Shown here piece by piece: positions 1 through 64,000 of a stretch of 64,000 nucleotides of DNA. The translations under genes were made by a program, and so were the position numbers. Position 1 is the first letter of the stretch, and every line of letters starts with the position of its first letter. The notes beneath the pieces were generated by a model. That model saw only the letters and a list, made by a program, of their open reading frames with translations. It had not been told where the DNA came from and did not search any database. Where the stretch lies: NCBI GenBank assembly GCA_964016885.1, contig OZ024754.1, forward strand, positions 2,046,001 to 2,110,000, given 5' to 3'. The stretch is from Eledone cirrhosa (taxonomy: Eukaryota).

Positions 1-478
1 TATATATATATATATATATATATATGTATACATGTATGTATTTGTTTGTGTGTGTGTGCGCGCTTTGAAAATCATCGATACGTAGTATGATTGATAAGGT
101 TTAATTATATATAGAATTACAATATGTATACACACTCAATAGGAGTGTATAAATTATCATATAAATTATCATATATATGTGTGTGTGTGTGTGTTTGTAT
201 GTGAGAGTGTTTATGAGAGAGAGTGGGAAGAGAAACAGAGGAGGTGGTAGAGAGAGAGAGGGATATATATATATAGAGAGAGAGAGGGAGGGAGGGGGTG
301 AGGGAATGAGAGAGAGGGGGACTGAAAGAGAGAGAGAGAGATGGAGGGAGAGTGAAATAAGAGACGGGGAGAGAGCATACAAGTGCTTACACTTTCTGCA
401 GACACTAACACACACACATTTTCATACATAGTTACTTTCATACGTATGTACATACATATATACACACATATATATATA

Positions 479-673
479 GGAAAAAATATGACCCCGACGG
501 CAGAGCTCAAGCCGTTTCAACGGCTATTTCTGGACTAGTCCAGAAATAGCCGTCGAAACGGCTTGAGATCGGCCGTCGGGGTCATACTTTTTCCTATTTC
601 CCATTCTACTACCCTAAGTATTGAGTACTCTGGTGCGTTATGGTCCATCTGGTTCCTTACCACAATTCCTTTG

Positions 674-675
<2 letters not shown>
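479..675 (+). mobile_element. Family A fold-back mini-element in (TA)n
   Basis: ~58-bp palindromic arms centred at 536/537 (ctggact|agtccag) plus an ~80-bp tail ending ctttgtta(ta)n. Confidence 0.8.
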
Positions 676-713
<38 letters not shown>

Positions 714-721
714 AGAGAGAG

Positions 722-761
<40 letters not shown>

Positions 762-796
762 GATATTAAACAAATGGAAATTACATTTATAAAACC

Positions 797-873
797 ATAT
801 TTATTTCATTATATATATTTCAGGGATATCATATTAAAAATATGGTATGCCCTCTTCAGACAAAATACAATAT
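797..873 (-). ncRNA. Minimal type I hammerhead ribozyme (family D, inverted copy)
   Basis: Reverse complement of the 2066-2142 motif, with better stem I pairing (UAUUUUGU/AUGAAAUA). Confidence 0.75.
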
Positions 874-2065
874 ATAGACAGTTTTATAAATAAATTTGAC
901 ATACCTTAGAGTTTACAACTTCCATTTAAAAAGTTGTTACGGTAGTGAAAATGTTAAGGACGGTTAGAAAGAAGTTTTTTTTTAATGATTTCTGCTAAAT
1001 AAGTTTGGTGAATAATTTTGGTTTTGTTTGCTTTTGACTCTGATTGCTTCTAATAAACTTGGCAATATTGTCAAATAAATTGGAGGGATTGATTGATATG
1101 CTGGGCACACTGTGTTTTTATTACGGCCCTAGATATTCTGGGGAGAAAAATATTCTTGGCGTTTTTAATATTTTAATATATTGATATCTGTTCTATTCTA
1201 TGCTTGTACGATATTCATGTAAGAAAGGGCAAGAATATTATTATTATTAATAATGTATATTTTATGTATATATATATGTATGTACACTTATGTGTATGGT
1301 AAAATCTTTTTAACGCAATGAAGAGTTCCATGTTAAATTAAAATTTACAGAGCTGATCATGTAAACTCACATGTGTCTATAATGTCAGTTTGAGATAACC
1401 TCTTTTTCTTTCTCTTTTCTCTTTTTTCATGAAAATACATATATACCTATGTATTCCAGTATTTTTTGAGGTTTTATCTCAGATTTTGATTATAAACCTA
1501 TGAATTTTTAAAATAAACATATAGTCACTATTTTTTCACACATTATTGATATGTGTCTCATTCATGAATATTGATGTTTACATTATAATTCATAGGAATT
1601 GATAGACTGATGAAACATAATATTTTAAAACTATCATTTTTGTTTCTAAGTATATCTCCTCTCCTCCTCCCTTCTACTCTTATATCGGCTGTTTTAACTC
1701 CATCTCCTGTATATCACCCCTCCCCTATCTCTCCCACCTCGTATAATAGATATTACTCGATCTACCTCTCATTTATTTTTGTTTTTATTTCTCCCCGTAT
1801 CCTTAACACTAAATAAATAAATAAACAAATGAATAATTACAGTAGCCTCTTCCCTCATAGATCTCTCATTTGGTGGTTTTCCCTTTACATACATTTCTTC
1901 ATCTTCTTCACCTTCCGCTCTTTTTTCTTTTTTTCTTTTCTCCTTTTTTCCTTTTTTCCCCGTCTTTCTTTCTAACCGTCCTTAACATTTTCACTACCGT
2001 AACAACTTTTTAAATGGAAGTTGTAAACTCTAAGGTATGTCAAATTTATTTATAAAACTGTCTAT

Positions 2066-2142
2066 ATATTGTACTTTGTCTGAAGAGGGCATACCATATT
2101 TTTAATATGATATCCCTGAAATATATATAATGAAATAAATAT
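2066..2142 (+). ncRNA. Minimal type I hammerhead ribozyme (family D)
   Basis: Stem I 5' AUAUUGUACUUUGU; core CUGAAGA 2080-2086; long stem II GGGCAUACCAUAUU-UUU-AAUAUGAUAUCCCU; GAAA 2118-2121; palindromic UAUAUA; UA with cleavage predicted after 2129; stem I 3' AUGAAAUAAAUAU. Confidence 0.75.
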
Positions 2143-2325
2143 GGTTTTATAAATGTAATTTCCATTTGTTTAATATCGTAAAATACTCCAAAACATGTTG
2201 AGTGCTTTTATATCAGTTATAAAATATTTACTCGTTGTAACCCAACATTTTAAATAAAACTTTTGCATATATATAAATATATATATTTATATATACACCT
2301 ATATATATATATATGTATATATATG

Positions 2326-2357
<32 letters not shown>

Positions 2358-2648
2358 TATATGTATATGTATATATGTATATATATATATATATATATAT
2401 GTATATGTATATATATATATGTATGTATATATATATATAAATATATATTATATATATGCCAACATACATATTCTTGAGGTGGTGTGCTGCATTCTTACTA
2501 TTTATAACGAGTTTACACTCCTAACATTATTAATTTCTCTCAAGAGAATAAGCTCTTTAAGAATACTATATATGACTGCCTCGATGTATGTAAGCATTCA
2601 ATCATATATGAATACATATATGCATATGTACATACATATCATACATTC

Positions 2649-2681
<33 letters not shown>

Positions 2682-2741
2682 TATAAATATATATATATGT
2701 GTATATATATATATTTAAAAGAGAAAGTGTGTGTGACAAAG

Positions 2742-2772
<31 letters not shown>

Positions 2773-3470
2773 AAAGAGAAAGTGACTTAGATAGATAGAT
2801 AAATAGATAGATAGAGAGAGAGAGAGAGTAGGGATGCATATATTCGTACGTATATAGTGATGTTGTGTTGCGCTTAATTGACAAAGACATAAGTATGTTG
2901 TTATAAATACAATCACTTACACATTCACGCTGGCAGACATACTTGCATGTAGATAGAAATATGCACGCACGAGACCAATTACTTGTCAGCGAAGCGCTAA
3001 CGCGTACATTTGCTCAGTGTTTCTACTCTATTAAATCCATACATAGAATTTATTATAAATATCACCCGTCTATATCAGACTAATTTTGTTCTTGTTAGTT
3101 CGATATTATAGTTGTTGTTGTTACTGAAATTCTTGTTTGATTCCTGTTGATATATTTGTGTGCCGTTGTTAATTATTCAGCGCCTATTCGTCGCTGATCA
3201 TGTAAACCTATCATCAAGAGAATTCTATCTCTGAGCATCTCGTCTTTATGTTTCTCGTTGTTTATCTCAGACTATATTCTCTGCTTTACCTTTTGCTGAA
3301 ATTAATTCGTATAACTGCTACTCTGTTGACCGTATTCACAATGGACGCAGTAAGGTCAAATTTAAAGGCTACGATATTCGTTTCACAATCATTAATTTCG
3401 ATGTTAAATACTTCTCCATATTGTCGTTTGTTATTTCTTCTGTTTCCCCCCCATTCCTACTTAGTGATGT

Positions 3471-3850
3471 CGCATGGCTTAGTGGTTAGAACATTGGGCT
3501 TGCAATCGAAAGGTTGTGAGTTCAATTCTCGGACCGGGTGGTGTGTTGTTTCCTTGAGCAAGACACTTTATTTCACGTTGCTCCAGTTTACTCAGCTGTA
3601 GAAATGAGATGATAGGATTGGGGTCCCTATCAGTAAACCACCCATCACACCTCCAACGAGGTATACCTTGGAAGAGGCCAGCTAAGCCTGCATAGGTGTG
3701 AGCTGTTACACACACACACTGTATGTAACCTGAAGGATTGTGCTTGTAATTCAAAGAGAGCCAGCCTTGCCAAACCTTATTTCACGATAAATATCCCTGA
3801 CAATTAAGTTATGGTTACACTTGTCTGTTTAGTATCAGAAACATATACTT
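3471..3850 (+). mobile_element. tRNA-derived SINE family 2
   Basis: A box tggcttagtggtt, B box gagttcaattc, central ccttgagcaagacactttatttcacgttgctccag motif. Confidence 0.8.
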
Positions 3851-3982
3851 TAACTTCATGTGCAGGCTATTTATTTCATCAAACACCTCATAAATGCATC
3901 GTCGAAAGCGAGTGAGGTCCATCCTGTTCCCTTCCATATTGTATTCACATCAATTCACTCCCACTAGCATTATTTATGTAGA

Positions 3983-4167
3983 TTGGCAATATCGGTAGAG
4001 GATCGGTCGCCATGCTTTGCAGCAAAGCGTTATGGACGGTTACGATCCGAGTTCAAATCCCGTCGAGGATAACTTTGCCTTTCACCCTTGCGAGGTCGAT
4101 AAAATAAAGTACCAGTAATACACTGATATAATTGCTGGCCTTGTGCCAAAAGTAAAAATAATTATTT
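3983..4167 (+). mobile_element. tRNA-derived SINE family 1
   Basis: A-box-like tggcaatatcggtag, B box gagttcaaatccc, body actttgcctttcac..gtcgataaaataaagtaccagt. Confidence 0.85.
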
Positions 4168-4442
4168 ATAATCGTGTCAGTTAATTATATATCTACATTC
4201 TAAACAAGTCTTTGTAGGAAGACAAGAACACTGCCAATTCAAACAGGAATTAATATTTACGTTGTGGCTACAATTTCAGGCATAATTACATATTGTTCTC
4301 TCGGGCTTAAAGAAACAATATCATTTACAGAAAGAGTGCTCAATTCTGTTGAAGTTTAATTCTCCAGTAAAGAGAAGTATGTGTGGTTAATGAGTATGGA
4401 GAAATAGCAGTTAAATCTCAATTAACAGACACATTTTAAGAA

Positions 4443-4595
4443 CACAATATTCTATGTACTATACATGCACCTTTGATGAGTTGTAGTTCACCCGAACACT
4501 GTAGACGTTTTAGGACCACAGTATTCTATGTACTATACACACACCTTTGATGAGTTGTAGTGCACCTGAACACTGTACAAATTAATTTAGGACCA
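4443..4595. repeat. 2 x ~74-bp diverged tandem repeat
   Basis: tattctatgtactatac...cctttgatgagttgtagt.cacc.gaacactgta...taggacca occurs twice. Confidence 0.85.
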
Positions 4596-5802
4596 ATGTG
4601 GTGTTTCATATTCATAACTACGTCACGCGGTCCTTTAGAAAACCTTTGATAATAGGGCTGCTAAGTCAAGTCTATTATAACAAAGACTTTGTGTGCGATT
4701 ATATAAATAAAGATAGTATTTATAATAAATATAAACGGATATGTTAAAGCTATTGTTCGTTTCAGTACAAACATTGACTCAAGTGTCTATTCGTGAGCGA
4801 GGGATCATTTTATTTTCTTAGACGATTAACAAGCTTGCGGGACTGATATGTTGTCTTATTTTCACTTTCTAGGTCTTCCTGTTACAGTAAAGAAAGGCAT
4901 CAACGTAATTTCCCTTTTCTTCGCATTAAATGTTATATAAAACAAACAAAACATACAACAAACACTTAAACAACTACAAACAAACAAGCAAATAAACAAA
5001 CAGCTACTACACCAAGACAGGCTTCATTCATATTTAAAGTGACGTTTAATATGATTGATGTCTTTGACCATGGGCGTGCTAATGGGACTGAATCTTGTCA
5101 CAAGGAACAATATAGATGGAGAGATATGTAAGAAGTTAGAACAATAATTTGCGAACGTCGAAGGCACACACTTCCAGTCATTCCGTCTGACTATCAGTCT
5201 CCTGTACACGAGTACGAACGTATGCACGCGGGGACACACAGGCAGACAGGCAGAGGCGGATACGCAGTCAGGCGCATGACAAGTTATGGTGATACCTCCC
5301 CCACACACACACCTATACACACGTATATTACAAAACATATACACACGAAGATTCAAAACGAAGTTAAATAATACGCAAATATTCCCGCACACACACACAT
5401 AGCACACACATATAGTAATTGGTAATTACACTTCGTCATAAATAATTTCTCACTCGTATGTATGTATGTATGTATGTATGTATGTATGTATGTATGTATG
5501 TATGTATGTATGTATGTATGTATGTATGTATGTATGTATGTATGTATGTATGTATGTGTGTGTATGTGTGTGTGTATGTGTGTGTGTATGTGTGTGTATG
5601 TGTGTGTGTATGTGTATGTTCAAACACTGTCTCTCTCTCTATATATATAGGTGTGTATCTGTACGTGTGTGTGTGTGTGTGTGTACGTATGTATTCAAAC
5701 ACTGTCTCTATATATATATAGATGTGTGTGTGTATGCGTGTGTGTGTATGTATGTGTGTGTGTCTATGTGTGTGTGTACGTGTGTGTACGCAGGTATTCA
5801 AA

Positions 5803-5840
<38 letters not shown>

Positions 5841-7148
5841 GGTGTGTGTCTGTATGTGTGTACGTATGTATGCATCCCAAACCATTCCGCATCGGATTGG
5901 TGTTTACAATATATTTTCTTTATTAGAAAGGTGCCGCATGTTGGAATCGGTAGAGCGACACCAAATAATATGTGATATTTAGTTACGCGTATTTATATTC
6001 TTCAATCAATTCCCGCCAATATATTTCAATATATTCCCGCTTATATTTTGCGCTCTTGCTACTAGTTTTACTAACATATGTAAAACATGTATAATAGAAC
6101 AGACATACACAGCTCCAGAGGCAAACCGCCAGGTATTTCGAAGGATTTATTTGATAAAATGGATTGCAGTACTTGAATGTTACTATATTTTATCGATCAT
6201 GGAATGATGAGCGAAAACAGTTGATCTAGTTAGGATTTGAAATGAGATCGTCACGAACAGGAAGATATAATTTTAATCTGACGTTCTAGTGATTCAGCCA
6301 AATCTATTTGACCATTTGTTACCAAATATGTATAGAGAACATAGCGACAGTTTCCGAAATGTTCAGTGGTGAAAATCAAATCTCTGAATTCTGTTTGAAC
6401 TCCCTATTAATTGAAAGTATTGTACATATTTCAAATATGAAAGGTAAAAATGAAAGTTATATAAATAAATAATGAATAGTTCGACATGAAATCACGTGAA
6501 ACGTTAAAGTTCGATTGATTCCTTTGTTTTTCTTGGACATATTCATATCTTTTATTTTTTGATGAAGTCTTAGAACTTTCGTCTTTTTAAAGCTTTTACA
6601 GAAGTTTTAAAGCTATTAAACTTTGAACATAGCTGACATTGCCATTGCATGACCACATACATTCAAAGAAGAATCAGTGCAGGGTTAAAAGAGTGTAAGA
6701 AGTTGTGTTTCAAGATACATAAAGTCTCTCTATTGATAGTAAATTTTGTTAGTAAATAAAGTTAATCTTTGTAGTGGTTACAATTTACTTCATTTTCTCG
6801 TATAAAGTTTTTTTTTTAGTTTTTTTTTAATGTTTATTCTCCATTCAATATTGGTATCATTCAATTTCGCTTTTGTTCCACACCGAGAAATATATTATGG
6901 GCAAAATGAAAAAGATTTTTTCAAACAAATGACAGGACAGAGGAGTATGTGCCGGACTCCCAGCTAATATAGTAATAACCTGAGGTTAACAGTTACGAAA
7001 CAACATGATTTATTGACTTTTATATATATGCTACAACATGTTAAACAAATAAAGACAGGAAAGAAATGAGGTTTGGTGAAGTTCACACAGTTTCGTAAGC
7101 ACTGTTTAATACGATAAACAGAATAGACCACCTTCCCTCACTCACACG

Positions 7149-7220
<72 letters not shown>

Positions 7221-8574
7221 TTTAAATTTGGTGGTTTACCATTAGGTAGAATTGTTCGTTCTGCACGAGGTCACCGGGTTCTTACGCCACCTTGCAACTG
7301 AAATGTACATAGTATTTACAGTTATAAAAAAATTAAGGAAATTCAACATATTTGGGAACCTGTCATTTCACTTTATTATATATATATATACAAGTCTTGC
7401 CTGTTCCCACCGGCTAATCCTGTTTCAATCAACGCAATCACGGGGCCTGCACAATTTCAGCTCAATCTGACAACTGTTACCTGACCCTTAACAACATACC
7501 CAACTACCACTAAATCCTCTCTTATGCAATAATAATGTTCAATATTCAGTGTTCAGTGTTCACAGTATATTTTGGATTCTATAGAAATTATTGTATGCTT
7601 AGGAGACCCTAAAAAGTTATTTTTCAAAAACATATACAAACAAAGCACACAAAACTCCATGGTCATCGGCCGTTGATATGGACTTAGGTCCTTACTAATG
7701 GCACTACTGGTCAGAGCTTCTAACATACACACATCACATATGCAACTGTTTGGGAAGTAGAGCTTATATTTACAAAATGGTTAGTTACATTGAATATTGG
7801 ATAAAGGTTTAAAATTTGCCCAAAATATCTTCAGTCTGTTTCTCTGTTTATTTAATTTTCACATTTAATGAGGTCTCTGTTGTGTGCTTATGGTAATAAA
7901 ACATGATGGATTAGATTTCCTATGTCATGCAAAACATTACGATCATATTCTACTATTTATACACATATGGGGATAATGCTTTTGTGTATAGGATATGAAT
8001 ATGACGCATAGTCGCTTACAACTTCGTATCGTATCGTCTTAAACCCAGACAAACATATCGGCAATCGGCACACAAATCAAATTGACAAACACTTGAGTAT
8101 AATAAACACACACGCACACACACATACATATATATACAGACACATACACACACGCACACAGAAACAGACACACTCAGAGAGAAAGAGAGAGAGAGATAGA
8201 TAGATAGATAGATGAATAGATGTGTGTGTGTGTGTGTGCGTGTGCGTGTGCGTGTGTGTGTGTATGGGTGTGTGTGTGTGTGTATATGTGTGTATATGTA
8301 AGTATACAAGAGGTAGAAGCTATATAGTAAATAAAGTTAAATCGTTCAGGTAACAGATAGGTCGGATTTGATTAGTGAAGCGTGTGATGTGGTCGAATGT
8401 ATTGCATGACGGGAACGACACTAGTATAGAAACTATTCCTAGGTATATGAAGGGGAAATACACAGTAGATTAGTCATAGTAAATCACAAACTACTCCCCA
8501 CCAGCTTTACACCCACAAATACAGAGACATACACAAATATGTATGTATACATATATGCAAGTATGTTCACATGC

Positions 8575-8607
<33 letters not shown>

Positions 8608-8624
8608 TGGGTGTATGTATTAGA

Positions 8625-9240
8625 AGGCAACTCAGGAAACTGGGATAAATCCGATATAAAACCAGCGGCTCAGTAGTTACCGATGATGTTTTTTTTCTTC
8701 TTTTCGAGTTATAGCTACTGTCACTAAGAGAGTGGGATTGGTTCAGTGCACAGTCTTTCCTCACTTTAAAAAATATCTTCACGCACAGGCATTGCACGAT
8801 AGAATTAATTAATAATTATTAATAATGGTATATCGTGCAATGGCCAATGGCCATACTCGATAACGAGGGGGCAGCCATCATGTATGTAAATAAACATGTA
8901 TGATCTTAAACGTCAGCTTCGAAAAAGCCACAGTATGTACCCCAATAAGAACACGGGGAACTAGAGTTGTGAGATGTGTTGTTGTCTACTGCTCTCTACA
9001 TCTGGGTACATCACTCATTGAAATTCACAGGAAAAGTCAACTGTATGGAGCTTTATACTTCCAATACCAGGTGAGACAACATATGTGGCGTGCAAAAAAA
9101 TGTGCAAATCAATTTCTGGTGTTAAAAGGCATATGAGGGTACATAAGGATGACATCCCACAAACTGACCCAATCAATCCAATAGAGGGCACATCGTTTGT
9201 CTGTCACATTTTCTGCAGACTGTGCAAATCTAAACATCAT
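8625..9240 (+). mobile_element. RTE-like remnants: short relative of the 17069 element plus an ORF2 C-terminal fragment
   Basis: 8728-8797 matches 17280-17345(-); 8846-8879 matches the terminal hairpin; then LKRQLRK and degenerate fingers CKSISGVKRHMRVH / FVCHIFCRLCKSK. Confidence 0.6.
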
Positions 9241-9548
9241 ATATTTAAGTTAATACTAAATATACGCGCAAGCATGGCCTGCCTACCCTTGTAAACCTAG
9301 ATGTCCCTTGAAATATATTATAACTACCATTCTCTCCAGACAAAGCCACAAACATCTAAAAATATCAAAACACATTATCTGTTGGTCTGCAAACCCTGGA
9401 AATGTAAGCCCTCTTAAAAACTGACAATAATGATTTCCATTATTTCCACAAAGGGAAACCAATCCTCCCCAAAAGATGAGACGATTAAATCAACACGGGC
9501 ACTTGACTGAACTATATTATATCGACCCCGGAAGTACGAGAAGCAAAG

Positions 9549-10210
9549 GAGTTTCACTTGGGTATCACTTGGGTATCACTTGGGTATCACTTGGGTATCA
9601 CTTGAGTTTCACTTGAGTTTCACTCGAGTTTCACTCGAGTTTCACTCGAGTTTCACTCGAGTTTCACTCGAGTTTCACTCGAGTTTCACTCGAGTTTCAC
9701 TCGAGTTTCACTCGAGTTTCACTCGAGTTTCACTCGAGTTTCACTCGAGTTTCACTCGAGTTTCACTCGAGTTTCACTCGAGTTTCACTCGAGTTTCACT
9801 CGAGTTTCACTCGGGTTTCACTCGGGTTTCACTCGGGTTTCACTCGGGTTTCACTCGGGTTTCACTCGGGTTTCACTCGGGTTTCACTCGGGTTTCACTC
9901 GGGTTTCACTCGGGTTTCACTCGGGTTTCACTCGGGTTTCACTCGGGTTTCACTCGGGTTTCACTCGGGTTTCACTCGGGTTTCACTCGGGTTTCACTCG
10001 GGTTTCACTCGGGTTTCACTCGGGTTTCACTCGGGTTTCACTCGGGTTTCACTCGGGTTTCACTCGGGTTTCACTTGGGTTTCACTTGGGTTTCACTTGG
10101 GTTTCACTTGGGTTTCACTTGGGTTTCACTTGGGTTTCACTTGGGTTTCACTTGGGTTTCACTTGGGTATCACTTGGGTATCACTTGGGTATCACTTGGG
10201 TATCACTTGA
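9549..10210. repeat. 11-bp minisatellite (~60 units) G(A/G)GT(T/A)TCACT(C/T)
   Basis: Directly visible; variants are arranged in homogeneous blocks. Confidence 0.95.
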
Positions 10211-12192
10211 ACCCACAACTTAGACAGATGCAACTAAACTCTGTCAAACATCCACCGCTCTGCTTTGTTAATGTTAAGCATTCAACCACCCGTGTCGGTC
10301 TTTCTCTCTTTCGTTCTTTCTTTCTTTCATTCTTTCTTTCTTTCTGTCATTACCACTCTATTATTGAATAGCAATAGAACTAACAACAACAATAACATCA
10401 CCAACAAAAATTAATTACAATAATAACGAGGAAATTTTGTTGCCATTTTTCATTAGATTATTGAGTTAACTTTAATTAACAATGTCAATACACACCCACC
10501 ACCTACACATACATACACACATACACGCACACAGACACACATACAGAGACAGACGCACATACATACACACACACACGCATTGACAAACGCACACACACAC
10601 AGACACGCATAGACAAACGCACACACACAGACACACGCATGGACAAACGCACACACAGACACACATACACAGACACACGCATGGACAGACACACACTTGC
10701 CAGATCAATGGCACACTGCCATCATTATACTCATTACTTAAACGGCCAACACCGCCTTGCTACGTCACAGCTCCGATATCCCATCTACAATTCACTACTT
10801 TTCACTAACGCCACCTACACCGCCGCCACCACCAACCCTACCACCGCCACTACAACCACCACCATCACCACCACCACCGTACCATCACCACAACCACTGC
10901 CATCACCACCACAACCACCACCATTCCTAGTACCACCGCCACCACCATCGTACCACCACCACCATTCCTACCACCACCTCCATCGTACCACCACCACCTT
11001 GGAAATTTATGATGTTTTGTTTTGTTTTCATTATTTCTTTTCTTGTATTTTTGATAAGATGAGGATTTGCGCAAATATTAGAATAATAAGGTGTTGGAGG
11101 AAATAGAGGAGATATGTTATAGTAATGGTAGAGAGAGGAGAGAGGGGAGAGAGAGAGGGGGTGAGAGGTGTGAGGGAGGGTGATAGAGTGACAGAGAGAG
11201 GAGGGTGAGGGTAAGAGAGAAACAGAGGGTATGAGAGGGAGACAGAGTGTGTGAGAGGGAGAGTAAGGAAAAGACAGAGTAAGAGAGAAAAAGAGGGAGA
11301 GTTTGGGGGAAAGAGAGTGAGTAAAAAAAATTAAAAAAATGTGAAAAAATATGGAATAATATACAAGGCGAGAGAGAGAAATTGATTGAGAGAGAGGAAA
11401 GAGGGAGAAGAAAGATTGAGAGAGAGAGATAGATAGAGAGCGCGCGCGCGTGCGCGTGTGCGTGTGCGTGTGCATGTGCGAGAGAGAGAGAGTGTGAGAG
11501 AGAGTATGAGGGGTGGAAGGCAAATAATATTTTGAATGACAAGTAAAAAATGAATTAATCATAAAAAACGAAGGAAATAAGAGATGAAAGAGAATAACAG
11601 AATAACAGAATACAAGAATAAAAGGATACAAGAATAACAGAATAAATATAGGAAAATACGATATCAAAACAACAACAAATAAATAAATTCGAAAAAAACA
11701 AAAACAAAAAAAAGACGAAGAATGAATTATATTAAAAAATGGTAAAATATTAATTTCTGAGAATGGCACATGAAGAGATATGTGTGTGTCTGTGTGTGTA
11801 TATGTGTGTGTGTGTGTGTTTATCTGTGTGTGTTTATCCGTGTGTGTGTGTTTATCTGTGTGTGTTTATCCGTGTGTGTGTGTTTATCTGTGTGTGTTTA
11901 TCTGCGTGTGTATATATGCGTGTGTATATATGTGTTTATCTGTTTGTTAGTGTGTATGTCTGTCTGTCTGTATGTGTTTCTGTGTGTGTGTATATGTGTG
12001 TGTGTAAGTCTGTGTATATTTGTGTATATGTGTGTGTTGTTGTGTACTGCAGGATCTCTCCACATTAAATTAACCTCAGTGTAACACTGGTATTCATTTT
12101 ATCGATCTCATTCCCACTAAAAATAAAAATGAAATGGAATAGGCATTGTCAGCGTTCTCCTAATTAACATCTCAGTTTTATTATATACTATA

Positions 12193-12343
12193 TAATTGTT
12201 TCTACTTTAGGCACAAGGCCAGCAATTACCCAGAGCATTACTGGTACTTTATTTTATCGACCCCGTAAGGATGAAAGGCAAAGTTAACCTCGGCGGGATT
12301 TGAACTCAGATCGTAAAGGGACGTAACTATGCTGGAAAGCATG
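12193..12343 (-). mobile_element. SINE family 1, 5' truncated
   Basis: Reverse complement of the SINE1 consensus. Confidence 0.85.
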
Positions 12344-12349
12344 ATACTA

Positions 12350-12615
12350 TATAAGGAAGTGTGGTAAGGAACCAGGTGGACCATAACGCACCAGAGTACT
12401 CGTTACTTTCGGTGGTAGAGTGGGTAATAGGAAAAGGGTCAGGACCATTCCTTTTGATAACTACAACCTTCAGATATGCCTGATTATCGCTTGCCCATAT
12501 ATGGAATTACGCCTTGAAAAGTTCGGCTATATGATTACCACGCTAAAAATGTAATTTAGTCCAGAAATAGCCGTCGAAACGGCTTGAGCTCTGCCGTCTG
12601 GGTCCTAACACTTTT

Positions 12616-12619
<4 letters not shown>
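12350..12619. mobile_element. Family A copy with additional internal sequence
   Basis: Minus-strand tail 12350-12445, ~110 bp of unique sequence, then plus-strand agtccagaaatagccgtcgaaacggc...cctat(ata)n. Confidence 0.7.
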
Positions 12620-12668
<49 letters not shown>

Positions 12669-12911
12669 AGTTTTCCAAGAGATGGCAACAAGAATGGATC
12701 TGTTATTTTTCTCACTGCCCGTCACTTGCCGTGTCGATAGCAAATTCTTGCAGCCTCACAAGGAATTTGTTTCCAAAACGACAAGAGTTCAGTCTTCGGA
12801 CGCCGCCGGCGCTCTGCGTTATTTACACTCACCTACACCAAGTATCGACTAGTCTGTTGAAGAATGGTCTTACCAGTTTAATATTGGTATAGTCCTCACA
12901 CACACACACAC

Positions 12912-13032
12912 CGGTGAATTGGCAGTATCGGTAGAGGGTCGGACATGCTTTCCAGCATAGTTACGTCCCCTTACGATCTGAGTTCAAATCCCGCCGAGGT
13001 GAACTTTGCCTTTCATCCTTACGGGGTCGATA
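12912..13032 (+). mobile_element. SINE family 1, 3' truncated
   Basis: ttggcagtatcggtag...gagttcaaatcccgccgagg...ggggtcgata. Confidence 0.85.
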
Positions 13033-13073
13033 TACACCATGTATATAATACACACTCTCACAAACACACTTAC

Positions 13074-13102
<29 letters not shown>

Positions 13103-13104
<2 letters not shown>

Positions 13105-28307: not shown

Positions 28308-28357
<50 letters not shown>

Positions 28358-28420
28358 TATATAGTATATATGTATATGTATGTGTATGTGTTTGTGTGTC
28401 TGAATTATGTGCTTCTTAAG

Positions 28421-28604
28421 AAATTGTTTCTACTTTTGGCACAAGGCCAGCAATTACCCAGTGCATTACTGGTACTTTATTTTATCGACCCCGTAAGGAT
28501 GAAAGGCAAAGTTAACCTCGGCGGGATTTGAACTCAGTCCGTAAAGGGGCGTAACTATGCTGCAAAGCTTAGCGTCCGACCCTCTACCGATACTGCCAAC
28601 CCAC
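28421..28604 (-). mobile_element. SINE family 1, full length
   Basis: Reverse complement of the SINE1 consensus. Confidence 0.9.
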
Positions 28605-29684
28605 CAAGAAATGAATAATCTATGCTTGATATATGACAAGATGGGAAATAAATGGAGAGATGACGTGATAGGGAGATATAAATTAAATGTTGATTAGATA
28701 GATATTTAATATGAAGCCTATACATCCCACCACAGTATTATTATATCTGTCATTCTGTCAATGACTTATTTCTAGTTAATTTTATATATTTACATATCGG
28801 CATTTACTTCCCACTCATTTAAAACCAGAATTAACCATCAAGCTAAATATTTATATTCCTCATTAAGTGTGCAATTTTAATTAATTAAAATTTCTCAGCT
28901 AAATAAAAGTATGATTGCACTGTAATATTTATATTCCATGTGACAAGGAACATTGTTATTATCCCCAAACTCATTCTTTTGTGTTTAAAGATCAAGCAAT
29001 ATTTATTCTCTAACATGCTCTATATGTTCAAATCATCTTCAGTTTTGTCTTACTGAGAAAAGTACATTTTAAACATAATTGAGTGAGGAAGTCATTTCCA
29101 AGTCGCTAGACTTGCGAGGGTTTGGGTGAAATATAATATAGTTTAGAGTCGTGTATCTTTTCAATCGTCGCTTCTCAATCATTAGCTGCCAATATCTATC
29201 TCACGGAGTTTACCATATTCTCTGATCTATTATTACCTTATGACTAACATTGTGTAAAGGGAAAATGTTTGGAAGATCGTCCGGTACACTGTCTTTAAGT
29301 TAAAGTGCCAGTTTTGTCAAGCCCTGACAATCTTGACCTGATGGTGACTTTAATTAATTTTAAAGATTCCAGTTTAATTGTCAATAATGTTTACGTAAAT
29401 TTCATGAGCAGATTATTTCATTAACAAAAAATTAGATCACTCATCATAGGAGCTGACTGAGGTCCATTCCCTTATCAGAGAAATTAGTAAATTCATATAT
29501 GTATAAAATCAAACGACCAGGTGGGATTGAACCCACATTAAAATATCTCAAGTTGCCAAGTGTATCTGACATTTGTTCCCATGACTTCAACATAGCAGCG
29601 AAAATTGTATTTAATTAACTATTAACTCGTCATAATACTACTGGGACTTAAACAGTAAATTATATATATATATATATATATATA

Positions 29685-29726
<42 letters not shown>

Positions 29727-29751
29727 CGTGTATGTGTATATACACACTATG

Positions 29752-29870
<119 letters not shown>

Positions 29871-29871
29871 C

Positions 29872-29903
<32 letters not shown>

Positions 29904-31514
29904 GGCATAATGTGTTTGTATGTTTATATACGTGATTTGGTGTATCTGTTCCCACGTGTAAACTCGTGTGCGTTTTTGTATGTGCATATAAGTGAAAATG
30001 TGGTATGTACTAAGAGAATTGTTAAGATCTATGTGATAACAAGTTTCTCTACGACGGTGGGGATGAAGGAATAAGTTCTTTCAGACAAGGTTGGAATGTT
30101 TGAGATAAACTATAAAGAAACAAGCACGAAAATTAATCGCAAAAGAGAATGAAGAACGAAAGATCAGTGAAATGAAATATGACAGAACAAAAGGAATACT
30201 CCGGAAGATTACGAAGAAAAAATGGTCGATTTTTAATATTATAGTTCGTCTGTTAGGTTTGCTTGCGTTATTTCTTAGAAAGGTTATCTGGACATACTAA
30301 GGCGGTGTTTCATGGTGCTAATCTGTGTGATTTCCATTCCAAAAGATGAAGATTATTGTTCTTGTTTAGTAAAATGTGAAATATATCTAAACTACTTTTT
30401 AAAATTGATTGATGTTCTGATTTTGCCCCACTAGAAGATTATTCTACGTATTCAGGGTTCGTTATCTCGAGGAAGGAATTAAAAGAACGGAAAATATCTT
30501 TGTTCCTTGTTGTTTTCTTTTCGTTGATTATATTGCCAAAGCACTTTGTTCTGATGAAGAAGAATATTTTGAAATGATTTGAGGTGAGTTTGCTGACACC
30601 TTTCACACACTGTATCTTCTTCCATGATAAATAATAATAATAACAATTCTATTTAACCTAAGAGAGTAGAAGTTCGTTTTTTTCTGTGTCACGAATGTGA
30701 CGCAGAGAACTACATAACAAAAACACAGAGTTTTTGGCAAAGCGTCCAGACTTGTAATTTAGTTTCTCATAAAGAGTTCAGGATTAGGCACGTAACAAAC
30801 ATTTTGTGTGACGGAATAGCTGATGGAATATGCTGCTTTAATTCATCGACCCAAGAATCATGAATGGCAAAATGGACATCGGCTGTTATCTAGCACAAAT
30901 TAAATACACGTCAAGTCCTTTTGTCTTCCTCGCTCTCGACTCCACGACTTAATACTTAGAAATTTTAAACCTGATGAAATGCTTTTAATAGAATGGAAGG
31001 GACAGAACCAATGACATTTTTTAGTTCCTTAAATACTGACCGAATTCCTGCGGTTAATATATAGCTACACCAATGTGGAAGATAAGGACATTTCAGAAAT
31101 GTGATGTCCTAAAATAAAGTTACGTATTTACTGTTTATAGTATATTTACTAGTTGAATTAAGAAACCCATTTTTAGAAATTTTCTGCAAACATTTATAGT
31201 CTGTTAAGGCATAAAAACTAACTACGTCTAATGAGACACACAAAAAACGGAGGAGCATGATGATGGTCGCAAGAATTGCAAGAAATAGAAACCAAACTCT
31301 ACACGAAACCATATATCATGGAGAGGCAAAATTAATAAATGTTATCATAGATATAGTAAAAGTGGTCATAGCTGGAATGTCTTTTATCTTAGGTCTGCCA
31401 GGTCACAGCTGGAATTGAACTAAACAACAACAATATAAATATGCTATGAACTTCAGCTGCTAAATATAATTGCTAAGAGAAGTGATCTTCCGATTCGTTA
31501 ACTTTCATTGCTAG

Positions 31515-31544
31515 TTCTATACATACAAAGGGGAAAATACCCTG
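31515..31544 (+). CDS. Candidate 30-nt micro-exon (FYTYKGENTL)
   Basis: Acceptor actttcattgctag, donor gtaagg, open phase-0 frame. Confidence 0.2.
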
Positions 31545-31773
31545 GTAAGGTATGTCTTTATAATATAGTCCATAGAATAGCTGTAAGAAAATTATCTATC
31601 ATTTATTCAGATAACATTTCATTAACCAGAGATAAAGAACCGCCCTATGGGCCATTATTATTCGGATATTGGTAACGATATCTTTAAATTCTCTTTCAAA
31701 TTTATCCTTTTGAATTTTCAAACGTAGATAAGAAGGTCATATATCGGCTGCAGATATTAAGTATATATATTAA

Positions 31774-31834
<61 letters not shown>

Positions 31835-31874
31835 CATAAATATAAAGATAACATACACTATTTATATGTATAGG

Positions 31875-31929
<55 letters not shown>

Positions 31930-31950
31930 TAAAGAAAAGCATAAACTATA

Positions 31951-32016
<66 letters not shown>

Positions 32017-32547
32017 TATATATATATATATGCGTGTGTGTGTGCGTGTGTGTGTGTCTACGTCAGTATACATTAAGCTACACTTGAATAAATATACACA
32101 AGGTGCATAAACAACACGGGGCATGATGAGAGGCGTGCAAGCGTACATTTAAATGTATCTACATACGTGTAAATATGTATATTTATATAATATATTAAAA
32201 TATATTGTTTTTAGAGATTAAATGGAATATTTAATCTAAAAAACAATTCCAGCAGTAACAGGTGCATCGTCTTGAGAATCCAAGAGACTTGTTAATTGGT
32301 GACAAAAGAAGTTTAAAAAAAAGGAAATTTGTTTATGCTACATACAACGCGTGCGATCAAACATATGTATAAAGAGGAACGCAACCCGTGTACACACACA
32401 CACGCACGCACGCGCGCGCACACACACACACTCGCGCGCACACACACACAGACAGACACCTGTATTAAAGCATCGATACACATGACTACGCGCCTAAACA
32501 ATATACGACAAAGTACATGCTTCTACATACACTTATACGTTTATATA

Positions 32548-32624
<77 letters not shown>

Positions 32625-32813
32625 TAAATATATATATAAGACTTTTGATGTATTGAAGGCTTCTTTGTTTTACTCTCTTAATATATATATATATATTTAT
32701 ATATGAACGTGTTTCTTTTTTTGAAACACATATACATATATATATATATATGTTTGTGAAACACAAACGCATATATATATATATATGTATATATATGTAT
32801 TTGTGTGTGTCTG

Positions 32814-32868
<55 letters not shown>

Positions 32869-32946
32869 TAATATATAAATATATAATATATAATATAATA
32901 TACTATACATATATAATATACATTTATATATAATACAATATATATA

Positions 32947-33173
32947 TATATTTATTAAATAACAGATTAAAGTTTAAGCAAAGAATCGCTGCTTTCACCC
33001 TTAACGGGATCTTCTGAAGATCCCGTTAAGGGTGAAAGCAGCGATTCTTTGCTTAAACTTTAATCTGTTATTTAATAAATATTTGCTGTACGGTTCTTAT
33101 ATATTTATAAATTTGATATATATTTATCCTTATCGAGCCCTCTTTGGATTTTAGTCTTCAAATTGATTATTAT

Positions 33174-33178
<5 letters not shown>
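32947..33178 (+). mobile_element. Family B fold-back mini-element in (TA)n
   Basis: ~67-bp perfect arms centred on 33015 (cttc t gaag); right arm reads CTGAAGA tccc gttaa gggt GAAA; ~95-bp tail. Confidence 0.8.
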
Positions 33179-33245
<67 letters not shown>

Positions 33246-33306
33246 ATACATATATAGTATATAATAAAGTAGAAACAATTATATTATATATATTTTATAC
33301 ATAAAT

Positions 33307-33380
33307 GGTGTCCTAAAAAATGTATACATACTTTTATTAGAAACCTGTTGAAGTAATATACATTTTATTGGGGACATCGT
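33307..33380. mobile_element. Tiny mariner-type MITE remnant (duplicated at ~34556-34630)
   Basis: Imperfect TIRs ggtgtcctaaaaaatgtata / tatacattttattgggacatc. Confidence 0.45.
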
Positions 33381-33434
<54 letters not shown>

Positions 33435-33460
33435 CGATATATATATATATATATATATAT

Positions 33461-33881
<421 letters not shown>

Positions 33882-34060
33882 TATATATAAGACTTTTGAT
33901 GTATTGAAGGCTTCTTTGTTTTACTCTCTTAATATATATATATATATTTATATATGAACGTGTTTCTTTTTTTGAAACACATATACATATATATATATAT
34001 ATGTTTGTGAAACACAAACGCATATATATATATATATGTATATGTATTTGTGTGTGTCTG

Positions 34061-34119
<59 letters not shown>

Positions 34120-34197
34120 TAATATATAAATATATAATATATAATATAATATACTATACATATATAATATACATTTATATATAATACAATATATATA

Positions 34198-34424
34198 TAT
34201 ATTTATTAAATAACAGATTAAAGTTTAAGCAAAGAATCGCTGCTTTCACCCTTAACGGGATCTTCTGAAGATCCCGTTAAGGGTGAAAGCAGCGATTCTT
34301 TGCTTAAACTTTAATCTGTTATTTAATAAATATTTGCTGTACGGTTCTTATATATTTATAAATTTGATATATATTTATCCTTATCGAGCCCTCTTTGGAT
34401 TTTAGTCTTCAAATTGATTATTAT

Positions 34425-34429
<5 letters not shown>
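34198..34429 (+). mobile_element. Family B fold-back mini-element (duplicate)
   Basis: Same as 32947-33178, centred at 34266. Confidence 0.8.
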
Positions 34430-34494
<65 letters not shown>

Positions 34495-34629
34495 ATACAT
34501 ATATAGTATATAATAAAGTAGAAACAATTATATTATATATATTTCATACATAAATGGTGTCCTAAAAAATGTATACATACTTTTATTAGAAACCTGTTGA
34601 AGTAATATACATTTTATTGGGGACATCGT

Positions 34630-34681
<52 letters not shown>

Positions 34682-34707
34682 CGATATATATATATATATA
34701 TATATAT

Positions 34708-35130
<423 letters not shown>

Positions 35131-35184
35131 TATGTATGTATATATATATGTGTATGTATATATATATATGTATGTATTTATATA

Positions 35185-35282
<98 letters not shown>

Positions 35283-35573
35283 AAGAAAGGGAGAGAGTAT
35301 TGTTGAAATTCAGACTACAATGTTTGAAGGAGAAATTAAAAGCTTTTTGACATACATTAATCAGATTAAAGACACAACAGACGATAAATAGTAATTATAA
35401 CCCACGTGACCTATCTGAGAAACTATTATTTTATTACTTTGTGAAATACTGCCAAATCTTTAGTGTAAAATTAGTTATGGTAATGAGTTTAATAATTGAA
35501 GAGACTGCAGCTGGCCCAGGATAAATATAGAAAATTCACTTTGATAATAATATTGATAATATTAATAATAATA

Positions 35574-35604
<31 letters not shown>

Positions 35605-35833
35605 GAGTCTGTGTGTGTATATTTATATAAAGACGAATAAAAAGAAGAAGCAGCCCTCAACCTGACAGCAAGTATTCGTCTAATATTCAAAGATATTTTA
35701 TTCCAAGCAAGTTGAGTTTTAAATTTAGATCTTTATCGGGAAAGAAAACACTTTGTGTTGTTCTGCATTACACCCACTTACCATCGTCCGGGGAAATGCC
35801 TTCTCCATTCTGTCTACCGGAGCTGTGGGGTAG

Positions 35834-36434
35834 CCAGCACGTGGGACCCCATTTGCTCACCATACATAGAGATGTGGAGGGCGAAAGAAATGAAGGCGAT
35901 GACAGTGGGAGTTCGTCTCTTCCACGTTCGGACCCAGCACGTGGGACCCCATTTGTTCACCATACATAGAGATGTGGAGGGCGAAAGAGATGAAGGCGAT
36001 GACAGTGGGAGTTCGTCTCTTCCACGTTCGGACCCAGCACGTGGGACCCCATTTGCTCACCATACATAGAGATGTGGAGGGCGAAAGAGATGGAGGCGAT
36101 GACAGTGGGAGTTCGTCTCTCCCACGTTCGGACCCAGCACGTGGGACCCCATTTGTTCACCATACATAGAGATGTGGAGGGCGAAAGAGATGAAGGCGAT
36201 GACAGTGGGAGTTCGTCTCTTCCACGTTCGGACCCAGCACGTGGGACCCCATTTGCTCACCATACATAGAGATGTGGAGGGCGAAAGAAATGGAGGCGAT
36301 GACAGTTGGAGTTCGTCTCTTCCACGTTCGGACCCAGCACGTGGGACCCCATTTGCTCACCATACATAGAGATGTGGAGGGCGAAAGAAATGGAGGCGAT
36401 GACAGTTGGAGTTCGTCTCTTCCACGTTCGGACC
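35834..36434. repeat. 6 x 100-bp tandem array
   Basis: ccagcacgtgggacccc recurs at 35834, 35934, 36034, 36134, 36234 and 36334; a few variant positions. Confidence 0.95.
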
Positions 36435-38817
36435 ATATCCGTTTGGTAGTGGTCATTATCTATAGATAACTATATAACATTTCAATTTGGAAAATTAGTG
36501 AAAGTTCTACTTATATTTGTATAATTAATACATAGATCCCCCAAACTTCTGAAGGTGCAACGAAGCTGATTAATAGAATGACACGAATAAGGAATAGATA
36601 GAGACGAATCGATCGCTGTGGATTCGTTGCGAAATCTGAGAATTGTGTCGCTGCGATTGGAACTCATGGACGTCGTTCAAACATTGCTATCCATTCTAAC
36701 CGCTGTTTTAATGATTCATCGTTTATCACATACTGAATAAAAAATATTTTAAAAGTTGCATAGATATCGAACTCAGAAACGTACACCTCAACGAACCATA
36801 GTTTATTTGTTAAAATTCATGACTTCACTACAACGCTGCTCTCCCTCACGTTTTATCAATGTCTAAAGAAGTTTAAAAGCTGTGCATAATTTAAAATTTC
36901 TTTGTGTATATATTGAATATGAAGCGATAGAATTGTTCAACTGCTATTTAATTACTGAACAAATATCATGCAATTCATCTGTCCGCTTTTGCAACCTTAG
37001 GGTCATTAACATGATTTATATTTCAACTGTTGCGTTTATCGTTTATTAAATAGCTTGCCTCTGAATAACACATGCTTTTGTTATGTTTTATAGAACAGAG
37101 ATCAACCTCCAACCATTCCCGACGTAGTGCTATCTTAGTGTTAGAGATAATCTTCACAACAATAGAATTGGTTAAAGAAGTTTACCTCTGTAATAGAGAT
37201 ATCTAAATGTCTATAGTTTATAATATTTTCAATACTCCACTTCAGCGAGACATCATGTTCTTCTATAGCATTATTTTCTGTCCTCTTTATTTTTATTTTT
37301 CATTTCTATTTTACTTTGTTCTGAATAATGCATAATTCCCCCTACCATTATCACCATTAACAACAGCAGAAACAACATCACCACATTTAGGCAGTATTAA
37401 TGTATTCAGTATTTTATTTAATGCTTTTTTAATGATATTTTCGTCGGTTTAATATTCTAACTACCTGTTTGAGATAATACTTCATCTGGTGTGTTTCAGT
37501 AAAAATATTAATTATTTAACGGAAAAATTTCCATTGCCTCTGTATCTTAATAGTTTTACTGATAAGCGTTGGAAGTGGTTTTTCCATAGTTGCAAACTGG
37601 CTGTGTTCTAAAGTTTAGGTAAATAGCTGAAGGTGTTTTCAAAATGATTCCATTATAGATGCTATGCCATTTACATAGAAATAAAGTTTACGCAATTTTG
37701 TATAGGCATTTATCGCAGTGTTTAATATGGACAAAGGTGACATATCTAGCGCCAATAGCGTGACTATTAATGTTGAACCGAGAGAGAAGAGAAGAGGGTG
37801 ACTGTTATTGTGGAATCGGTATGGTAAGGAAGGTGCTTTATCGTTGACAGGAGTGAGAATGAAAAGGAGGTGAGATTGGGGCTGGCATTATGTTACTGAT
37901 TTTTCTTTGATGCCCTGAATAAGTTATAAGAGCTGAGAAAATATATATCATCTTCAGATGTAAAGAGAGTTATTAGGAGATAATATGAAATAAGCATATG
38001 AATTCAATAATTCATGTATATATATATATATATACACACACACACATATATATATATAATGTGTGTCTGTGTCTAGTGTATTTATTTATATATCTATATA
38101 TATATACAAGTATATATATATGAGTGTGTTTGTGTTTGTGTTTACACACGCTTGTTACCAAATATCTATAGAATAAAATAAAAATATGCATATATATTCA
38201 TGACGTAAATACATTAAAAGTTTTAAATACAGAAAGTTAAGTGTACGGAACATTAGGGTGGGTGAGTATGTTCAAGTGTTCATGCGTGAGTATGTGAGTT
38301 TATAAAAATGTATGTGTAATTTTTTTCGTTGATATGATTGGGTGGGCATTAGCTGGCTGCATTAATTTGCTCTGACCTTAAACAATGTAAGAGAATAAAT
38401 AAAACAGACGAGAGATCGACGTGTCTAAAAAGCGATGTTCCACGCTAAGCTGACGATAGGGTTGTGTTTCGGTTCTAACCAAGCTAGGTCAAAAGAAAAT
38501 GGAAAAAGGATGACCGAATATGATTTGTAAATGCGATAAGAAGCAGCGAAGAAGAGATGAATCACACGGTGACAGTTCATTGACTTTCTAGTGACCTTTT
38601 TATACAAAGAAGAAACACTGGGAGTAATGGACAGAATCAGTGTGGTGTGGAGAAAATGGTGGAAGAAAAAATAATTGATGAGGGATCACAGAAACTGGAA
38701 GAAGAAGAAAAAGAAGAAGAAGAAGAAGAAGAAGCTATAACAACACCAAAAATGTAAAACAACAGATAAACAATGAAGAACATTAAATCTATCAGCCTTT
38801 ATAAACCTGCTAATATA

Positions 38818-38891
<74 letters not shown>

Positions 38892-41074
38892 GTATATATA
38901 TATGTGTATATATATATATTTATATATAATGTGGAGGGCTGTATATATCTGTATATATATATATATATATTACTGATATTGAAAAAGGCAACATCAAAGA
39001 CTTGTGCAGTTTCGTAAAAGTGGCCGGGGGCACGAGGAACAATTTGTGAGATTGTATACAGGCTCTTGGTATCGGATTTATTAATTTTGCGGGAAAGTGC
39101 TGCGAACAATAAAGAAATGAGTGAAAAGGTGATAAGATATATAAACAACAACAAGAACAAAAGCAAAAATATCAGAGGCCAAAAAGATATCTAGAAATAA
39201 GCAATGGAAGTGTAAAAATCGATGGCTTTAATTCTGAACTCTTCCTCCCTATGTGCTAAATTGGCGCCCTTAGGCCTTCTGCGAGAAAACTTACACTTTC
39301 AATAAAGCTATTTGAAAAGAGATATAATATTTTCTTGCTGTATTATCAAGGGTTGTGCTTAAAAGTATTCGATGCTGACAAGATATATACATAAAAAAAA
39401 AGAAGAATATCATTCAAATATCTTCGTCTAGGGAGCGTGATATTTGATTCCGCTTAGATTTAGTGCATACACTTTATATTCTTATTATTTTCTTTGTTTT
39501 CTCAAATGTTTTTACTGATTAATTTATTGAACAGAGCAAAGAGAAATAAATCCAAGACATTTATTTTTGCTTGAGTTATTGTAAAACTTCAATAATGAAT
39601 TATTTGTTGTTAATTATCAGAAAGAGATAATGCTACTAGTACGCGACATACAAACATTTACGATTTAATATTTGTCTCATTTGAAGAGTTACTTAAAATC
39701 TCTATAAAGACGGCATTATTAGTTAGTAGTTTTCGATGATATTTGCTTCTAAATCATCACTGAAAGAACAAAATATTTCTAGGCAAGACTACACAGTCTT
39801 CCCAATAGGTTTAATGTTTTGTACGCTTTTGGGGAGAGAGTGGATAGCGATTTGGTGAATATAGGACTGGTTGTTTAATTTGATGTTTAGTACAAAAACA
39901 GTACTGGTATAACACGTCTATGATTAAAGGTTTTCAAACCATGACTATATAGTTTATGTTTAAGATATAATGCATCAAGGCATCCTTTATCTTTTCTGTT
40001 TTCAAGATAGTGATAAAATTTGGCTCCTATTATTAGCACATCAAGTGACCAGAGAGAGCCCTAAATCACTCGTTCTTTTACAGTGTTGAGGGAGTGATAT
40101 CCTTCTCAGCTCATATATCAAAATTACACACACAGTGGGAGTGTGCGTGTGTATGTGTGTGCGCGTGCATGTGTGTGTGTGTTTGTGTGTGTATGTGTGT
40201 GCGTGAGTGTATGTGTGTGTGTGTGTGTCAATGTGTGCGCTTGAGTAAATAGATGCTACTCTCTTCATAACTGCCGTCTCAACTGTATGTGGCTATCTAA
40301 AGCAATATTTCAACCATCTAAAGTCAGTGAAACACATACAGGGCTTAATGAAAGCTACTTAAATATACTCTCGCAATACATTTATCCAGAGATCTAATTC
40401 TTCACTAATTATACGTAGAGTGTAATGAATATTAATATTAAAAGTATAAAATGCATAGAGTGTAGTATTTATATGACAGAGAGGTATACCATGCTATAGA
40501 CATTTACAATATTACAAGTATAAATGGGTCAAACTTAATGAATTCTAGTTGACGTTTCCATCAATATTTATTAAGGAATTTCTAACTACCTACTAGCTAA
40601 AATTCTTTATTTCCCACATAAAGGGCTGTTATCTCTTGCTCGCATAACGAAGAAAATAAAACACTTTCAGTTATTCGTCAACATTGAGATTGCATTAACA
40701 ATATCGACAATTCTTGCTTTTGTATATTTGACATATCTGATCCTGAAGACATCAAAATACCACGTGTCTTTATACATGAATATATGAAGCGATCTGCGTT
40801 AGGAAATTGAATAGATGAATGCCTGACACATTTTCTAATGGGCTTTCATTCACTGACTATATCTCGCTGAGTAATCGTATTTAAAAGTATTTACGAATAT
40901 TTTTACTTATATATTGTCACACGATCTCCATTCTGCCGTCGGTAGAATAATTGACAATGTGAAATTCTGAGCATTTTTCAGCTCCTCATAAAATATATAA
41001 ACTCTACTTTAGGTATAATTGTACATGCAAAGTTTGACATTCGTTTATTTATATATATATATTTATATGTTTAT

Positions 41075-41170
<96 letters not shown>

Positions 41171-41513
41171 GAAAAGAACAAACAAAACGCAGGAGGCAAT
41201 TGTACATAGTTGTATTATATTCTGATATTTCTATATTAAATTGATATCCGCACATTTTTCTATATGTCCATATTGTGTGATATTCTATAGCTCGCATTTT
41301 AAATTCTGAACCCATAATCTTTAATCTATTCGTTTATATATTCATTCATCGATATATACATGTGTTATCAGTGGAGGGTGTTCTGCTAACTATGAATGTT
41401 GCTGTTGTTGTTATTGTTGGTGTTGTTGGTGGTGGAGGTACGCATGTTGTCACTTAACATCCACTATGATGACAGTGAGTGACACCACCTCTAGTAGTGT
41501 AATTATTGATATG

Positions 41514-42050
<537 letters not shown>

Positions 42051-42215
42051 ATAATAATAAATTTGAAGACTAAAATCCAATAAGGATAAATATATATCAC
42101 ATATATAAGAACCGTAGAGCAAATATATATAGGGTTTCCTCAAATATGTATACTTAATTTGATTAGAATGCTAACGAAGTGTGTATACATTTTTGCTATA
42201 TATATATATACATCT

Positions 42216-42317
<102 letters not shown>

Positions 42318-42710
42318 CGATTGTATTGTTATTTCTGTTTAACTTTTTCATACATACGCATATATATATATATATATATATTTGTGTGTGTATGTATGTA
42401 TATATATATTTGCTGTAGGTCAAGAAATTGTAAATATAGGATTATATGCTCTGGATTCACAAATACTAATATATTGACCATTACAGTTGACAATTCCCAC
42501 ATTACCACCATTAGCTTTGACAGAAACTACAAATTTAAACATAATAAACCATTATCTGGACAGAACAATTAAATTCTATATTTAATTATGTAAGTAAACT
42601 CCCATAAATTTGTTGGAGCTGTGAAACCTCTCTTTAAATGTGAATCACCATTATCACCTTTACTATTATCAAATTTATACTAGAAAATACTAATATATAT
42701 ATATATATAT

Positions 42711-43186
42711 GGTACATTTCTTTAAGTCGTTTGGAAGCCTCGACAATGCAGATGGGTAAATCTCCTGGTAACAAGATCCGGTGGTGGAGAGAGAGATGTA
42801 AGTGGGTGTTCGTTGAGATGTGTAGCGTGTATAAGACTGTAACGTGTAGAGGAATGAAGGAATGAGCGTAAAGGATAAAAATAAAAATAACAACACGAGA
42901 AAGAGTTACCTTGGGAGAGATTTGGGACAATTAAATCTCTCCCAAGGTAACTCTTTCTCGTGTTGTTATTTTTATTTTTATCCTTTACGCTCATTCCTTC
43001 ATTCCTCTACACGTTACAGTCTTATACATGCCACGCATCTCAACGAACACCCACTTACATCTCTCTCTCCACCACCGGATCTTGTTACCTGGAGATTTAC
43101 CCATCTGCATTGTCGAGGCTTCCAAACGACTTACAGAAATTTACCTTATTATTCCACAAAGCTTCAAGCAAACTTCAATACTCTCA

Positions 43187-43187
<1 letters not shown>
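42711..43187. mobile_element. Long fold-back element (~213-bp arms) in (TA)n
   Basis: Arms 42711-42923 and 42933-43145, 9-nt loop gggacaatt, few mismatches; right arm extends ~40 bp. Confidence 0.8.
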
Positions 43188-43275
<88 letters not shown>

Positions 43276-43279
<4 letters not shown>

Positions 43280-43541
43280 ATTATAATAATAATAATAAAT
43301 GTGAAAGTGAAAATCCGAAGAGGGCTCGATATATACATATATATAAAACCCGTAGAGCAAATATTTATTAAAATAACAGATTAAAGTTTAAGCAAAGAAT
43401 CGCTGCTTTCAGCCTTTCACCCTTAACGGGATCCCGTTAAGGGCGAAACCGAAACGTTACGACACTCTTCCTGCTATATCAAGCGTTAACCTTATATCCC
43501 TTCCATATACTGTACCGATTGTGTTGTTATTTCTGTTTACA
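43276..43541. mobile_element. Chimera: family B (minus) joined head-to-head to family C (plus)
   Basis: Family B reverse complement to ~43433, short palindrome cccttaacgggatcccgttaaggg, then ccgaaacgtta...tcaagcgttaacc...gttatttctgtttac matching 55915-56008. Confidence 0.7.
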
Positions 43542-43994
43542 TATATATATATATGAAGATAATCCTCTTTACATATATACAATGAAGATAATCCTCTGTC
43601 AAACTATATTATAAATAATATATAATAGGGTTGATCAATGATCGACTCAGTCATAACTAACCTGGCATTACAAATCTAAGGACAAACAAAATATCAATAG
43701 AAAAGTCACTGATGAACATTTCTCAGATACTAATAAAATGGTGGTACCAATCTTAATATAATCGACTTGTACGCATTAGGTGTTAAACCAACACAAATTA
43801 GGGGACATTTTTAGGGTCTGAACACAGCTTCTCCATCTTCATTCAGAGCTACAGCCGGGATTAAACCTTAACAACATCCGCTTTAAAAACACACTGAGAG
43901 AGCCTCTACATGGTCATTTACTTTTGTTAGAAATACCAGCCAATATTCCATCGATTAACAAACCATCGCCTGCAACAAATAAGGGGATAATATA

Positions 43995-44179
43995 TAATTG
44001 TTGCTACTTTTTGGCACAAGGCCAGCAATTATCCCAGTGCATTACTGGTACTTTATTTTATCGACCCCGTAAGGATGAAAGGCAAAGTTAACCTCGATGG
44101 GATTTGAACTAGACCGTAAAGGGACGTAACTATGATAGAAAGCATGGCGTCCGTCTCTCTACCGATACTGCCAATTCAC
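43995..44179 (-). mobile_element. SINE family 1, full length
   Basis: Reverse complement of the SINE1 consensus. Confidence 0.9.
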
Positions 44180-44514
44180 TGCCCTATAATATCGCATTAT
44201 ATATTATCCACTATAAGGGGATAATATATAATGTAATACCAAATACCTTTATAAAGGACAGGGTGTTTTTGTGGATGTAATATCGTTGATCCTACTGTCT
44301 GCTCAGTCGTATGATTTACCAGGGGCTAAACAAAATAACACAACGTTTTACTGAGATATAAAATAATATAAATGCTTCAGTGTAAACAATCAACTAATTG
44401 AAACTAATGTATTGGAAGTAATAAATCAACACGAAATTGAAAAGAAAAATAGAAAAAAACAGAAAAATAAAAAAAAGATATTCAACGGTCTTTCGTATAT
44501 TGAAACAACAAGAA

Positions 44515-44515
44515 T

Positions 44516-44573
<58 letters not shown>

Positions 44574-44640
44574 GCTGCTGCTGCTACTACTACTACTACT
44601 GTTGCTGCTGCTACTACTGCTGCTTCTGCTGATACTGCTG

Positions 44641-44689
<49 letters not shown>

Positions 44690-44952
44690 CAGCACCAGTA
44701 CCACCACCACTACTACTAGTACTACTACTCCTACTAGTACTGCTGCTGCTACAAAATGAAGACAAATAAATAAAAATGGTACGAAACTGAGGATTAAGTT
44801 TAAAATAAAACAACTAGGAAGTAATCGACGGCAAAATGAAATAACAACAATGGCGGCCACCTGACTGTCATCAGCACCATCACCCTCAGCATCATCTTCG
44901 TTATCATCACCACCACCACCACCACCACCACCACCATCATCATCATCACCAC

Positions 44953-58641: not shown

Positions 58642-60012
58642 AATCATCATGTCACGGATTCGGTAAAGGTGATATATGAAGAGGTGATTAATCATATCTA
58701 CAGATTCAATGGTTGCAGAGAAGATCTGTCACTGTCCTGTCACAACAACTGTAACAGAATATAATGCCTATACATAGACCCAAGTGTAACTCGTTCTGAC
58801 ATGACTACTGTTATGTCTCACTACTAACAGGAAGCACGAAACGTACCACCAAATAATTGCTGCTCACAAGTTCTACATAGCTGCATGTATATTTGATAGA
58901 TCATTCTGTGGACTAACAATAGTGATACCAATTTAGAAATAGACACTGCATCGACTACATTGCTGTCACAAGGTCTAACATACAGTGTTATGAACACTTC
59001 AATACAACATTTGACTATACTATGACAAAATATATATTTCTTCATTTTGTCTCCGTGTTCCAATTTGCATTTTCCATTCAATCAATGTTATACAATTTTT
59101 CTTTAATATATTTTCGAAGACTCCAACAACATATTCTTCATTTTATTCCATCTCACACGCTAAGATTTCCTGCATAATTAACAAATAATTATTTTGATTT
59201 ATCACTTTACACATTACAAAATCCATTAGATTGGTGAATGTTTTGTTTTATATGTTTCCATTTTAATTTCTACTTTCTTTTGCCTTTATTTTTTCCATAC
59301 ATTTTGGCAAATAAAAAGTTAATACTTTTTCATCAAGCTTTCCATTCCAATTAAAACCTACACACACACTTTTAGTCTCTGCTATTTTAATAGAACTAAA
59401 TGTGTCTGACAGATAACAGAAAGCACTTTATATTGGAGATTTAGATGGACAAATAAAAATTACATGGTTGATATCATTATTATCATTATTTTCTTTTATA
59501 AGAAATAGCAATGAACGTCTTATTTTAATTACTATGATTGAGCAGATGTGAATGCATGACATAGAAGTAAACTCCCAAAGAATATAATCTGCTCGAAGGT
59601 TTCGATACTGTATAGATGGTCTTGTTAATTTACTTGGAGGATGTAAATTCTAAAATAAAATTTTAAAATATATTATGAAATTTCATCTACTCTCATAACG
59701 TTTCCTAGATTAATTTCTCAGTGAAATGGTAAATTGTTTAACGAAGCCTCCGCTGAATATCTCTCATTTCAATTACCTACGAATGAAATCCTTCATTAAA
59801 TTTAATGCCGTAAAGTCACAGAAACTGAATTTACCATTAAAACGCCTTATCTTATCGACAACAAATTATGGAGATTCAATTATGGGACTAAATTTGTTCA
59901 GGCATACATGGATATATTTCACTAGTACAAACCTATGTCAAAGCTACACAAAATAATTGAGGCTACAAAAATCTGCGCATATGAGAAACAGGAGAGAATT
60001 ACTATACATTTG

Positions 60013-60066
60013 TAAAGGTCCTTGCGGTTCCTAACAGACTAAAGGTCCTTGCGGTTCCTAACAGAC
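60013..60066. repeat. 2 x 27-bp perfect tandem duplication
   Basis: taaaggtccttgcggttcctaacagac occurs twice. Confidence 0.9.
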
Positions 60067-61653
60067 TAGCAAATGTAAGAATTTACATTATCAAACCCAA
60101 GAAAATATATAGATTTAAGATAAAGACAGTTCATTTCATGCGGTATGATATTAACCAGTGGCTCTTGGTATTATCCTTGAAAAGGGTTAAGTATCTGTCA
60201 TGAAATCTCCGTAGTGTAGCTTTAAAATACATATTTCTATCGGCTATATAGAATAAGGACATGTTGCACTTGATGTGACACTACAAATACAATTTCGATG
60301 AAATTTGAACCTCAATGTAAAGATTCGAGCCAAATACTACAGGCATTTTGTTCAAAGCTCTAACGGTTCTGCCAATATGTCACCTTCAAGTTACAAGTTT
60401 ATATTGTTTATCCACAGAATGATCTATTTTAATTCTTTAAAATAATATTATATCCAGCAATTTATTTTCTTAGTAATCTATAATATTCTTATGTATTTGA
60501 ATCCGTTTCTTTTTGTTAAGGTTTTAGTTTTTGATATAGTTTGTGTGGCTCTGGTTAATCATTTATTAATAGTATTCTTTGCTTATGATAAATTATGACT
60601 GTAATATTTATAACATGTGTTAGAGCTACATTCAGGTTTACTTCTTGAATGATTTTAGTTTTAATATCTATTAGCTTAGCAAAATAAACGATCAATAACA
60701 TATTAATCAGACACACAAACATGTGAATTAAAGAAGTAATGATGCATAGGAAAGTATGCAGAACATTAAACAAAGAAATTCTGAAATAATATTAATTTAA
60801 ATGTCAAAATATCTGAAGATTTAAACTCGGAATGCTATGTTGTTATAGACCGTGGAGAGGCAATGATAATAAAATAAAATATACACATAAAGGAGCAGCA
60901 ATAAATAAGAAACGTGGTCAAATATAGACATAACGAAATGAAATGAAAACATTGATTTTACGGGCATAAAACAAATGGTAGCACCCAAATTACAAGCAAA
61001 GATATCTAGATATTTAAAGATATATCTTCTAACAGTGTTAGAATAATCACATGTTAGTCAAATAAAAAGGAACAGGTAAAAAACAAGAAAAAATACAACG
61101 CAGTCCTTAACCAATAAATCAATAATTACAAAAAACCCATAAAAGTGTAAAAATTAAAGGAATAAGTAAGGCTATAGAAATATACGTAGGTTATAATATC
61201 AAAAAGTATTTCAAAGAAAAATAGATGATCAAGAGGGGTGTAAGATTCATGGTAATAAGAGAACTTATTGAAAGAACAAATCTGTTCTTTGAGAAATACA
61301 AAGTCTGACCTTCAGTTGAAATTATGCTTTAGCCGGAGAAGGAAGCCCACTACCTGTGAACCTTTATAATTTCAGGTCTTTTGAGAGTGATGAAGGGAAT
61401 TGGGTATATCATTGTCACACCAGACCTGTCGCCAATGTTTGTAATAGACTGAACTTTACTAAAGACTCATGAGGATTAGATGGTGGTGGTAAACTCCGTG
61501 AAGGACTTAGCTTGTTTTTATCGTTGCACCGAATTAAACTCGAGTTAAACGTCGGTTGAGATACACTTTATCCAGGTGATTACCAGTTGTATTGAAATAA
61601 TGGTATGTCCACAATAATGGTATGTGACATAAAGGCAGAAGAAATAGACTGAT

Positions 61654-61689
<36 letters not shown>

Positions 61690-61747
61690 GTATACATATA
61701 TATATATACATAGAGAGATATATATATGTATACATATATATATATAC

Positions 61748-61788
<41 letters not shown>

Positions 61789-62137
61789 TATGTGTGTGTG
61801 TTTATGTATGTCATTGTATTTATTTATGTATTTATTTGGTACAAATGAATGAATCTTAGGTGACTAATCAAGTTTTCTTTCCAAAGTTTGCCAAAGTGCT
61901 TTTTACGATTTTTGGAAAGATACAATCATGATTAGGTTTGTAAAAATGATTGTTTTTTAAATGAACTCAACCATCCCCTATTTACATATTGAGCACTTCG
62001 AGTGAATTTCCTTGTCACATATCGTGTTTCTACAGAAATGTAGAAGATGTATATTCACACACACACACACAAACAAACAAGCACACACAGTGTAATACAC
62101 GCACATACACGTACACATACACACAAGCACACCCACA

Positions 62138-62239
<102 letters not shown>

Positions 62240-62254
62240 CATACACACAGACAC

Positions 62255-62286
<32 letters not shown>

Positions 62287-62290
<4 letters not shown>

Positions 62291-62377
62291 ATAATAATAA
62301 ATTTGAAGACTAAAATCCAAAGATCCCGTTAAGGGTGAAAGCAGCGATTCTTTGCTTAAACTTTAATCTATTATTTA

Positions 62378-62383
<6 letters not shown>
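62287..62383. mobile_element. Family B internally deleted fold-back copy
   Basis: Minus-strand tail end (gtaataataataaatttgaagactaaaatcca) joined through aaga to the plus-strand short arm (gatcccgttaagggtgaaagc...aataaa). Confidence 0.7.
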
Positions 62384-62444
<61 letters not shown>

Positions 62445-62892
62445 CTTGTGTGTGTGTATGGGTGTACGTGCGTGCGCTTGTGTATATCTGTGTGCGTGTG
62501 TGCCACTAACACAATCAATTAGCGTCACACACACACACACAAATTCACATCAATCCAATACTATCCTCCAACTGAAGCACATATTAACCCCAATAACCAG
62601 ACGTAGAGATCACAAGATAAAATACAATTCAGACATTTCTTGATATTCCAAAACTCTTGGAGAACAACACCGAAGCTGCAGCAATTCCATATATGGAGGT
62701 GACGGACTTCATGAAGATGTAAACATAGTATTACATTGTTTCTGGAATATTCTACAGCTTCTACTTCGCCGTCTCTTAATTGACATTGTACCCAGAAATA
62801 TTCAATATGGCCACAGGAAATATGTGTGTGAGCATATGTAAATGTCTGTTTGATTGTCTGTTTTTCAGTCTATATGTATGTATCTATGTATG

Positions 62893-62923
<31 letters not shown>

Positions 62924-63162
62924 CAGCTCAGATCTATGCAGGTTTAGCTGGCCTCCTCCAAGGTATATATCGTTGGAGGTGTCTTGGGTGATTTAATGAT
63001 AGGGACCCCAGTCCTATCATCTCATTTCTACAGCTGAGTAAACTGGAACAACGTGAAATAAAGTGTCTTGCTCAAGGAAACAACACATCACGGAGTCCGA
63101 GAATTGAACTCACAACCTTTCGATTGCAAGGCCAATGCTCCAACCACTAAGCCATGCGCCTT
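62924..63162 (-). mobile_element. SINE family 2
   Basis: Close reverse complement of 3471-3710; decayed relatives at ~14375-14570 and ~15105-15230. Confidence 0.85.
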
Positions 63163-63673
63163 CACATGCATGTATGTATGTATGTATGTATGTATGTATG
63201 TATGTATGTATGTATGTATGTATGATTGCAAAAATGTGTTGATATAGATGTCTGTGTAAGTGTTGTATGTATGAATGAATGTATGATTGCACATATATAT
63301 GTATATGATTGCTTATAGATGGACATTGTTGATTTGTAACATCATGTCAGGCTTCTGGAAGATTGTCAGGCTCTAACCACGTGGTTCAATAATTATTGCT
63401 CATGGGAATATATAGCAGACTAAAATATATCCGGAACCAGGCGCAGGTCCAGAGGAAGTTGACCATTCTGAGAGGGGGAACTGACTAAGCGAATTTCGTT
63501 GAAATCTACGGTAGCTAATGGTCAACTTCCTCTGGCCAGCGCCTGCGAAGACCGGTGGTGGTGAATTGGTACTCACAGGGGAACGGATGAAGAACCCAAC
63601 AGCACACACTTCGTCCGTTCCCATGTCGATTCAATTTGGATTGCCTCGGAAACATAACCTTATTATGTAACAA

Positions 63674-63747
63674 GCTGTCTGACGATGTCGCGACACTGGC
63701 ACACAGAACAGTGTGGACACTGTCGCCATTGAAATATATATCACAGC
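63674..63747 (+). ncRNA. Type I hammerhead ribozyme with extended stem II
   Basis: Stem I GCUGU/ACAGC is perfect; CUGACGA 63679-63685; stem II GCGACA..CACAC/GUGUG..UGUCGC with an irregular base; GAAA 63731-63734; UAUAUA; AUC triplet with cleavage predicted after 63742. Confidence 0.75.
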
Positions 63748-63793
63748 ATTATTATTAAAAGACTTGAACATCTGAAACTACTTCGCTTTTCCT

Positions 63794-63834
<41 letters not shown>

Positions 63835-63836
<2 letters not shown>

Positions 63837-64000
63837 AGTCGGGACCCTGACGGCTGAACTCTTGCCGAACAGCTAGTTTCAAACTGGATCTAGCTGTTTA
63901 AATAGCAAGAGCTCAGCCGTTGGTGTACCGACTCATTATAACAGAACCATACGCTACTACGCCAAGTATCCAGTACTCTGTCGAGTAATAGTCTAACCAG
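63835..64000 (+). mobile_element. Family A diverged fold-back mini-element (runs off window)
   Basis: gagtcgggaccctgacggctga...tcagccgttggtgtaccgactc plus start of tail (ctactac..aagtatccagtactctg). Confidence 0.65.

Follow-up and report, generated by a model that had tools for sequence, protein, structure and literature searches.

The repeat at positions 63468-63797 of the 64,000-nucleotide stretch of DNA analysed here (the window) is a copy of a very abundant family, with a type I hammerhead motif close to the 3' end of the copy. This copy is likely to represent the pLTR of a Penelope-like element (PLE) truncated at its 5' end, or else a non-coding derivative that is moved by a PLE. The copy and its immediate surroundings can be divided into the following features.

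63431..63467, minus strand: inverted (head-to-head) duplicate of the element's own 63517-63545, recognized by alignment, which supplies the left arm of a 19-bp stem.
63468..63797, plus strand: 5'-truncated copy of the very abundant repeat family, recognized by contig depth; likely the pLTR or 3' end of a Penelope-type element.
63471..63533, plus strand: hairpin formed without the inverted arm (z -1.88; 9 of 200 shuffles as stable), which holds the hammerhead-like remnant at 63481-63513.
63575..63626, plus strand: second hairpin, shared by the family but variable in its loop (z -2.84 for 63556-63640).
63674..63747, plus strand: type I hammerhead motif, core at 63679, predicted cut after C63742.
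63748..63797, plus strand: AT-rich end of the element copy, with (TA)6 at a distance of 54 nt from the cut.
63797..63834, no strand assigned: (TA)n microsatellite at the 3' junction, read from the sequence as the likely target site.

The motif at 63674-63747 contains every letter of a hammerhead core. The CUGANGA / GAAA / NUH core, with GAAA at 63731-63734 and AUC as the cleavage triplet, is closed by a 5-bp helix I; helix II is longer than 4 bp, and helix III is an 8-nt palindrome. The preliminary description of this DNA had reported an intact hammerhead core, and this holds for the core letters; it does not hold for the base of helix II, where U-U, G-U, U-A and C-C precede six Watson-Crick pairs and the G10.1-C11.1 pair is absent. 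The unpaired 9a base is likewise absent, and placing the strands in the 9a register yields a G-U followed by mismatches. Rfam returned no hammerhead or other family, either with the gathering score as cut-off or with E values as high as 10, apart from sub-threshold microRNA matches (see below), and hammerhead pattern scans gave no matches in metagenome contigs, viral contigs or prokaryote genomes. The lowest-energy fold of the monomer buries the hammerhead core (-23.0 versus -15.8 kcal/mol), in a comparison made with folding models that undervalue such cores. The 8-bp duplex that helix III can form between two molecules was computed at -3.2 kcal/mol.

Family members from public sequencing runs (see below) differ from this copy at several positions of the hammerhead, in a variant table that treats each position separately rather than by linkage on single molecules. 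The majority change C63683>T falls at the free position 7 of the core, the pair of majority changes G63690>A and C63726>T converts a helix II G-C into A-U, and the majority changes A63717>C and C63720>G mend two helix II mismatches. A further majority change, G63698>C, would disrupt pairing in helix II unless compensated by its partner, and the 40 of 91 variants listed contain no change of that partner. The same 40 of 91 include no family change at the U-U base of helix II.

The same anatomy recurs in the window in a second repeat family. A relaxed hammerhead scan gave eight rows, one of which duplicated the hammerhead at 2080 and was dropped. The rows at 30551+ and 48171- were also dropped because their helix III had two pairs and was not palindromic; a weak look-alike at 25480-25510 was rejected (nhmmer E 6.4). 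A strict motif, whose criteria were set after the relaxed-scan hits were known, occurs at five sites (63679+, 2080+, 859-, 41917+ and 45302+) and at none in 100 local dinucleotide shuffles. The last four of these sites group into a single sister family (nhmmer E at most 5.9e-7), which is represented by three loci.

759..2262, no strand assigned: sister insertion, an inverted pair with hammerheads 859- and 2080+ (759-973 on the minus strand, 1966-2180 on the plus strand).
41665..42016, no strand assigned: second sister insertion, a short inverted 3' end with tail, followed by a direct copy with a hammerhead.
45291..45387, plus strand: diverged sister hammerhead (nhmmer E 5.9e-7), with palindrome and C-C mismatch kept.

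Because 2080+ and 859- share one insertion, the independent evidence amounts to two families at four loci. All five motifs have a palindromic 8-nt helix III, with two different centres among them, and in all five the in-register helix II is interrupted at pair 4 by a C-C mismatch. At 45302+ the centre of the palindrome is changed and the palindrome is nonetheless kept. The 2017 study of Lunse et al. on dimeric PLE hammerheads may already describe the C-C helix II variant. The distance to the (TA)n repeat is also partly shared: (TA)6 lies 49-54 nt after the cut in three of the five motifs and 138 and 170 nt after it in the other two, with the 49-nt spacing found in two of the four sister hammerheads. 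The insertion at 759-2262 has a tail of about 85 nt at its right end only and (TA)n-like sequence at both ends. At 41665-42016 the direct copy (core 41917+) ends in (TA)n, and TA repeats flank both ends of the insertion.

These results bear on the proposal that the repeat is the end of some other kind of transposon, with a hammerhead appearance that is accidental or long dead. The missing Rfam match, the non-canonical base of helix II and the failure to find a PLE frame (see below) speak for this proposal. Against it are the five motifs compared with none in 100 shuffles, the identical anatomy in two families of different sequence, and the pair-preserving changes in helices II and III, and we regard it as very unlikely.

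The abundance of the family is evident from public sequencing data. A search listed eleven public runs, eight of them with part of the stretch; none is recorded as RNA, and hence they are silent on expression. Four runs (X1 and X2, which come from one sample, X5 and X9), representing at most three samples, were aligned at 80% likeness to a 561-nt stretch; X4, X6, X7 and X8 (small shares) and X3, X10 and X11 were left out. The alignments comprise 1928 contigs from X1, 1862 contigs from X2 and 2438 reads from X9, some of the aligned contigs and reads sitting on the simple repeat at 63264-63305. The flank at 63335-63429 has a depth of 0 in all four runs, and the runs therefore describe the family rather than the insertion at 63468-63797 itself.

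Summed contig depth in X1 and X2, a quantity distinct from copy count, is about 1-3 x 10^4 over 63468-63524, 3-6 x 10^4 over 63544-63619 and up to 2.2 x 10^5 over 63620-63790. The depth thus climbs about tenfold from 5' to 3', as in 5'-truncated retroelements. Compared with single-piece depths near 10, these values suggest a family of about 10^4 copies. In X5, one contig of 318 nt spans 63468-63752 with 30 differences. Past 63797, contigs of X1 and X2 and 248 X9 reads continue into an optional extension, which in X9 starts like the tail of the sister family. Two of the 14 joints listed are strand-switch joints inside the element, each in one contig. None of the go-back joints lies within 63468-63797; the two go-back joints among the 14 joints listed both fall in the simple repeat. 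No second copy of 63468-63797 was found in the window by repeat comparison or nhmmer. The locus had previously been put forward as a mobile-element candidate in the form of a two-hammerhead retrozyme monomer. The first part of that proposal stands, in that the sequence is multi-copy rather than single-copy and belongs in the Penelope/retrozyme neighbourhood; the monomer is considered below.

The folding of the element was also correctly anticipated in the preliminary description. The region 63431-63800 is highly structured as RNA (z = -7.13, with none of 100 shuffles equally stable), and each of the reported stems is present: the perfect stem 63449-63467/63517-63535 (19 of 19 pairs), its CAGGCGC/GCGCCUG extension at 63438-63444/63539-63545 (7 of 7 pairs), and the second stem 63579-63592/63609-63622 (14 pairs including one U-G). 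The window is AT-rich (24-41% GC per 2 kb) and dense in microsatellites and dispersed repeats; the reported GC-richness of the element holds relative to this background and not in absolute terms (49.7% for 63431-63750). The overall composition of the window is of the kind seen in animal nuclear genomes, and its repeat landscape looks cephalopod-like.

The 19-bp stem has a particular origin. Positions 63438-63467 match the reverse complement of 63517-63545 in 28 of 30 columns, and upstream of 63468/63469 the contigs of X1, X2 and X5 carry a different sequence, common to them and unlike that of the window. Both arms have C-T at 63532-63533, where most family reads have T-C, arguing that the inverted arm was likely copied from the 63468-63797 copy or a close parent. 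When the inverted arm is omitted, the element still folds well (z -4.32, compared with -7.52 with the arm; 60 shuffles each). This implies that the second hairpin and helix II belong to the family at large and that, judged from sequence, the 19-bp stem is a copy-specific by-product of an inverted duplication at the 5' junction, not a family feature. The family sequences agree with the pairing in the second hairpin: G63613>A converts its U-G into U-A, and an X2 subfamily has a different loop together with two stem changes that preserve pairing. The GC-richer part of the element also contains words at 63525-63547 that we take to resemble ETS- and NRF1-type promoter sites, and these would fit the internal promoter carried by pLTRs.

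A perfect 19-bp stem with flanking pairs might instead mark a functional hairpin or small-RNA locus, in which the stem is kept as a substrate for Dicer or ADAR; a hairpin source of small RNAs was the other option raised in the preliminary description. Weak matches to microRNA families point in the same direction, the best having E 0.003 and 25.8 bits. This score is far under the Rfam gathering threshold of 56, the loop measures 49 nt, and the stem is explained by the copy-specific inverted duplication, so that this is the least probable of the explanations that we weighed.

A different origin that deserves mention is that the repeat is the solo offspring of a tandem non-LTR retrozyme, whose arrays, located elsewhere, would consist of units longer than 330 nt with one hammerhead each and would release circular RNAs. 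The family is non-coding, very abundant, about 50% GC and structured even without the arm, and its sequence continues past both ends of 63468-63797, all of which would suit such an origin. In addition, dispersed monomers of retrozyme families have been described, and retrozymes are proposed to derive from pLTRs (Li et al., 10.64898/2026.07.22.740005). On the other hand, the steep gradient of depth toward the 3' end fits truncation better than units of equal length, the window holds no second copy, and the 14 joints listed include no go-back joint inside the element. This last test is weak for longer units because the contigs are short. On balance a retrozyme parent is unlikely, and a truncated PLE end remains the better reading of the depth profile.

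The two-hammerhead monomer was based on a second hammerhead-like motif in the apical loop of the first stem. A motif is indeed present at 63481-63513, 229 nt upstream of the predicted cut, in which helix II has 4 bp and helix III possibly 3 bp; what it lacks is G8 and helix I. Position 8 of the remnant (63486) is U where the core needs G8, and U at this position of a hammerhead cannot pair with C3. No helix I could be formed beside the remnant core in either cleavage register, and within its own hairpin the motif is base-paired. The remnant-type pattern, by criteria fitted after the fact, occurs in 12 of 20,000 shuffles, and the whole window contains one such site. Because the pattern is rare in shuffles, the remnant may be an old hammerhead relic. 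Its likeness to the downstream hammerhead is no better than that of shuffles, 302 of 500 of which score as well.

The family data speak against a second active hammerhead. T>G at 63486 does not occur at a frequency of at least 8% in any of the four runs (X1, X2, X5 and X9); each run has exactly one T>G place at or above that frequency, and since this place is 63559 in every case, G8 is not restored at that level. The change A63513>G, carried by the X5 contig and by 152 of the 665 X9 reads, alters the triplet of the remnant to GUG. The preliminary description had envisaged a monomer of about 230 nt, excised by two hammerheads 229 nt apart and then circularised, and had tied this model to an upstream motif that would read CUGANGA in the family consensus. 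The family does not restore that motif at a frequency of 8% or above in the four runs. With G8 unrestored, the triplet altered, no helix I and no go-back joint in the element, the model is left unsupported, and we consider it highly improbable even though the upstream motif is more hammerhead-like than shuffled sequence.

The organization of the insertions is consistent with a PLE end. The many variant contigs and the depth that rises toward the 3' end correspond to the dispersed 5'-truncated copies of PLEs. An inverted truncated copy next to the element is represented here by the short inverted piece, and the optional tail on one side by the family reads that continue past 63797; the full pattern appears at the two sister insertions. 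To its right the element adjoins (TA)n and to its left ATATAT, a setting in which a target-site duplication is indistinguishable from the repeat itself. A PLE reverse transcriptase plus GIY-YIG frame tied to this family or to the sister family was not found in the window: Pfam, applied to 15 read-through frames and to 99 of 150 picked frame segments, detected no PLE frame, a word search found none, and the HMMER search returned three repetitive, unrelated proteins. Just upstream of the 859- hammerhead, at about 944-1252 on the minus strand, is a stretch that may be the heavily decayed end of an endonuclease frame; neither Pfam nor HMMER confirmed it.

The history of the insertion might be reconstructed as follows. 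A PLE endonuclease would nick a TA-rich site, and reverse transcription would start at the 3' end of the element and stop after about 330 nt. The new DNA would then fold back and copy about 30 nt in reverse, which would give rise to the 19-bp stem. Where tandem or inverted copies are transcribed, two hammerheads are predicted to pair through the palindromic helix III as an 8-bp intermolecular duplex and to cut after C63742, so that a precursor RNA would be trimmed. A lone copy such as 63468-63797 is predicted to cut slowly or not at all.

A more far-reaching reading can be built on the same observations. The two families would carry a lineage-specific hammerhead subtype, defined by a long in-register helix II, the invariant C-C at pair 4 and the 8-nt palindromic helix III, on PLE-derived repeats with about ten thousand copies. 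One of the families would be a non-coding, SINE-like parasite that also has a dead second hammerhead, the relic of an earlier retrozyme stage. Copies residing in host transcripts would use the palindrome to pair in cis or in trans and would cleave host RNAs, while the inverted junctions would feed double-stranded RNA pathways. We judge this elaboration distinctly unlikely, and return to a PLE end as the preferred reading.

The remainder of the window is repetitive. It contains no long complex reading frame and, according to ARAGORN, no tRNA genes. A C2H2 zinc-finger match at 17131-17301 on the minus strand, slightly below the Pfam cut-off (E 3.4e-5), may be an exon or a remnant. Tandem repeats include an 11-bp minisatellite of 59.7 copies with 98% matches at 9551-10207 and a 100-bp repeat of 6 copies with 97% matches at 35834-36434, and there are near-perfect long DNA palindromes at 42707-43149 (95% over 448 bp) and 26081-26286 (93% over 206 bp). 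A SINE-like repeat is present as inverted copies at 62910-63165 and 3464-3719, 91% alike over 256 bp, the former lying about 270 bp upstream of the hammerhead element. Immediately to the right of the (TA)n microsatellite, 63834-64000 belongs to a palindromic repeat family that is unrelated to the hammerhead element, forms a long hairpin (z -8.51) and has many copies in the window. Related copies are found near 476-704, 12353-12660, 13077-13332, 24440-24981, 33421-33675, 34668-34922, 45972-46206, 51347-51586 and 55588-55840. This family consists of a hairpin of about 110 nt plus a 3' extension, usually adjoins (TA)n, and keeps its hairpin pairing across diverged copies; it could be MITE-like or another PLE-related end.

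Hammerheads at PLE ends are widespread and known, and the repeat at 63468-63797 therefore mostly adds a family to them. The C-C helix II mismatch, common to two families of distinct sequence, would constitute a structural variant that Rfam models miss. The case also illustrates that a striking perfect RNA stem can be a mere by-product of insertion. If hammerheads of so abundant a family do cleave as dimers, the family would provide a natural system for learning what PLE hammerheads do.

No report of the family was found in the open literature, a corpus that omits most subscription papers and repeat databases. A short-word search of the supplement to PMC8557442 gave no match to it, and the main text of a paper on Octopus vulgaris repeats (PMC13282606) mentions neither hammerhead nor ribozyme. 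Among known systems, the metazoan non-LTR retrozymes (Cervera and de la Pena 2020, PMC7229834) resemble the family in being non-coding, structured and of high copy number and in having a type I hammerhead. In the 63674-63747 motif, as in the axolotl hammerhead HHR_Amex2, helix II has a U-U mismatch at its base; HHR_Amex2 was still 22% cleaved in one hour (PMC7229834). However, non-LTR retrozymes are described as tandem units, each with a hammerhead, whereas here there is one hammerhead, no neighbouring unit and no tandem joint.

PLE insertions offer a second comparison (Craig et al. 2021; Arkhipova et al. 2013). Those in the literature are truncated at the 5' end, lie next to an inverted copy, prefer (TA)n as target and in some cases have a tail (PMC8557442; PMC3846280), and self-priming has been proposed for the inverted junctions (PMC3846280). 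Truncation, a head-to-head inverted copy, a one-sided tail and (TA)n are all found in the window. Unlike in the published PLE insertions, the inverted piece at 63431-63467 is only about 30 nt and internal, and the one-sided tail of the sister family is about 85 nt compared with 30-40 bp. Among PLE clades, Naiads are reported to be without canonical hammerheads, which the others have (PMC8557442; PMC3846280).

The metazoan PLE hammerheads themselves (Cervera and De la Pena 2014, PMC4209133) are described as type I motifs in which helix II is long and helix III is a small palindrome, mostly present as solo copies linked to truncated PLEs, and they cleave weakly even as dimers (PMC4209133; PMC6765202). 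Their published consensus has the 9a bulge and G10.1-C11.1, with exceptions (PMC4209133). The motifs described here differ from that consensus in being without 9a and G10.1-C11.1, in having C-C at pair 4 in five of five cases and, for the 63679 family, in starting helix II with U-U; in addition, no PLE frame was seen beside the 63674-63747 motif. Among pLTR hammerheads, those described here come closest to the variants from Drosophila and Aedes whose helix III is palindromic (PMC4209133). With the pLTR hammerheads, the family shares a type I topology, a complete core, a short helix I, a long helix II and a palindromic helix III, along with AU-rich flanks, mostly solo dispersed copies and a predicted dependence on dimerization.
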